DNA of 64,000 nucleotides, taken from NCBI GenBank assembly GCA_001898995.1, contig MKVZ01000004.1, positions 109,115-173,114 on the forward strand, in the 5' to 3' direction. The stretch is from Rhizobiales bacterium 63-22 (GTDB taxonomy: Bacteria > Pseudomonadota > Alphaproteobacteria > Rhizobiales > Rhizobiaceae). The first letter of the stretch is position 1. Each line of letters opens with the position of its first letter. A model generated the notes under the pieces. It was not told the origin of the DNA and ran no database searches. It was given only the letters and a program-made list of their open reading frames with translations. Below are positions 1 to 64,000 of the stretch, piece by piece. The position numbers and the translations under genes were made by a program.

Positions 1-494
1 CGAAGGAGGGTCTGCTCGATATTCAGGAAATGCAGATCACCAATCTGCGGCTCGGCAAGGCGGCGCTTTCGGCGCAACTGACCCTGCCGAAAGACACCGA
101 CGCCGGGCATCTGGTGGCGAGCGGCTCCGCCGGGCTCACGCATCTGCGCCTGCGGCTCGACAATATGGGCATGTTCGAGGGCCTCGCGATTCCCGCGCTC
201 GCCGCCGCTCTTCAGGAGGCGACGGGCACAGACGATCCGGCGAAAAGCCTCAAGCAATTTCAGGTCGCCGCAGCCGTGGCGCTGGGCGCGTTGCCCGACA
301 GCCGCATCGACGCCGATTCGCGCACGGCCCTGTCGCGCTTCGTGCAGGACCTGCCGCATCCGAGCGGCTTCTTCACGCTCGACATCACCTTCGCCAAGCC
401 GTTGCAGATCGGCGAGAACATGACGCAGCCCACGCAACTGGCGCAGCTCGTGCTTGCCGACGCCAAAATCAAGGCACGCTACGAGGCCCGGTAA
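1..494 (+). CDS. Hypothetical protein, 3' part (gene begins before the window)
   Basis: Frame is open from position 3 (KEGLLDIQEM...) to TAA at 492-494 with host-like codon use. No family recognised. Confidence 0.65.
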   Translation, partial: KEGLLDIQEMQITNLRLGKAALSAQLTLPKDTDAGHLVASGSAGLTHLRLRLDNMGMFEGLAIPALAAALQEATGTDDPAKSLKQFQVAAAVALGALPDSRIDADSRTALSRFVQDLPHPSGFFTLDITFAKPLQIGENMTQPTQLAQLVLADAKIKARYEAR

Positions 495-527
495 AGAAAG
501 CGCGGCGCAACAGGCACACCGCCGGCC

Positions 528-630
528 TAGCGGTTCCTATTTAAACGGAATCGTTGGAACCGCTCTATCTCTTTGTTTTTGCGCATTTCCGAACGCAAAA
601 CCGCTACGCACTTTTGCTGGAAATGCTCTA
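528..630. repeat. ~103-bp two-hairpin palindromic intergenic repeat (Bru-RS/RIME-like), copy 1
   Basis: TAGCGGTTCC...GGAACCGCTCTA hairpin, T-rich linker, then GCATTTCC...CAAAACCG...CACTTTTGCTGGAAATGCTCTA. The terminal CTA is the smc stop codon. Confidence 0.85.
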
Positions 631-3600
631 CCGCCCCGCTGCCCTGTCGCCCTCACTGGCGACCTCCCGCATCCGCTCGGCGGTCTGCAAGTCCACCGAG
701 ACGAGCTGGCTCACGCCCTGCTCGGCCATGGTGACGCCGAACAGGCGGTCCATGCGCGCCATGGTGATGGGATTGTGCGTGATGACGACGAAACGCGTTT
801 CGGTGGAGGCCGCCATTTCGTCCATCAGGTTGCAATAGCGCTCGACATTGTGGTCGTCGAGCGGCGCGTCCACCTCGTCGAGCACGCAGATCGGCGCCGG
901 GTTGGTGAGGAAGACGGCGAAGATCAGCGCCATCGCCGTCAGCGCCTGCTCGCCGCCGGAGAGCAGCGTCATGGTCTGCGGCTTCTTGCCGGGCGGACGG
1001 GCGAGGATTTCCAGCCCCGCCTCCAGCGGATCGTCGCTTTCGATCAGTTGCAGTTCCGCCGTGCCGCCGCCGAACAGATGCGTGAACAGGCGCTGGAACT
1101 GCGCGTTCACCACGTCGAAGGCGGCTAGCAGCCGCTCGCGCCCCTCGCGGTTGAGGCTCTGGATCGCCTGACGCAATTTCTTGATCGCCTTGATCACATC
1201 CTCGCGCTCCGAGACGAGGGTGTCGAGACGGGCCGCCAGTTCCTGACTCTCCTCCTCGGCGCGCAGATTGACCGCGCCCAGCCGCTCGCGCTCGATCTTC
1301 AGCCGTTCGAGCTGACGCTCCAGATGATCGGGATCGGGCAGCGCCTCGTCCGCCTTCAGCCCGGCATGACGGACCGCCTCGTGCGGCGGACAGTTCAGCG
1401 CTTCCAGAATGCGCGCCTCGGCCTGCTTGCGACGCTCCTCGGTGGCGGCGAGCCGTTCCTCGGCACGGGCGCGCTGCTCGCGGCTTGAGGCAAGCTGCTG
1501 GATGGCGAGCGTCGCCGCCTTGTCCAGTTCCGCCTGCGCGGCCTCGGCGGCGGCCAGAACGTCCGCCGCCGCCTTGCGGCGGCTTTCCGCCTGCGTGAGT
1601 TCCGTGAGAAGCGCGCGGCGGCGCTCATCGATCTCGGCCGGCGCCTCGGCCAGCGTTTCCGCCTCTTCCAGCGCTTCGGCGCGGCGCTCGTTCAGTGCGG
1701 CGATCTGGCGGTCGGCATTGCCGGCGCGCGACGTCCAGTTCGCCCGCTCCTGCGCGATGGCCTCAAGGCGGCGGCGGCGCTGATCCGCCTCGCGGCGCAG
1801 CCCCTCATAGGCGGCGCGCGCCTCGGCCAGAGCGGCGCGGTCCGACTGCACCTCGGCGGTAAACGCGGAAAGGCGCGCCGCGACGGCATCCAGATCGGGC
1901 AATCCGCCAAGCCGCTCCCCGGCTTCCGTGACGCGAAGCCCGGCCTCAGCCAGATTTTCCTCAAGCCGCGCCTTCGCCTCTTCGAGTGCCGAGCGGCGGG
2001 TGGCCAGTTCGCCGGCGGCGCGTTCGGCGGCGGAAAGTGCCGCGCGCGCCTCGTCCATCCGGCGCTGCCCGGCGCGCCACTGGTCGCGCGCCACGCGCTC
2101 ACGCTCCACCGCATCGCGCAGCAAAGCCTCGGCGCGCTGCGCCGCCGCTTGCGCCTGTTCGACGCGGGTGCGGGCGGCGACGGATTCGGCGTCGAGTTCC
2201 GCGAGGCGGTTCTTCTGCGCCAGACGCTGCGCGGCCGGCGTCGGCGCATCGGCGCGCGCCGTATAACCGTCCCAGCGCCACAGCGCACCGGCCTTGCTCA
2301 CCAGACGCTGGCCGGGACGAAGCTCGCCCTGCAAGCGCCCGCCATCCGCGTCCGGCACCACGCCGACTTGCGCCAGCCTGCGGCGCAATTGCCGCGGGCC
2401 TTCCACCAGCCGGTCGAGCGGCATCGCGCCCTGCGGCAGGGCGGGATCGGTCTCCGTTGCCGGATTATAGGCCCAGTGGACCGGCGCGCCGCTGTCGCTC
2501 GCCGCATCGAGGTCTTCGCCAAGTGCTGCGCCCAGCGCCACCTCGTAACCCTTCTCGACGCGGAGTTCCTCCACCACGGGCGGAAACTGCCCGGTCTCGC
2601 CGACGGCGAGGATGCGTGCAAGCGTCCGCGCCTCCGTCTCGACACGGTCGAGTTCCGTGCGCGCCTCGGCCAGCGGCTGGCGGCTTGCCGCTTCCGCCGC
2701 GCGCGCCTCGGCCACCAGTTCTTCCGCTCCGGCCACGGCTTCCTCGGCGGCTTCCAGCGCCTGCGCCGCCGCATCCACCGCCATGCGCTTTTCCGCCGGG
2801 TCGAACAGGCCGCCGATCTTTTCCGTGACAGTGGCGATATCGCGGCGCATGGTTTCCATCTGCGCGGCGAGGCGGTCCCGGCCGGCCTCGGCGTCTTTCA
2901 GCGCCCGCTCGATCTGGGCGCGCTCGGCAGCGGCCTCGGCGCGCTCCGCCGTCACCTTCGCCAGCGCGCTTTCGCTGTCTTCGAGCCGCGCTTCCGCTTC
3001 CTGAAACAGGATGCGCAATTCCTCGTCGCGCGCGCCGGAATCCTCGGCCGAGGCGGTCAGTTCCTGCTCTTCCTCGTCAAGCCGCGCCAGAATATCGGCA
3101 TTCTCGCGCAGCATCTGCTCCTCGCGGGCGATGTCGGTGGCAAGCTGCTCCAGCCGCTTCACCAACTCGGCGTGACGCGCGCGCACGCGGCCGTCTTCCT
3201 CGTCAAGCTGCATGCGGGCGATGGAAAGGCGCTGCAAGGCGGCGGCGGCCTTCGCCTCCGCCTCGCGCAGTTCCGGCAATTTATGCGCGCCGACCGCCTG
3301 ATCGCGCGCCGCCTTCATCTGCGCCTCGGCCATGGCGCCGACCGCCGATGTCGCCTGCGCCAGTGCGCTTTGCGCTTCCGCCTCCTGTCCCTTTGCCTGC
3401 ACCCAGCGCAGGTGCAGGAGCGCCGCCTCGGCACGGCGTATGTCGGCGGAAAGCGCCTTGAAACGGCTTGCCTGACGCGCCTGACGCTTCAGGCTGTCGA
3501 TCTGGCTGCCAAGCTCGCCCACCACGTCGTCCAGCCGCTCCAGATTGGTTTCGGCGGCGCGCAGGCGCAATTCGGCCTCGTGGCGGCGCGTATAGAGGCC

Positions 3601-4113
3601 GGAAATGCCTGCCGCCTCCTCCAGCAGGGCGCGGCGGGCCTGCGGCCGGGCCTGAATGAGATCGGCGATGCGCCCCTGCCCGACCATGGACGGCGAGCGC
3701 GCGCCGGTGGACTGGTCGGCGAACAGAAGCTGCACGTCTCTTGCCCGCACTTCCTTGCCGTTGATGCGATAGACGGAACCGGCCTCGCGCTCGATACGGC
3801 GCGACACCTGCAATTCGTCGGCGTCGTTATAGGCGCCGGGCGCGGTGCGGTCGGAATTGTCGAGGAAAAGCGTCACTTCCGCCGTGTTGCGCGCGGGCCG
3901 GGTGGAGGAGCCGGCGAAAATCACGTCGTCCATGCCGGAAGCGCGCATATTCTTGTAGGAGCTTTCGCCCATCACCCAGCGCAGCGCCTCGGTGAGGTTG
4001 GACTTGCCGCAGCCGTTGGGGCCGACCACACCGGTCAGCCCGTCCTCGATGACGAGTTCCATCGGCTCGACGAAGGATTTGAAACCGAGCAGGCGCAATC
4101 TGGAGAAGCGCAT
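628..4113 (-). CDS. smc: Chromosome segregation protein SMC
   Basis: 1161 aa. Walker A GPNGCGKS, long Ala/Glu/Arg coiled coils, signature LSGGE, Walker B VLDEVDAPLD. Confidence 0.97.
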   Translation of the reverse strand: MRFSRLRLLGFKSFVEPMELVIEDGLTGVVGPNGCGKSNLTEALRWVMGESSYKNMRASGMDDVIFAGSSTRPARNTAEVTLFLDNSDRTAPGAYNDADELQVSRRIEREAGSVYRINGKEVRARDVQLLFADQSTGARSPSMVGQGRIADLIQARPQARRALLEEAAGISGLYTRRHEAELRLRAAETNLERLDDVVGELGSQIDSLKRQARQASRFKALSADIRRAEAALLHLRWVQAKGQEAEAQSALAQATSAVGAMAEAQMKAARDQAVGAHKLPELREAEAKAAAALQRLSIARMQLDEEDGRVRARHAELVKRLEQLATDIAREEQMLRENADILARLDEEEQELTASAEDSGARDEELRILFQEAEARLEDSESALAKVTAERAEAAAERAQIERALKDAEAGRDRLAAQMETMRRDIATVTEKIGGLFDPAEKRMAVDAAAQALEAAEEAVAGAEELVAEARAAEAASRQPLAEARTELDRVETEARTLARILAVGETGQFPPVVEELRVEKGYEVALGAALGEDLDAASDSGAPVHWAYNPATETDPALPQGAMPLDRLVEGPRQLRRRLAQVGVVPDADGGRLQGELRPGQRLVSKAGALWRWDGYTARADAPTPAAQRLAQKNRLAELDAESVAARTRVEQAQAAAQRAEALLRDAVERERVARDQWRAGQRRMDEARAALSAAERAAGELATRRSALEEAKARLEENLAEAGLRVTEAGERLGGLPDLDAVAARLSAFTAEVQSDRAALAEARAAYEGLRREADQRRRRLEAIAQERANWTSRAGNADRQIAALNERRAEALEEAETLAEAPAEIDERRRALLTELTQAESRRKAAADVLAAAEAAQAELDKAATLAIQQLASSREQRARAEERLAATEERRKQAEARILEALNCPPHEAVRHAGLKADEALPDPDHLERQLERLKIERERLGAVNLRAEEESQELAARLDTLVSEREDVIKAIKKLRQAIQSLNREGRERLLAAFDVVNAQFQRLFTHLFGGGTAELQLIESDDPLEAGLEILARPPGKKPQTMTLLSGGEQALTAMALIFAVFLTNPAPICVLDEVDAPLDDHNVERYCNLMDEMAASTETRFVVITHNPITMARMDRLFGVTMAEQGVSQLVSVDLQTAERMREVASEGDRAAGR

Positions 4114-4149
4114 CAGCCGGTCCCCCGCGCGCCAGTCGCCGGGAAGCGG

Positions 4150-4180
4150 AAAACGGGCGCGGCGGCGCGCCCGCCCGTTT
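4150..4180 (-). terminator. Putative intrinsic terminator after dsbA
   Basis: AAACGGGCG / CGCCCGTTT inverted repeat with a short U-run on the minus strand. Confidence 0.5.
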
Positions 4181-4194
4181 CAATGAAAAGCGGA

Positions 4195-4848
4195 TCAGAG
4201 AAGCTTGTCGATGATCCCCGACATTTCGTCAACCGATAAGGCTCCCGCGTATTTCTTGCCGTTGATGAAGAAGGTCGGCGTCGCATTGACCCCGAAATCC
4301 TTCGACGCGCGCTCCGTCGATGCTCTCACATCATCGAGAAGTTTCTGGTTCGTCAAGCAAGCCTTGAACGACTCCTGTGTAAAACCCGCCAGCTTGGCGA
4401 TCTGAAGCAGCGCGGCCTCGCCGTCGGAGGCGGTAGCCCATTCCTCCTGCTGCTTGAAGAAGACCTCGACCATGGGGAAATAACGGTCTTCCGGCGCGCA
4501 GCGTGCCAGCATGAAAGCCGCCGTGGCGCGCGGATCGAAGGGGAACTCGCGGAAGATCAGCCGCACCTTGCCGGTGTCGATGTATTTTTCCTTGATCTTC
4601 GGAAAGGTGTTGATGGCGAAATCGGCGCAATGCGGGCAGGTCAGCGAGGCATATTCGACGATGGTGACGGGCGCGTCGGCCTTGCCGTAGCTCATGTCCT
4701 TGAGCTTGCCGGGTTGAAGCAGCTTGGCCATATCGACCGTGCCGTCCGGCTTGACATCCTCCGCCCTTGCGCTCCCCGCGAGGGCGAGCCCGGCAGCGGC
4801 GGCTCCGGCGAGAGAAATGACGTGTCTGCGATTGATCCCTGCGGGCAT
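4195..4848 (-). CDS. dsbA: DsbA-family thiol:disulfide oxidoreductase
   Basis: EYASLTCPHC active site, cis-Pro loop ATPTFFING, N-terminal INRRHV signal peptide. Start chosen at MPAGINRR (alternative 4857). Confidence 0.9.
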   Translation of the reverse strand: MPAGINRRHVISLAGAAAAGLALAGSARAEDVKPDGTVDMAKLLQPGKLKDMSYGKADAPVTIVEYASLTCPHCADFAINTFPKIKEKYIDTGKVRLIFREFPFDPRATAAFMLARCAPEDRYFPMVEVFFKQQEEWATASDGEAALLQIAKLAGFTQESFKACLTNQKLLDDVRASTERASKDFGVNATPTFFINGKKYAGALSVDEMSGIIDKLL

Positions 4849-5040
4849 GCGAATCATCCAGTCCTGTTTCAATGATACGTTGTGGCATAATCTAAAGCGG
4901 CGGGCGGCTCTTCGCCAGTCCCGCATGTTCATATCACCGCCAGCATGGCGTGATCGGCATATTCGGGAATGAACCGGCCGCCGGGGCCATTGCAGAAGCT
5001 ATGTCCCGCCTGAATCGAATTTAAGGCAGGCGAAGCGGCT

Positions 5041-5547
5041 TCATTTCTTTCCGTGTTTTTCGGCGAGAATGCTGCGGCCCAGACGGGCAAGCGCGGCGCG
5101 CAGCGCGTCGTCCTCGATGCCGCCGGTGGCCTTTTCGATGCGGCGTTCCTCGGCGGGGCCGAGCGGGACGGCGCGTTTCGCCCGGCGCTTCTGCGGCAGG
5201 ACGGGTGGCTTCTGCTCGATCCTGATCCGCCCTATCGCCGAAAAGCCGAGAAAGCCATTGACGCGGGCGATGATCTCGCTTGTCTCGTGCTGGATGCGCA
5301 GGGCCGCGAAACCCTCGCAGGCGACGACCAGCGTCGCGGGCGTGAACGGGTCGTCCTCGCGCAGGCGGCGCGGCCAGAGAATGCGCAGCGGGCGCGACGC
5401 GGCGCCCGTCGCCGGGCCGACGATATCCTCCCAGCCTTGCAGAAGCGCCAGATTGATGCCCGCGCGCTTTTGCAACATCGGGTCGACAAGACCCGACGCC
5501 ATATCCGCCAGCGGCCGGAAGCCGCGTCTCGGGTTCGGCTCACTCAT
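5041..5547 (-). CDS. dciA: DUF721 / DciA-family helicase-loading protein
   Basis: WEDIVG, LVVACEG, LRIQHETSEIIARVNGFLG motifs typical of DUF721. Conserved position upstream of dsbA-smc. Confidence 0.8.
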   Translation of the reverse strand: MSEPNPRRGFRPLADMASGLVDPMLQKRAGINLALLQGWEDIVGPATGAASRPLRILWPRRLREDDPFTPATLVVACEGFAALRIQHETSEIIARVNGFLGFSAIGRIRIEQKPPVLPQKRRAKRAVPLGPAEERRIEKATGGIEDDALRAALARLGRSILAEKHGKK

Positions 5548-5580
5548 CGCCGCATCATACACAAAAATGACGCCGCCGCA

Positions 5581-6840
5581 TCACGGGCCCGTATGCCTGC
5601 CGAACATGTAGGTTTCAAGGCCGGCGCGGCGCGCGGCCATGATCCGCCGGGAGGCGGCGGCATTCAGCACGGCAAGGAAGAACATGGTGGACGAAATCGT
5701 CATCTCGTGCAGCAGCGGATTGTGCAGCATGCCGTAACTGCCGCAGATGGCGGCGTAACAGAGCAGCGCGCGGCGCATGGCCCAACTGCTCGCGGTGCGC
5801 CACAGATGGATGAAGATCGACAGGAACCCGCTCATCATGAAGAAAAGGCCGATAATGCCGTCGTTCAGCAATTCGTCCAGAATGGTGTTGTGCACATGCA
5901 GAAAGCCTTTCAGCAGATAGGCCTTGTTGCCGGCTTCGGCGCGCACGTCGGCCATCTTCGCATAGCCGCCGACGCCGGCGATGGGATGGTGCGCGATGAT
6001 TTTTACCGCGCTCTGCCACATCGCCTCGCGTATATCGGCGGAAATCTTGTCCTCCCAGTCGGCGCTGTTGCCGGTGTCGTAATATTCGATCATGCCGGTG
6101 AAGCGGTTGGAAATGATGGTGCCGACCGGTCCCACGACAACCAGCGCAACCAGCGCCGCAATCAGTGCGGCGTAGACGGCGCCCTGCTGGCGGATATTGA
6201 AACGGCGCATGAAGAGTATGATCTCCACCACCGCGAAGAACGGGATCACCACGATAACCGCGCGCGTCTCCGAGGGCAGGATGGCGGCGAGGCCAAGCAC
6301 CAGCCAGTGCGGCCCGTTCGGCAGCCAGCGCGGGGCGGCACGCACGGGGATCGACGCCGAAACGGCGGTCACGCCCGCCAGAAAGGCGAAAACCGCCTGA
6401 TTGCCGCCAACCCCGATGCGCCCGCCCGCCGTCATCGCGAGAAACACCGCCACCACCGCCGCGAGGATGATGCCGACGCGCGAGCCGAGTACATAAGCCT
6501 TGAGCGGATCGCGGATCAGCGCCATGCCCGGACCGCCGAAAGCGAAGATCGCCACCAGAAGCGTATAGCCGATCTGGCGGTTTTCATGGAAAGGCTCATG
6601 ACGGTACAGGATCAGCCCCAGCGACCAGGCCGCATAGAGCAGGATGAAGATATAGAATTTCTTGCAGAACAGCCGCGCGACCGAGTGCCGGGCGCTACTG
6701 ATATAGATGCCGAGGCAGGAAAAGACGAACAGGATCAGCGGCCCGAGGCCGATGCGCACCGGCATGGACGCCGCTGCGACGCCCAGCGCCCATGCGTCGA
6801 ACCGGCGGCGGAACAGGAACTGCTTCTTGAAGGATTTCAA
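5581..6840 (-). CDS. O-antigen ligase-like (Wzy_C/WaaL family) membrane protein
   Basis: Multi-TM 419 aa with SETRA, R..MW..A...I..HP..GVG and HVHN..LD.L...GIIG motifs. TTG start overlaps the GT25 stop. Confidence 0.8.
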   Translation of the reverse strand: MKSFKKQFLFRRRFDAWALGVAAASMPVRIGLGPLILFVFSCLGIYISSARHSVARLFCKKFYIFILLYAAWSLGLILYRHEPFHENRQIGYTLLVAIFAFGGPGMALIRDPLKAYVLGSRVGIILAAVVAVFLAMTAGGRIGVGGNQAVFAFLAGVTAVSASIPVRAAPRWLPNGPHWLVLGLAAILPSETRAVIVVIPFFAVVEIILFMRRFNIRQQGAVYAALIAALVALVVVGPVGTIISNRFTGMIEYYDTGNSADWEDKISADIREAMWQSAVKIIAHHPIAGVGGYAKMADVRAEAGNKAYLLKGFLHVHNTILDELLNDGIIGLFFMMSGFLSIFIHLWRTASSWAMRRALLCYAAICGSYGMLHNPLLHEMTISSTMFFLAVLNAAASRRIMAARRAGLETYMFGRHTGP

Positions 6841-7613
6841 TTCCCGACCTCTTTCAGATTGTTCTGATGCAAAGCATAAACGATTCGCCGCACGTAATCC
6901 GTCGCCCGGAAGACGAGCGTCCCCAGCCTTTTCCAGACCGGCAGACGGGTGCGGGCATAGGCCGCGCGGCTATCTGCAATCGTCGACAGGGCCATATCCG
7001 ACAGGGCGACGACGGGCCTGTCGGTGGTGAAGATGGCATAATCACCCGCCCAGCCGCGTTCCAGCGCGACATCATAGGGCAGACGCATGGGCCGGATGGT
7101 GGCGAGCAGCTTCGCCGCTCCCGTCCGGCTCACCATATAGGCTGCGGAACTGCCGAGCGGCCCGTGCAGGCAGCGCCCGACGCGAAACTTGCCCACACGC
7201 CGGCACGGACGGAAGGCCCGCGTGCGATGATTGACGATCTTCACCGCATCCCAGCCGGAAATATGCGTCATTTCTTCCACGAAAGGCAGGAAGTCGTCCG
7301 TGAAGGCCACATCGTCCTCCACCACCACCGCGAAAGGTTCCGGCGCGGCGGCGATCATCGCAAGCGCGTCGATATGGCTGAAATAGCAGCCGATCTCCGC
7401 CGGCATGGCGATCTTGCCGTGCAGGCGGCGGAAACCGGCCGCGTCGAAATCACGCAGGGCCTCAAGCGTCAGCGCCTTGCCCTCCACCGCCTCGACCCGA
7501 CGCAAATCGACGGAAAACCGCGCCGCGCTCGCCGCGAGCCGCTCGAAACGGTCACGCGAGCGGGCAAGGTTGATGGCATAAACCGGGATAGGGGCAGGTA
7601 CGGAACGATCCAC
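6837..7613 (-). CDS. Glycosyltransferase family 25
   Basis: YAINLARSRDRFE, EIGCYFSH, VVEDD, AAYMVSRTGAAKLL and P.D motifs. Confidence 0.88.
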   Translation of the reverse strand: MDRSVPAPIPVYAINLARSRDRFERLAASAARFSVDLRRVEAVEGKALTLEALRDFDAAGFRRLHGKIAMPAEIGCYFSHIDALAMIAAAPEPFAVVVEDDVAFTDDFLPFVEEMTHISGWDAVKIVNHRTRAFRPCRRVGKFRVGRCLHGPLGSSAAYMVSRTGAAKLLATIRPMRLPYDVALERGWAGDYAIFTTDRPVVALSDMALSTIADSRAAYARTRLPVWKRLGTLVFRATDYVRRIVYALHQNNLKEVGN

Positions 7614-7802
7614 TCGGTTTCTTTCAAGAGAGGCAGCCCGACGCCCGGAAAAGGCGGCATGGCACGGCAGGTCGGTGGAATCCGCCGGACGCCGATATCG
7701 ATTGCAATATGTTCGTCGTTCTTATGTTGAAGCATTTTTTCTATCAATTCCAAAAATGCGGCATTAATCAGAAAACCGTCCGATCATGGGAAGACGCCGT
7801 CG

Positions 7803-8927
7803 ATGCCTCCATCCAGCCCCGCCGTAAAAAGCCCTGCCGCGCGGAACCACAGGCTGCTCGACTGGTACGACCGCCATCACCGCGTCCTGCCCTGGCGCGT
7901 ATCGCCGGCCGCTCAGGCGCGCGGCGTGAAGCCCGATCCCTACCGGGTCTGGCTATCGGAAATTATGCTGCAACAGACCACGGTGGAAGCGGTGAAGTCC
8001 TATTTCACCGCCTTCGTCGCCCGCTGGCCCGACGTGAACGCCATGGCAAGCGCGAGCGAGGACGACATCCTGCGCGCATGGGCGGGGCTCGGCTATTATT
8101 CGCGGGCACGTAATCTGAAAAAATGCGCCGATCTGGTGGCGAAACCGTTCGGCGGGCGTTTTCCGGCGAGCGCGGCGGCGCTGAAAGAACTGCCGGGCAT
8201 CGGCGACTACACGGCCGCAGCCATCGCGGCCATCGCCTTCGATGAACCCGTCGCGGTGGTGGACGGCAATGTGGAGCGCGTCGTCACGCGGCTTCATGCC
8301 ATCGAAACGCCGCTCCCCGCCGCCAAGACGGAGATCAGGCGGCTGACGGGCGCGATGACGCCGCGGGAGCGGCCCGGCGATTTCGCTCAAGGCATGATGG
8401 ATCTCGGCGCGACGATCTGCACCCCGCGCCGCCCGGCCTGCGTGATCTGTCCGCTGAACGAGGGTTGCGCGGCGCTTGCCGCCGGCGACCCGGAACGCTT
8501 TCCGGTCAAGGCGCCGAAGGCGGAAAAGCCGGTGCGCTTCGGCGCCGCATTCGTCGCGGTGGCGAGGGACGGCGCCATTTTCCTTCGCAAACGCGAGGGC
8601 AAGGGCTTGCTCGCCGGGATGGCGGAAGTGCCCGGCAGCGGCTGGACGGCGCGCATGGACGGCGACAGGACGACGGCCGCCGCCCCCTTCCCCGCCGACT
8701 GGCGGCCTACCGGCTCCATCACCCACGTCTTCACGCATTTCGAGTTGCGGCTGTCGGTCTACCGCGCCGATCATATATGCAAGGATGCGGCGGCGGACGG
8801 CTGGTGGTCGGCTCCGGACACGCTTTCCGGCGAAGCCCTGCCGACCGTCATGAAAAAAGCGATCAGCGCCGCCGTTCCGGAAGCGTTCGGGCCGAAAGCA
8901 TTTGCGCAAGGAAGGAAAAAACATTGA
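7803..8927 (+). CDS. mutY: A/G-specific adenine glycosylase
   Basis: WLSEIMLQQT, WAGLGYYSRARNL, HhH LPGIGDYTA, VDGNVER, 4Fe-4S motif C-x6-C-x2-C-x5-C, NUDIX-like C-terminus. Confidence 0.96.
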   Translation: MPPSSPAVKSPAARNHRLLDWYDRHHRVLPWRVSPAAQARGVKPDPYRVWLSEIMLQQTTVEAVKSYFTAFVARWPDVNAMASASEDDILRAWAGLGYYSRARNLKKCADLVAKPFGGRFPASAAALKELPGIGDYTAAAIAAIAFDEPVAVVDGNVERVVTRLHAIETPLPAAKTEIRRLTGAMTPRERPGDFAQGMMDLGATICTPRRPACVICPLNEGCAALAAGDPERFPVKAPKAEKPVRFGAAFVAVARDGAIFLRKREGKGLLAGMAEVPGSGWTARMDGDRTTAAAPFPADWRPTGSITHVFTHFELRLSVYRADHICKDAAADGWWSAPDTLSGEALPTVMKKAISAAVPEAFGPKAFAQGRKKH

Positions 8928-9535
8928 GCGAGATCAGGCACATCGTCTTCGACATCGGCAAGGTTCTCGTGCATTACGACCCGGAACTGGCCTATCTGGA
9001 CCTGATCCCCGACGCAAGCGAGCGACGGCGGTTTCTGGATACGGTCTGCACATCGGCATGGAACCTCGAACAGGATCGCGGCCGGAGTTGGCGCGAGGCG
9101 GAAGCGCTCCTGATCGGCCGCCATCCCGACCGCCGCGACCATATCGAAGCCTTCCGCCGCAACTGGCGGCGGATGGTCCCATACGCCTATGAGGACAGCG
9201 TGGCGATCTTTCGCGGCCTCATCGCCGCCGGTCATGACGTGACCATGCTGACCAACTTCGCGCCCGACACGTTCCGCGAGGCGCAATCCGCCTATCCGTT
9301 CCTGACCGAAAGCCGCGGCGTGACGGTGTCGGGCGAAGTGAAGATGCTGAAGCCGGACCGCGAAATCTACGAGCACCACGCCGCATCGTTCGGCCTCGAT
9401 CCTGCGGCAACGCTGTTCATCGACGACATGGCGACCAATGCGGAGGGCGCGAAAACGGCAGGCTGGCAGGCCGTGCATTTCACCGGTGCGCCGGCGCTTG
9501 CGCACGCACTCCGGGAGCGTGGCCTCGCCTTCTGA
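8924..9535 (+). CDS. HAD-family phosphatase
   Basis: FDIGKVL motif I, LTN, KP and FIDD motif IV. TTG start overlaps the mutY stop and follows a GGAAGGA RBS. Confidence 0.85.
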   Translation: MSEIRHIVFDIGKVLVHYDPELAYLDLIPDASERRRFLDTVCTSAWNLEQDRGRSWREAEALLIGRHPDRRDHIEAFRRNWRRMVPYAYEDSVAIFRGLIAAGHDVTMLTNFAPDTFREAQSAYPFLTESRGVTVSGEVKMLKPDREIYEHHAASFGLDPAATLFIDDMATNAEGAKTAGWQAVHFTGAPALAHALRERGLAF

Positions 9536-9537
9536 CC

Positions 9538-9572
9538 AAAAAGATGCCCGAAGCGGGCTTCGGGCATCTTTT
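9538..9572. terminator. Bidirectional intrinsic terminator between HAD gene and ccrM
   Basis: AAAAGATGCCCGAAGC / GCTTCGGGCATCTTTT perfect inverted repeat between convergent genes. Confidence 0.85.
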
Positions 9573-9609
9573 CATCAGACTTTGCTGGAGGTCGTCCGAT
9601 ATAGAATTG

Positions 9610-10800
<1,191 letters not shown>

Positions 10801-10812
10801 TTATCGAACAGC

Positions 10813-10862
10813 GTGAATATAGCGTTAACGGCAAACGATTGATATCGTTAATTTTTATTAAA
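10813..10862 (-). promoter_or_regulatory. Two candidate CtrA boxes upstream of ccrM
   Basis: Minus strand TTAA-N7-TTCAC (10813-10828) and TTTA-N7-TTAAC (10847-10862), each one mismatch from TTAA-N7-TTAAC. Confidence 0.55.
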
Positions 10863-10867
10863 CATGG

Positions 10868-10892
10868 CGGCCCGGCCGCGAAGGCCGGGCCG
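10868..10892 (-). terminator. Hairpin downstream of leuA
   Basis: CGGCCCGGCC / GGCCGGGCCG 10-bp stem just after the leuA stop. Confidence 0.6.
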
Positions 10893-10906
10893 TGAAATGC
10901 AGGCCG

Positions 10907-12577
10907 TCAAGCGCCGGCGGCGGCGCTCAATACCGCCTTGACCGAGGCCGTGGCGACATTGCCGTCGATGCCGACGCCGAAAACCGTCCGGCCATCGGAT
11001 GTGCAGCATTCGAGATAGGCGACGGCCTCGGCGTCCGCACCGCGCTTGAGCGCGTGTTCATGGTAATCGACCACTTCCAGCGCCAGGCCGAAGCCCTCAG
11101 CGATCGCCGCGACCGCGCCGGAAATCAGGCCGTTGCCGCGGCCCATCACGGCAACCTCCCCGCCGCGATGACGAATACGGCCGGCAAAGACGCGCGGCTC
11201 GCCGGCCCTGCGCGGCGCCGTGTCCCGATAGCTGACCAGTTCGAACGGCTGCGGACCCGTCAGACGATAGGCTTCCTGAAAAATCGACCAGATGGCGTCG
11301 GCGGTGATTTCTTTGCCGCTCCGGTCGGCGAATTCCTGCACCCGGCGGCTGAGATCGACCTGCAACGGACGCGGCAGCTTCAGCCCCCTGTCCCGCTCGA
11401 TCACCCATGCCACGCCGCCCTTGCCCGACTGGCTGTTGACGCGGATCACGGCCTCGTATGTTTCGCCGAGATCGGCCGGATCGATGGGCAGATAGGGCAT
11501 TTCCCAGATGCCGTCATTGCGCGCGCGATGGGCGGCGAAGCCCTTCCTGATCGCATCCTGATGCGAACCGGAAAAGGCGGTATGCACCAGTTCGCCCGCA
11601 TAGGGATGGCGCGGATGCACCGGCAGGCCGTTGCAATGCTGCACCGTGTCCACGACCGAGCGGATCGCCGGGAACCGCAGTCCGGGGTCGATGCCCTGCG
11701 TGTAGAGATTGAGCGCCAGCGTCACCAGATCGACATTGCCGGTGCGCTCGCCATTGCCGAACAGGCAGCCTTCGACACGGTCGGCCCCGGCAAGCAAAGC
11801 CTGTTCGGCGGATGCCACGGCGGTTCCGCGATCGTTGTGCGGATGCACGCTGATGACCACGGCATCGCGACGCGAAATATGCCGGCAGAACCATTCGATC
11901 TGATCGGCATAGATATTGGGCATGGCGACCTCCACCGTTGCCGGCAGGTTTAGGATCGCCGGGCGTTCCGGCGTCGGGCGCCACACATCGAGCACCCGTT
12001 CGCAAATCTCCAGCGCGAAATCCGGCTCGGTGAAGCAGAACGTCTCCGGCGAATATTCGAAGGTCCATTCCGTGTCGGGGCGTTTCAGGCTCTCCTCCAG
12101 CATCGCGGTGACGCCGGTGACGGCGAGATCGACGATCTCGTGCCGGTCCATCCCGAACACGACACGCCGGAACAGCGGCGCGGTCGCATTGTAGAGATGG
12201 ACGATCGCCCGTTTCGCGCCGTCGAGCGACTCGAAGGTCCGTGCGATCAGGTCGGCGCGCGACTGCGTCAGAACCTGAATCGTCACGTCGTCCGGAATGC
12301 GGTTTTCCTCGATCAGCGCCCGCATGAAATCGAATTCGGTGCGGGACGCCGATGGAAAGGCCACCTCTATTTCCTTGAAGCCGATATCGAGCAGCATGTC
12401 GTAGAAGCGCAGCTTGCGCCCGACATCCATCGGATCGGCGAGCGCCTGATTGCCGTCGCGCAGATCGGTCGAAAGCCAGCGCGGCGCCTTGGTGAGCCGG
12501 TTCGACGGCCAGGTGCGGTCCGGCAGGTCCACGGGAGAGGCGAAGGGGCGGTATTTGGTTTCTGGATTTTGCAGCAT
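10907..12577 (-). CDS. leuA: 2-isopropylmalate synthase (yeast/actinobacterial-type, LeuA2)
   Basis: WPS...[52 protein letters not shown] and C-terminal regulatory domain GNG.I. Confidence 0.95.
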
Positions 12578-12672
12578 GACGATTTCCGAAAGGACAACGC
12601 GATCCGGCCTGCGGCGGCTTCGCCCGCCGGCATCGCGTAAAGACAGGGGATGAAGGGGTTGCGCGGCGGATC

Positions 12673-12753
12673 GCGGCCGCCGGGAAGCGATCAGTCCCGG
12701 CGGCCGCCGGTAAGTCGAAGCGCGGCGCGGCCCGCGGCCGGGCGCGGCGGCAT
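12673..12753 (-). promoter_or_regulatory. Candidate leuA leader peptide/attenuator ([20 protein letters not shown], 12753-12691)
   Basis: 20-codon uORF with CTT-CGA-CTT. Its stop lies in the loop of a perfect 13-bp stem (12673-12685 / 12695-12707). Confidence 0.6.
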
Positions 12754-12879
12754 GAAAAGATCAGAAGATTGGGGCGCGGAAGACACCGGGCGAAGATCCT
12801 GTTTGCGAACCGCCCTATATTGCCGGACCGACCTGTGATAATCTTGCGCGCAGGGATCAATTATCGTCGCAAAAGGATC

Positions 12880-13740
12880 ATGGTTCTGGAACGCCTGCTC
12901 GATGTGACGGACGGCTTTGCGGTGGTCGCGCAGGACGGGAATCGCCGCCCCGGCGAGAGGCACAGCCATGACCGCGCGCAACTGCTTTATGCGATCAGCG
13001 GCGTCATCTCGGTCACGACGGATCGAGGAACATGGGTCGTGCCGCCGAGCCGGGCGGTCTGGCTTCCGGCCGATATGGAGCACGAAACCACCGGCAGTTC
13101 CGGCGTCCGTTTCCGTTCGCTGCTGATCGAAACGGGGCGTATTCCCGATCCGCCCGGAACCTGCATGGTGGTTGAGGTCACGCCGCTCCTGCGGGAACTG
13201 ATCCAGAAGCTCGTGAGCATCGCCGAAGGCGGAGGGGGCGGTGCTATCGCCGAAGCCGTGGTGCGCCTGCTCGTGCTGGAACTGTCCTTCATGCCGGTGC
13301 GGGCGCTCAACCTGCCGATGCCGGAGCATGGCGGGCTGGCGCGGTTCTGCGGCCGGCTTCGCGGCGATCCGGCGTCCAGCCTCACCGTGGAGGACGCGGC
13401 CGCGGCGCTGCATATGAGCCGCGCGACTTTCATGCGGCTGTTCCGGCGCGAAACAGGCATGAGCTTCGGGCGGTGGCGGCAGCAGGCGCGGATGCTCCAT
13501 GCCCTGTCGCTGCTGGCCGAAGGGCGCAACATTCTCGATGTCGCGCTCGAATGCGGTTATGAGAGCCCGAGCGCCTTCTCCGCCATGTTCCGCCGGTCCC
13601 TCGGCCAGCCACCGAGCGCATATTTCGGGCACCGGCCCATGCAGGCGCGGGTCGCCAAAGCATTTCCAGCGAAAGTGCGAAACGGTTTCGCGCAGGACGA
13701 TGTGCAAAACGAAAATCCAAAGCGCGGAAAGCGAATCTGA
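12880..13740 (+). CDS. AraC-family transcriptional regulator (cupin + double HTH)
   Basis: H.H.RAQLLYA cupin, WVVPP.RAVW.P, MS..TF.RLF.RETGMSFG.WRQQAR, GYESPSAF.AMFRR. AAGGA RBS before ATG 12880. Confidence 0.9.
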   Translation: MVLERLLDVTDGFAVVAQDGNRRPGERHSHDRAQLLYAISGVISVTTDRGTWVVPPSRAVWLPADMEHETTGSSGVRFRSLLIETGRIPDPPGTCMVVEVTPLLRELIQKLVSIAEGGGGGAIAEAVVRLLVLELSFMPVRALNLPMPEHGGLARFCGRLRGDPASSLTVEDAAAALHMSRATFMRLFRRETGMSFGRWRQQARMLHALSLLAEGRNILDVALECGYESPSAFSAMFRRSLGQPPSAYFGHRPMQARVAKAFPAKVRNGFAQDDVQNENPKRGKRI

Positions 13741-13760
13741 AAGATCGCGACGCGTTTTAG
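13657..13760. repeat. Palindromic repeat copy 2 (overlaps AraC 3' end)
   Basis: AAAGCATTTCCAGCGAAAGTGCGAAACGGTTT... matches copy 1 in reverse. Second hairpin AAAGCGCG...GAATC...CGCGTTTTA. Confidence 0.85.
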
Positions 13761-14048
13761 TGCAACATCTCGGCAGAAATGACGGCAGTTTGCCCAAAAG
13801 AGCGGCGAAAAGGGCAATTTATCCTCCTTTCAGGCTTTTCCACAGCCCGATCTTGCTTTATTGGCACGGCAATCGTCCGGATTGTCATCCAAATGCCCTG
13901 ATCGGCGTCGATGGATCAGCCCGTCCGCATCGGCCGATACAGCGGCCGATAAGGTCTGGTTATTCCTTTTTGGTTATGGTCGGCGAGAAGTACACCCTGA
14001 AAAAAGCGCTGCGGTGGCCGGCAGAATCTGTATCGAGTGTTTCGCACC

Positions 14049-15839
14049 ATGAACTTCGCGCAACTGCGTCATAACCGCTTTCTGAGGGTTCTCTTCGTTC
14101 CCTTTCATCTGCGTGCGCTGGTGCGCGGCAGTGAACTGGGCCTCACGATTGCGGGCATGCTGGTGGGCGCCGTATCGGGACTGGCGGTCGCCGCCGTCGG
14201 CAACATATCGCAATGGATGCACGAGGCCATCTTCGCGCTGTCTCCCGGCGAAAAGCTGAGCGTGGCGTCCGCGCTTCCGCCAAGCGCCATCATCGCGCCG
14301 GCCGCAGGCGGCGTCCTCATGGGCGTGGTGATGTGGATGCTTTCACGCTGGCGCAAGCGCGCCATCGTCGACCCCATCGAGGCGAACGCGCTGCACGGCG
14401 GACGCCTCTCGCTCACCGACAGCTTCATCCTAGTCGGTCAGAACCTGATCTCCAACGGCTTCGGCGCGTCGGTCGGCCTCGAAGCGGCCTATACGCAGCT
14501 CATGAGCGGTTTCGCCTCGCGGCTCGGCCGGGCGCTGAAACTGCGCCGCGCGGACCTGCGCACACTGGTGGGCTGCGGCGCGGCGGCGGCCATCGCCAGC
14601 GCCTTCAACGCGCCCCTCACCGGCTCGTTCTACGCTTTCGAACTCATCATCGGCACCTACTCCATCGCCACCCTCGCGCCGGTGGTCATGGCGGCCATCG
14701 TCAGCACGCTGGTGACGCGCGCCATCGAAGGCGCGCCCTATCTCATCTATATCAGCGATATCGGCGCCATCGCCCCGCGCGACTACCCGCCGGCCCTGCT
14801 GCTCGGCCTTATCGCGGCGGGGCTGGCCATCCTCATCATGCGCGGCGTCACCTTCATGGAGCAGCTCACGCGGCGCAGCGGGCTGCCGCCCCTCCTCTCG
14901 CCCGTGATCGGCGGGGCCATCGTCGGGCTGATCGCCCTCGTCTCGCCGCAGGTGTTGGGGTCGGGCCACGGCGCGCTGCACCTCGACCTCAATCTCAATC
15001 AGACCATCTCGACGCTGGTGGTGCTCATCCTCGCCAAGTCGCTCGCTTCCGCCGTTTCCATCGGCGCGGGCTTTCGCGGCGGCCTGTTCTTCGCCTCGCT
15101 CCTGCTCGGCGCGCTCACCGGCAAGCTGTTCGCGGCCGTGGGCGCCATCATGCTGCCGGCCGGCGTGGCGCTCTCGCCGGGAATCTATGCCGTGATCGGC
15201 ATGAGCTCGCTTGCCGTCGCCATAGTCGGCGGTCCGATGACGATGACCTTCCTCGCGCTGGAAATGACCGGCAACTTCCCCATCGCCATGCTGGTGCTGG
15301 GCGCGGTGGTGGTTTCCTCGCTGACCGTGCGCAAGACCTTCGGCTACTCCTTCGCCACATGGCGCTTCCACCTGCGCGGCGAGGCGATCCGTTCCGCGCA
15401 CGATATCGGCTGGATTCGCAACCTTACCGTCAACCGCATCATGCGCCACGACGTGCGCACCATGCCGGTGGACATCGACATGGCCACCTTCCTGCACGAT
15501 TTCCCGCTCGGCTCGGCGCAGCGCGTCATCGCGGTGGACGACCAGGGGCGCTATTGCGGCATGATCCATGTGCCGGAGGTCTATGCCGACAATCTCGACA
15601 CGTCGCACGACCCCCCGACGCTCTCGTCCCTGTTGCGGCACAAGGACGAATTCCTGCTGCCGGAAATGAACGCCAAGGAGGCCGTCGCCCGTTTCGACCG
15701 CGCCGAAGCGGAAGCGCTGGCCGTGGTCAACAACGCGCAGGAGCGCAAGGTGCTGGGCCAGTTGAGCGAAGCCCATACCCTGCGCCGCTACAGCGAGGAA
15801 CTCGATCGCCGCCGGCGCGAAGTGTCGGGCGAGGTTTGA
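14049..15839 (+). CDS. ClC-family chloride channel/transporter with C-terminal CBS pair
   Basis: GASVGLEAA, CGAAAAIASAFNAPLTG..YAFELI, GFRGGLFF motifs, about 11 TM segments, soluble CBS-like tail. Confidence 0.9.
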   Translation: MNFAQLRHNRFLRVLFVPFHLRALVRGSELGLTIAGMLVGAVSGLAVAAVGNISQWMHEAIFALSPGEKLSVASALPPSAIIAPAAGGVLMGVVMWMLSRWRKRAIVDPIEANALHGGRLSLTDSFILVGQNLISNGFGASVGLEAAYTQLMSGFASRLGRALKLRRADLRTLVGCGAAAAIASAFNAPLTGSFYAFELIIGTYSIATLAPVVMAAIVSTLVTRAIEGAPYLIYISDIGAIAPRDYPPALLLGLIAAGLAILIMRGVTFMEQLTRRSGLPPLLSPVIGGAIVGLIALVSPQVLGSGHGALHLDLNLNQTISTLVVLILAKSLASAVSIGAGFRGGLFFASLLLGALTGKLFAAVGAIMLPAGVALSPGIYAVIGMSSLAVAIVGGPMTMTFLALEMTGNFPIAMLVLGAVVVSSLTVRKTFGYSFATWRFHLRGEAIRSAHDIGWIRNLTVNRIMRHDVRTMPVDIDMATFLHDFPLGSAQRVIAVDDQGRYCGMIHVPEVYADNLDTSHDPPTLSSLLRHKDEFLLPEMNAKEAVARFDRAEAEALAVVNNAQERKVLGQLSEAHTLRRYSEELDRRRREVSGEV

Positions 15840-15897
15840 CGGTCAATATTTGACCGATGGGGCATAAAGGTGTAGCTCAGGCCCGGTTTTTCCCGGC

Positions 15898-16001
15898 TGG
15901 AGCGGTTCCTGTTCCCACAGAATCGGAGAACCGCTCTATCTATTTGTTTTTACGCATTATCCTGCGCAAAACCGCCACGCACTTTTGCTGGAAATGCTTT
16001 A
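15898..16001. repeat. Palindromic repeat copy 3
   Basis: GAGCGGTTC...GAACCGCTCTA, linker, GCATTATCC...CACTTTTGCTGGAAATGCTTTA. Close to copy 1. Confidence 0.88.
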
Positions 16002-16008
16002 GAAGGTT

Positions 16009-16701
16009 ATGCTCATGAAGGCTCCGGCCCTTATCGTCTTCGATTGCGATGGCGTTCTGGTGGATTCAGAAATCATAGCGGCGGAAGTGGAATCCGCCCT
16101 GCTCACCGAGGCGGGCTACCCGATTTCCGTCGAGGAAATGGGCGAGCGTTTCGCGGGCCTCACATGGCACGACATATTGCTGAGCGTGGAGCGCGAAGCC
16201 GGGATTCCGCTTTCCGCGACGCTGTTCGACAAGTCGGAAAAGATTCTGGACGAGCGGCTGGCGAACGAGGTGCAGGCCCTGGACGGCGCGGCCGAGGCGA
16301 TCTCGAAACTGAAGCTGCCGAAATGCATCTGCTCCAATTCGAGCAGCGCGCGGCTGGAAACCATGCTGAAACGGGTAGAGCTCTACGATTTCTTTGCGCC
16401 GAATATCTTTTCGGCCAAGGAAGTGGGCACGAAGAAAACCAAGCCCGCGCCGGATGTTTTCCTTTACGCCGCCCAAAAGATGGGCGTCGATCCGGCGGAT
16501 GCGGTGGTGATCGAGGATTCCGGGCACGGCGTTCAGGCCGCGCGTGCCGCCGGCATGCGCGTCATCGGTTTCACCGGCGCGGCGCACAGCTATCCCGGCC
16601 ATGCCGACCGTCTGACCGAAGCCGGCGCCGAGACGGTCATCCGTCGCTTCAGCGATCTGCCGGGCATGATCGAAGCGCTGTCCGTCTGGACCGACGCCTG
16701 A
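16009..16701 (+). CDS. HAD-family hydrolase (phosphatase IA)
   Basis: FDCDGVLVDSE, CSNS, KPAPDVF, VIEDS..GV.AA.AAGM. Confidence 0.92.
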   Translation: MLMKAPALIVFDCDGVLVDSEIIAAEVESALLTEAGYPISVEEMGERFAGLTWHDILLSVEREAGIPLSATLFDKSEKILDERLANEVQALDGAAEAISKLKLPKCICSNSSSARLETMLKRVELYDFFAPNIFSAKEVGTKKTKPAPDVFLYAAQKMGVDPADAVVIEDSGHGVQAARAAGMRVIGFTGAAHSYPGHADRLTEAGAETVIRRFSDLPGMIEALSVWTDA

Positions 16702-16793
16702 CGAAACCCACCGCTTGTCACAATTTACCCGCGCAGATATGGCGGGATTCACACTATTGTCACACTTGCCTTAATTTAGCCGCAATCGCCCTC

Positions 16794-16979
16794 TCAGGCG
16801 GCGGAGATGCGGCTGTTGCCTTTCGGCGGCGCGTTGAGCGTGGCCAGCAGGCTTTCCGCTTCCTTCTCGTCGAGGCCGATCAGCAGCCGGGTTCCCAGGA
16901 TGACGGGTTCGCCCGTGGTCGTATCGAAGATCGCCCAGGTGTCCGTCGGCTCAAGAATGCGTTCATATCTCTGTTTCAT
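16794..16979 (-). CDS. Small hypothetical protein (61 aa)
   Basis: RYE..EPTDTWAIFDTTTGEP......GL...EAE.L...LN resembles a recurrent small rhizobial protein (from memory). Fills an otherwise empty gap. Confidence 0.6.
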   Translation of the reverse strand: MKQRYERILEPTDTWAIFDTTTGEPVILGTRLLIGLDEKEAESLLATLNAPPKGNSRISAA

Positions 16980-17057
16980 GGGAACAGACTAACGCGGAAA
17001 AGTTGCAATTCACTTCACGCGAGCGGGTGGATTTGATTCAAAATTTAGGCGAATAAC

Positions 17058-17105
17058 GAAACAGGGGGTGGGTACCGCCGTTGCGGATGAGCCACCCCCT
17101 GTTTC
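17058..17105 (-). terminator. Hairpin/terminator after lipoprotein gene
   Basis: GAAACAGGGGGTGG / CCACCCCCTGTTTC 14-bp stem. Confidence 0.7.
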
Positions 17106-17130
17106 CTTCCTGAGCGGATGTCCCGAAGGC

Positions 17131-17718
17131 CTACTTCCGCTTCCGGCCCTTGTGCGCCGTCTTGTGATCCGCCGTGGCGGGGCCTTCGTCGAAGCCCACG
17201 AATACCTGGAGATCGTTCTGGCCGGAGCGCGGCACGGTGATACCCTTGTCGTTGAACATGAACTGCGTCGCCGTGTCGCCGTTGGTGATGGTGGCGGTCT
17301 GCCTCTGGAGCTTGGAATAGACCACCTTGCCGCCCTGAAGCACCGCGAGGCGGATCGGCATGGTGATGGTGCCGTCATGGTATTTCGGCCCCGGAACGAC
17401 CTTGCCGGCGACGGCCGCGTCGATGATGATCGTCCCGTCGCCATACTGGCAGGAGCGGGTCGTGTCGGTCAGCGCGGCCTGGTAGACCACGTTGTCGGGG
17501 GTCCTGTCGCCGCTGTAGGTGCTGAAATAGGCCGTGCCGTCGCGCAGCGTGACGGTGGGGCAATAGGCGCGCAGTTCCGAAGCCTTGACGCGCGGCTGGG
17601 CTACGTCGGGCGTTGTCGGAGTGCTGGTCCCCTTGGTGGTGCAGCCTGCCAGCGCCGCCAGCAGGACCATCGCCAGAACCGGCACCGGCGACGAACGATT
17701 CTCAAGTGCTTTCCGCAT
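17131..17718 (-). CDS. Conserved hypothetical lipoprotein
   Basis: Signal with lipobox LAGC, CP.VTLRDGT motif, Cys pair. Start uncertain. Confidence 0.75.
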   Translation of the reverse strand: MRKALENRSSPVPVLAMVLLAALAGCTTKGTSTPTTPDVAQPRVKASELRAYCPTVTLRDGTAYFSTYSGDRTPDNVVYQAALTDTTRSCQYGDGTIIIDAAVAGKVVPGPKYHDGTITMPIRLAVLQGGKVVYSKLQRQTATITNGDTATQFMFNDKGITVPRSGQNDLQVFVGFDEGPATADHKTAHKGRKRK

Positions 17719-17891
17719 AGACCGGGTCTCCCTGCGCTGTTGTGCGGATGGTGTTTTCCCGTTTTTTAACCCGAAGAGCAAGCCCATCCGGGCGGTGACG
17801 TCATAAATTCTTGCGACCGGCGCGGGGAAGTCCTATTGAATTGCACAACCTTTCCAACGCTTACCTTCCAATCAAGCAAGAGCCCGATATC

Positions 17892-19283
17892 ATGAAATAT
17901 GCAAGCACGCGCGGGGAAGCGCCGGTTCTGGGATTCAGCGATGCGCTGCTGGCCGGACTTGCCCGCGACGGCGGTCTTTATCTGCCGCAGGACTATCCAC
18001 ATTTTTCGCCGGAGAAAATCCGGGCGCTGCGCGGAAAGTCCTATGCGGAGGTCGCGCTCGACGTGCTGACCCCCTTCGTCGGCGGCGAGATCGCGCAGGC
18101 CGATTTCGAGCGCATGGTGCGCGAGGCCTATGCGACGTTCCGCCATGAGGCCGTCTGTCCGCTGGTGCAGACGGGTGCGAACGAATATGTGCTCGAACTC
18201 TTCCACGGCCCGACGCTCGCCTTCAAGGACGTCGCCATGCAGTTGCTGGCGCGCATGATGGATCATGTGCTGGCGAGCCGCGGCAAGCGCGCCACCATCG
18301 TCGGCGCCACTTCCGGCGACACCGGCGGCGCGGCCATCGAGGCATTCGGCGGGCGCGACAACACCGATATCTTCATCCTGTTCCCGCATGGCCGCGTCTC
18401 GCCGGTGCAGCAGCACCAGATGACCACGTCCGGCCATGCCAATGTCCACGCGCTCGCCGTCGAGGGCAATTTCGACGATTGCCAGAACCTCGTGAAGGCC
18501 ATGTTCAACGACCACGCCTTCCGCGACGCGCTGTCGCTTTCGGGCGTGAACTCGATCAACTGGGGCCGCATCATGGCGCAGGTGGTCTATTATTTCACCG
18601 CCGCGCTCAGCCTCGGCGCACCGGACCGCGCCGTCTCCTTCACCGTGCCGACCGGCAATTTCGGCGACATCTTCGCCGGCTACGTGGCCAAGCGCATGGG
18701 TCTGCCCATCGAGCGGCTCGTCATCGCCACCAACGACAACGACATTCTGGCCCGCACGCTCGACCACGGCGCCTACGAGATGCGCGGCGTGGCGCAGACC
18801 ACCTCGCCGTCGATGGACATACAGATTTCCTCCAACTTCGAGCGCCTGCTGTTCGAGGCGTACGGACGCGACGCCGCCGCGGTGCGCGGCCTGATGTCGA
18901 GCCTGAAGCAGTCCGGCGGCTTCACCATCCCCGAAAAGCCGCTTTCGGCCATCCGCGCGGAATTTTCCGCCGGGCGCGCAACCGTCGCCGAGACGGCGGC
19001 CACGATCAAGGCGGTGCTCGCTGCGGACGGCTATCTGCTCGATCCGCATTCGGCCATCGCCGTGAAAGTGGCGCGCGAGAACGCGCGCGGCGCAGCGCCC
19101 ATGGTGGCGCTCGCCACCGCGCATCCGGCCAAGTTTCCCGACGCCGTCAGGGCCGCGTGCGGGGTGGAACCGAAGCTGCCCGGCTGGCTTTCCGACCTCA
19201 TGCAGCGAAAAGAAAGCTTCACCGTCCTTCACAACGACCTGAAAATCGTGGAAGAATACGTACGCCGCCATACGAGAGCCTGA
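17892..19283 (+). CDS. thrC: Threonine synthase
   Basis: MKYASTRG, ELFHGPTLAFKD (PLP lysine), ATSGDTG, NSINWGR, VPTGNFG, TAHPAKF. Confidence 0.97.
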   Translation: MKYASTRGEAPVLGFSDALLAGLARDGGLYLPQDYPHFSPEKIRALRGKSYAEVALDVLTPFVGGEIAQADFERMVREAYATFRHEAVCPLVQTGANEYVLELFHGPTLAFKDVAMQLLARMMDHVLASRGKRATIVGATSGDTGGAAIEAFGGRDNTDIFILFPHGRVSPVQQHQMTTSGHANVHALAVEGNFDDCQNLVKAMFNDHAFRDALSLSGVNSINWGRIMAQVVYYFTAALSLGAPDRAVSFTVPTGNFGDIFAGYVAKRMGLPIERLVIATNDNDILARTLDHGAYEMRGVAQTTSPSMDIQISSNFERLLFEAYGRDAAAVRGLMSSLKQSGGFTIPEKPLSAIRAEFSAGRATVAETAATIKAVLAADGYLLDPHSAIAVKVARENARGAAPMVALATAHPAKFPDAVRAACGVEPKLPGWLSDLMQRKESFTVLHNDLKIVEEYVRRHTRA

Positions 19284-19307
19284 AAATCATGAGGCGGACC
19301 GGCGGGC

Positions 19308-19410
19308 TGGAGCATCGGAACGAAAAGTGGGAACCGGTTTTCGGGTCATCCGATGCTCAAACAAAAAGTCAGATCGTCACAATGCGCCTGATAAGGCGCA
19401 CGACGACCTA
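19308..19410. repeat. Palindromic repeat copy 4 (first of a tandem pair)
   Basis: GAGCATCGGA...AAAAGTGGGAACCGGTTTT...TCCGATGCTC, AAACAAAAAG linker, second hairpin ending GACCTA. Confidence 0.8.
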
Positions 19411-19514
19411 AAGCATGTCACGCAAAAGTGTGCAGCGGTTTTGCGATAACGACATGCGTAAAAACAAAGGATTAAAGCGCGGAAAGCGAATCTGAAAGAT
19501 CGCGGCGCGCTTTA
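19409..19514. repeat. Palindromic repeat copy 5 (second of the tandem pair)
   Basis: TAAAGCATGTC...AAAAGTGTGCAGCGGTTTT...GACATGC. Second hairpin nearly identical to that of copy 2. Confidence 0.85.
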
Positions 19515-19539
19515 GGACAATGCAGGGAGCAGTTTGCTT

Positions 19540-20832
19540 ATGGGTGTTGAAGTAACGCGTCTTCCCAACGGGTTGACGATCGCCACGGATAACATGCCGC
19601 ATGTGGAAAGCGTGGCGCTGGGAATCTGGGTCAAGGCGGGCGCGCGCAACGAGGCATCCGACCGGCACGGCATCGCCCATCTGCTCGAACACATGGCCTT
19701 CAAGGGCACGGAAAACCGCTCCGCATGGCAGATCGCTTCCGATATCGAGAATGTCGGCGGCGAGATCAACGCGGCCACCAGCGTCGAGACCACGTCCTAT
19801 TATGCCCGCGTGATGCGCGACGACATGCCGCTCGCCATCGACATCCTGACCGACATCCTCACCGCCTCAAAATTCGACGAGGCTGAGCTGGAGCGCGAGA
19901 AGCAGGTCATCATGCAGGAGATCGGCGCGGCGCACGACACGCCCGACGACATCGTCTTCGACCGCTTCACCGAAACCGCATACCGCCACCAGCCCATCGG
20001 CCGCGCCATTCTCGGCGAGCCGGACACGGTGATGTCCTTCACCTCAGCCGACCTCCGGCACTACATGGACGAGCAGTACAGCGCCGACCGCATGGTGGTG
20101 ACGGCGGCGGGCGGCGTCGACCACGAAGCCTTCGTGCGCGAGGTGGAGAAGCGGCTGGGCAGTTTCCGCCCGCACAACACCGCGCCGACGCTGGAGCTTG
20201 CCAATTATGTCGGCGGCGATTTCCGCGAGAACCGCGAGTTGCAGGACGCGCAGGTGCTGATCGGCTTCGAAGGCCGCGCCTATCATGTGCGCGACTTCTA
20301 CGCCTCGCAACTCCTGTCCATGGTGCTGGGCGGCGGCATGTCCTCGCGCCTGTTTCAGGAAGTGCGCGAGAAGCGCGGCCTGTGCTATTCCGTCTATGCC
20401 TTCCACTGGGGCTTTTCCGATACCGGCCTGTTCGGCATCCATGCCGCGACGGGGCGCGACGAACTGGTGGAACTGGTGCCGGTCATTCTGGAGGAACTGC
20501 ACAAGGCCGCCGATTCGATCGGCATCGAGGAAGTGGACCGCGCGCGCGCGCAATACCGCGCCAGCCTGCTCATGTCGCAGGAAAGTGCCGCCAGCCGCGC
20601 CGGCCAGATCGCACGGCAGTTCCTGCTCTACGGCCGCCCCGTCGAAAACAGCGAACTGATAGAGCGCCTGTCGCTGATCACGCCCGAACGCCTCACCGAC
20701 CTCGCCGGGCGCCTGTTCCTCGACGGCAAGCCGACCATTGCCGGCGTGGGGCCGGTCGGACGGCTGATGAGCTTCGACGATCTGCGCGAGAAGCTTTCGA
20801 CGAAGGCGTTTCCGCATCGCAGGGCGTCGTAG
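19540..20832 (+). CDS. M16-family (pitrilysin/MPP-like) zinc peptidase
   Basis: HLLEHMAFKGT (HxxEH), GGEINAAT, ELEREK.VI.QEI, GGGMSSRLFQEVREKRGL.Y. Confidence 0.95.
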   Translation: MGVEVTRLPNGLTIATDNMPHVESVALGIWVKAGARNEASDRHGIAHLLEHMAFKGTENRSAWQIASDIENVGGEINAATSVETTSYYARVMRDDMPLAIDILTDILTASKFDEAELEREKQVIMQEIGAAHDTPDDIVFDRFTETAYRHQPIGRAILGEPDTVMSFTSADLRHYMDEQYSADRMVVTAAGGVDHEAFVREVEKRLGSFRPHNTAPTLELANYVGGDFRENRELQDAQVLIGFEGRAYHVRDFYASQLLSMVLGGGMSSRLFQEVREKRGLCYSVYAFHWGFSDTGLFGIHAATGRDELVELVPVILEELHKAADSIGIEEVDRARAQYRASLLMSQESAASRAGQIARQFLLYGRPVENSELIERLSLITPERLTDLAGRLFLDGKPTIAGVGPVGRLMSFDDLREKLSTKAFPHRRAS

Positions 20833-20995
20833 GGGAGCAGAGGAATAGAGGAGTAAGGGAACAGGGACATATGTTTCAGGGGATGAACAGGATTGTCTTT
20901 GCAAAAGAACAGTTGATCCGCTGCGATAGACATATTGCCATGTTCGCCCGTTCCCTTATCCCCCTTCTGCATCCCTGTCCCCACGCTGCCCTCCC
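20830..20995. repeat. Period-8 purine-rich arm with downstream complementary pyrimidine arm
   Basis: TAGGGGAG-CAGAGGAA-TAGAGGAG-TAAGGGAA-CAGGGAC (20830-20868). Partner TTCCCTTA-TCCCCCTT-CTGC (20951-20970). Confidence 0.55.
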
Positions 20996-21643
20996 ATGAT
21001 CTCCCTCCCCTTCCGGCGCGGCAATCAGACGATCCTGCGCGGGCAGCGCGTTTTTCTCCGCGCGCCGGCGATGGGCGATTATGCGGGATGGGCCAGCCTG
21101 CGCGAGCAGAGCCGCGCCTTCCTCACCCCATGGGAGCCGATATGGGCCGACGACGACCTGACCAAGGCAGCCTACCGTCATCGCGTCCGGCGTTTCGAGG
21201 AAGAAATCGCGAATGGAACCAGCTATCCTTTCTTCATCTTCCGTGAGCGCGACAACCGCCTCGTCGGCGGTATCACGCTCGGCAACATAAGGCGCGGCGT
21301 CGGGCAGAGCGGCATGATCGGCTACTGGAGCGGCGCGCCCTTCGCCGGCAAGGGCTACATGACGGAGGCGCTTTCCCTGCTTATCCCCTTCGCATTCGAC
21401 CAGTTGCGGTTGCACCGGCTGGAGGCAGCCTGTATTCCCCATAACGCACGCTCGATCCGGCTTCTCGAAAAAGCCGGATTTCAAAAGGAAGGACTGCTGC
21501 GCTCCTATCTCAAGATCAACGGCTTCTGGCAGGACCACCTGCTGTTCGCCCTGATAGAAAGCGATGGACGGATGTTGGATGGCCGGATGGCCTCTCAAGG
21601 TGGAACGGGGGGCAGAAGCGGGGGCGGAACGGGATGCTCGTGA
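20996..21643 (+). CDS. RimJ/RimL-family GNAT N-acetyltransferase
   Basis: FLTPWEP.W, GITLGNIRRGV.QSG.IGYW, LHRLEAACIPHN.RS..LLEK.GF..EG..R.YLKING.WQDH. Confidence 0.9.
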   Translation: MISLPFRRGNQTILRGQRVFLRAPAMGDYAGWASLREQSRAFLTPWEPIWADDDLTKAAYRHRVRRFEEEIANGTSYPFFIFRERDNRLVGGITLGNIRRGVGQSGMIGYWSGAPFAGKGYMTEALSLLIPFAFDQLRLHRLEAACIPHNARSIRLLEKAGFQKEGLLRSYLKINGFWQDHLLFALIESDGRMLDGRMASQGGTGGRSGGGTGCS

Positions 21644-21675
21644 CGGATTGCGTACAAAAGTCTTTCAGGATTGCC

Positions 21676-24564
21676 ATGAGGAATTTCGTCAGAAGCGGCG
21701 GGCGTCTTCTCGCGCCGATCCTCTTCCTGATCCTTTTCACCTTCCATGCCGCGGCCCTTGAGCCGATCAAGATTTCAAAGAGCGACACCGCCCTCGATCT
21801 TTCGCGCACCGTGGAGATGCTGCGCGACAAGGGCGAAAGCGTGCAGGTCTCGACCGCGCCCGGCCCGGACGGCATCGTGCGCCGCATCGAGGTGCAGGCG
21901 GACAAGAACAGCAAGGCTTCCGGCGACTGGGCGGCCTTCGCCATCGCCAACCCGACCGACCAGCAGATCGACCGGCTGATCGTGGCGCCCCACTACCGTC
22001 TCGTGGGTTCCGGCGTCGTCTGGCCGGATCTCGGTTCGCCGCGCATCGCCTCGATCACGCCGAGCGAGGGCTTCGCCCTCGACCGCCAGCCCAGCCCCGA
22101 CGCGGACGTGTTCCGCATCACGCTCAACCCCAACAGCGTCGTCACCTTCGTGGCGGAACTGTCCTCGCACAACCTGCCGCAGCTTTATCTGTGGGCACCG
22201 GAAGCCTACAAGGACACGGTCAATTCCTACACGCTCTACCGCGGCATCCTGCTCGGCATTTCCGGGCTTCTGGCGCTGTTCCTGACCATCCTGTTCGTCG
22301 TCAAGGGCACTTCTCTGTTTCCGGCCACCGCAGCGCTCGCATGGGCGGTTCTGGCCTATATCTGCATCGATTTCGGCTTCTGGAACAAGCTGATGGAGAT
22401 CGCGCCCGGCAACGAGCAGATATGGCGGGCGGGCAGCGAGGTGGCGCTGGCGGCCTCGCTGGTTATCTTCCTTTTCACCTACCTCAACCTCAACCGCTGG
22501 CACGACCATTTCAGCTATGGCGCGGTGGTCTGGGTGCTGGGCCTGATCGCGCTTGCCGGCGTCGCCGTGTTCGACCCGCCGGTCGCGTCGGGCATCGCGC
22601 GCATCTCGCTGGCGCTCACCGTGATTTCGGGCGTCGTCATTATCGGCTATCTGGCGGCAAGGGGCTACGACCGGGCGGTAATGCTGATCCCGGCGTGGCT
22701 GCTGACGCTGATCTGGCTCGCCGGGGCGTGGATGGCGGTTTCCGGCCATCTCGACAACGACATCGTGCAGCCCGCGCTCGGCGGCGGGCTGGTGCTGATC
22801 GTGCTGCTGATCGGCTTCACCGTCATGCAGCACGCCTTCGCCGGCGGGGCGCTGCAACAGGGGCTTTTGTCCGACATGGAGCGGCAGGCGCTGGCGCTGA
22901 TCGGCTCCGGCGATATCGTCTGGGACTGGGACGTGCCGCGCGACCGCGTGGCGACGGCGCCGGACATGACGAGCTTTCTCGGCGCGAGCGCGGGCACGCT
23001 GCAAGGCCCGGTACGCAACTGGCTGCCGGTCATGCACCCCGACGAGCGCGACCGCTTCCGATCCACGCTGGACGGGGTGCTGGAGAACCGGCGCGGCCGC
23101 ATCGCCCAGATGTTCCGCCTGCGCGCCAATGACGGCCATTACCACTGGTACGCGCTGCGCGCGCGCCCCGTTATCGGCTCCGACGGCGAAGTGGTGCGCT
23201 GCGTCGGCACGCTCATCAACGTCACGGAGCAGAAGAAGGCGGAGGAACGGCTGCTGCACGACGCGGTGCACGACAACCTCACCGGCCTGCCCAACCGCGA
23301 GCTTTTCCTCGACCGGCTCACCAATGTCATGCACATGGCGCGCGGCGAGAACAACAGCCTGCACCCGACCGTGTTCGTCATCGACATCGACCGTTTCAAG
23401 CAGGTGAACGACAGCCTCGGCATGTCTGCGGGCGACACCATCCTGCTCACCATATCGCGCCGGATCGCCCGGCTGTTGCAGCCGCAGGACACGCTGTCGC
23501 GGCTCGGTTCCGACCAGTTCGGCCTGCTGCTCGCCTCGCAGAGCGATCCGGGCCGCATCGCCGCCTTCGCCGAGCAATTGCGGCAGGCCGTGCGCGCGCC
23601 CATCGGCTATGCCAAGCGCGAGATCGTGCTGACCGCCTCCATCGGCCTCATCACATGGACGCGCGCCGCCGCGTCGGCGGAGGATTTCATCAAGGACGCG
23701 GAACTGGCCATGTATCAGGCCAAGCGTTTCGGCGGCGACCGCATCGAGCCGTTCCGGCCCGCCTTCCGCGCCATCGGCAGCGACAAGCTGCAACTGGAAT
23801 CGGACCTGCGCCGCGCGCTGGAGCGCAACGAGATCAGCCTCGTCTACCAGCCCATCGTTCGGCTGGAGAACGGCAACATCGCCGGCTTCGAGGCGCTGAT
23901 GCGCTGGGAGCATCCGAGCCGCGGCGCCATTCCGCCGTCCGAATTCATCCCCATCGCCGAAAATTCCGGCCTGATCGTGCAACTGGGCATGTTCGCCATG
24001 CAGCGCGCGGCGGAAGACCTGTTCGCCTGGCAGGAGCAGTTCCGCAAGCTCGACCTGTTCGTCTCGGTCAACCTGTCCTCGACCCAGCTCATCCGGCAGG
24101 ACCTCATCAACGATGCGCGCTCCATCCTGTCGCGCATCCACCTCAAGCCCGGCAGCCTCAAGCTGGAACTGACCGAATCGGTGCTGATGGAAAACCCGGA
24201 GCGCTCGGCCCATGTGCTGAACCGGCTGAAATCCATGGGCGTCGGCCTGTCGCTCGACGATTTCGGCACCGGCTATTCCTCGCTCGCCTATCTCACCCGC
24301 TTCCCCTTCGACATCATCAAGATCGACCGCACCTTCGTGAAGGGCGACCAGCCGCAGAAGGCGACGCTGCTGCGCTCCATCGTCTCCATGGCGCACGATC
24401 TCGGCCTCGCCGTGGTGACGGAAGGAGTGGAAAGCGAGAACGACGCGCTGCAACTGCGCCAGATGGGCTGCGAATACGTGCAGAGCTTCATGTTCGGCCA
24501 GCCCGCCAACCGGCAGGACGCCACGCGCATGATCCGCGAACAGATGGAAGCGGGCGCGGGTTAA
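21676..24564 (+). CDS. Membrane-bound c-di-GMP phosphodiesterase (7TM-DISM, PAS, degenerate GGDEF, EAL), BpdA-like
   Basis: 7 TM segments, PAS (WDWD...HPDER.RF), HDNLTGLPNR, GSDQF in place of GGDEF, EALMRW, DDFGTGYSS, EGVE. Confidence 0.92.
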   Translation: MRNFVRSGGRLLAPILFLILFTFHAAALEPIKISKSDTALDLSRTVEMLRDKGESVQVSTAPGPDGIVRRIEVQADKNSKASGDWAAFAIANPTDQQIDRLIVAPHYRLVGSGVVWPDLGSPRIASITPSEGFALDRQPSPDADVFRITLNPNSVVTFVAELSSHNLPQLYLWAPEAYKDTVNSYTLYRGILLGISGLLALFLTILFVVKGTSLFPATAALAWAVLAYICIDFGFWNKLMEIAPGNEQIWRAGSEVALAASLVIFLFTYLNLNRWHDHFSYGAVVWVLGLIALAGVAVFDPPVASGIARISLALTVISGVVIIGYLAARGYDRAVMLIPAWLLTLIWLAGAWMAVSGHLDNDIVQPALGGGLVLIVLLIGFTVMQHAFAGGALQQGLLSDMERQALALIGSGDIVWDWDVPRDRVATAPDMTSFLGASAGTLQGPVRNWLPVMHPDERDRFRSTLDGVLENRRGRIAQMFRLRANDGHYHWYALRARPVIGSDGEVVRCVGTLINVTEQKKAEERLLHDAVHDNLTGLPNRELFLDRLTNVMHMARGENNSLHPTVFVIDIDRFKQVNDSLGMSAGDTILLTISRRIARLLQPQDTLSRLGSDQFGLLLASQSDPGRIAAFAEQLRQAVRAPIGYAKREIVLTASIGLITWTRAAASAEDFIKDAELAMYQAKRFGGDRIEPFRPAFRAIGSDKLQLESDLRRALERNEISLVYQPIVRLENGNIAGFEALMRWEHPSRGAIPPSEFIPIAENSGLIVQLGMFAMQRAAEDLFAWQEQFRKLDLFVSVNLSSTQLIRQDLINDARSILSRIHLKPGSLKLELTESVLMENPERSAHVLNRLKSMGVGLSLDDFGTGYSSLAYLTRFPFDIIKIDRTFVKGDQPQKATLLRSIVSMAHDLGLAVVTEGVESENDALQLRQMGCEYVQSFMFGQPANRQDATRMIREQMEAGAG

Positions 24565-24579
24565 ACAGCGCGCCGTTCT

Positions 24580-25182
24580 TCAGGCGTGGCCCGCATCGGA
24601 GACGAGCCGGGAAATGTCGATGCCCATATGCCGCATGAGGCGGTCATATTTGCCTTCGATGTCGCTGTCGAACAGCATGTCGAGCGGCGCGTCGCAGCAA
24701 AGCCAGCCGTTCGCCGCCAGTTCCGATTCAAGCTGCCCCGCCGCCCAGCCGGAATAGCCGAGCGCCATCAGCGCCCGCGCGGGCCCCTTGCCGCCATAGA
24801 TGGCGCGCAGGATATCCACCGTCGCGGTCAGGCACACGTCCTCCGCCACCGGCATGGTGGATTCGACCACGTAATCGTCCGAATGCAGCACGAAACCGCG
24901 CGTGCGGTCCACCGGGCCGCCGTTGCGCACCGTGATATTCTGCGCGCTCTCCGGCAGGACGATGCGATCCTCCTCGTCCACGACACCGATCTGCCGCAAC
25001 AGTTCGGGGAATGCCACCGGCTGCAACTGGTTGATGATGAAGCCCATCGCGCCCTCGTCGGAATGGGCGCAGACATAGACCACCGCGCGGGCAAAACGCT
25101 CGTCGCTCATGCCGGGCATTGCAAGCAGGAACTGCCCGTTCAGGAAACCCTGCTTCTGCTCGTTCTTCTCAGAAATGGTCAT
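24580..25182 (-). CDS. YqgE/AlgH family protein (DUF179)
   Basis: [32 protein letters not shown]...RGFVLH, LGYSGW..GQLE.EL..NGW. Confidence 0.93.
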
Positions 25183-25341
25183 GCCTGAGAAGGTAGCAAG
25201 ACTGCGCGAAATGGCAATGGTGTATCGGGTGTATGTCGGGCGCGCATGCCGGGGTGTTCCGTCCGGTTCCCGCTTTCGCGCGACATGCTTTAGTGGAAAG
25301 CAGACTTGAAGCGGCCACCTTTTCGCGCCATGTTCCGCCGC

Positions 25342-26127
25342 ATGACCATCCGTTCGCTTTTTCCCGCGCTTTTCCTCTTTGCCATTTCCGTCCCGCCGGC
25401 ATTTGCCGCCGCCTCGCCATGGACGGAGACGCCCGGCGGGCGCATCCGCCTCATCGTGGAAGACGCAGCCACAAACGATCCGGGTGGCGGAAAAGGCCTG
25501 CGCGGCGCGCTGCAAATCGAGCTGAAGCCCGGCTGGAAGACCTATTGGCGCAATCCCGGCGACAGCGGCGTGCCGCCGCAGATCGACCTCGACGGCGGCG
25601 GCAAGGCGCAGATCGCCTTTCCCGTGCCGATGCGCTTCACCGGCGAGGATGCGGGCGGCATCGGCTACAAGGCCCCGGTCTCGCTGCCGGTGACGCTCAC
25701 CCCCGCGCCTGGCGCTGCGCGGCTCACGGGCCATGTTTTCTTAGGCGTATGCGAGAAGATATGCGTGCCGGTGCAGGCCGGGTTCGACCTGCCGCTCGGG
25801 CAGGCCGGGCCGCAGGCGGAAGCGCTGGCCGCGCGCACCATCGTCGAGACGGCCTTCGACCGCCTTCCCGCTCCCGCCTCGCCCGCGTTCGGCGTCAGCA
25901 AGGCGGCGCTCGACGGCGGCACGGCGACGTTCGACCTCGCTTTGCCCGACGCCACCGCTCCAGCGGCGTTTTTCGCGGCGAGCGACGGTTTGAGCCTGTC
26001 CGATCCCGTGGCCACGGGCCACGGACGTTTCACCGTGAAACTGCAAGGCGCGGCGAAGGGCACGGTGGTGGATTACACCATCGTGCAGGACGGCAAGGCG
26101 GTTTCGGGACAGGTGACGCTCGATTGA
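25342..26127 (+). CDS. DsbD N-terminal-domain protein (secreted thiol-disulfide protein)
   Basis: Signal peptide, [27 protein letters not shown]. Confidence 0.85.
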
Positions 26128-26252
26128 CCGGGAATGGCGATTTGCAACGTTCTTCAGCGTTTTGAAATTGTCGGGCGCGGCTTTATGGGCTTAAGTGTGG
26201 CCGGATTCTTACAACAGGCGGGCAACCATCCGCCCCATTCAGGAGAGACCAG

Positions 26253-26738
26253 ATGACGATCAAGGTTGGCGACAGACTGCCCGCGGCGACTTTCAAGGTG
26301 AAGACCGCCGATGGCGTGAACGACATGACCACCGACGAAATCTTCAAGGGCAAGAAGGTGGTGCTTTTCGCGGTGCCGGGCGCCTTCACTCCCACCTGCA
26401 CGGTGAACCACCTGCCGGGCTATCTCGAACACCACGACGAAATCCTCGCCAAGGGCGTGGACCGGATTGCGGTCGTCGCCGTCAACGACCCGTTCGTGAT
26501 GGGCGCATGGGCGCAAAGCACCGGCGGCGAAGGCAAGATCCTGTTCCTCGCCGACGGCAGCGCCGGTTTCACCAAGGCCGCCGGCCTCGATCTCGATCTT
26601 TCCGGCGGCGGTCTCGGCGTCCGCTCCAAGCGCTATTCGGCCATCGTCGAGGACGGTGTGGTCAAGGCGCTCAATATCGAGGAACAGCCGGGCAAGGCCG
26701 AAACCTCCAGCGCCGAGGCGCTCCTCAAGCAGCTTTGA
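26253..26738 (+). CDS. Prx5-like peroxiredoxin
   Basis: VPGAFTPTC...HLPG, VNDPFVM.AW, RSKRYSAIVEDG.V. Confidence 0.95.
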   Translation: MTIKVGDRLPAATFKVKTADGVNDMTTDEIFKGKKVVLFAVPGAFTPTCTVNHLPGYLEHHDEILAKGVDRIAVVAVNDPFVMGAWAQSTGGEGKILFLADGSAGFTKAAGLDLDLSGGGLGVRSKRYSAIVEDGVVKALNIEEQPGKAETSSAEALLKQL

Positions 26739-26781
26739 GCCGATAAGCCGGTCTGGGCTTTTTTGCCCGAAAGTCTCCACG

Positions 26782-26818
26782 AAGCATTCCGCGGTTCACT
26801 CGTCGCGGAATGCTTTTT
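26782..26818 (+). terminator. Intrinsic terminator after peroxiredoxin
   Basis: AAGCATTCCGCG / CGCGGAATGCTT stem followed by a T run. Confidence 0.75.
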
Positions 26819-26972
26819 CATTCTGTTTTCAAAATCCATTTGCAAAACTGCCGCTTTGATTGGGCAAGCAGAATAGAATTCCGACAAGATTCACGCGGCG
26901 GGAGTTTCGCGACAAAGAACCGAATTGAAGGTATTCTGAGTTCAGCTAAGTCAGGAAAGCAGGGCGTGGCAT

Positions 26973-27416
26973 ATGGTCTTGATAAAAACATATGAAGACG
27001 AGCACTTTTCCGGGGTCGAGGGCCTTTGGAGGGAAGCATTTCCAAATGACAGGCCTTGGAATGCAGCCGATATAGCGATTCCCGAAAAGATAAGATTCCA
27101 GCCGGACCTGATGCTTGTGGCGCTCGATGGTCCACTGGTGGTTGGTTCCGTCATGGCCGGATATGAGGGGCATAGGGGCTGGATTTCGCGGATCGCCGTG
27201 TCGAACTCTCATAGAGGTCAAGGAATAGGACAGAAGCTTGTTGCGGAGGCTGAAAACCGTTTGGCAGCGCTTGGGTGTATCAAGGTAAATTTACAGGTGG
27301 TCGAATCCAATTCCAGCGTGATCGAGTTCTATGAACGATCAGGTTATCGGGTCGAACCACGCATTAGTATGACCAAGCATTTGCAGCATCGGCCAATGTC
27401 CCGCACAAATATATAA
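26973..27416 (+). CDS. GNAT acetyltransferase (YpeA-like)
   Basis: VGSVMAGYEGHRGW, AV...HRGQGIG, LGC.KVNLQV, FYE..GY. Visibly lower GC than flanks. Confidence 0.88.
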   Translation: MVLIKTYEDEHFSGVEGLWREAFPNDRPWNAADIAIPEKIRFQPDLMLVALDGPLVVGSVMAGYEGHRGWISRIAVSNSHRGQGIGQKLVAEAENRLAALGCIKVNLQVVESNSSVIEFYERSGYRVEPRISMTKHLQHRPMSRTNI

Positions 27417-27632
27417 ACGTCGGTCCGGGACGACTGGAGATGACCGATCTGCATGTCACGGACACGTTTATTCAAGAGGATCTGGAATAGACAAATCGAT
27501 CGCCTTGACGCAGGTGGCGGAAATTTTGCGACAAAATATCTGCTTTGCAGAACGGGCAGACATTTGAAAGCAAGAAACGGGATGCGCCGCCCGTCGAAGC
27601 CGACGATGATCGCCTGACTTCAGGAGGTCCTC

Positions 27633-28103
27633 ATGGCGAAAATCAGGTTTCTTCCACTTCCGGGCGATAAGGTCGGCGCATTGCGGAACGGCGGGCGCGA
27701 CGCATATGATTGCGTGCCCGAACATGCGATATCCGACGGTTCCGGCAATCCATGTCGGCACTGCCTCAACTTTATTTCCAAAGGCGCCGGGATGCTGATC
27801 GTGGCTTACCGGCCATTCGATCATTTGCAGCCTTATGCCGAGACGGGTCCCATCTTCCTGTGCGCCGACGCGTGCGAGCGATGGTCGGGAGAGGGAATTC
27901 CTCCGATATTGGCCAGCCCGGACTATTTGCTCAAGGGTTACACGGCGGATCAGCGCATTCGTTACGGCACAGGAAAAATCGTGGCAAAGGGCGAAATCAC
28001 AGCCTATGCAGCCGAACTTCTGGATCGCGACGACATCAGTTTCCTTGATGTGCGATCAGCGCGAAACAACTGCTTTCAAGTTCGTATCATGCGTTCCGAT
28101 TGA
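27633..28103 (+). CDS. DUF1203 domain protein
   Basis: G.PCRHCL, YRPF..LQPYAETGPIFLC...C, YLLKGY...RI.YGTG, DVRSARNNCF. GGAGG RBS. Confidence 0.85.
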   Translation: MAKIRFLPLPGDKVGALRNGGRDAYDCVPEHAISDGSGNPCRHCLNFISKGAGMLIVAYRPFDHLQPYAETGPIFLCADACERWSGEGIPPILASPDYLLKGYTADQRIRYGTGKIVAKGEITAYAAELLDRDDISFLDVRSARNNCFQVRIMRSD

Positions 28104-28141
28104 GACGCGACCGGCCTGCTGCGCGGTGGAGCGTTGCCCTC

Positions 28142-28606
28142 TTACGTCACCTTCAGCGTCTTGGGGCCGGTCTTCTTGAACGGCGCCATGCCGGCGCGGG
28201 CGAGTTCGTCGGCGCGCTCGTTCTCCGGGTGGCCGGCATGGCCCTTCACCCAGTGCCACTCGACCCGGTGGCGCTTACGCGCCTCGTCCAGCGCCTGCCA
28301 GAGTTCGGCATTCTTCACCGGCTTCTTCGCCGCCGTCTTCCAGCCGTTACGCTTCCAGCCTTCGATCCAGCCCGAAATCCCGTCGCGCACATAGACCGAA
28401 TCCGTATAGAGATCGACCATGCACGGCTCCTTCAGCGCCGAAAGTGCTGCGATCGCCGCCATCAGTTCCATGCGGTTGTTGGTGGTATCGGCCTCGCCGC
28501 CGTTCAGTTCCTTCTCGTTGCCGTTCCAGCGCAGCACCACGCCCCAGCCGCCGGGGCCAGGATTGCCGGAACAGGCCCCGTCCGTATAGGCCTCGATGCG
28601 CTTCAC
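28142..28606 (-). CDS. rnhA: Ribonuclease HI
   Basis: [56 protein letters not shown] start after AGGAA. Confidence 0.96.
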
Positions 28607-28625
28607 GCCGTCGTTTCCTGCAAAA

Positions 28626-28686
28626 TTGTTTGTTTGAGCATGATCTTTTCCGAAAACCGGTTTCCACTTTTCGGGATCATGCTTCA
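28626..28686. repeat. Half copy (single hairpin) of the palindromic repeat, copy 6
   Basis: AGCATGATC...CCGAAAACCGGTTTCCACTTTTCGG...GATCATGCT. Contains the thrB stop codon. Confidence 0.85.
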
Positions 28687-29642
28687 AGGCCGTATTCGGC
28701 GGGCGAGACGATCTGGCGGTGAAAGCGCATCCGGCGCACATATTCCATCGGGTCTTTCTTGACCACAAAACTGCCCGCCGGCACGTTGAGCCAGTCGTAA
28801 AGCCGCGTCAGCATGAAGCGCAGCGCGGCTCCCCGCGCCAGAACCGGCAGGGCGTCGGCCTCGGCTTCGGACAGCGGGCGCACGGCCGTATAGCCGCGCA
28901 GCAGCGCCGCGCCCTTGGTGCGGTTGAAGGAAAAATCCTTCTCGAAACACCATGCGTTCAGGCAGACGGCCACGTCATAGGCCAATATATCGGTGCAGGC
29001 GAAATAGAAGTCGATGAAGCCCGACAGCCGGTCGCCGAGAAAGAACACGTTGTCGGGGAAGAGATCGGCATGGATGACGCCCGTGGGCAGATTCGCCGGC
29101 CAGTTCTTTTCCAGAAAACCGAGATCGGCTTCGGCCTCGGCCACCAGTCCCGGCTCGACCTCGTCGGCGCGCGCGCGCGACAGTTCCCACAGCGGCCGCC
29201 AGTCCGGCAGCGTCAGGCCGTTGCGGCGGCGGAGCGGGAAATCCGCGCCCGCCAGATGCATATGCGCCAGCCCCTCGCCCACCGCCTCGCAATGGGCGAC
29301 GGTGGGACGGCGCATCCACATCCCTTCGAGGAAGCTGACGATCGCCGCCGGGCGACCCGCCAGTTCGCCGGTCATGGCGCCGTCGCGGCGCACCACCGGC
29401 TGCGGGCAATCCAGCCCGCGCCTTGCCAGATGCTGCATCAGCCCCAGGAAGAACGGCAGGTCGTCGCGGTTCACCCGCTTCTCGTAGAGCGTGAGGATGA
29501 AGGAGCCCTGCGTCGTGCGCAGCAGGTAGTTGGAATTTTCCACCCCTTCGGCGATACCCTTGTAGGAGGTGAGCGTGCCGATGTCGTATTGCGCGAGGAA
29601 GGCGGCCAGTTCGGTCACGCCGATGTCGGTATAGACGGCCAT
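28677..29642 (-). CDS. thrB: Homoserine kinase type II
   Basis: [50 protein letters not shown]. Confidence 0.95.
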
Positions 29643-29643
29643 G

Positions 29644-30690
29644 TCAGTTCCCTTGCGCCTGCCGGGGGAGGCCGGCGACCCGGTTGTCGCCGTTCACGAA
29701 GGCCATGTCGCGGGCGGTCAGTTCCACGTCGCGAATCTCGCGGTTGACCAGGAAATTCTCGGTCTCGATGGCGGTTTCGGCCAGTTCGATGCGCACGTCG
29801 AAACGGGTGCGGAACGCCGCGATGATCTCGTCCACGATGATTTCCGGGGCGGAGGCGCCGGCGGAAAGGCCGACCACGGCGATATCGCCGATCCTGTCCC
29901 ATTCGATGTCGGCGGCGCGCTGCACCAGCATGGACTGGCGCGCGCCCGCTTTCTCCGCCACCTCGACCAGCCGCTTGGAGTTGGACGAATTGGGGGCGCC
30001 GACGATCAGGAACAGGTCGCAGCCGGGGGCTGCGGCGCGCACGGCGTCCTGCCGGTTGGTGGTGGCGTAGCAGATCGATTCGGCCGCAGGTGCCGCCAGA
30101 TTCGGAAACCGCGCCTGCAATTCGGCGATGATGCCGGCCGTGTCGTCCACGGAAAGCGTGGTCTGGGTGACGAAGCCGAGATTGTCCTCGTCGGCGAAAC
30201 GGCAGTTGCGCGCGTCCTCCACCGTCTCGATCAGCGTCACCGCGCCCTCGGGCAGTTGCCCCATGGTGCCGATGACCTCCGGGTGGCCCGAATGACCGAT
30301 CAGGATGACATGGCGGCCAAGCCGCTGGTGACGCATGGCCTGCTTGTGGACCTTGGAGACCAGCGGACAGGTGGCATCGAGATAGAACAGGTTCTTCGCC
30401 GCCGCGTCGGCGGGCACGGATTTCGGCACGCCATGGGCGGAGAACACCACCGGCTGGTCGCGATGCTCGGCCGGAATCTCGTCCAGTTCCTCGACGAAGA
30501 CGGCGCCGCGGGCCTGCAATCCCTCGACCACATAGCGGTTATGCACGATCTCGTGGCGCACATAGACCGGCGCGCCGTATTTCTTCAGCGCCAGCACGAC
30601 GATCTGGATGGCCCGGTCGACGCCTGCGCAAAAGCCGCGCGGGCCGCAAAGGCGTATCTCCAGCGGAGGGCGGGGTTCGGTCATGCTCAT
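29644..30690 (-). CDS. ispH: 4-hydroxy-3-methylbut-2-enyl diphosphate reductase
   Basis: [56 protein letters not shown]. Confidence 0.97.
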
Positions 30691-30744
30691 GCGCTCGCTT
30701 CGTTTCGGGGTACAAGGTCTAGTTGGGCCGCGCGGGGCGCGGCG

Positions 30745-31509
30745 TCAAGTCCCTTTCCGATAGCGCCATAGCCATGTGCCGACAACCCCCAGCAGCGCAA
30801 GGGCAAGGCCGTACCACGTAATCGCATATTGCAGATGGTTGTTGGGGAAGTCGATGATGGTCACGCCGCCGATGGGCAGGATGCCCGGATTGGGCGTATT
30901 GTCGGCATCGACGAAGAAGGGCAGCACGGTGGCGCCCGCCGGCAGGCCCGCGCTCGCCGCCATGGCGTCGCGATCCTTCCAGTAGAAGACGTTCTTGGCG
31001 ATGTCGTTGTCGGGCACGAACCATGACGGCTTGGCGGCAAGCGGGTCGCGCGCAAGGCCCGTCACCGTCACCGGGCCGGAGGGAAGGCCGGCGGGGCGCG
31101 TCGCCGGGTCCTTGCGGTCGTAAGGCACGAAGCCGCGATTGACCAGCACGAAGCGCCCGTCGGCGAGCCGCAGCGGCGTATAGACGTCGAAACCGGCCGC
31201 GCCGTGCCATGTCGACAGGAAATAGCGTTCGCCCCGGTTGAAGAAAGTGCCGGTGAGCGTGACCGGGCGGTATTCGACCGTGCCGTCGCGCCGGTAGATA
31301 TCCTCGACCGCGGCGAGCGGCAGCGGCTTTTCATGGATGCGCTGCTCGGTGGAGGCGATCAGCGCCTCTTTCCACGCAAGCCGCCTCACCTGCCATGTGC
31401 CGAGCGAAAGCAGGATCGCCAGCGCGATGACGGAGGAGACGACGACACCCCACGGGAACCGGCGCCGCGCCGGGCCGGTGGCCGTTGCCGCTGTGGTTTT
31501 CCCGGTCAT
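30745..31509 (-). CDS. SURF1/Shy1 family protein
   Basis: LG.WQV.RL.WK, VLVNRGFVP, NNHLQYAITWYGLA. ATG overlaps the DUF983 stop. Confidence 0.93.
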   Translation of the reverse strand: MTGKTTAATATGPARRRFPWGVVVSSVIALAILLSLGTWQVRRLAWKEALIASTEQRIHEKPLPLAAVEDIYRRDGTVEYRPVTLTGTFFNRGERYFLSTWHGAAGFDVYTPLRLADGRFVLVNRGFVPYDRKDPATRPAGLPSGPVTVTGLARDPLAAKPSWFVPDNDIAKNVFYWKDRDAMAASAGLPAGATVLPFFVDADNTPNPGILPIGGVTIIDFPNNHLQYAITWYGLALALLGVVGTWLWRYRKGT

Positions 31510-31889
31510 TTGTCGCCGTCCAACCGCCCCTGTGCGGCCTTGTGGCGGTATTGCATGTTGATGAGAATGCCCTTCATCCAGCGCATCGCGACAAGGCTTA
31601 GGACGATCGCCAGCGGCACCCAGAGCACGAAATGCACCCAGAGCGGCGGGCTGTAATTCACCTCCATCCACAGCGCCAGCCCCACCACGACGAAGCCGAT
31701 GATTAGGATGACGAAAGCGGCGGGACCGTCGCCGGAATCGGCGAAGGAATAATCGAGGCCGCAGGCATTGCAGCGCGGCGCGACCTTGAGGAATCCCTCG
31801 AACAGCCGCCCCTCGCCGCAGCGCGGGCAGCGCCCGGCAATGCCGCTTTTGACCGGATCCACCGGCGGATAGAGGTTCTGATCCGGCAT
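31506..31889 (-). CDS. DUF983 membrane protein
   Basis: GRCPRCGEG.LF.GFL....C..CG, DSGDGPA, PPLWVH..LW.P. Confidence 0.9.
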   Translation of the reverse strand: MPDQNLYPPVDPVKSGIAGRCPRCGEGRLFEGFLKVAPRCNACGLDYSFADSGDGPAAFVILIIGFVVVGLALWMEVNYSPPLWVHFVLWVPLAIVLSLVAMRWMKGILINMQYRHKAAQGRLDGDK

Positions 31890-31899
31890 GGCGTACCCG

Positions 31900-32778
31900 T
31901 CAGCCGGCGTGCAGCGGCGCGCCCCATCCGCCCCAGACATAGATGGCGAAGAAGAGGAACAGCCAGACCACGTCCACGAAGTGCCAGTACCAGGCCGCCG
32001 CCTCGAAGCCGAAATGGTTTTTCGGCGAGAAGTCGCCGCCGATGCCGCGGAACAGACAGACGGCGAGGAAGATGGTGCCGATGATGACGTGGAAACCGTG
32101 GAAGCCGGTCGCCATGAAGAAGGTCGCGCCGTAGATCGAGTTCTTGAAGGCGAAGGGCGCGTGCATGTATTCATAGCCCTGCACGGAGGTGAACAGCAGG
32201 CCGAGCAGCACGGTGATGGTGAGGCCCGTCAGCATGCCCTTGCGGTCGTTATGCAAGAGCGCGTGGTGCGCCCATGTCAGCGTCGAGCCGGAAAGCAGCA
32301 GGATCACCGTGTTGTAGAGCGGCAGGTGCAGCGGGTCGAGCACCTCGATGCCCTTCGGCGGCCACTGGCCGCCGGTGAAGGCGACGCGCGCCACCTGGTT
32401 CGCCTCGTTGGTGAACAGGCTGGCGTCGAAGAAGGCCCAGAACCACGCCACGAAGAACATCACCTCGGAGGCGATGAACATGATCATGCCGTAGCGCAGA
32501 TGCAGCGAGACGACGCGCGTATGGTGGCCCTCATGGCCTTCCTTGATCGTGTCGGACCACCAGCCGAACATGCAGTAGAGAATGATGGCGAGACCGATGA
32601 AGAAAATCCACGGCGTCGCGATCTGCAAGCCGAAGAACGGTATGTCGCTGGAGTTCAGGTAGCGCATCCATGCGATGCCGCCGACCGCCAGCACGAAGGC
32701 GCCGATCGAACTCAGGAACGGCCACGGGCTTGGCGCGATGATGTGATAGTCGTGATTCTTCTGGTGTATGTCCGCCAT
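31900..32778 (-). CDS. ctaE: Cytochrome c oxidase subunit III
   Basis: HDYH...PSPWP, FIASEVMFF, NT.ILL.SG, FFMATGFHG.HV, AAWYWHFVDVVW. Confidence 0.96.
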   Translation of the reverse strand: MADIHQKNHDYHIIAPSPWPFLSSIGAFVLAVGGIAWMRYLNSSDIPFFGLQIATPWIFFIGLAIILYCMFGWWSDTIKEGHEGHHTRVVSLHLRYGMIMFIASEVMFFVAWFWAFFDASLFTNEANQVARVAFTGGQWPPKGIEVLDPLHLPLYNTVILLLSGSTLTWAHHALLHNDRKGMLTGLTITVLLGLLFTSVQGYEYMHAPFAFKNSIYGATFFMATGFHGFHVIIGTIFLAVCLFRGIGGDFSPKNHFGFEAAAWYWHFVDVVWLFLFFAIYVWGGWGAPLHAG

Positions 32779-32930
32779 GTCTCTTCCCGAAGCTCCTCTC
32801 CTGCCCTCCCGCCGCCACGCGCGCGGCACGGATGCGTATTCCGTTATGGTAAAACCACTCCGCCCGTTTGTCCTTGCGGCATTAAATCGCTTTTCGGCCC
32901 GATCTCCAATGGACCGTTATCACCACCGCC

Positions 32931-33539
32931 TCAACTCCCGCTGCCCGTGCCGCCTTCCGCCGTCACGACCGGTTTCGGCTTCGGGATCGGGAAGAAGGTA
33001 TAGGAAAGCGTGATCGTCTTGACGTCCTTCAGGTCTGGATCCTTGACGATGTCGGGATCGACGAAGAACACCACCGGCATTTCCCGTTTCTCGCCCGGCT
33101 TCAGCGTCGTGTCGGTGAAGCAGAAACATTCCACCTTGTCGAAATAGGCTCCGACATTGCCCGGCGACACGTTGAAGCTGGCGCGGCCGTAGGTCTCCCG
33201 GTCGGAAAGGTTGTGCGCCTCGTACTTGATCATCGTCGTCTCGCCGATGCGCAGCGTCACCTCGCGCTGCACCGGCTTGAAATCCCACGGAACCCCTTTG
33301 TCCGTATTGGCATCGAAGCGTACATTGATGGTCTTGTCGAGGATGGTGTCGGAATATTGCCGAACGCGCTGCGTCGTGCCGGCATAGCCCGTGGCCTGGC
33401 AGAAGACCCGATAAAGCGGCACCGCGGCGTAGGCCGCGCCGATCATGCAGACGAGAAAGGCAACGCAGGCGGTCGCCACCGTCGCATTGGAGCGCTGCTG
33501 GCGTTGCAGCTTGGTCTGTATTTCCTCCCCGTCTCCCAT
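32931..33539 (-). CDS. ctaG: Cytochrome c oxidase assembly copper chaperone Cox11
   Basis: AAVPLYR.FCQATG..GT, F.KVECFCF, MPVVFFVDP. Confidence 0.95.
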   Translation of the reverse strand: MGDGEEIQTKLQRQQRSNATVATACVAFLVCMIGAAYAAVPLYRVFCQATGYAGTTQRVRQYSDTILDKTINVRFDANTDKGVPWDFKPVQREVTLRIGETTMIKYEAHNLSDRETYGRASFNVSPGNVGAYFDKVECFCFTDTTLKPGEKREMPVVFFVDPDIVKDPDLKDVKTITLSYTFFPIPKPKPVVTAEGGTGSGS

Positions 33540-33560
33540 ACCGTTCTCCCCGATGCGTCG

Positions 33561-33719
33561 TCAGCCCGTATGCGCGAGGAAATTCGCGCCCAGCTTGGCC
33601 ATGGTGCCGAGATAGACCAGCACCACGAACAGGATCAGCGCGATGGCCAGCCCCCACGAGCGGTTGCGCTGCGCCTTCCTCTGGCGTTCCGTCGGCGTGA
33701 CCAGTTCGAGCTTTTCCAT
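33561..33719 (-). CDS. Small membrane protein of the cox cluster (CoxF-like, 52 aa)
   Basis: Basic RQRKAQRNRS followed by one TM helix. ATG overlaps the ctaB stop. Confidence 0.7.
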   Translation of the reverse strand: MEKLELVTPTERQRKAQRNRSWGLAIALILFVVLVYLGTMAKLGANFLAHTG

Positions 33720-34678
33720 CACATCACTCCGAGGGATTGCCCAAAAGCCTGAAAAGCCTTCACCGCCAGCGTCTCGGCCAGCATGACCGCGAAAAGTCCC
33801 GACAGGTAGATGAGCGAGAAACGGAACAGCTTGCGCGCGGCGGCGAGCATCTGCGGCTGCGAACCGGCAACGAGCAGCCGCCATGCGTACCAGACGAAGG
33901 TAAGGCCGAGCAGCAGCGACACCGCGCCGTAGACCGGCCCGGCGAAGCCCATGACCCATGGCAGCACGCCGACCGCGGCCATCGGCACCGCATAGGCCAG
34001 CGCCTGCCGGCGGGTCGAAAGCTCGCCCTTGACGTTGGGCATCATCGGGATGCGCGCGGCCTCGTAATCGTTGGTGGTGAAAAGCGACAGCGCCCAGAAA
34101 TGCGGCGGCGTCCACAGGAAGATGATCATGAACAGGACGAGGCTGTCCCATGTGATCTGGCCGGTGGCGGCGGCCCAGCCGATCATCGGCGGGAAAGCGC
34201 CGGCGGCACCCCCGATGACGATGTTCTGCGGCGTCGAGCGCTTGAGCCACATCGTATAGATGACGGCATAGAAGAAGATGGTGAAGGCGAGGAGCGCCGC
34301 GGCGAGCCAGTTGACCATGAGGCCGAGCGTCACCACCGAAAAGGCGGCCAGCGTCAGCCCGAAGGCCAGAACCTGCCCCGGCGCGATCACGCCCGCCGGG
34401 ACGGGCCGGTTGCGCGTGCGCTTCATCACCGCGTCGATGTCGGCGTCGTACCACATGTTGAGCGCGCCCGAGGCGCCCGCGCCGACCGCGATGCACAAGA
34501 TGCTGATGGCGGCGAGAACCGGGTTCATGTGGCCCGGCGCGACGACGAGGCCGACCAGCCCCGTGAACACGACCAGCGACATGACACGCGGTTTCAGCAG
34601 CACGATGTAATCGCGCGCCGTCGCTTCGGAGAGCGCGAAACCGTCGTCGGAAACCAGGTTCTTTTCCACCAGAGACAT
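33719..34678 (-). CDS. ctaB: Heme O synthase (protoheme IX farnesyltransferase)
   Basis: [41 protein letters not shown]. Confidence 0.96.
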
Positions 34679-34777
34679 TGTAACTTCAAAGACCTCGAAT
34701 GCTGCGATCCATGCCCGATCCGTCCAGAATGGCACCGGGACGATATCGGCGCTGCCCGCACATATCATAACAGGCCC

Positions 34778-34812
34778 GAAGGGCGAAGCTTTTCGTCAAG
34801 CCTTCGCCCTTC
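34778..34812 (-). terminator. Hairpin downstream of ctaD
   Basis: GAAGGGCGAAG / CTTCGCCCTTC stem. Confidence 0.55.
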
Positions 34813-34824
34813 ACGAGTTTTCGA

Positions 34825-36501
<1,677 letters not shown>

Positions 36502-36646
36502 TCAACTGCTTCCTGCGTCCTCGCGCATACCCCACCGGGTTTCAAGAGCGCCGATCCGCAGTCGGTTCATCATAAGCGCCCCCGCCTCCCGCGGCGGGCG
36601 CAGAAACAAATCCGGCCACCGGGCGAGCCGATGCCGGGCGGGGCCG

Positions 36647-37597
36647 TCAAAGCCCCGTGCTGGTGGGCTCCGCCGCAGCCACCTTGTCCTTCGCCGCCGG
36701 CCCGTCGGTCGCCGCCTGCAACGCCTTGTAGGCGCCGGGCAGGTCCGTGGCCGCCGTGGCGAGCCATGTCTTGTACTGGTCCTGCGATACGACCCGCACC
36801 GCGATCGGCATGAAGGCATGATCCTTGCCGCACAATTGCGAGCACTGGCCGTAGAACAGGCCTTCCTTGTCGGCCTTGAACCAGGTTTCGTTGACGCGGC
36901 CGGGTATGGCATCCATCTTGACGCCGAAAGACGGCACCGTCCAGGCGTGGATCACGTCGGCGCCCGTGACCAGCAAGCGCACCGTCTCGTTCACCGGAAC
37001 GACCAGCTCGTTATCCACGGTCAGAAGGCGCGGATAGCGGGCGCGGTCCTCCTTGCCGGCGGCGGCGCGGTCGCTGTCCTTCATGATCGTGGAATCGAAG
37101 GACAGCGGCTTGCCGGCAAGCTGGTACTGGTAGGTCCAGTACCACTGGTTCCCGGTCGCCTTCACGGTCAGTTGCGGGTCGCCGGGCGAATATTGCTCCG
37201 TCAGAAGCTGGAACGAAGGCACCGCGATGAAAAGAAGCACGATGACCGGGCCGATGGTCCAGATCACCTCGATCAGCGTGTTGTGGCTCGTCTTCGACGG
37301 CTCCGGGTTGACGCTGGCGCGGAAGCGCAGGATGCACCACAGGAGCAGGACCAGCACCAGAAGCGTGATCGGTACGATGAACCAGAGCGTATAGCCCTCG
37401 AACCAGTGAATCTGCGCGGCGATGCCCGATGCCGGGTCCTGCAACCGCATCTCCCACGGGCGCGGCTGATCGGCCAATGCGGCGCCGCCCGTCAGCAGCG
37501 TGGCGAGAATACCGCCGGTAACGCCTTTGCCCCATACACCCTTGCCCCGGACACCTCTTCCCATGACGCCCTTCATCGTGGCAATGATCCTCTCCAC
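36647..37597 (-). CDS. ctaC: Cytochrome c oxidase subunit II
   Basis: IEVIWT, GNQWYW.Y, DVIHAW, CuA motif CSQLCGKDHAFM. Start uncertain. Confidence 0.96.
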   Translation of the reverse strand: MERIIATMKGVMGRGVRGKGVWGKGVTGGILATLLTGGAALADQPRPWEMRLQDPASGIAAQIHWFEGYTLWFIVPITLLVLVLLLWCILRFRASVNPEPSKTSHNTLIEVIWTIGPVIVLLFIAVPSFQLLTEQYSPGDPQLTVKATGNQWYWTYQYQLAGKPLSFDSTIMKDSDRAAAGKEDRARYPRLLTVDNELVVPVNETVRLLVTGADVIHAWTVPSFGVKMDAIPGRVNETWFKADKEGLFYGQCSQLCGKDHAFMPIAVRVVSQDQYKTWLATAATDLPGAYKALQAATDGPAAKDKVAAAEPTSTGL

Positions 37598-38031
37598 CCG
37601 ATCTCTCTCCCTTTTCGCCCCTGCGGGCCGGCCCTTTTCGCCTTTTCAGGCGAGATGCCGGATGCCTGCAAGACAACCGCATCCCGTCCCGGACGGCCGT
37701 ATCCCTTGTCGGCGTTCAAATCACACCTTAGCGCACACCGCAAGGAAGGCGAATATGTTCCTGTGCGGCATTTTTGCGCGCGCCTCGATTGTGCTCCACA
37801 CCGCATATCGCATCCGGACGCGGCGAAAACCCGGGAAAAATATGCGAAACCCATAATGAAGCCACGATTTGTCCGGAGGTTCGCCGGGCATGCCGCGTGA
37901 TGCCGCGTGACAATCCGGGCGACAGGCAGTATCAACTTTGCGAGCCTGGCCGGAGACGAAATATTGTCGGAGAAATGTTGTCAGGGTGCCTTCCACGGCC
38001 TAACGTCCCGGTGATTCGATCTGGAGATTCC

Positions 38032-38706
38032 ATGGTTTTCCGCATGTCCGCCCGCCCAACGACGATGAAACGCCTCGCGATCGGCGTGGCGCTTTCGCTT
38101 GCAGCCGCCGTCCTGCCCGCCGCAGCGCAGAACCAGCCGGCCCAAAACCAGCCTGCACAGAACAAGCAACCGCCGGCGCAGCAGCAGGTTCCGGCGGCAC
38201 AATCTCCGGCTCCCCAGTCTCCGGCTCCCCAGTCTCCGGCGGCGGAGTCGACGGCGGCGCCGTCCATGCCGCAGCAGGGCGGCAAGCTGCGGTCCCAGCA
38301 CGGCGCATGGTCCATCCTCTGCGACACGCCCGCCGGCGCCAAGAACGAGCAGTGCGCGCTGATCCAGAACGTGGTGGCCGCCAAACGGCCTGAACTGGGG
38401 CTTTCGGTGGTCGTGCTGAAAACGGCGGATCACAAGGCGCGCATCCTGCGCGTGCTCGCGCCGCTCGGCGTGCTTCTGCCCAACGGGCTGGGCCTCAACG
38501 TCGACGGCAAGGATATCGGCCGCGCCTATTTCGTGCGCTGCTTCGAGGACGGCTGCTATGCGGAGGTGATTCTGGAGGACAGCCTCATCAAGACGCTGCG
38601 CAACGGCAAGACCGCCACCTTCGTCGTGTTCCAGACGCCGGAGGAAGGCGTCGGCATCCCGGTCGACCTGAAGGGGTTCGGCGAAGGCTTCGACGCCCTG
38701 CCCTGA
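38032..38706 (+). CDS. Invasion-associated locus B (IalB) family protein
   Basis: Signal peptide, Gln/Pro-rich linker, HGAWSILC, APLGVLLP.GL, FVRCF.DGCYAE. GGAGA RBS. Confidence 0.88.
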   Translation: MVFRMSARPTTMKRLAIGVALSLAAAVLPAAAQNQPAQNQPAQNKQPPAQQQVPAAQSPAPQSPAPQSPAAESTAAPSMPQQGGKLRSQHGAWSILCDTPAGAKNEQCALIQNVVAAKRPELGLSVVVLKTADHKARILRVLAPLGVLLPNGLGLNVDGKDIGRAYFVRCFEDGCYAEVILEDSLIKTLRNGKTATFVVFQTPEEGVGIPVDLKGFGEGFDALP

Positions 38707-38927
38707 GAACCGTCGATGTTCCGGCGCTGGCGGGCTGCAAACCGCATCCCGCTGCGCTTCCGGTGCTCATATACCCAAATACCCAAAAGTACACTCCGCT
38801 CCGGTTGTCGCGGCATACGGTTTTCGCCTCGCCATCACCAGAAGCTCAACAGTTCTCCATCTCGCGGTTGTCCTCGCCCGGTTTAAGGCTTACATCCGCA
38901 CATGTATTTGCTGCGGGATTTGTTTTG

Positions 38928-40340
38928 ATGAAAAGCCTGATCGACAGTTTCGACGCCGGCCGCGACGATATCGAGCGCCTCGTGGCCAGGAGCCTGCAGG
39001 GCAGCGACGACGGCGAACTCTTCATGGAATATCGTGAGGCGGAGGCGCTCGTCTTCGACAACGGCCGGCTCAAGACCGGCTCCTTCCATCAGGATCAGGG
39101 TTTCGGGCTGCGCGCCATCGCGGGCGAGGCTATCGGCTATGCCCATGCCGGCGAGCTTTCGCTGGCGGCGTTGAAGCGCGCCTCCGACGCGGTCTCGGCG
39201 ACGCTGAAAGGCCATGGCGGCACCTACAGCGCAGCGCCCGCCGGCACCAACCGGCATCTCTACACGGATGAAAATCCCATCGGCTCGCCTTCCTTCGACG
39301 CCAAGGTGCAGTTGCTGCAAAAGATCGACGCATGGCTGCGTGCGAAGGACCACAGGGTGCGGCAGGTTTCCGTCTCGCTCGCCGGTTCGTGGCAGCAGGT
39401 GGAAATCCTGCGCGCCGACGGCCATTTCGTGCGCGACATCCGCCCCATGGTGCGGCTTTCCGTGTCGGTGGTGGCGGGCGACGGCGACCGGCAGGAATCC
39501 GGCTCGCACACGGTCGGCGGGCGCAAGGGTTTCGGCGAATTCATCGCGGAGCATAGCTGGCAGCACGCCGCCGGCGAGGCGCTGCGGCAGGCGCTGGTCA
39601 ATCTGGAGGCGATCCCCGCCCCTGCCGGCACCTTCGACATCGTGCTCGCCAACGGCTGGCCGGGCGTGATGCTGCACGAGGCGGTCGGCCACGGGCTGGA
39701 GGGCGATTTCAACCGCAAGAAGACTTCCGCCTTCGCCGGACTGATGGGCGAGCAGGTAGCGGCGAAAGGCGTGACCGTGGTGGACGACGGCACCATCGCC
39801 GAGCGGCGCGGCTCGCTGACCATCGACGACGAGGGCACGCCCACAAACCGCACCGTGCTGATCGAGGACGGCAAGCTGGTCAACTACATGCAGGACCGGC
39901 AGAACGCCCGCCTGATGGGCATGGCGCCCACCGGCAACGGGCGGCGCGAATCCTACGCGCATGCGCCGATGCCGCGCATGACCAACACCTACATGCTGTC
40001 CGGCGACAAGTCGCCGGAGGAGATCATCGCCTCGATGAAGAAGGGCATCTATGCCGTGTCGTTCGGCGGCGGCCAGGTGGACATCACCTCGGGCAAGTTC
40101 GTGTTCGGCTGCACGGAAGCCTACATGATCGAGAACGGCAAGGTGGGCGCGCCGGTCAAGGGCGCGATGCTGATCGGCAACGGGCCGGACGCCATGCGCC
40201 GCATCTCCATGATCGGCAACGACATGAAGCTCGACACGGGCAGCGGCAATTGCGGCAAGGGCGGGCAATGGGTGCCGGTCGGCGTCGGCCAGCCGCATCT
40301 CAGAATGGATCAGGTGACGGTGGGCGGCACGGCAGTGTAG
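38928..40340 (+). CDS. tldD: Metalloprotease TldD
   Basis: DDGELF.E, HEAVGHGLEGDFNRK, DDEG, GNGRRESY...PMPRMTNTY, GVGQP. Confidence 0.96.
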   Translation: MKSLIDSFDAGRDDIERLVARSLQGSDDGELFMEYREAEALVFDNGRLKTGSFHQDQGFGLRAIAGEAIGYAHAGELSLAALKRASDAVSATLKGHGGTYSAAPAGTNRHLYTDENPIGSPSFDAKVQLLQKIDAWLRAKDHRVRQVSVSLAGSWQQVEILRADGHFVRDIRPMVRLSVSVVAGDGDRQESGSHTVGGRKGFGEFIAEHSWQHAAGEALRQALVNLEAIPAPAGTFDIVLANGWPGVMLHEAVGHGLEGDFNRKKTSAFAGLMGEQVAAKGVTVVDDGTIAERRGSLTIDDEGTPTNRTVLIEDGKLVNYMQDRQNARLMGMAPTGNGRRESYAHAPMPRMTNTYMLSGDKSPEEIIASMKKGIYAVSFGGGQVDITSGKFVFGCTEAYMIENGKVGAPVKGAMLIGNGPDAMRRISMIGNDMKLDTGSGNCGKGGQWVPVGVGQPHLRMDQVTVGGTAV

Positions 40341-40379
40341 GATCGCGGCGTCCATCCCGATTCCCGCGAGGCCTTTTTC

Positions 40380-40949
40380 ATGAACAGTCCGAACCATCAG
40401 AACGACCGCCGTGTTCTCGTCATCATGGGCAGCGTGCGCGCCGGCCGACACTGCCCGCAGATTACCGAGTGGGTGGTCGGCATCGCCCGGCAGACGGACG
40501 GCCTTTCGTTCGAGACGATCGACCTGCGCGACTGGCATCTGCCGCTCGACGACGAGCCGGCGATCCCCGCGCAGGGCAGCTACAACCAGCCCCACACCAA
40601 GGCGTGGAGCGAGAAGGTCGCCGGCGCCGACGCGGTCGTTATCGTCACGCCGCAATATAACTGGGGCTACCCGGCGGTGCTGAAAAACGCGCTCGACCAT
40701 CTTTACGCCGAATGGCGCGACAAGCCGCTGCTGATCGTCACCTATGGCGGCCATGGCGGCGTCAAATGCGCCGCGCAGCTCCGGCAGGTGGCCGAGGCCC
40801 TCAAGATGAAACCGTGCGCGACCATGCCCGCCCTCACCATCAGCCACGAGGCCATCATCGGCGGCAGGCTCGATGCCGGAAAGGACCTGCTGGCCTTCGA
40901 GGCCTCGGTGATCGAGGCCGTCGGGGAACTGAAAGAGGCGCTGTCATAG
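40380..40949 (+). CDS. NAD(P)H-dependent FMN reductase
   Basis: GSVRAGR, DAVVIVTPQYNWGYPAVLKNALD.L..EW..KP, YGGHGG. Confidence 0.92.
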   Translation: MNSPNHQNDRRVLVIMGSVRAGRHCPQITEWVVGIARQTDGLSFETIDLRDWHLPLDDEPAIPAQGSYNQPHTKAWSEKVAGADAVVIVTPQYNWGYPAVLKNALDHLYAEWRDKPLLIVTYGGHGGVKCAAQLRQVAEALKMKPCATMPALTISHEAIIGGRLDAGKDLLAFEASVIEAVGELKEALS

Positions 40950-40989
40950 GTGACAGCGCGCGCATAAGGGAGTGACGGCGGTATGGCCT

Positions 40990-41925
40990 TCAGGGAAGTC
41001 CTGCCCCGTCCGCGCGCTCCCGCTGCTCCGTCACGTAATCGATGAAGGCACGCAGGGGTCTGGGCATGAAGCGGCTTGAGAAGTACAGGCGCGGACCGTC
41101 GAAGGCGGGCCACCAGTCGGCCAGAACCGGCAGCAGCGCCCCGCTCTCCAGATGCGGGTCGAGCCAGTTGCGGAACATATAGACCAGCCCGTGTCCGGCC
41201 ATGGCCAGATCGATCAGCGCCGTCGAGCCCGGCGTCCCGATGACGATGCGGGCTGGCGGATCGACCACCAGCGTCTCGCCGTCCCTGGCAAACTCCCATT
41301 CGGACATCGCGCCGCTCGCAAAGCGTGTGCGTATGCAGTCATGGTCCAGAACGTCCGCCGGATGCCGCGGCACGCCGCGCCGTTCCAGATAGGCGGGCGC
41401 GGCGGCCAGCGCGCCCCATTGCCTGCGGGGGCCGATCGGCACCGCGATCATGTCCTGCGCCAGATGCTCGCCATAACGTATGCCCGCGTCGCAGCCGGCC
41501 GCGTTGATGTCGATGAGCCGGTCGTCCACCATCACCTCGATCTGCACGCCCGGATGCGCGGCGAGAAACCCGCCGATCAGCGGCGGCAGGATGTCGGTCA
41601 TCACCGCGCCCGGCACGTTCAGCCTGAGCCGCCCCCGCACCTCGCTTTGCGAACTGGCGGCGTCGTCGAGCGCGGCGCGGGCTTCCGCCATCACCGGCCC
41701 GATGCGTTCGGCCAGGGCATGTCCCGCCTCGGTGAGCCGCACGCTGCGCGTGGTACGGGTGAAAAGCGGCACGCCGATGCGCGCCTCCAGCCGCGAAACC
41801 GTCTCGCTGACCATGGCCGGAGAAACGCGCAGCCAGCGCGCCGCCGTGCGGAACCCGCCCGATCGGGCGACGGCCAGAAAGACCGACAGGTCATCGAGGG
41901 GCAGCAATTGATTATTGTTCGCCAT
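40990..41925 (-). CDS. LysR-family transcriptional regulator
   Basis: L..F..VA..GGF..AA..L......VS..V.RLE..IG..LF.RTTRSV.LTEAG, DAGIRYG substrate domain. Confidence 0.93.
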   Translation of the reverse strand: MANNNQLLPLDDLSVFLAVARSGGFRTAARWLRVSPAMVSETVSRLEARIGVPLFTRTTRSVRLTEAGHALAERIGPVMAEARAALDDAASSQSEVRGRLRLNVPGAVMTDILPPLIGGFLAAHPGVQIEVMVDDRLIDINAAGCDAGIRYGEHLAQDMIAVPIGPRRQWGALAAAPAYLERRGVPRHPADVLDHDCIRTRFASGAMSEWEFARDGETLVVDPPARIVIGTPGSTALIDLAMAGHGLVYMFRNWLDPHLESGALLPVLADWWPAFDGPRLYFSSRFMPRPLRAFIDYVTEQRERADGAGLP

Positions 41926-41934
41926 GGCGAACAA
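41915..41934. promoter_or_regulatory. Perfect 20-bp palindrome over the LysR start codon (candidate LTTR box)
   Basis: TTGTTCGCCATGGCGAACAA, containing T-N11-A (41918/41930). Confidence 0.6.
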
Positions 41935-42006
41935 CCTATTCGCCCGCATCCCGGTTATCAACACCTTCGCGATCACCCATATTGTCAGGGAAAGGAGATT
42001 TCCCTC

Positions 42007-42924
42007 ATGACTGACAACAGGACTGAAAATCTGCCGGAAAACCCGAACGGGCAATCGCCGGTTTCGGCCTCCGCCGCCGGGCGCTTCACATTTCCCGGCA
42101 CATCCATTTCCGTCAACCGCATGGGTTACGGCGCGATGCAGCTTGCCGGTCCGCATGTGTTCGGCGAGCCGCGCGACCCGGACGAGGCGCGCGCCGTGCT
42201 GCGCGAGGCGCTGGCGCTCGGCGTCGATCATATCGACACCAGCGATTTCTACGGTCCCTATGTGACCAACCGGCTCATCCGCGAGACGCTGCACCCCTAC
42301 CCCGCGCATCTGACGCTGGTGACCAAGATCGGCGCATGGCGCGACGACAAGGGCGACTGGCTGCCGGAGCGCAGCCCGGATTTCCTGCGCAAATCCGTCG
42401 AGGACAATCTCGAACGGCTCGGCCTTGACCGCATGGCCATCGTCAACCTGCGCATGTTCACGCCGGAAGACGACATCGCCGCCCCGATGCGGGTCATGCG
42501 GCAGATGCAGGACGAGGGGCTTATCGCCCATATCGGCCTCAGCAATGTCGACGACACGCAATTGCGCGTGGCGCGGGACATCGCGCCGGTGGTCTGCGTG
42601 CAGAACCAGTACAATCTGGTGCATCGCGAGAATGACGGCATGATCGACGGCCTTGCCAGGGACGGCATCGCCTTCGTGCCCTTCTTCCCGCTCGGCGGCT
42701 TCAGCCCGTTGCAGACGGAAGAACTGAACCGTGTCGCCGGGGAAATGCAGGCGACGCCGCAAGGCGTGGCGCTGGCATGGCTGCTCGCGCGCAGCCCCAA
42801 CATCCTGCTGATACCGGGCACGTCGAGGCGTACGCACCTGCGTGAAAACATCGCTGCCGCAAGCCTGATGCTCAGCGCGCCGCACATGGCCCGGCTGAAC
42901 GCCATAGGGCGCCTCTCGACCTGA
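42007..42924 (+). CDS. Aldo/keto reductase
   Basis: MGYGAMQL.GP, IDT.DFYG, VTK.G, IGLSN, VQNQYN, PFFPLGG, LLIPGT...HL.EN. Confidence 0.93.
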   Translation: MTDNRTENLPENPNGQSPVSASAAGRFTFPGTSISVNRMGYGAMQLAGPHVFGEPRDPDEARAVLREALALGVDHIDTSDFYGPYVTNRLIRETLHPYPAHLTLVTKIGAWRDDKGDWLPERSPDFLRKSVEDNLERLGLDRMAIVNLRMFTPEDDIAAPMRVMRQMQDEGLIAHIGLSNVDDTQLRVARDIAPVVCVQNQYNLVHRENDGMIDGLARDGIAFVPFFPLGGFSPLQTEELNRVAGEMQATPQGVALAWLLARSPNILLIPGTSRRTHLRENIAAASLMLSAPHMARLNAIGRLST

Positions 42925-42930
42925 TGGTAT

Positions 42931-42946
42931 CGGGCCGAAAGGCCCG
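42931..42946 (+). terminator. GNRA-capped hairpin after aldo/keto reductase
   Basis: CGGGCC-GAAA-GGCCCG. No strong U run. Confidence 0.45.
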
Positions 42947-42967
42947 TGCCTGAGCCCGCAGCCTGAC

Positions 42968-43078
42968 CGCTCTATTTGTTTTTACGCATTATCCTACGTG
43001 TCGAAGCAGGATTAGAAATCAGTCCAGTGGACTGATTTCCCTGCGGAGGCGCTTCGCACTTTCGCTGGAAATGCTCTA
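42968..43078. repeat. Truncated palindromic repeat copy 7 with a nested ~58-bp palindromic insert
   Basis: Ends match copy 3. The centre is replaced by TGTCGAAGC...GAAATCAGTCCAGTGGACTGATTTC...GCTTCG. Confidence 0.8.
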
Positions 43079-43309
43079 TAGCCCCGGATCTTCCTCCAGC
43101 AGGCCGCTTACGAAATCGAACAGTCCGGGGCGGCGGTCGCGGCGCAGGCGTTCCGCCGTGATGATCGCCTTGATCGCCGCATAGGAGCGGTCGAGGTCCT
43201 CATTGATGACGATATAGTCGTATTCCACCCATTTCCTGATCTCGAAACGGGCATTCTGGAGCCGTGTCTCGATCACGTCCGCCGTGTCCTCGGCGCGGCG
43301 GTTGAGGCG
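43076..43309 (-). pseudogene. gmk: Duplicated 3' 78 codons of gmk (direct repeat of 45787-46020); lies in an open 84-codon ORF 43076-43330
   Basis: Encodes the same 77 aa as the gmk C-terminus. 9 nucleotide differences, all at third codon positions. Confidence 0.9.
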
Positions 43310-43326
43310 GTACATGATCGCGCCAC

Positions 43327-44211
43327 TCACTTAAACGCTTCGATCAGGAAGTCCAGAAAAACCCGAATTTTCGGGGCGATATATTGCCGCGAAGCATAGA
43401 CCGCGTAGAGCGTCGTTTCGACGGTGCTCCAGTCTTCCAAGGCCGGTTGCAACCGGCCATTCCTCAAATCGTTTTCGACATAGGGGCGCGGTATCAGGCT
43501 GACACCGAACCCCGTCCGCAGGGCATCGCGAACGGCAAGGCTGGACGTGACTGAATAGCGTGCCGCGACGGCAATCCGCTCCATGCGTCCGTCCTTGCTG
43601 AACTCCCATGCGTCCGCATGACTGGAAAGGCCGAACCGGATGTGGTCGAGCGCTTTCAGATCGGATGGCGTTTCAGGCACGCCGTGTTTTTGGAAATAGG
43701 ACGGCGCGGCGCAAAGCACATGCGGCATGACCGCCAGTTTTCGCGCGATCAGACTGGAATCTTCAAGATTGTCGCTGCCCCGTATGGCAAGGTCGAACCC
43801 TTCCCGCAGCATATCGACCCGCCGGTCGTCGAGATGCAGATCGAGCCTCAAGTCAGGATAATACGACAGAAATTCGGGGATCGCTTCCGAGAGCCGAGTC
43901 AAGGTGACGGTCATCGGAGCATTGACGCGCAAGGTACCGCTTGGAGCGGCCTTGATTGGACATAGAGCCTGATCCGCTTCGGCGAGTGCATCCAACCCGC
44001 GCGTGACATGCTCCAGATAGAGCCGGCCTTCTTCCGTCAAGGCCATGCGTCGTGTCGTCCGGTTGATGAGGCGCACACCCACATGCGCCTCTAACTCGGC
44101 AATGTTCTTGCTGATCGCGGCAGGGGAAAGCCCAAGCCTTCGCCCGGCCTCGGCAAAACTGTTTCGTTCGGCCACATGACGAAAGACGTTCAAGGCGGTC
44201 AGGCGATCCAT
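43327..44211 (-). CDS. LysR-family transcriptional regulator (DmlR/CrgA-like)
   Basis: [24 protein letters not shown]...SK....LE...[16 protein letters not shown]. Confidence 0.94.
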
Positions 44212-44303
44212 CTTATTATTCTCTATTGGTGAATTATATCTTCCAATTGTTGCATATTATCCCTTTCAAGTGAACGTGCTATCTGGTTCCGACAACAATC
44301 CGT

Positions 44304-44930
44304 TTGGAGCGATACATGACCAACCCAGCCATCTCCGTCATCGAGCAGCGCATATCCGCCAATCTGTTCGACGCATCGCACAATTTGTCGGATGCAGAGA
44401 TCGCAGAACTGGTGCGGCTCGCAACACGCGCACCAACCGCCTACAATCTTCAAAACTGGCGTTTCATTGCGGTCCGTACAGCGGAAGCGAAATCGCGTTT
44501 GCGGGCCTTGGCATGGAACCAGCCCAAGGTCGAGGATGCAGCCGTCACTTTCATCATTTGCGGTGTGTTGCCCGACGCGGAAACTATCCCCGAAAGACTG
44601 CACCCATCGGTCGCAGCCGGATATATGCCGGCGGATATGCCTTCTGCATGGCAGACCGCAGCGAGCGCGCAATATGCCGATCCGCAGGCGGCGCGCGACG
44701 AAGCTGTGCGTTCAGCAACCTTGGGCGCGGCAACATTGCTCCATGCCGCCGAAGCATTTGGCCTCGCCTCCGGCCCGATGGTCGGATTCGACGCCAGGGG
44801 TGTGGCGCGTGCGTTCGGTCTTCAGACGAATGAGATGCCGGTGATGCTCGTTGCGGTTGGCCGCGCCGCACCCGGCAACTGGCCACAAAAGCCGCGTCGC
44901 CCGCTTGCGGAAGTTTTGGAACTCAAATGA
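44304..44930 (+). CDS. Nitroreductase family protein
   Basis: IEQR.S...FD, RAPTAYNLQNWRFIAV, GLASGPMVGFD, MLVAVG, QKPR.P. Confidence 0.92.
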   Translation: MERYMTNPAISVIEQRISANLFDASHNLSDAEIAELVRLATRAPTAYNLQNWRFIAVRTAEAKSRLRALAWNQPKVEDAAVTFIICGVLPDAETIPERLHPSVAAGYMPADMPSAWQTAASAQYADPQAARDEAVRSATLGAATLLHAAEAFGLASGPMVGFDARGVARAFGLQTNEMPVMLVAVGRAAPGNWPQKPRRPLAEVLELK

Positions 44931-45781
44931 CGAAGCGCATATCCGATCTGCTGCTGACAGCGATTGCGCCAGCCATATGGGGCAGCACCTACATTGTCAC
45001 GACCGAATTTCTGCCGGACTTCTCGCCGCTGACCGTGGCCCTATTGCGAGCCTTGCCCGCCGGTCTGCTGCTACTCCTGATCGTGCGTCAGCTTCCATCG
45101 GGAATCTGGTGGCTGCGCATCTTCACACTCGGCGCGCTCAACTTCTCGATTTTTTGGAGCATGTTATTCATTTCGGCCTACCGTCTGCCGGGCGGGGTTG
45201 CGGCGACATTGGGGGCGGTTCAACCGCTAATCGTCATTTTTATTGCCGCAGCCTTGCTTGGCAGAACGATCCGTCTCACATCGGTCCTTGCCGCAATCAT
45301 CGGGCTTACGGGTGTCGCATTGCTGGTGCTGGCACCCAATGCGGCGCTCGATTCCATCGGTGTTGCAGCGGGCCTTGCCGGAGCCATATCCATGGCCTTC
45401 GGAACCGTGCTAACCCGCAAGTGGCAGCCTCCTGTGCCGCTGCTCACCTTTACCGCATGGCAATTAACGGCGGGCGGCATTCTTCTTGTTCCGCTGATCG
45501 TGCTGTCGGAACCGGCCATCCCGCGTCCCTCGACTATCAATCTGTTCGGCCTCGTATGGCTCGGACTGATCGGCGCCGCCCTGACTTATGTTTTATGGTT
45601 CCGGGGTATTGCGCGGATCGAGCCCGCGGCGGTTTCCGTGTTGGGGTTCCTCAGCCCTGCGATTGCCGTACTGCTCGGATGGTTCTTCCTGCATCAATCG
45701 CTAACCCCAGTTCAAATCGTCGGGGTCGTGTTGGTGCTCGCAAGCATCTGGCTCGGTCAACGCACCGACCGCGCTGCCTGA
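44927..45781 (+). CDS. EamA/DMT transporter, PecM-like
   Basis: DLLLTAIAPAIWGSTYIVTTEFLP, LRALPAGLLL, AYRLPGGVAA.LG..QP, KWQPP, 10 TM. ATGA overlap with the nitroreductase. Confidence 0.9.
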   Translation: MTKRISDLLLTAIAPAIWGSTYIVTTEFLPDFSPLTVALLRALPAGLLLLLIVRQLPSGIWWLRIFTLGALNFSIFWSMLFISAYRLPGGVAATLGAVQPLIVIFIAAALLGRTIRLTSVLAAIIGLTGVALLVLAPNAALDSIGVAAGLAGAISMAFGTVLTRKWQPPVPLLTFTAWQLTAGGILLVPLIVLSEPAIPRPSTINLFGLVWLGLIGAALTYVLWFRGIARIEPAAVSVLGFLSPAIAVLLGWFFLHQSLTPVQIVGVVLVLASIWLGQRTDRAA

Positions 45782-45786
45782 TCTCC

Positions 45787-46449
45787 CTACAGCCCCGGAT
45801 CTTCCTCCAGAAGACCGCTCACGAAATCGAACAGGCCGGGGCGGCGGTCGCGGCGCAGGCGTTCAGCCGTGATGATCGCCTTGATCGCCGCATAGGAGCG
45901 GTCGAGGTCCTCGTTTATGACGATATAGTCGTATTCCACCCATTTCCTGATCTCGAAACGGGCATTCTGGAGCCGCGTCTCGATCACGTCCGCCGTGTCC
46001 TCGGCGCGGCGGTTGAGGCGCTGCTGCAATTCGCGCATGGTCGGCGGCAGGATGAAGATCGACACCACGTCGGCGGGCATCTTGGCCTGCAACTGCTCCG
46101 CGCCCTGCCAGTCGATGTCGAACAGCATGTCCTGCCCGTCGGCAAGCGCGTTTTCCGCCGTCTCGCGCAGCGTGCCGTAGAAATTGCCGTGTACCTCGGC
46201 CCATTCGATCAGTTCGTCATTGTCGCGCAGGCGCTCGAACTCGCGGATGGTCTTGAAATGATAATGCACCCCGTCGATCTCGCTCGGCCGGCGCGGACGC
46301 GTGGTCACGCTGACGGAGAGGCCCAGCTTCATCTTCGGGTCTTCCAGCAGCAGCCGGGCGATGGTGGACTTGCCCGCGCCCGACGGCGATGAGATCACCA
46401 CCATCAGGCCCCTGCGCGCGACGCCGTTCTCAACCGAGGAAATGGCCAT
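45787..46449 (-). CDS. gmk: Guanylate kinase
   Basis: [53 protein letters not shown]. Confidence 0.97.
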
Positions 46450-46457
46450 GCCCGATC

Positions 46458-47393
46458 TTACTCCAGATTCTGTATCTGCTCGCGGAACTGGTCGACCGCG
46501 ACCTTCAGTTCGAGGCCGATGGCCGTGACCGACGCCGCGTTCGACTTGGAGCACAATGTATTCGCTTCACGATTAAATTCCTGTGAAAGAAAATCGAGCT
46601 TGCGCCCCACCGGTCCGCCGGCGGCGAGCAGCCTGCGCGCGGAAGCGACATGGGTGGAAAGCCGGTCCAGCTCTTCCTGAATGTCGGCCTTGGTCGCAAG
46701 AAAGGCGGCTTCCTGATAAAGCCGCCCCTCGTCCAGTTCACGCGTGCCGCCCGCACTGTCGAGCAGCAGCGCCACCTGCGCGCCCAGCCGCGCCCGGATC
46801 GCCTCCAACCCACGCGACGGATCGGCACGCGCGGATTCAGTCAGCCGTTCGATCGTGTCGATATGGGTGGACAGGATGGCGAAAAGTGCCGCGCCCTCCT
46901 GCCGGCGCGCCTCGGCGACGGCTTCCAGCGCGCCCTCGAAGGCCGAAACGACGGCTGCTTCCAGCGCTGCCCGCGCCTCCTCGCTCTCGTCCGCCTGCGT
47001 CTGATCGACGACGCCCCGCAGCGACAGAAGCCCGTCCACGCTCGCCGGCGCGAGGCCGTGGCGGTCCTGCAACTCGGCGGAGAGCCTCAGCACCTCGGCC
47101 AGAACGGCATGGTTGACGGTGAAATTCGCCTCGCCGCCGGCGCGCTCGACGGTGAGCGAGGCCTGAAAATTGCCGCGCGCGAAATGGCGCGCCAGCACCG
47201 AGCGCACCGGATGCTCCACCGCCTCGAATCCCTGCGGCAGGCGCAGGCGCAGATCCAGCCCCTTGCCGTTGACGGAGCGTACTTCCCATGTGATGCGCGC
47301 CTCGCCAATATCCGTTGCACCGGCCTGCGTCTTCCCGGCCGCCTCGTATCGGGCGGCATGGCGCGCAAATCCGGTCATGCTCTGAAGCGTCAT
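46458..47393 (-). CDS. yicC: YicC/YloC-family endoribonuclease
   Basis: [54 protein letters not shown]. Confidence 0.94.
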
Positions 47394-47427
47394 GCGGTCA
47401 CGTCCCCTCTCGTCTGCCCCTGTGCGT

Positions 47428-48639
47428 TTACTGCGCCGGGGCTGAACCGCTGCCGGGGCCGTCCGTCGATCCGCCGGCGTTGCCCTTCTGCTGCTCCGTC
47501 TCGCGCCATTTGCGCACGTTTTCATTATGCTGCTTCAGCGTCGAGGAAAAGACATGGCCGCCCGTGCCGTCCGCGACGAAATAGAGGTCCTGCGTGTCTA
47601 GCGGATTGGCCACCGCCTCCAACGCCGCCTTGCCCGGATTGGCGATCGGCCCCGGCGGCAGGCCGTTGATGATATAGGTGTTGTAGGGTGTCGGCTTTTC
47701 GATATCCGACTTGAAGATCGGACGGTCGGCGGGCTTGCCCGCGCCGCCGAACAGGCCGTAGATGATGGTCGGGTCGGATTGCAGGCGCATGCCCTTCTTC
47801 AGCCGGTTGAGGAACACCGAAGCCACATGCGGACGCTCGGCGGCAATGCCCGTCTCCTTCTCCACGATGGAGGCCAGCGTCACGAACTGGTTCTCGTCCT
47901 TGAGCGGCAGGCCCGGCTTGCGCGACGCCCACAGTTCGTCCACCAGCTTCTTCTGCGCCGCCATCATGCGCTCGATGATCTCGGTGCGCGGGGTTCCGCG
48001 CGTGAAGTTGAGCGTGTCGGTGAAAAGCGAGCCTTCCGGCGGCATCTCCTTCGGCATGGGGCCGGAGAGCATCGGATCGGCGGCGATGCGGTCGAATATC
48101 TGCTTGACCGTCAGCCCCTCGGGAATGGTCAGCGGATAGACGATGGATTTGCCGCTGATGAGAATATTCATCACCTCGCGCATGGAGGCGCCGGCGGGAA
48201 TGGCGTATTCGCCGGCCTTGAGGTCGTCCTCGTGGCCGAGCGTGCGCACGCCGTAGCGGAAAATGCGCGCGTCGGAGACGATGCCACGGCTTTCGAGACC
48301 GTTGGCGACCTCCGAAATACCCGCGCCGCGCTTGACGAAGAAGGTCGTGGAGGCGGTGAGCGGCCCGTTGGCGTCGAACTGCGCCCGGCCGAAATAGAAC
48401 AGCGCCGACGCCGCCAGCAGCACCAGCACTACCAGCGACAGCACGAAATTCATGAAGACGACAATCTGGCTGTGCGCCTGACGCGAGCGCCGACGCTGCG
48501 AAGAAGCCGGATTCGCCGCCGAATCCTGGGCCGAATTCTGGGCCGAATTCGGCACGGCTTCCGGCGTCACGGGCCCGGTTTTTTCGGCCGCGGGCTGCTC
48601 GCCGGCGGAATTGCTTCCGGTCTGCGCCTGTGAATTCAC
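47428..48639 (-). CDS. mltG: Endolytic murein transglycosylase MltG (YceG)
   Basis: TM anchor, IPEGLT, LASIVEKET, SVFLNRL..GMRLQSDPT, YNTY...GLPPGPIANPG. Confidence 0.94.
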   Translation of the reverse strand: MNSQAQTGSNSAGEQPAAEKTGPVTPEAVPNSAQNSAQDSAANPASSQRRRSRQAHSQIVVFMNFVLSLVVLVLLAASALFYFGRAQFDANGPLTASTTFFVKRGAGISEVANGLESRGIVSDARIFRYGVRTLGHEDDLKAGEYAIPAGASMREVMNILISGKSIVYPLTIPEGLTVKQIFDRIAADPMLSGPMPKEMPPEGSLFTDTLNFTRGTPRTEIIERMMAAQKKLVDELWASRKPGLPLKDENQFVTLASIVEKETGIAAERPHVASVFLNRLKKGMRLQSDPTIIYGLFGGAGKPADRPIFKSDIEKPTPYNTYIINGLPPGPIANPGKAALEAVANPLDTQDLYFVADGTGGHVFSSTLKQHNENVRKWRETEQQKGNAGGSTDGPGSGSAPAQ

Positions 48640-48843
48640 TCAATCACCTCGGTTGTCGCTCGTATGGTTGCCTGTATCACCGTCCCGCACCGCCGAATCC
48701 CAGCCGGCGGGAATCAGTACCACCCTATGCCCCATGACAGAATCTAGACACCGCATCCGGTTTTATTTTGGCAAAAACGCGGAGAAATCCCCCGCGTTTT
48801 GTCTTTTCGGCCATTTCGGCCATTATTGTTTATCCGCGCCGGA

Positions 48844-50103
48844 TCAGGAATAGCGGCGCAGCACCAGCGAGGCGTTCGTGCCGCCGAAGCCGAAGGAGTT
48901 CGACAGCGCCACGTCGATCTTGCGCGCGCGGGCCTTGTGCGGAACCAGATCGATTTTGGTTTCGACCGCCGGATTGTCGAGATTGAGCGTCGCGGGCGCG
49001 ATATTGTCGCGGATGGCGAGCGTGGAGAAAATCGCTTCCGCCGCGCCCGCCGCACCCAGAAGGTGCCCGATGGACGACTTGGTGGAAGACATGGAGATTT
49101 TCGGCGCCGCATCGCCCACCACGCGCTCGACCGCGCCAAGCTCGACCGTGTCGGCCATGGTGGACGTGCCGTGCGCGTTGATATAGTCGATCTGGTCGGG
49201 CGTGATGCCGGCGCGCTTGATCGCCATTTCCATGCAGCGCTGCGCGCCCTCGCCGTTCTCGCTCGGCGCGGTGATGTGATAGGCGTCGCCGGAAAGGCCG
49301 TAGCCGATCACCTCGGCATAGATCTTCGCGCCGCGCTTCAGCGCGTGCTCCAGTTCCTCCAGCACCACGACGCCGGCGCCCTCGCCCATAACGAAGCCGT
49401 CGCGATCCTGGTCATAGGGACGCGAGGCGGCGGTGGGGTCGTTGTTGCGCTTGGTGGAGAGCGCCTTGCAGGCGGCGAAACCGGCGATGGAAATGCGGCT
49501 CACCGGCGATTCCGTGCCGCCGGCCACCATCACGTCGGCATCGCCGAAAGCGATCAGGCGCGCGGCGTCGCCGATGGCGTGCGCCCCGGTGGAGCAGGCG
49601 GTGACGACCGCATGGTTCGGCCCGCGCAGCTTGTGCTTGATGGAGACATGGCCGGAGGCCAGATTGATGAGACGCCCCGGAATGAAGAAGGGCGAGATAC
49701 GGCGCGGGCCCTTGTCGCGCAGCGTGTAGCCCGCCTCGACAATGCCCTCGATGCCGCCGATGCCCGAACCGATCAGCACGCCGGTGCGAATCTGGTCCTC
49801 GTCGCTCTGGGGATGCCAGTCGGCATCGTCCAGCGCCTCGTCGGCCGCGCCGACCGCATAGATGATGAAGGGATCGACCTTGCGCTGTTCCTTGGGGTCC
49901 ATGTGCAGGTCGGCATTGAAGGTGCCGCCGGTGCCGTCGCCGACCGGAATGCGGCAGGCTATCTGGCAGGCGAGATCGTCGACCTCGAATTCCGTGATGC
50001 GGCGGGCGCCGCTCTGGCCGGCCAGAAGCCGCTTCCACGTCTCCTCCACGCCGCTGGCCAGCGGTGACACCAGCCCCAGACCCGTGATGACGACACGCCT
50101 CAT
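48844..50103 (-). CDS. fabF: 3-oxoacyl-ACP synthase II
   Basis: RRVVITGLG, TACSTG, NAHGTST, KSSIGHLLGAAG, SNSFGFGG.N. Confidence 0.97.
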   Translation of the reverse strand: MRRVVITGLGLVSPLASGVEETWKRLLAGQSGARRITEFEVDDLACQIACRIPVGDGTGGTFNADLHMDPKEQRKVDPFIIYAVGAADEALDDADWHPQSDEDQIRTGVLIGSGIGGIEGIVEAGYTLRDKGPRRISPFFIPGRLINLASGHVSIKHKLRGPNHAVVTACSTGAHAIGDAARLIAFGDADVMVAGGTESPVSRISIAGFAACKALSTKRNNDPTAASRPYDQDRDGFVMGEGAGVVVLEELEHALKRGAKIYAEVIGYGLSGDAYHITAPSENGEGAQRCMEMAIKRAGITPDQIDYINAHGTSTMADTVELGAVERVVGDAAPKISMSSTKSSIGHLLGAAGAAEAIFSTLAIRDNIAPATLNLDNPAVETKIDLVPHKARARKIDVALSNSFGFGGTNASLVLRRYS

Positions 50104-50249
50104 TTCCACCCCTCAGATTCGTTTATATTCTTCGCCGCGCACGCCGAAGAGGGCGGAACATGCGGCAGGTTCGCAGACCGGAAACGGCCACGAACGGGAC
50201 GCCGGAGCGACGGGGCCGGGATCGTTGCGCCCGATCCCCGTCGGGTCGA

Positions 50250-50486
50250 TCAGGCCGAGGCCTTGTCGATGAACTTCACGGCGTCGCCGACCGTGAGGAT
50301 CGTCTCGGCTGCGTCATCGGGAATCTCGACGCCGAATTCTTCTTCGAACGCCATGACCAGTTCGACGGTGTCGAGGCTGTCGGCACCCAGATCATCGATG
50401 AAGCTCGCGCTTTCCGTGACCTTGTCGGGATCCACGCCCAGATGTTCAACAACGATTTTCTTGACGCGCTCTGCGGTATCGCTCAT
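50250..50486 (-). CDS. acpP: Acyl carrier protein
   Basis: [21 protein letters not shown]. Confidence 0.98.
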
Positions 50487-50758
50487 GTCGGAACCTCGAC
50501 CCTGTGTTTGTTGCTCCGCCTTGGTTAGCGGTATGCATGATTGTAATCAAGTTATAAGACGCCAGCCAAGCCAAGTCCGGGCCCCGCCGGTGGTCGTCCT
50601 GTGGATATCCCTTTCGGAACAGGATCACAGCATTTTTTGGCAAACGCTGCAATTCTCATCGGGCGCATACCATGCTTCTCCGGCAAGGCAAAGCGCAATT
50701 TTCCCCGCAAAAGCCGTGGTTTTGACGTTTCAGTCCCGAAAACCGCCGGCACCCGCGG

Positions 50759-51496
50759 TCAGATCATCGCCATGCCGCCGTTGACGTGCAGGGTCTGGCC
50801 CGTGACATAGGCCGCCTCGTTGCTGGCGAGATAGACCACCGCCGCTGCGATATCGGCGCCCGCGCCCATACGCTTCATGGGGATATTGCCCATGATCGCC
50901 TCTTTCTGCTTCTCGTTCAGCTTGTCGGTCATGGCCGATTCGATGAAGCCGGGGGCGACGCAGTTCACCGTCACGTTGCGGCTGGCGATCTCCTGCGCCA
51001 GCGACTTGGTGAAGCCGATCAGCCCGGCCTTGGAGGCGCAGTAGTTCGCCTGCCCCGGATTGCCGGTGACGCCGACGATGGAGGTGATGTTGATGATGCG
51101 GCCATGCCTGCGGCGCATCATCGGATGGGTCAGCTCGCGCGTCAGGTTGAACACGGAAGTCAGGTTGACGTTCAGCACCGCGTCCCAGTCCTCGTCGCTC
51201 ATGCGCACGAAAAGCCCGTCGCGGGTGATGCCGGCATTGTTGACCAGAATGTCGATGCCGCCCATCTCCTCCTCGGCCTTCTGGCCGAGCGCCTTGACCG
51301 CAACGCGGTCGGAAAGGTCGGCCGGAAAGACGAAGGTGCGGTCGCCCAGTTCGGCGGCGAGGCTTTGCAGCTTTTCCGCGCGGGTGCCGTGCAGGCCGAC
51401 GATCGCGCCCTGCGCGTGCAGCGTGCGGGCGATGGCCTCGCCAAGACCGCCGGTCGCGCCGGTCACGAGTGCCTTGCGGCCAGTCAGATCGAACAT
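50759..51496 (-). CDS. fabG: 3-oxoacyl-ACP reductase
   Basis: TGATGGLG, NNAGITRD, GNPGQANYCASK, APGFI. Confidence 0.97.
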   Translation of the reverse strand: MFDLTGRKALVTGATGGLGEAIARTLHAQGAIVGLHGTRAEKLQSLAAELGDRTFVFPADLSDRVAVKALGQKAEEEMGGIDILVNNAGITRDGLFVRMSDEDWDAVLNVNLTSVFNLTRELTHPMMRRRHGRIINITSIVGVTGNPGQANYCASKAGLIGFTKSLAQEIASRNVTVNCVAPGFIESAMTDKLNEKQKEAIMGNIPMKRMGAGADIAAAVVYLASNEAAYVTGQTLHVNGGMAMI

Positions 51497-51522
51497 GTTG
51501 CTTCCCCTTTTCAGGCCGGTAT

Positions 51523-52467
51523 TCAAGCGTTGAGGGCGGCCAGCGCCGCGTCGATTTCTTCCGCCGTGCCCACCGTCGCGCCGGCCACATCCTTCGAGAT
51601 GCGGCGCGCGAGACCGGTCAGCACCTTGCCGGAGCCTATTTCATAAAGCGTGGAGACGCCATTGGCGGCGAACCATTCCACCGTCTCGCGCCAGCGCACC
51701 TGTCCCGTCACCTGCTCGACCAGCAGGGCCGCGATCTCGTTCGCGTCGGTCACGGGCGCGGCACGGACATTGGCGATCAGCGGCACGGCCGGGTCGCGCT
51801 TCTCGACGCCAGCCAGCGCCTCGCGCATGGCTTCGGCGGCAGGCGCCATCAGCGTCGAATGGAAGGGCGCGGAGACGGAGAGCATCAGCGCGCGCTTGGC
51901 GCCCTTTTCGGAGGCGAGCCTGGCCGCCAGTTCCACGGCGGGCTTCGCGCCGGAAATCACGAGCTGGCCGCCGCCGTTGTCGTTGGCGATCTGGACCGGG
52001 CCGGAGGCGCGCGCCTCGGCGCAGACGGCTTCCACATCGGCCTGTTCGAGGCCGATGATCGCGGCCATCGCGCCCTCGCCGACCGGAACCGCCTTCTGCA
52101 TGGCGTCGCCGCGGATGCGCAGGAGCCGCGCCGTGTCGGCGAGCGAGAAGGTTCCGGCCGCACACAGCGCCGAATATTCGCCGAGCGAATGGCCGGCGAC
52201 ATAGGCCACCTTGTCCTTCAGCGAAAAGCCGCGCGCTTCCATGACGCGGATCACGGCCATGGAAACGGCCATCAGCGCCGGCTGCGCATTGGCGGTGAGC
52301 GTCAGCACATCTTCGGGGCCTTCGAACATGACGGCGGAAAGCTTCTGGCCCAGCGTCTCGTCCACTTCCTCGAACACCGCGCGGGCTTCCGCGAACTGTT
52401 CGGCAAGCGCCTTGCCCATGCCGACCGCCTGACTGCCCTGCCCCGGAAAGGTGAATGCTACCGCCAT
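51523..52467 (-). CDS. fabD: Malonyl-CoA:ACP transacylase
   Basis: FPGQGSQ, AQPAL, GHSLGEY, VSAPFHS, QV...VRW. Confidence 0.97.
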   Translation of the reverse strand: MAVAFTFPGQGSQAVGMGKALAEQFAEARAVFEEVDETLGQKLSAVMFEGPEDVLTLTANAQPALMAVSMAVIRVMEARGFSLKDKVAYVAGHSLGEYSALCAAGTFSLADTARLLRIRGDAMQKAVPVGEGAMAAIIGLEQADVEAVCAEARASGPVQIANDNGGGQLVISGAKPAVELAARLASEKGAKRALMLSVSAPFHSTLMAPAAEAMREALAGVEKRDPAVPLIANVRAAPVTDANEIAALLVEQVTGQVRWRETVEWFAANGVSTLYEIGSGKVLTGLARRISKDVAGATVGTAEEIDAALAALNA

Positions 52468-52825
52468 GTTTCCCTCTTAATTCCTGCGATTGTTGGCGGG
52501 ATGTGCCCCAGCAGGGGCCGCAAAGTCAAGTATTTGCCGGGCATTTGTCGGCTTTTCCGGGATTTACGGCTTGCAAAGCGGGGGAAAAGCACGTAAGAGC
52601 CGCCACGTTCATTATCCGGCGTCGGCTGGGGGCTGAACGGAGGGCCGTGTGGCTGACTAACTTAACAGTTAGTGAGACCCGTGCCGGAGCCATAAGCGCT
52701 TCTGCCTCCCGTGTCTCCGCTCTCGATTGTCTTCAACGCGCCTTTCTCGCCGTATTCACGGTTCCAAGAGGTCGCAGAGGCTTGGCCGCCGAGGCTGGAT
52801 AGATAACGGAAGAAAGGCAAAGCCA

Positions 52826-53287
52826 ATGGCTCTTTATGAACATGTGCTCCTTGCCCGCCAGGACATCTCGCAGCAACAGGTCGACGCTCTCGTCGAGCAG
52901 TTCAAGGGTGTTCTCGAAACCAATGGCGGCAAGATCGGCAAGATCGAAAACTGGGGTCTTCGTCCCCTCACCTACCGCATCAAGAAGAACCGCAAGGCGT
53001 ATTACACGCTTCTGAACATCGACGCGCCGGCCGCTGCCGTCGCCGAGATGGAGCGTCAGATGCGCATTAACGAAGACGTCCTGCGCTTCCTCACCATCCG
53101 CGTCGAGGCGCATGAGGAAGGCCAGTCGGCCATCCTGACCCGCCGTGATGACCGTGACCGCGACGACCGCGGCCCGCGCCGTCCGCGCGAAGGCGGTTTC
53201 GACCGTGGTGACCGCGGCGGCGATCGTGGTGACCGTGGGGGCGATCGCGGTCCGCGCCGTCCGCGCGAAAACGAAGCTGGTGAATGA
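52826..53287 (+). CDS. rpsF: 30S ribosomal protein S6
   Basis: [31 protein letters not shown]. Asp/Arg/Gly-rich tail. Confidence 0.97.
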
Positions 53288-53295
53288 GGTTAGAC

Positions 53296-53544
53296 ATGGT
53301 TGACATCAATCAGATCCCGACCCGCCGTCCTTTCCACCGCCGTCGCAAGACGTGCCCGTTCTCCGGCGCGAACGCTCCGAAGATCGATTACAAGGACGTC
53401 AAGCTGTTGCAGCGCTACATTTCCGAGCGCGGCAAGATCGTTCCTTCCCGCATCACGGCGGTAAGCCAGAAGAAGCAGCGCGAACTCGCCAAGGCGATCA
53501 AGCGCGCCCGCTTCCTCGGCCTTCTGCCCTATGTGGTGAAGTAA
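53296..53544 (+). CDS. rpsR: 30S ribosomal protein S18
   Basis: [38 protein letters not shown]. Confidence 0.98.
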
Positions 53545-53697
53545 GAAGCCTATTCGCGGGAGGCGGTCCGCCGCCTTCCGCCCTCTCCGTCATGGTGGGC
53601 ATGGCGGATGCAACGAAAAACCCGAGTTGAGGCGAAGCCGTTCACAGGCCGTCTCTAACTGCCGAACCGGGAAAGCCGGAGCAGGACAGCGATCTTC

Positions 53698-54732
53698 ATG
53701 AAATTCGACGCAACCATCATCGGTATCGGTATCGCGGCGGGGCTTGCCTCGGCGCTGATGTCGTCCGGCGTCGTCGCCGAAGGCGGCGCCGTGGCCGGCA
53801 TGACGATGGTGCTGTATCTGCTCACGCCATTGCCGATCTTCATCGCCGCCCTTGGCTGGGGTTCGGGCGCGGGCATCGTCGCGGCTGCCGCCGCCACCAT
53901 CGCCATCGGTGCTGCGGCATCGCCTCTGGTCGCGCTGATGATGGCGCTGACGAGCTATATCCCCGCCGCGACGGGAGCATATCTTTCCGGCCTCGCGCGG
54001 CCCGCCGAGGAAATCGGCGGCCCGAAGGACGTGATGGTCTGGTATCCGCTGCCCGACATCATGTTCCGCCTCGCCTTGATGGTGGCGGCGAGCTTCATCG
54101 TCATCGGCGTGATCCTCGGCTTCGGCCCGGACATGGCGCGTGAACTCGGCAATACGCTGCTCGACCGCGTGGCGGCGAGCGACCCGCAATTCACCGTCAG
54201 CGCCGATCTGCGCGACAGCCTGCCCACGCTGCTGCTGGTCGCCATACCCACGATCCAGCCGGCGACCTGTCTCGCCATCCTCGCCGGCAACCTCTGTCTC
54301 GCGCTGCGCCTTACCCGCATGTCGGGCCGGCTGCGCCGCCCGCGCGACGACTGGCCGGCGACGCTGCGCATGCCGCGTCCGGCGCTGTTCGTCTTCGCGC
54401 TGGCGCTCGCGGCCGCCTTCCTGCCCGGCGGCCTCGGCCTCGCCGCCACCACGGTCGCGGGCGCCCTCGGCGCGGGCTTCACCATGGCCGGCCTCGCCGT
54501 CCTGCACCACCGCACGCGCGGCAAGCCGTGGCGCCCGGTGGCGCTGTGGCTGGTCTATTTCGCCATCCTGCTGTTCGCATTCCTGCTCTTCGTCTTCATG
54601 GTGCTCGGACTTTTCGACACATCGCGCGGCGCCCCAATTTCCAGAATGCCCGGCTCGAAAATGCCCGGAACGGACAAACCGGCAGACAAACAGACCGATG
54701 AGCCGACGGACGAACCGTCGGACAAACCCTGA
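53698..54732 (+). CDS. DUF2232/YybS-family membrane protein
   Basis: Multi-TM protein in the conserved rpsR-[DUF2232]-rplI position. WYP motif and G.A.LH...RG. Confidence 0.8.
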   Translation: MKFDATIIGIGIAAGLASALMSSGVVAEGGAVAGMTMVLYLLTPLPIFIAALGWGSGAGIVAAAAATIAIGAAASPLVALMMALTSYIPAATGAYLSGLARPAEEIGGPKDVMVWYPLPDIMFRLALMVAASFIVIGVILGFGPDMARELGNTLLDRVAASDPQFTVSADLRDSLPTLLLVAIPTIQPATCLAILAGNLCLALRLTRMSGRLRRPRDDWPATLRMPRPALFVFALALAAAFLPGGLGLAATTVAGALGAGFTMAGLAVLHHRTRGKPWRPVALWLVYFAILLFAFLLFVFMVLGLFDTSRGAPISRMPGSKMPGTDKPADKQTDEPTDEPSDKP

Positions 54733-54773
54733 AATCCAATTGAACCCCGATCAAACCGCGAAAGGAAACTGAA

Positions 54774-55343
54774 ATGGAAGTCATTCTTCTGGAACGCATC
54801 GGCCGCCTCGGCCAGATGGGCGAAACCGTCAAGGTCAAGGACGGCTATGCCCGCAACTTCCTCTTGCCGCAGGGCAAGGCGCTGCGCGCCAACGAGGCCA
54901 ACAAGAAGAAGTTCGAGGGCCAGCGCGCCCAGCTCGAGGCCCAGAACCTCGAGCGCAAGAACGAAGCCCAGTCCGTCGCCGAGAAGCTCGACGGCAAGAG
55001 CTTCATCGTCGTGCGCTCGGCTGGTGAAACCGGCCAGCTCTACGGCTCCGTCTCGACCCGCGACATCGCCGAGATCGTCACCGCCGGCGGCTTCACGCTG
55101 CACCGCAACCAGGTGGAACTGAACCATCCGATCAAGACCATCGGCCTGCACGAGGTCTCCATCTCGCTGCACCCGGAAGTGCAGGTCAAGGTCACGGTCA
55201 ACATCGCCCGTTCGACGGAAGAGGCCGAGCGTCAGGCCAAGGGCGAGGACCTCACCTCGATCGAAGCCATCTACGGCATCGAGGAACAGCCCCTGGCGGA
55301 AGAGTTCTTCGAGGACGAGGAAGAAGGCGAAGCCGAGGCCTGA
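54774..55343 (+). CDS. rplI: 50S ribosomal protein L9
   Basis: [37 protein letters not shown]. Confidence 0.98.
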
Positions 55344-55439
55344 TTTTCAGCTCCCTGCTCGGCCCGCATGGAAGCTTGCAGCCGCGAAGCGCCAGCGCTT
55401 CCCTCAATATCCTGACCATGCGGTAAACTTTATATGATC

Positions 55440-55468
55440 ATGCCCGGCGGTCTCCGCCGGGCATTTTC
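55440..55468 (+). terminator. Intrinsic terminator of the rpsF-rplI operon
   Basis: ATGCCCGGCGG-TCT-CCGCCGGGCAT followed by TTTCTCTTTT. Confidence 0.8.
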
Positions 55469-55802
55469 TCTTTTCACGACCGTAAAACCGCTTATTCTGA
55501 AATAGAAGTGCCGGCATGTATCGGCGAAATGCTGATTCTGGCCGGCCTTTATTCGATCGGAGAGCGCGCTGACGGAGGCGTCCGCGTTTGCATGGGTCCA
55601 CCGCTCCCGTGGCCGGCAAGGGAATTCAGCCACGGATTCCGGCGCCGATGCCACCGGTGGAGATCGTAAGGGAACAGCCGGGAACGGTCCGGGAAAGCGG
55701 TCGGGAGGGGACGCCGCATCCGGTCGTCGGGACCGGGCTAATCGCCCGCATGCAGCCGCGACGTTGTGCGCCCGCTCCGATCACAACATGGAGATGGGGT
55801 CA

Positions 55803-57086
55803 ATGTACGGAATGCTGCGCGCAGCGCTGACACATATGATAAAGACCGGCGACCTGACGGTGACCGACGCCGCCGGTTCGCGTTTTCGCTATGGCGACAA
55901 GACGGGCGCGCCGGTCCATATCCGCTTCAAGACGAAGCATGCCGAACGCGCCGTCGCCCTCGACCCGGAACTGAAGCTCGCCGAATGTTTCATGGACGAC
56001 GAGATCGACTTCGTCGAAGGCGATATCTACACGTTCCTTCAGGTGGTTTTCGAGAATACCGGCCCGACCGCCGCGCAGGAACCGTGGATGCGGCTTCTCG
56101 GCAAGACGCGTGTGCTGTTCCGCCGTTTCCAGCAGATGAACAACATCACCCGCTCGTCCAGCAACATCAAGAGCCATTACGACCTTTCGGGCGAGCTTTA
56201 CGACCTGTTCCTCGACCCCGACAAGCAATATTCCTGCGCCTATTTCGATCCGCCGAACGCCACGCTCGCCGAGGCGCAACTGGCCAAGAAACGCCATATC
56301 GCGGCCAAGATGCTGGTCAAGGAAGGCGACAAGGTGCTCGATATCGGCTGCGGCTGGGGCGGCATGGGCCTCTATCTCGCGCGCTATCTCAAGGCCGACG
56401 TGACCGGCGTCACGCTATCGGAGGAGCAGCACGGCATCGCCAACCGGCGCGCGGCCGAGGAAGGGCTCAGCGACCGGGCCCGGTTCCAGTTGACCGATTA
56501 CCGCAAGGTTAACGACAAGTTCGACCGGCTGGTCTCGGTCGGCATGTTCGAGCATGTCGGCGTCGGCCATTTCGGTGAATATTTCCAGCATGCGGCGCGG
56601 CTGCTCAAGCCCGACGGCGTGTTCCTGCTGCACGCCATCGGCCGCGCCGACGGGCCGGGCGCCACCAATCCCTTCATCCGCAAATATATCTTCCCCGGCG
56701 GCTATATCCCGGCCTTGTCGGAGGTGCTGCCGCACATCGAGAAGGCGGGGCTCTACGTCACCGACATCGAGATATTGCGCCTGCACTATGCCGAGACCCT
56801 GAAGGCATGGCGGGAGGCCTTCATGGCCAATCGCGACAGGGCCAAGGCGCTTTACGACGAGCGTTTCTGCCGCATGTGGGAGTTCTATCTCGCTGCCTCC
56901 GAGAGCGCCTTCCGCTGGCAGAACATGATGGTGTTCCACATCCAGATCGCCCACAGGCAGGAAGCCGTGCCGCTGACACGCAGCTATATCGAGGCGGAGG
57001 AAAAGCGCCTGAAGCGGCTCGACAGCGCGCCGCGCTGCGCCAACAGCGAGGCGCAGGACGCGAAGAAGAAAAGCGTGAACGGCTGA
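55803..57086 (+). CDS. cfa: Cyclopropane-fatty-acyl-phospholipid synthase
   Basis: HYDLS..LY.LFLD...QYSCAYF, VLDIGCGWGG, SVGMFEHVG, KYIFPGG, F.RMWEFYL. Confidence 0.93.
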   Translation: MYGMLRAALTHMIKTGDLTVTDAAGSRFRYGDKTGAPVHIRFKTKHAERAVALDPELKLAECFMDDEIDFVEGDIYTFLQVVFENTGPTAAQEPWMRLLGKTRVLFRRFQQMNNITRSSSNIKSHYDLSGELYDLFLDPDKQYSCAYFDPPNATLAEAQLAKKRHIAAKMLVKEGDKVLDIGCGWGGMGLYLARYLKADVTGVTLSEEQHGIANRRAAEEGLSDRARFQLTDYRKVNDKFDRLVSVGMFEHVGVGHFGEYFQHAARLLKPDGVFLLHAIGRADGPGATNPFIRKYIFPGGYIPALSEVLPHIEKAGLYVTDIEILRLHYAETLKAWREAFMANRDRAKALYDERFCRMWEFYLAASESAFRWQNMMVFHIQIAHRQEAVPLTRSYIEAEEKRLKRLDSAPRCANSEAQDAKKKSVNG

Positions 57087-57125
57087 CGGCGTCGCCGGCC
57101 GTTCTCATCCGTTCCCGATCCCGCC

Positions 57126-57298
57126 GATTCGCGTCGATGTCACGTCAAGGGCGCGGCGGCGGGATTTTTTGCGCAAACTGTGAATCCCTGTGAATCATGG
57201 TATAGAATGTCGTTTCCAGCCGGAATCGTCCGAAGCCGCGTTGCCATGGCATACACTTCGCGTCTAGCTGGAAGCATTCAGGGACAGGATCGGGAATC
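57126..57298 (+). promoter_or_regulatory. dnaB upstream region with five GANTC sites
   Basis: GATTC at 57126; GAATC at 57182, 57192, 57223 and 57294. Confidence 0.55.
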
Positions 57299-58801
57299 AT
57301 GGCGGAAGCGGCGATACGCAAAATCGAGGATGCGCGCGGGGAAAAGGATGCGCTCTATCGCGAGGCGCCCCACAATATCGAGGCGGAGCAGGCGCTGCTC
57401 GGCGCGATCCTGATCAACAACGACGCCTTCTACCGCGTATCGGACTTCCTCAAGCCCAGCCATTTCTTCGAGCCGCTGCATCGCCGCGTGTTCGAGATCG
57501 CCGCCGATCTCATCCGCGTCGGCAAGATGGCCAATCCGGTGACGATGAAGACCTTCCTGCCCGGCGAAGGCAAGGTCGGCGACCTCACCATCTTCCAGTA
57601 TGTCACGCGGCTCGCCACCGAGGCCGTCACCATCATCAATGCCGAGGATTACGGCCGCGCCATCTACGACCTCGCCACCCGCCGCGCGCTGATCGGCATC
57701 GGCGAGGACATGGTCAACGTCGCCTATGACGCGCCGGTGGACATGGCCCCGCACGCGCAGATCGAGGATGCCGAGCGCCGCCTGTTCGAGCTTGCCGAGA
57801 CGGGCCGGTACGACGGCGGCTTCCTGCCGTTCAAGGACGCGGTCACCACCGCCGTCGACATGGCCAACGCCGCCTTCATGCGCGACGGCCATCTTTCGGG
57901 CATCTCGACCGGCATCCATGCCCTCGACGGCAAGATGGGCGGCTTGCAGCCCTCCGACCTGGTCATCGTCGCCGGGCGTCCGGGCATGGGCAAGACGTCG
58001 CTCGCCACCAATATCGCCTTCAACATCGCCAACAGCTATGAGCCCGAGCAGCAGGCCGACGGCACGATAAAGGCGGCCAATGGCGGCGTGGTCGGCTTCT
58101 TCTCGCTGGAAATGTCGGCCGAGCAGCTTGCCACCCGCATCATCTCCGAGCAGACGGAGGTTTCCTCCTCCAAGATCAGGCGCGGCGACATCACCGAGAC
58201 GGATTTCGAGAAGCTGGTCGCCTGCTCGCAGGTCATGCAGAAGATCCCGCTCTATATCGACCAGACCGGCGGCATCTCGATTGCGCAATTGGCTGCCCGC
58301 GCCCGCCGTCTCAAGCGCCAGCGCGGCCTCGACGTGCTGGTGATCGACTATATCCAGCTCATGACCGGCTCGAAGAAGTCGGGCGAGAACCGCGTGCAGG
58401 AAGTGACCGAGATCACCACCGGCCTCAAGGCGCTGGCCAAGGAACTGAACGTGCCGATCATCGCCCTGTCGCAGCTTTCGCGTCAGGTGGAAAGCCGCGA
58501 CGACAAGCGCCCGCAGCTTTCCGACCTGCGCGAATCCGGCTCCATCGAGCAGGACGCCGACGTGGTGCTGTTCGTGTTCCGCGAGGAATATTACGTCAAG
58601 AACCTCGAACCGCGCGACGAGTTCGACCCCAAATACGAGGAATGGCGGCAGCTTTACGAGAAGGTGCGCGGCACGGCGGACGTCATCATCGCCAAGCAGC
58701 GCCACGGGCCGACCGGCACGGTCAAGCTCGCCTTCCAGTCCGAATTCACCCGGTTTGCAGATCTGGCCGACAATACCTATCTGCCGGATCGTTATGAATA
58801 G
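57299..58801 (+). CDS. dnaB: Replicative DNA helicase
   Basis: PHNIEAEQALLGA, AGRPGMGKT, FSLEMS, IDYIQL, ALSQLSR.VE.R.DKRP.LSDLRESGSIEQDAD, KQRHGP. No intein. Confidence 0.98.
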   Translation: MAEAAIRKIEDARGEKDALYREAPHNIEAEQALLGAILINNDAFYRVSDFLKPSHFFEPLHRRVFEIAADLIRVGKMANPVTMKTFLPGEGKVGDLTIFQYVTRLATEAVTIINAEDYGRAIYDLATRRALIGIGEDMVNVAYDAPVDMAPHAQIEDAERRLFELAETGRYDGGFLPFKDAVTTAVDMANAAFMRDGHLSGISTGIHALDGKMGGLQPSDLVIVAGRPGMGKTSLATNIAFNIANSYEPEQQADGTIKAANGGVVGFFSLEMSAEQLATRIISEQTEVSSSKIRRGDITETDFEKLVACSQVMQKIPLYIDQTGGISIAQLAARARRLKRQRGLDVLVIDYIQLMTGSKKSGENRVQEVTEITTGLKALAKELNVPIIALSQLSRQVESRDDKRPQLSDLRESGSIEQDADVVLFVFREEYYVKNLEPRDEFDPKYEEWRQLYEKVRGTADVIIAKQRHGPTGTVKLAFQSEFTRFADLADNTYLPDRYE

Positions 58802-58828
58802 ACGATCCCAACGCAAGGGACGCGCCTG

Positions 58829-60244
58829 ATGGCCAAGGCCGCGCGCGTCCAGTTCATCTGCCAGAACTGCGGCGCGGTGCACGCCCGCTGGGCGGGCAAG
58901 TGCGATTCCTGCGGCGAGTGGAACACGCTGGTCGAGGAAGGCACCAATAGCGGCATCGGCTCCGGCCCCGGCGCGATGGTCTCCCGGCGCAAGGGCCGCG
59001 CGGTGGCGCTGACCTCGCTGTCGGGCGACATCGAGGACGCGCCGCGCATCATTTCCGGCATCAGCGAGCTCGACCGCGTCACCGGCGGCGGCTTCGTGCG
59101 CGGCTCGGCCCTTCTGATCGGCGGCGATCCGGGCATCGGCAAGTCGACGCTGCTGACGCAAGCCGCCGCAGCCCTCTCCAATCGCGGCCACCGCATCGTC
59201 TATGTGTCGGGCGAGGAAGCCGTGGCGCAGATCAGGCTACGCGCGCAGCGGCTCGGCGTCGCCGGCTCGGCGGTGGAACTGGCCGCCGAAACCAATGTCG
59301 AGGATATCGTCGCCACCATCTCCGATGGCAAAAGGCCGGACCTCGTCATCATCGACTCCATCCAGACACTGTGGACCGACATGGCCGATTCCGCGCCGGG
59401 GACGGTCACGCAGGTGCGCGCCTCGGCGCAGGCGATGATCCGCTACGCCAAGCAGACGGGTGCCGCCGTGGTGCTGGTCGGCCACGTCACCAAGGAAGGC
59501 CAGATCGCCGGTCCGCGCGTGGTCGAGCACATGGTCGACGGCGTGCTCTATTTCGAGGGCGAAGGCGGGCATCACTACCGCATCCTGCGCACGGTCAAGA
59601 ACCGCTTCGGCCCCACCGACGAGATCGGCGTGTTCGAAATGTCGGACGGCGGCCTGCGCGAGGTGGCGAACCCTTCGGAGCTTTTTCTGGGCGAGCGCAA
59701 CGCCAAGGCGCCGGGCGCGGCGGTCTTCGCCGGCATGGAGGGCACGAGGCCGGTGCTGGTGGAGATACAGGCGCTCGTCGCCCCCTCCTCGCTCGGCACG
59801 CCGCGCCGCGCCGTGGTCGGCTGGGACGGCGGGCGGCTCGCCATGATCCTCGCCGTGCTCGAATCCCATTGCGGGGTGCGTTTCGGCCAGCACGACGTCT
59901 ATCTGAACGTCGCCGGCGGCTACCGCATCAGCGAGCCTGCGGCCGATATCGCGGTGGCAGCGGCGCTGGTTTCCTCCATCGCCGGTATTGCCCTTCCGAG
60001 CGATTGCGTTTATTTCGGCGAAATCAGCCTTTCCGGCGCCGTTCGCGCGGTGACGCATGCGGTGCAGAGGCTGAAGGAAGCGCAGAAGCTCGGCTTTACA
60101 CAGGCCGTCACGCCCGCCGGTGTCAAAGATTTGTGGAGAGATCACAAGTTTCATCTGGTGGAAACGGCCGCATTGCCCGATCTTGTGGCACGGATCGCCG
60201 CATCGGGCCAAGGCCGGGAACCGGGCCGGAGACCGGACGACTGA
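58829..60244 (+). CDS. radA: DNA repair protein RadA/Sms
   Basis: C4 zinc finger, GGDPGIGKST, IDSIQT, KNRFG motif, Lon-like C-terminus. Confidence 0.97.
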   Translation: MAKAARVQFICQNCGAVHARWAGKCDSCGEWNTLVEEGTNSGIGSGPGAMVSRRKGRAVALTSLSGDIEDAPRIISGISELDRVTGGGFVRGSALLIGGDPGIGKSTLLTQAAAALSNRGHRIVYVSGEEAVAQIRLRAQRLGVAGSAVELAAETNVEDIVATISDGKRPDLVIIDSIQTLWTDMADSAPGTVTQVRASAQAMIRYAKQTGAAVVLVGHVTKEGQIAGPRVVEHMVDGVLYFEGEGGHHYRILRTVKNRFGPTDEIGVFEMSDGGLREVANPSELFLGERNAKAPGAAVFAGMEGTRPVLVEIQALVAPSSLGTPRRAVVGWDGGRLAMILAVLESHCGVRFGQHDVYLNVAGGYRISEPAADIAVAAALVSSIAGIALPSDCVYFGEISLSGAVRAVTHAVQRLKEAQKLGFTQAVTPAGVKDLWRDHKFHLVETAALPDLVARIAASGQGREPGRRPDD

Positions 60245-60302
60245 GACCGGACGACTGACCGCTCTACGGGCGATCAGCGCAACAGAATCGAGGACAGGCA
60301 CC

Positions 60303-60911
60303 ATGCCGATCACCATGCTTGACGGAATCCTACTCGGAATAACGCTGGTTTCAGCCATTCTGGCGATGGTCCGGGGTTTCTCGCGCGAAGTGCTTTCGCT
60401 GGTTTCGTGGGCGGCGGCGGCGGTCGCGGCCTATCTGTTCTTCCAGCCGTTGCTGCCCTATATAAAGCCCTACATCAACAACGAGACCATCGCCAAGATC
60501 GCGGCGGCGGCAGCGGTGTTCCTCGTGGTGCTGATCATCGTGTCGCTGATCACGATGAAGATCGCCGATTTCATCATCGACAGCCGCATCGGCGCGTTGG
60601 ACCGCACGCTGGGCTTTCTGTTCGGCGCGGCGCGCGGCGTGCTTCTGGTCGTGGTGGCGATGCTGTTCTTCAACTGGCTGATGCCGGACAACCAGCCGGC
60701 ATGGATCACCAACGCCAAGTCCAGGCCCATGCTCGATTCGCTCGGCCAGCAGCTTATGCAGCTTCTGCCCACCAATGCCAACGAGGTGATCGACAAGATC
60801 AAGCATGAGCATGCCGCGCCTGCCTCCAACGGCGCCCCCGGCACCAACGGCGCCAATGGCGATCAAGACTCGACGCCCGCGCCCGACGACAACACGCCAG
60901 CGCAGCAATAG
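60303..60911 (+). CDS. cvpA: Colicin V production protein CvpA
   Basis: RGFSREVLSL, LDRTLGFLFG.ARG. Upstream of purF. Confidence 0.92.
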   Translation: MPITMLDGILLGITLVSAILAMVRGFSREVLSLVSWAAAAVAAYLFFQPLLPYIKPYINNETIAKIAAAAAVFLVVLIIVSLITMKIADFIIDSRIGALDRTLGFLFGAARGVLLVVVAMLFFNWLMPDNQPAWITNAKSRPMLDSLGQQLMQLLPTNANEVIDKIKHEHAAPASNGAPGTNGANGDQDSTPAPDDNTPAQQ

Positions 60912-61002
60912 ACACGGAGACCGGGAGGGACGCCTTTCAAAACGGCGTCCTTTCCTGTAAATATCGCTTTCGGCAAACCGCAATCGAAAGGCCTTGCGGA
61001 CG

Positions 61003-62493
61003 ATGTCCCATTTCTCGCATGACGATACCGCCTTCACGCCGGACGACGACACGCTGCACGAAGAATGCGGCGTGTTCGGCATTCTGGGCCACGAGGACGC
61101 CGCGGCTCTGACGGCGCTCGGCCTGCATGCGCTCCAGCATCGCGGGCAGGAAGCCGCAGGCATCGTTTCCTATCACAAGGGCCGCTTCCATTCCGAACGC
61201 CATATGGGCCTCGTCGGCGACCATTTCACCGATCCCGCCACGCTGGGCCGCCTGCCCGGCGACCGCGCCATGGGCCATGTGCGCTATTCCACCACCGGCG
61301 AGACCATCCTGCGCAACGTGCAGCCGCTGTTCGCCGAACTGGAGGTGGGCGGCATCGCCATCGCGCATAACGGCAATTTCACCAACGGCATCACGCTGCG
61401 CAAGCAGCTGATCGCGTCGGGCGCGATCTTTCAGGCCACCTCCGACACGGAAGTGGTGCTGCACATGATCGCCCGCTCGCGCTTTCCCTCCTCGTCCGAC
61501 CGTTTTGTCGATGCGATCCGGCAGGTCGAGGGCGGCTACGCCATGCTGGCGCTGACCCGCACCAAGCTCATCGCCGCGCGCGATCCCATCGGCATCCGCC
61601 CGCTCGTCATGGGCGAACTGGACGGCAAGCCGATCTTCTGCTCGGAGACCTGCGCGCTCGACATCATCGGCGCGAAATATGTCCGCGACGTCGAGAACGG
61701 CGAAGTGGTGATCTGCGAGATCCAGAAGGACGGCTCCATCACCACCAAGGCGATCAAGCCGGAAAAGCCGCAGCCCGAACGGCTGTGCCTGTTCGAATAT
61801 GTCTATTTCGCGCGGCCCGATTCGGTGGTCGGCGGACGCAGCGTCTATGTGGCGCGCAAGAACATGGGCATGAACCTCGCAGGCGAAGCGCCAGTCGCGG
61901 CCGACGTGGTCGTGCCGGTGCCGGACGGCGGCACGCCGGCGGCGCTCGGCTTCGCGCAGGCGAGCGGCATTCCGTTCGAATACGGCATCATCCGCAACCA
62001 TTATGTGGGCCGCACCTTCATCGAGCCGACGCAGCAGATCAGGGCGCTCGGCGTCAAGCTGAAGCATTCGGCCAACCGCGCCATGATCGAGGGCAAGCGC
62101 GTGGTGCTGGTGGACGATTCCATCGTGCGCGGCACCACCTCGGTCAAGATCGTGCAGATGATCCGCGACGCGGGCGCGACGGAAGTGCATCTGCGCGTCG
62201 CGAGCCCGATGATCTACCATCCGGATTTCTACGGCATCGACACGCCGCACGCCGACAAGCTGCTCGCCAACCAGCATGACAGCCTCGAATCCATGTGCCG
62301 CTATATCGGCGCGGATTCGCTGGCCTTCCTGTCCATCGACGGGCTTTACAAGGCGGTCGGCGGCAAGCCGCGCGATCCGAAAGCGCCGGCCTTCACGGAC
62401 CACTATTTCACCGGAGAATATCCGACCCGCCTTCTCGATCAGGAAGGCGAGAGCAATATTCACACGCTGTCGCTGCTGGCCAGCAACGGCTGA
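61003..62493 (+). CDS. purF: Amidophosphoribosyltransferase
   Basis: EECGVFG, LQHRGQE, GHVRYST, HNGN, ARDP.GIRPL, VLVDDSIVRGTT. Confidence 0.98.
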   Translation: MSHFSHDDTAFTPDDDTLHEECGVFGILGHEDAAALTALGLHALQHRGQEAAGIVSYHKGRFHSERHMGLVGDHFTDPATLGRLPGDRAMGHVRYSTTGETILRNVQPLFAELEVGGIAIAHNGNFTNGITLRKQLIASGAIFQATSDTEVVLHMIARSRFPSSSDRFVDAIRQVEGGYAMLALTRTKLIAARDPIGIRPLVMGELDGKPIFCSETCALDIIGAKYVRDVENGEVVICEIQKDGSITTKAIKPEKPQPERLCLFEYVYFARPDSVVGGRSVYVARKNMGMNLAGEAPVAADVVVPVPDGGTPAALGFAQASGIPFEYGIIRNHYVGRTFIEPTQQIRALGVKLKHSANRAMIEGKRVVLVDDSIVRGTTSVKIVQMIRDAGATEVHLRVASPMIYHPDFYGIDTPHADKLLANQHDSLESMCRYIGADSLAFLSIDGLYKAVGGKPRDPKAPAFTDHYFTGEYPTRLLDQEGESNIHTLSLLASNG

Positions 62494-62527
62494 CCGATCT
62501 CCCTTGCAAGGCACATCGAGGACAGGC

Positions 62528-63268
62528 ATGGACATCGACCTGACGGGCCGGCTGGCGCTTGTGACGGGCGCATCGCGCGGCATCGGCTATTTTCTCTCGC
62601 TGGAACTGGCGAAGCGCGGCGCGCATGTGATCGCCGTCGCCCGCACCGTAGGCGGCCTTGAGGAACTGGACGACGATATCCGCAAGGCGGGCGGCGCGGC
62701 GACGCTGGTGCCGCTCGACATTACCGACATGGCGGCCATCGACCGGCTCGGCGGCTCGATCCATGAGCGCTGGGGCAAGCTCGATATCATGGTGGCCAAT
62801 GCCGGCGTGCTGGGCGTGATCTCGCCCATCGGCCATGTCGAGGCCAAGACCTTCGACAAGGTGATGAACGTCAACGTCACCAGCGTATGGCGGCTGATCC
62901 GCTCCACCGATCCGTTGCTGCGCCTGTCGGATGCCGGGCGCGCGATCCTGCTTTCTTCCGGCGCGGCGCATTCCTGCCGCGCCTTCTGGGGGCCTTACGC
63001 CGCTTCCAAGGCGGCGGTGGAGGTTTTGGCGCGGTGCTGGGCGGAAGAGGCGAAGCAGACGAAGCTCCGCGTCAATTCGGTCAATCCCGGCGCGACCCGC
63101 ACCGCCATGCGCGCGCAGGCCATGCCGGGCGAAGACCCCGAAACCCTGCCCACGCCGCAGTCCGTGGCGGAAAAGATCGTCAGGCTCGCCGATCCGGCGC
63201 TCGACGTCACCGGCAAGCTGTTCGACGTGCGCAAGGACCGCTTTCTCGACTATCATCTGCCGGATTAG
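62528..63268 (+). CDS. SDR-family oxidoreductase (YciK-like)
   Basis: TGASRGIG, ANAG, YAASK, NPG.TRT.MRAQAMPGEDP. Confidence 0.92.
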   Translation: MDIDLTGRLALVTGASRGIGYFLSLELAKRGAHVIAVARTVGGLEELDDDIRKAGGAATLVPLDITDMAAIDRLGGSIHERWGKLDIMVANAGVLGVISPIGHVEAKTFDKVMNVNVTSVWRLIRSTDPLLRLSDAGRAILLSSGAAHSCRAFWGPYAASKAAVEVLARCWAEEAKQTKLRVNSVNPGATRTAMRAQAMPGEDPETLPTPQSVAEKIVRLADPALDVTGKLFDVRKDRFLDYHLPD

Positions 63269-63368
63269 AGCGCGTTTCGATCTGATTGAATCAGATCGGC
63301 GCTCTAATTACTTGTTTTTACGCGCATCTTATCCAAAAACCGTTTCACACTTTTTGGGATGCGCTCTA
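63266..63368. repeat. Palindromic repeat copy 8
   Basis: TAGAGCGC...GATCTGATTGAATCAGATC..GCGCTCTA, linker, GCGCATC...AAAAACCGTTTCACACTTTTT..GATGCGCTCTA. The first TAG is the SDR stop. Confidence 0.87.
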
Positions 63369-63456
63369 AAATACGGAATAGCGGCTGAAGCATTGAAAAC
63401 TCCAGCCGCCCTGTATGCCCGGATGTGTTCGGGCCGCGATTGCGGCCCGCTTGTCT

Positions 63457-64000
63457 TTACATCCCCATCGCGGCCCGCTGCGTCTTTCCGGCGGGCGAGT
63501 CGGCGCTCGGCAGAACGATCACGCGGTTGTTCGCGACGAAGTAATAGATGATGCCGGCCAGCGGCGCGCCGATGAACCAGCCGAAGTCCTTGATCTCGGA
63601 GAAGACCGGCAGCAGCGCAACGCTGAGCGAGACGATCGCCGAGGGAATGAGCGCATAAAGCGCGTATTGGCTCACGCCCTTGTTGTAATAGTAGATCGAC
63701 TCCGGCGTCGGCAGATACATGTCCCGGATGCTGAACTTCTGCTTGCGCACCAGATAGTAATCGACCACGAGGATTCCGAAGAACGGTCCGAGCAGCGCGC
63801 CCAGACTTCCAAGGAAATAGCCGACGATCACCGGGTTGTTGAAGTAGTTCCACGGCGTGACGACGATGGAGACCAGAGCGGTGATCAGGCCGCCGGTGCG
63901 GAAGCTGATCCGGCGCGGGTTGATGTTGGAGATATCGAACGCGGCGGAGACGAAATTGGCCACGATGTTGACGCCGATGGTCGCGAACACGAAGGCGATC
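63457..64000 (-). CDS. NCS1-family nucleobase:cation symporter, 3' part (gene begins beyond the window)
   Basis: NIVANFVS.AFD.SN..PR.I.FR.GG, PW, LG.LLGP..GI...DYY motifs. Confidence 0.9.
   Translation of the reverse strand, partial: IAFVFATIGVNIVANFVSAAFDISNINPRRISFRTGGLITALVSIVVTPWNYFNNPVIVGYFLGSLGALLGPFFGILVVDYYLVRKQKFSIRDMYLPTPESIYYYNKGVSQYALYALIPSAIVSLSVALLPVFSEIKDFGWFIGAPLAGIIYYFVANNRVIVLPSADSPAGKTQRAAMGM

Follow-up and report, generated by a model that had tools for sequence, protein, structure and literature searches.

The gmk locus of this Ochrobactrum/Brucella-group bacterium raises the question of how three accessory genes came to lie between an essential housekeeping gene and a second copy of its own 3' end. 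The window, which is the whole 64,000-nucleotide stretch of DNA analysed here, contains the intact gene, the extra 3' end and the block that separates them (Table 1). This cassette is on balance probably an insertion with long target duplication, brought about by host recombination rather than by a site-specific recombinase or a transposase. The route of recombination and the identity of the resident gmk tail are what we infer from the comparisons described below.

A repeat search and an ungapped alignment identify two direct repeats of 234 nt with 96.2% identity, located 2711 nt apart from start to start, each of which corresponds to the last 77 codons of gmk plus the stop codon. Identity breaks off abruptly, at the stop codon (43076/45787) on one side and past 43309/46020 on the other. 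Tail B ends the intact gene, whereas tail A is a displaced remnant. The 79-84-codon "guanylate kinase" ORF at 43076-43330 on the minus strand, which Pfam matches to a C-terminal Guanylate_kin fragment covering profile positions 129-181, is better treated as such a gene remnant. The two tails differ at nine positions, reaching as far as codon 76 of 77; all nine are third codon positions and all nine changes are synonymous (ACA/ACG, ATC/ATA, AAT/AAC, GCG/GCT, GGA/GGC, GTA/GTG, GGC/GGT, CTG/CTT and CTA/CTG). These are the same repeats and codon pairs that had been aligned by hand in the initial annotation. The translations are identical (RLNRRAEDT...EEDPGL*), with dS about 0.18 and dN 0. Some 24-30% of random single-base changes in the gmk tail are synonymous, and under neutrality the probability of nine synonymous changes out of nine is 3e-6 to 2e-5, so that divergence in place of a dead copy is ruled out. 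Both tails also share the residues EIR, VEY, KAI, VSG and PGL*, which are lacking in all 19 other species of the genus that were compared, and are thus gmk alleles of one narrow clade, which upholds the earlier proposal that they diverged as functional alleles. The recombination partner would accordingly be a close relative, as homologous recombination requires.

Table 1. Features of the tldD-gmk interval and the cassette (positions in the window)
Feature	Position	Strand	Evidence
FMN reductase, accessory gene of the interval	40380-40949	+	Pfam
Second LysR, accessory gene of the interval	40990-41925	-	Pfam
Aldo/keto reductase (AKR), accessory gene of the interval	42007-42924	+	Pfam
Structured multi-copy repeat element, native gmk 3' flank, now behind the remnant	42929-43076	-	RF02604 similarity
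Displaced gmk 3' remnant (tail A), 77 codons and stop, no 5' part of the gene	43076-43309	-	Repeat alignment, Pfam
17-nt junction GTGGCGCGATCATGTAC (gene orientation), between LysR stop codon and start of remnant	43310-43326	-	Repeat identity ends at 43309
LysR-family regulator, 294 aa	43327-44211	-	HTH_1 1.4e-20, LysR_substrate 9e-44
Nitroreductase-family gene, 204 aa as called in public assemblies	44316-44930	+	Pfam
EamA (DMT) family transporter, 284 aa	44927-45781	+	Pfam, homologues
Intact gmk, 220 aa; tail B is its last 234 nt (45787-46020)	45787-46449	-	Guanylate_kin 6e-48

Several public contigs end in or beside the repeats, which would suit an assembly artefact in which two strains were collapsed. 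Against this, contigs from at least five independent assemblies, two of which span both repeats, show this structure with 100% identity, and collapse is therefore very unlikely; the spanning contigs are L103/L105 of ERZ28594721, the window's own contig of 1.0 Mb and contigs of up to 2.27 Mb in other assemblies. Collapsed strains, moreover, would not put both alleles around the cassette in one molecule. An old vertical paralogy of the gmk tail, common to all relatives, is excluded by the single tail of 43 other species of the genus and by the lack of any non-synonymous change in the remnant. Both possibilities had been named in the initial annotation as outcomes that might overturn its reading, and they now appear extremely improbable.

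Exactly three genes lie between the repeats, encoding a LysR regulator, a nitroreductase and an EamA/PecM-like exporter. They fill the insert of 2477 bp and occupy the whole interval, leaving no space for a recombinase or an insertion sequence. The nitroreductase gene, for which an alternative TTG start is possible at 44304, is divergent from that for LysR and overlaps the start of EamA by 4 nt, while EamA and gmk are convergent with stop codons 5 nt apart. From its Pfam families the cassette may be a detoxification/export unit under LysR control; a promoter and terminator scan of the region gave no signal above shuffle expectation. None of the 43 other species of the genus carries the block; the single related gene among them is a homologue with 61% amino acid identity on another replicon of one species (G009). 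Pfam identifies no recombinase, IS or transposase domain in the cassette. Its description as foreign and devoid of integrase or IS thus stands, and so does that as lower in GC, if mildly: the cassette, at 58.6% GC, falls within the lowest 10% of 2.5-kb windows, the genome standing at 62.7% and the flanks at about 65.5%. An IS element or transposon was rejected as the agent, there being no transposase domain and no inverted repeat at the boundaries, where such repeats were searched for, and a duplication of 234 nt whose copies are not identical.

Relatives preserve the order of the site before the cassette. In one of them (G016, contig L005) the sequence corresponding to 41627-43309 aligns contiguously in the order AKR, repeat element, gmk, and AKR and gmk are adjacent without interruption in four of 19 relatives (G016, G014, G024 and G013). 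Three further alignments (L007, L012 and L020) run on for 16-26 nt beyond the gmk stop codon. Tail A, though truncated, retains this genus-typical 3' flank and thereby marks the empty site, whose target is uninterrupted at genus level only (G016 and the one-tailed gmk of the 43 other species). The flanking repeat element resembles the Brucella sRNA CI153 (RF02604; 82.6 bits, E 4e-18, below the gathering score of 137), folds with a minimum free energy of -61.8 kcal/mol (z -3.05) and is present, here and throughout the genus, in dozens of copies that are 80-95% identical. Between species the tldD-gmk interval measures anything from 27 bp (G002) to over 5 kb and is thus a hotspot. The block had been described as inserted into gmk, which is overstated, since gmk is intact and the block lies 5 nt after its stop codon.

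The ends of the cassette are tight, with spacers to the repeats of 17 nt on the LysR side and 5 nt on the EamA side. Homologues of the regulator terminate 1-15 codons past a conserved F, indicating that the cassette ends at about the natural end of the gene; the DNA downstream of these homologues is unrelated. The 17-nt junction is presumed to be an illegitimate joint, and no second copy of it occurs in the genome with up to two mismatches allowed.

Insertion with long target duplication is said to have been described by Nobusato et al. in 2000. Published cases have duplications of 30-420 bp with 93-99% identity and no mobility gene (Furuta, Abe and Kobayashi 2010, PMC2853133). The gmk cassette resembles them in its long direct repeats, an insert of less than 20 kb without a mobility gene, and a target that is single-copy in insert-free genomes; the repeats in those cases also often overlap the 3' end of a gene. 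Under the criteria of Furuta 2010, the locus has repeats longer than 30 bp, a single uninterrupted target at the level of the genus and an insert under 20 kb lacking mobility genes. It differs in cargo, which is restriction-modification genes in the known insertions and LysR/nitroreductase/EamA here, and in the nature of the repeats, which are read there as the recipient's own target but are two alleles here. Since the differences are purely synonymous and the copies hence allelic, one copy travelled with the incoming DNA: the silent differences imply that this DNA brought its own copy of the essential gene's tail, from which the partner is recognised as a close relative and a limit can be set on how old the event is.

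A second family of processes suggests how the two ends might have been joined. Homology-facilitated illegitimate recombination (HFIR), reportedly treated by de Vries and Wackernagel in 2002 and by Meier and Wackernagel in 2003, is best documented in naturally competent species, and C-terminal displacement is reportedly seen in the Rhs/T6SS arrays of Jackson 2009. One proposed origin of displaced 3' gene ends is HFIR (Kirchberger 2017, PMC5361080). As in these systems, the gmk locus would combine a homologous anchor in a conserved gene with an illegitimate other end, it has no recombinase, and the old 3' end of the gene would have been pushed downstream and kept as an orphan. Displaced Rhs/T6SS ends, however, differ in sequence and function, as new toxin tips, whereas the two gmk ends specify one and the same protein sequence, and the gene affected has an essential housekeeping role. 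The arrangement is also that of Campbell-type insertion-duplication, in which a single crossover in a gene fragment leaves repeats of the fragment around the insert, as with suicide plasmids, whose inserts are lost or amplified again through RecA. That system is a laboratory construct, and a natural circle of the gmk tail and the three genes would be hypothetical.

On the favoured reading, the ancestral local order would have been AKR, repeat element and a convergent gmk. The incoming DNA would derive from a closely related lineage, its gmk tail diverged by a dS of about 0.18, in which the LysR/nitroreductase/EamA module already stood 5 nt behind the gmk stop codon. Homologous recombination in, or upstream of, the 3' end of gmk would have fixed the first end, and the other would have been joined illegitimately, from 17 nt past the LysR stop codon to gmk codon 143. 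Equivalently, a non-replicating circle carrying the gmk tail and the module may have entered by a single crossover in the tail. Either course would yield an intact gmk with the tail of one allele, the module, and the other tail as a dead 234-nt remnant followed by the original downstream element. The exact end of homology at the stop codon on one side, and its abrupt end at codon 143 on the other, is what would be expected if one allele already preceded the module. HFIR and the single-crossover circle remain the best candidates among the mechanisms listed in the initial annotation, and its third, an integrase acting in trans, finds no support. Three points weigh against the favoured reading: experimental HFIR is rare; the ends are trimmed to 5 and 17 nt of coding sequence, tidier than is usual for a random join, and such ends would suit a defined mobile unit; and the arrival of the module behind a gmk stop codon in some lineage is not accounted for.

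Insertions of the Nobusato type are as a rule interpreted as duplicating a target that belongs to the recipient (PMC2853133), and allelic replacement of core genes is common. The repeats might have arisen as an identical duplication in place, for example by template switching or repair of a staggered break, followed by replacement of one copy with a relative's allele. Two events would be needed, and since the SNPs extend almost to the end of the tail the replacement tract must have stopped within a few bases of the stop codon; otherwise the donor already had the cassette and the explanation collapses into the favoured model. Such a history is very unlikely.

A stronger competitor, though itself rather unlikely, exchanges the roles of donor and recipient within the favoured mechanism and is a sub-case of it. 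Here gmk-EamA-nitroreductase-LysR would be resident. The incoming fragment, from a close relative, would run from tldD to AKR and on through the repeat element into a gmk 3' end that had been broken off; homology would have anchored it on its tldD side, and an illegitimate join would have attached it behind LysR, so that the remnant is the foreign piece. The product would be identical and fits equally well; the arbitrary codon at which the remnant starts would be the broken end of the donor fragment, and the AKR block is patchy in the genus, occurring in the four of 19 relatives mentioned. Polarisation of the nine SNPs with 19 outgroups is informative at only two sites, both derived in tail B, which there carries synonymous states differing from those invariant in 19 species of the genus; tail A is thus the more ancestral-looking allele, though either tail may be the resident one and the tails may be mosaics. 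Arrival of the cassette together with tail B, as first proposed, is consistent with the data and is not established. The cassette is nevertheless the compositional outlier (65.7% GC on the AKR side) and the only part missing from the whole genus, so that it is more simply taken as the newcomer, although neither argument settles the matter.

The tidy ends could alternatively reflect a site-specific event, in which the cassette would be the integrase-less remnant of an integrative element (a CIME or mobilisable islet) moved by a tyrosine integrase in trans, with an attP that carries a synonymous gmk 3' end and a crossover near codon 143. The precedent is the prophage remnant e14, whose insertion at icd was reportedly described by Hill et al. 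in 1989. At the icd/icdC locus of Escherichia coli, e14 or phage 21 supplies a nearly synonymous 3' end and the original persists as a C-terminal pseudogene at the far end of the element (PMC13626634), the architecture seen at gmk. In addition, the genome encodes 11 tyrosine recombinases, and a 15-kb island elsewhere in it, with 49% GC, an integrase and tRNA-Gly, is flanked by att repeats of 290 nt and 98% identity, showing that long att-flanking repeats exist in this genome. The gmk cassette is unlike that island, and it is unlike e14, which spans 15 kb, has its own integrase and is excised site-specifically on SOS induction, whereas the cassette has only 2.5 kb and no recombinase. No PF00589 match occurs in the window, and the genes up to 100 kb away from gmk include no integrase, either in this genome or in ten relatives; the closest tyrosine recombinase, 150 kb distant, resembles a conserved Xer gene. 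Non-coding DNA of just 17 and 5 nt leaves no space for arm sites. Duplicated gmk tails occur in none of 43 genomes of the genus and none of 400 of the order, in a search that short cores under about 60 nt would escape; two apparent double tails (G240 and G359) are genes split over contig ends. Relatives of the cassette are found at gmk in none of 80 loci, and a limited literature search turned up no paper in which gmk serves as an att site. The earlier view that gmk is not a recurrent target is borne out by these surveys, and an integrase in trans is an unlikely source of the cassette. A dif-like (Xer/IMEX) site or an integron attC in the tail was also considered by eye and dropped.

The locus, then, is probably a case, clean though fairly ordinary, in which genes were gained through host recombination with no mobility enzyme. 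What it offers is an unusually legible footprint of accessory genes entering a core-genome hotspot without mobile-element machinery. Through its 234-nt repeats the three-gene block could plausibly be lost or amplified with ease by RecA. It is also conceivable, but improbable, that the block is a minimal enzyme-less mobile element with its synonymous gmk tail as a homing arm. RecA acting between the repeats would release a circle of one tail and three genes, which conjugation, transduction or uptake might carry into related strains, where one crossover in gmk would reinsert it. The essential gene would always be restored, so that insertion would never be lethal and loss always clean. If true, this might be an instance of a general, under-described route for small gene cassettes; a new kind of system would be opened only if the cassette proves to move between strains.

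The distribution of the module bears on the donor. The three-gene unit of LysR and nitroreductase-EamA is conserved in many Alpha- and Betaproteobacteria and occurs also on megaplasmids of Ensifer, Sinorhizobium, Shinella and Paracoccus, never beside gmk. The regulator of the cassette falls in a 90% cluster with a single member, and its closest homologues show 92% (MAG contig L023) and 85% amino acid identity (Aquamicrobium soli and Sandaracinobacteroides). Synteny of gmk and EamA, as expected of a native donor, is found in none of 80 loci with EamA relatives and on no plasmid, so that the cassette's relatives did not lead to a donor lineage as had been hoped, and this counts against the favoured reading. 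The event had also been called recent; its age is bounded by the undecayed remnant, and with no donor found in the contigs, loci and plasmids searched the term is not established. Exact-protein look-ups with gmk, EamA, AKR and yicC variants returned only the same clone, at 99.9-100% identity. All public contigs with the cassette belong to this one clone, and among them neither a same-species strain with an empty site nor a second strain with the cassette was found. Among the matches listed in a single metagenome scan with gmk, from which near-identical records may be missing, the closest has 89% amino acid identity. Contig L112, at first taken as a sister lineage of 96.8% identity, has 30 of its 30 mismatches within 118 nt and is otherwise identical, and it was set aside as a chimeric MAG contig; L194 was likewise found to be chimeric. 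The only other genome with direct repeats around the module is that of a Mesorhizobium (L056), where the repeats are two GntR genes, 88% identical over 704 nt, a suggestive observation.

Gene calls and Pfam domains define the anatomy of the locus, which is listed along the minus strand in the table. The repeat search over 41000-48000 reported one long direct repeat, a pair of 234-nt copies with 96% identity lying 2711 nt apart from start to start: tail A is a displaced remnant of gmk and tail B is the 3' end of the intact gene. In an ungapped alignment with flanks, identity starts exactly at the gmk stop codon (CTA on the plus strand) and stops after positions 43309 and 46020. The 2477 bp between the copies are filled by the LysR, nitroreductase and EamA genes, hereafter the cassette, and therefore leave no space for a recombinase; the repeat search found no inverted repeats at the cassette ends. 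The initial annotation had described a lower-GC block without integrase or insertion sequence. [quoted passage not shown]

Features of the gmk locus and of other repeats in the same genome (G000; C, contig)
Feature	Position	Strand	Remarks
yicC	46458-47393	-	upstream neighbour of gmk
gmk, intact	45787-46449	-	220 aa; Guanylate_kin 6e-48
gmk tail B	45787-46020	-	repeat copy
Spacer gmk/EamA			5 nt; genes convergent
EamA transporter	44927-45781	+	start overlapped by nitroreductase gene
Nitroreductase gene	44316-44930	+	
Divergent control region, nitroreductase/LysR			92-104 nt
LysR regulator of cassette	43327-44211	-	
Spacer LysR/gmk remnant			17 nt
gmk remnant (tail A)	43076-43309	-	repeat copy
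Structured repeat element	42929-43076	-	
Aldo/keto reductase (AKR)	42007-42924	+	followed, in order, by second LysR (LysR2), FMN reductase, tldD
Other copies of repeat element	G000:C4:191307-191414; C8:106060-106164; C19:147015-147120		
Canonical island (L199)	G000:C17:198406-213724		at tRNA-Gly(CCC)
Tandem direct repeats	G000:C4:551471-554527; G000:C8:50752-51541		

The two tails differ at 9 positions, all of them third codon positions and all synonymous, and their 77-residue translations are identical (dS about 0.18, dN 0). By enumeration, synonymous changes make up 24-30% of all possible single-base changes in the gmk tail, and nine out of nine would be expected under neutrality with a probability of 3e-6 to 2e-5. 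Both the purely synonymous duplication and the earlier proposal that the tails diverged as two functional gmk alleles are thus borne out. Divergence in place is excluded, as a dead copy would gain mostly non-synonymous changes and the remnant has none. For the same reason the event would be recent compared with the divergence of the two alleles; zero changes over 175 non-synonymous sites give a rough estimate of under about one fifth of the allele-split time. Since both tails encode residues (EIR, VEY, KAI, VSG and PGL*) that are absent from all 19 other species compared in the Ochrobactrum/Brucella group, they are alleles of one narrow clade and not a native tail joined by one from a distant host. 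Two of the nine sites are invariant in the genus, and at both the derived state is in tail B; the remaining seven are saturated.

Public assemblies annotate the remnant as a gene, an ORF of 79 aa with an ATG at 43315, 11 nt past the LysR stop; an alternative frame of 84 codons (43076-43330, minus strand) starts with a GTG that overlaps this stop as GTGA. Of the Guanylate_kin profile it matches only the C-terminal end (Pfam positions 129-181 of 182). A function is unlikely for the remnant, and its youth would explain why it is intact. From its Pfam families, the cassette looks like a small detoxification/export unit in which LysR would control a nitroreductase and a DMT exporter.

An assembly collapse of two strains could mimic such a duplication. 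The genome, assigned to the Brucella/Ochrobactrum group by the names in its gmk and TldD protein clusters, comprises 4.14 Mb in 20 contigs, and exact-protein look-ups recovered the same arrangement in at least five independent assemblies (ENA ERZ28594721, GCA_051939965.1, GCA_017304885.1, JGI 3300025006 and 3300006184) and also in GCA_051939985.1. All matching contigs are 99.96-100% identical to the window across 5-17 kb, and two of them span both repeats. A collapse is therefore very unlikely, and public data sample a single clone only. Among about 15 billion proteins, the EamA and LysR proteins each form a 90% cluster of their own, and no gmk in a metagenome scan exceeded 89% in amino acids. 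Two candidates, L112 (GCA_051939345.1), taken as a 97% sister lineage, and L194 (GCA_051940465.1), taken as a rearrangement, were rejected. They look like assembly chimeras and might confuse comparisons between strains: both are short MAG contigs that fuse 100% identical DNA of this clone to DNA from a different organism, which is a 72% LysR/AKR homologue in one contig and an ETF gene in the second. Window-like DNA (99.9-100%, up to 17 kb) is also found in many metagenome assemblies and MAGs of unrelated origin (L103-L111, L193), including the GCA_0519399xx MAG series and Logan SRR33436080; either the clone is present very widely or it repeatedly contaminates sequencing projects.

The cassette is absent from all other species of the genus, where the only related gene is a LysR homologue (61% aa) on another replicon of one species (G009). 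As a unit, the LysR, nitroreductase and EamA genes are conserved in many Alpha- and Betaproteobacteria, including Mesorhizobium, Aureimonas, Phyllobacterium, Azospirillum, Trinickia and others, and are encountered on megaplasmids of Ensifer, Sinorhizobium, Shinella and Paracoccus. The best match is a short MAG contig (92/87/83% aa), and Aquamicrobium soli shows 85/85/80%. Among the loci of cassette relatives, plasmids included, the unit never adjoins gmk or yicC. The DNA downstream of the homologues is mutually unrelated, and on either side the cassette stops at about the point where its outer gene naturally ends.

Comparison of the tldD-gmk interval across the 19 other species suggests which side is original. 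The interval measures 27 bp in one species (G002), 400-1300 bp in several and more than 1.5 kb in some. In four species (G016, G014, G024 and G013) the LysR2-AKR block directly adjoins gmk, uninterrupted and with the cassette absent; G016 aligns in one piece across 41627-43309, and in other species the alignment of tail A continues 6-26 nt beyond the stop codon into the flank. On these alignments and this range of lengths, tail A with its downstream element is the arrangement usual in the genus and amounts to the empty site, and the interval is a hotspot. The interval (40341-45786 here; loci L004-L022) reaches more than 5 kb, its accessory genes vary by species, and the FMN reductase/LysR/AKR block is present here and in four other species. 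The repeat element directly downstream of the remnant, about 110-150 nt long, folds well into a long hairpin. Both this genome and every species of the genus harbour dozens of copies of it, with 80-95% identity. It scores 82.6 bits against Rfam RF02604 (Brucella sRNA CI153), below the gathering score of 137, and may represent the Bru-RS palindromic repeats known from Brucella.

Eleven tyrosine-recombinase matches are found in the genome and none in the window. The nearest to gmk, a gene of about 315 aa at 150 kb, is presumably Xer, since in seven of ten relatives this gene lies 132-141 kb from gmk; no integrase lies within 100 kb of gmk in the ten relatives examined. Two gmk tails are present in this genome only, one of 44 in the genus, and there are no true duplications among 400 genomes of the order, where two apparent doubles were rejected as gmk split over contig ends. 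These counts accord with the earlier remark that gmk is not a recognised target. Genome self-comparison also identified a canonical 15-kb island (L199, 49% GC), flanked by 290-nt direct repeats of 98% identity that include the 3' end of a Lipoprotein_15 gene together with the 5' half of tRNA-Gly(CCC). Along with a tyrosine integrase it encodes a B-family DNA polymerase, a reverse transcriptase and an AAA_15 ATPase, and it is possibly a defence island; the long repeat is the sole feature it shares with the gmk cassette. The tandem repeats elsewhere in the genome consist of units of about 1.1 kb (87-94%) and of a 403-nt pair (98.8%).

The locus points to entry driven by homology, with no dedicated enzyme: two alleles of one clade are present, homology ends exactly at the stop codon, the boundary at codon 143 is sharp and arbitrary, a recombinase is absent, the site is non-recurrent and the interval is a hotspot. 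The module would first have been placed 5 nt behind a gmk stop codon. It may then have entered by homology-facilitated illegitimate recombination (HFIR), that is, a single homologous crossover within the gmk tail or upstream of it and one illegitimate join, or as a circle with tail and cassette by a single crossover; the two routes would yield exactly the same product, and the data fit either. Composition and genus distribution mildly favour the cassette and tail B as the incoming part over the mirror version, in which tail A and the AKR side came in. A defined mobile unit would better fit the tidy cassette ends, the main feature that suits it. That the cassette homes on the gene tail by RecA and moves among strains is improbable.

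The arrangement resembles the 'insertion with long target duplication' defined for restriction-modification genes, which comprises inserts of less than 20 kb without mobility gene between direct repeats of 30-420 bp and 93-99% identity, often overlapping the 3' end of a gene (PMC2853133). The gmk cassette agrees with this class on every testable point, while its cargo differs and its two-allele signature is clearer. An origin by HFIR has been put forward for the displaced 3' ends of T6SS and Rhs arrays (PMC5361080). The layout is also like that of e14 at icd/icdC, but e14 carries its own integrase (PMC13626634), a defining feature that the gmk cassette lacks.

In Mesorhizobium sp. M00.F.Ca.ET.216.01.1.1 (L056:3474-9776), too, a duplicated neighbour brackets the module: together with an epimerase gene, it lies between two full-length GntR/FCD regulator genes sharing 88% identity over 704 nt. 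A separate EamA gene, with 74% aa and 72.5% nt similarity to that of the cassette (L024-L047 and plasmid matches), shows essentially no variation among Pseudomonas, Enterobacter, Aeromonas, Edwardsiella, two Brucella/Ochrobactrum species and MAGs labelled Collinsella, Treponema and others, and occurs on more than 3000 enterobacterial plasmids. It is clearly a distinct and highly mobile copy that lacks the LysR and nitroreductase genes, and is possibly the pecM-like gene beside tet(A).
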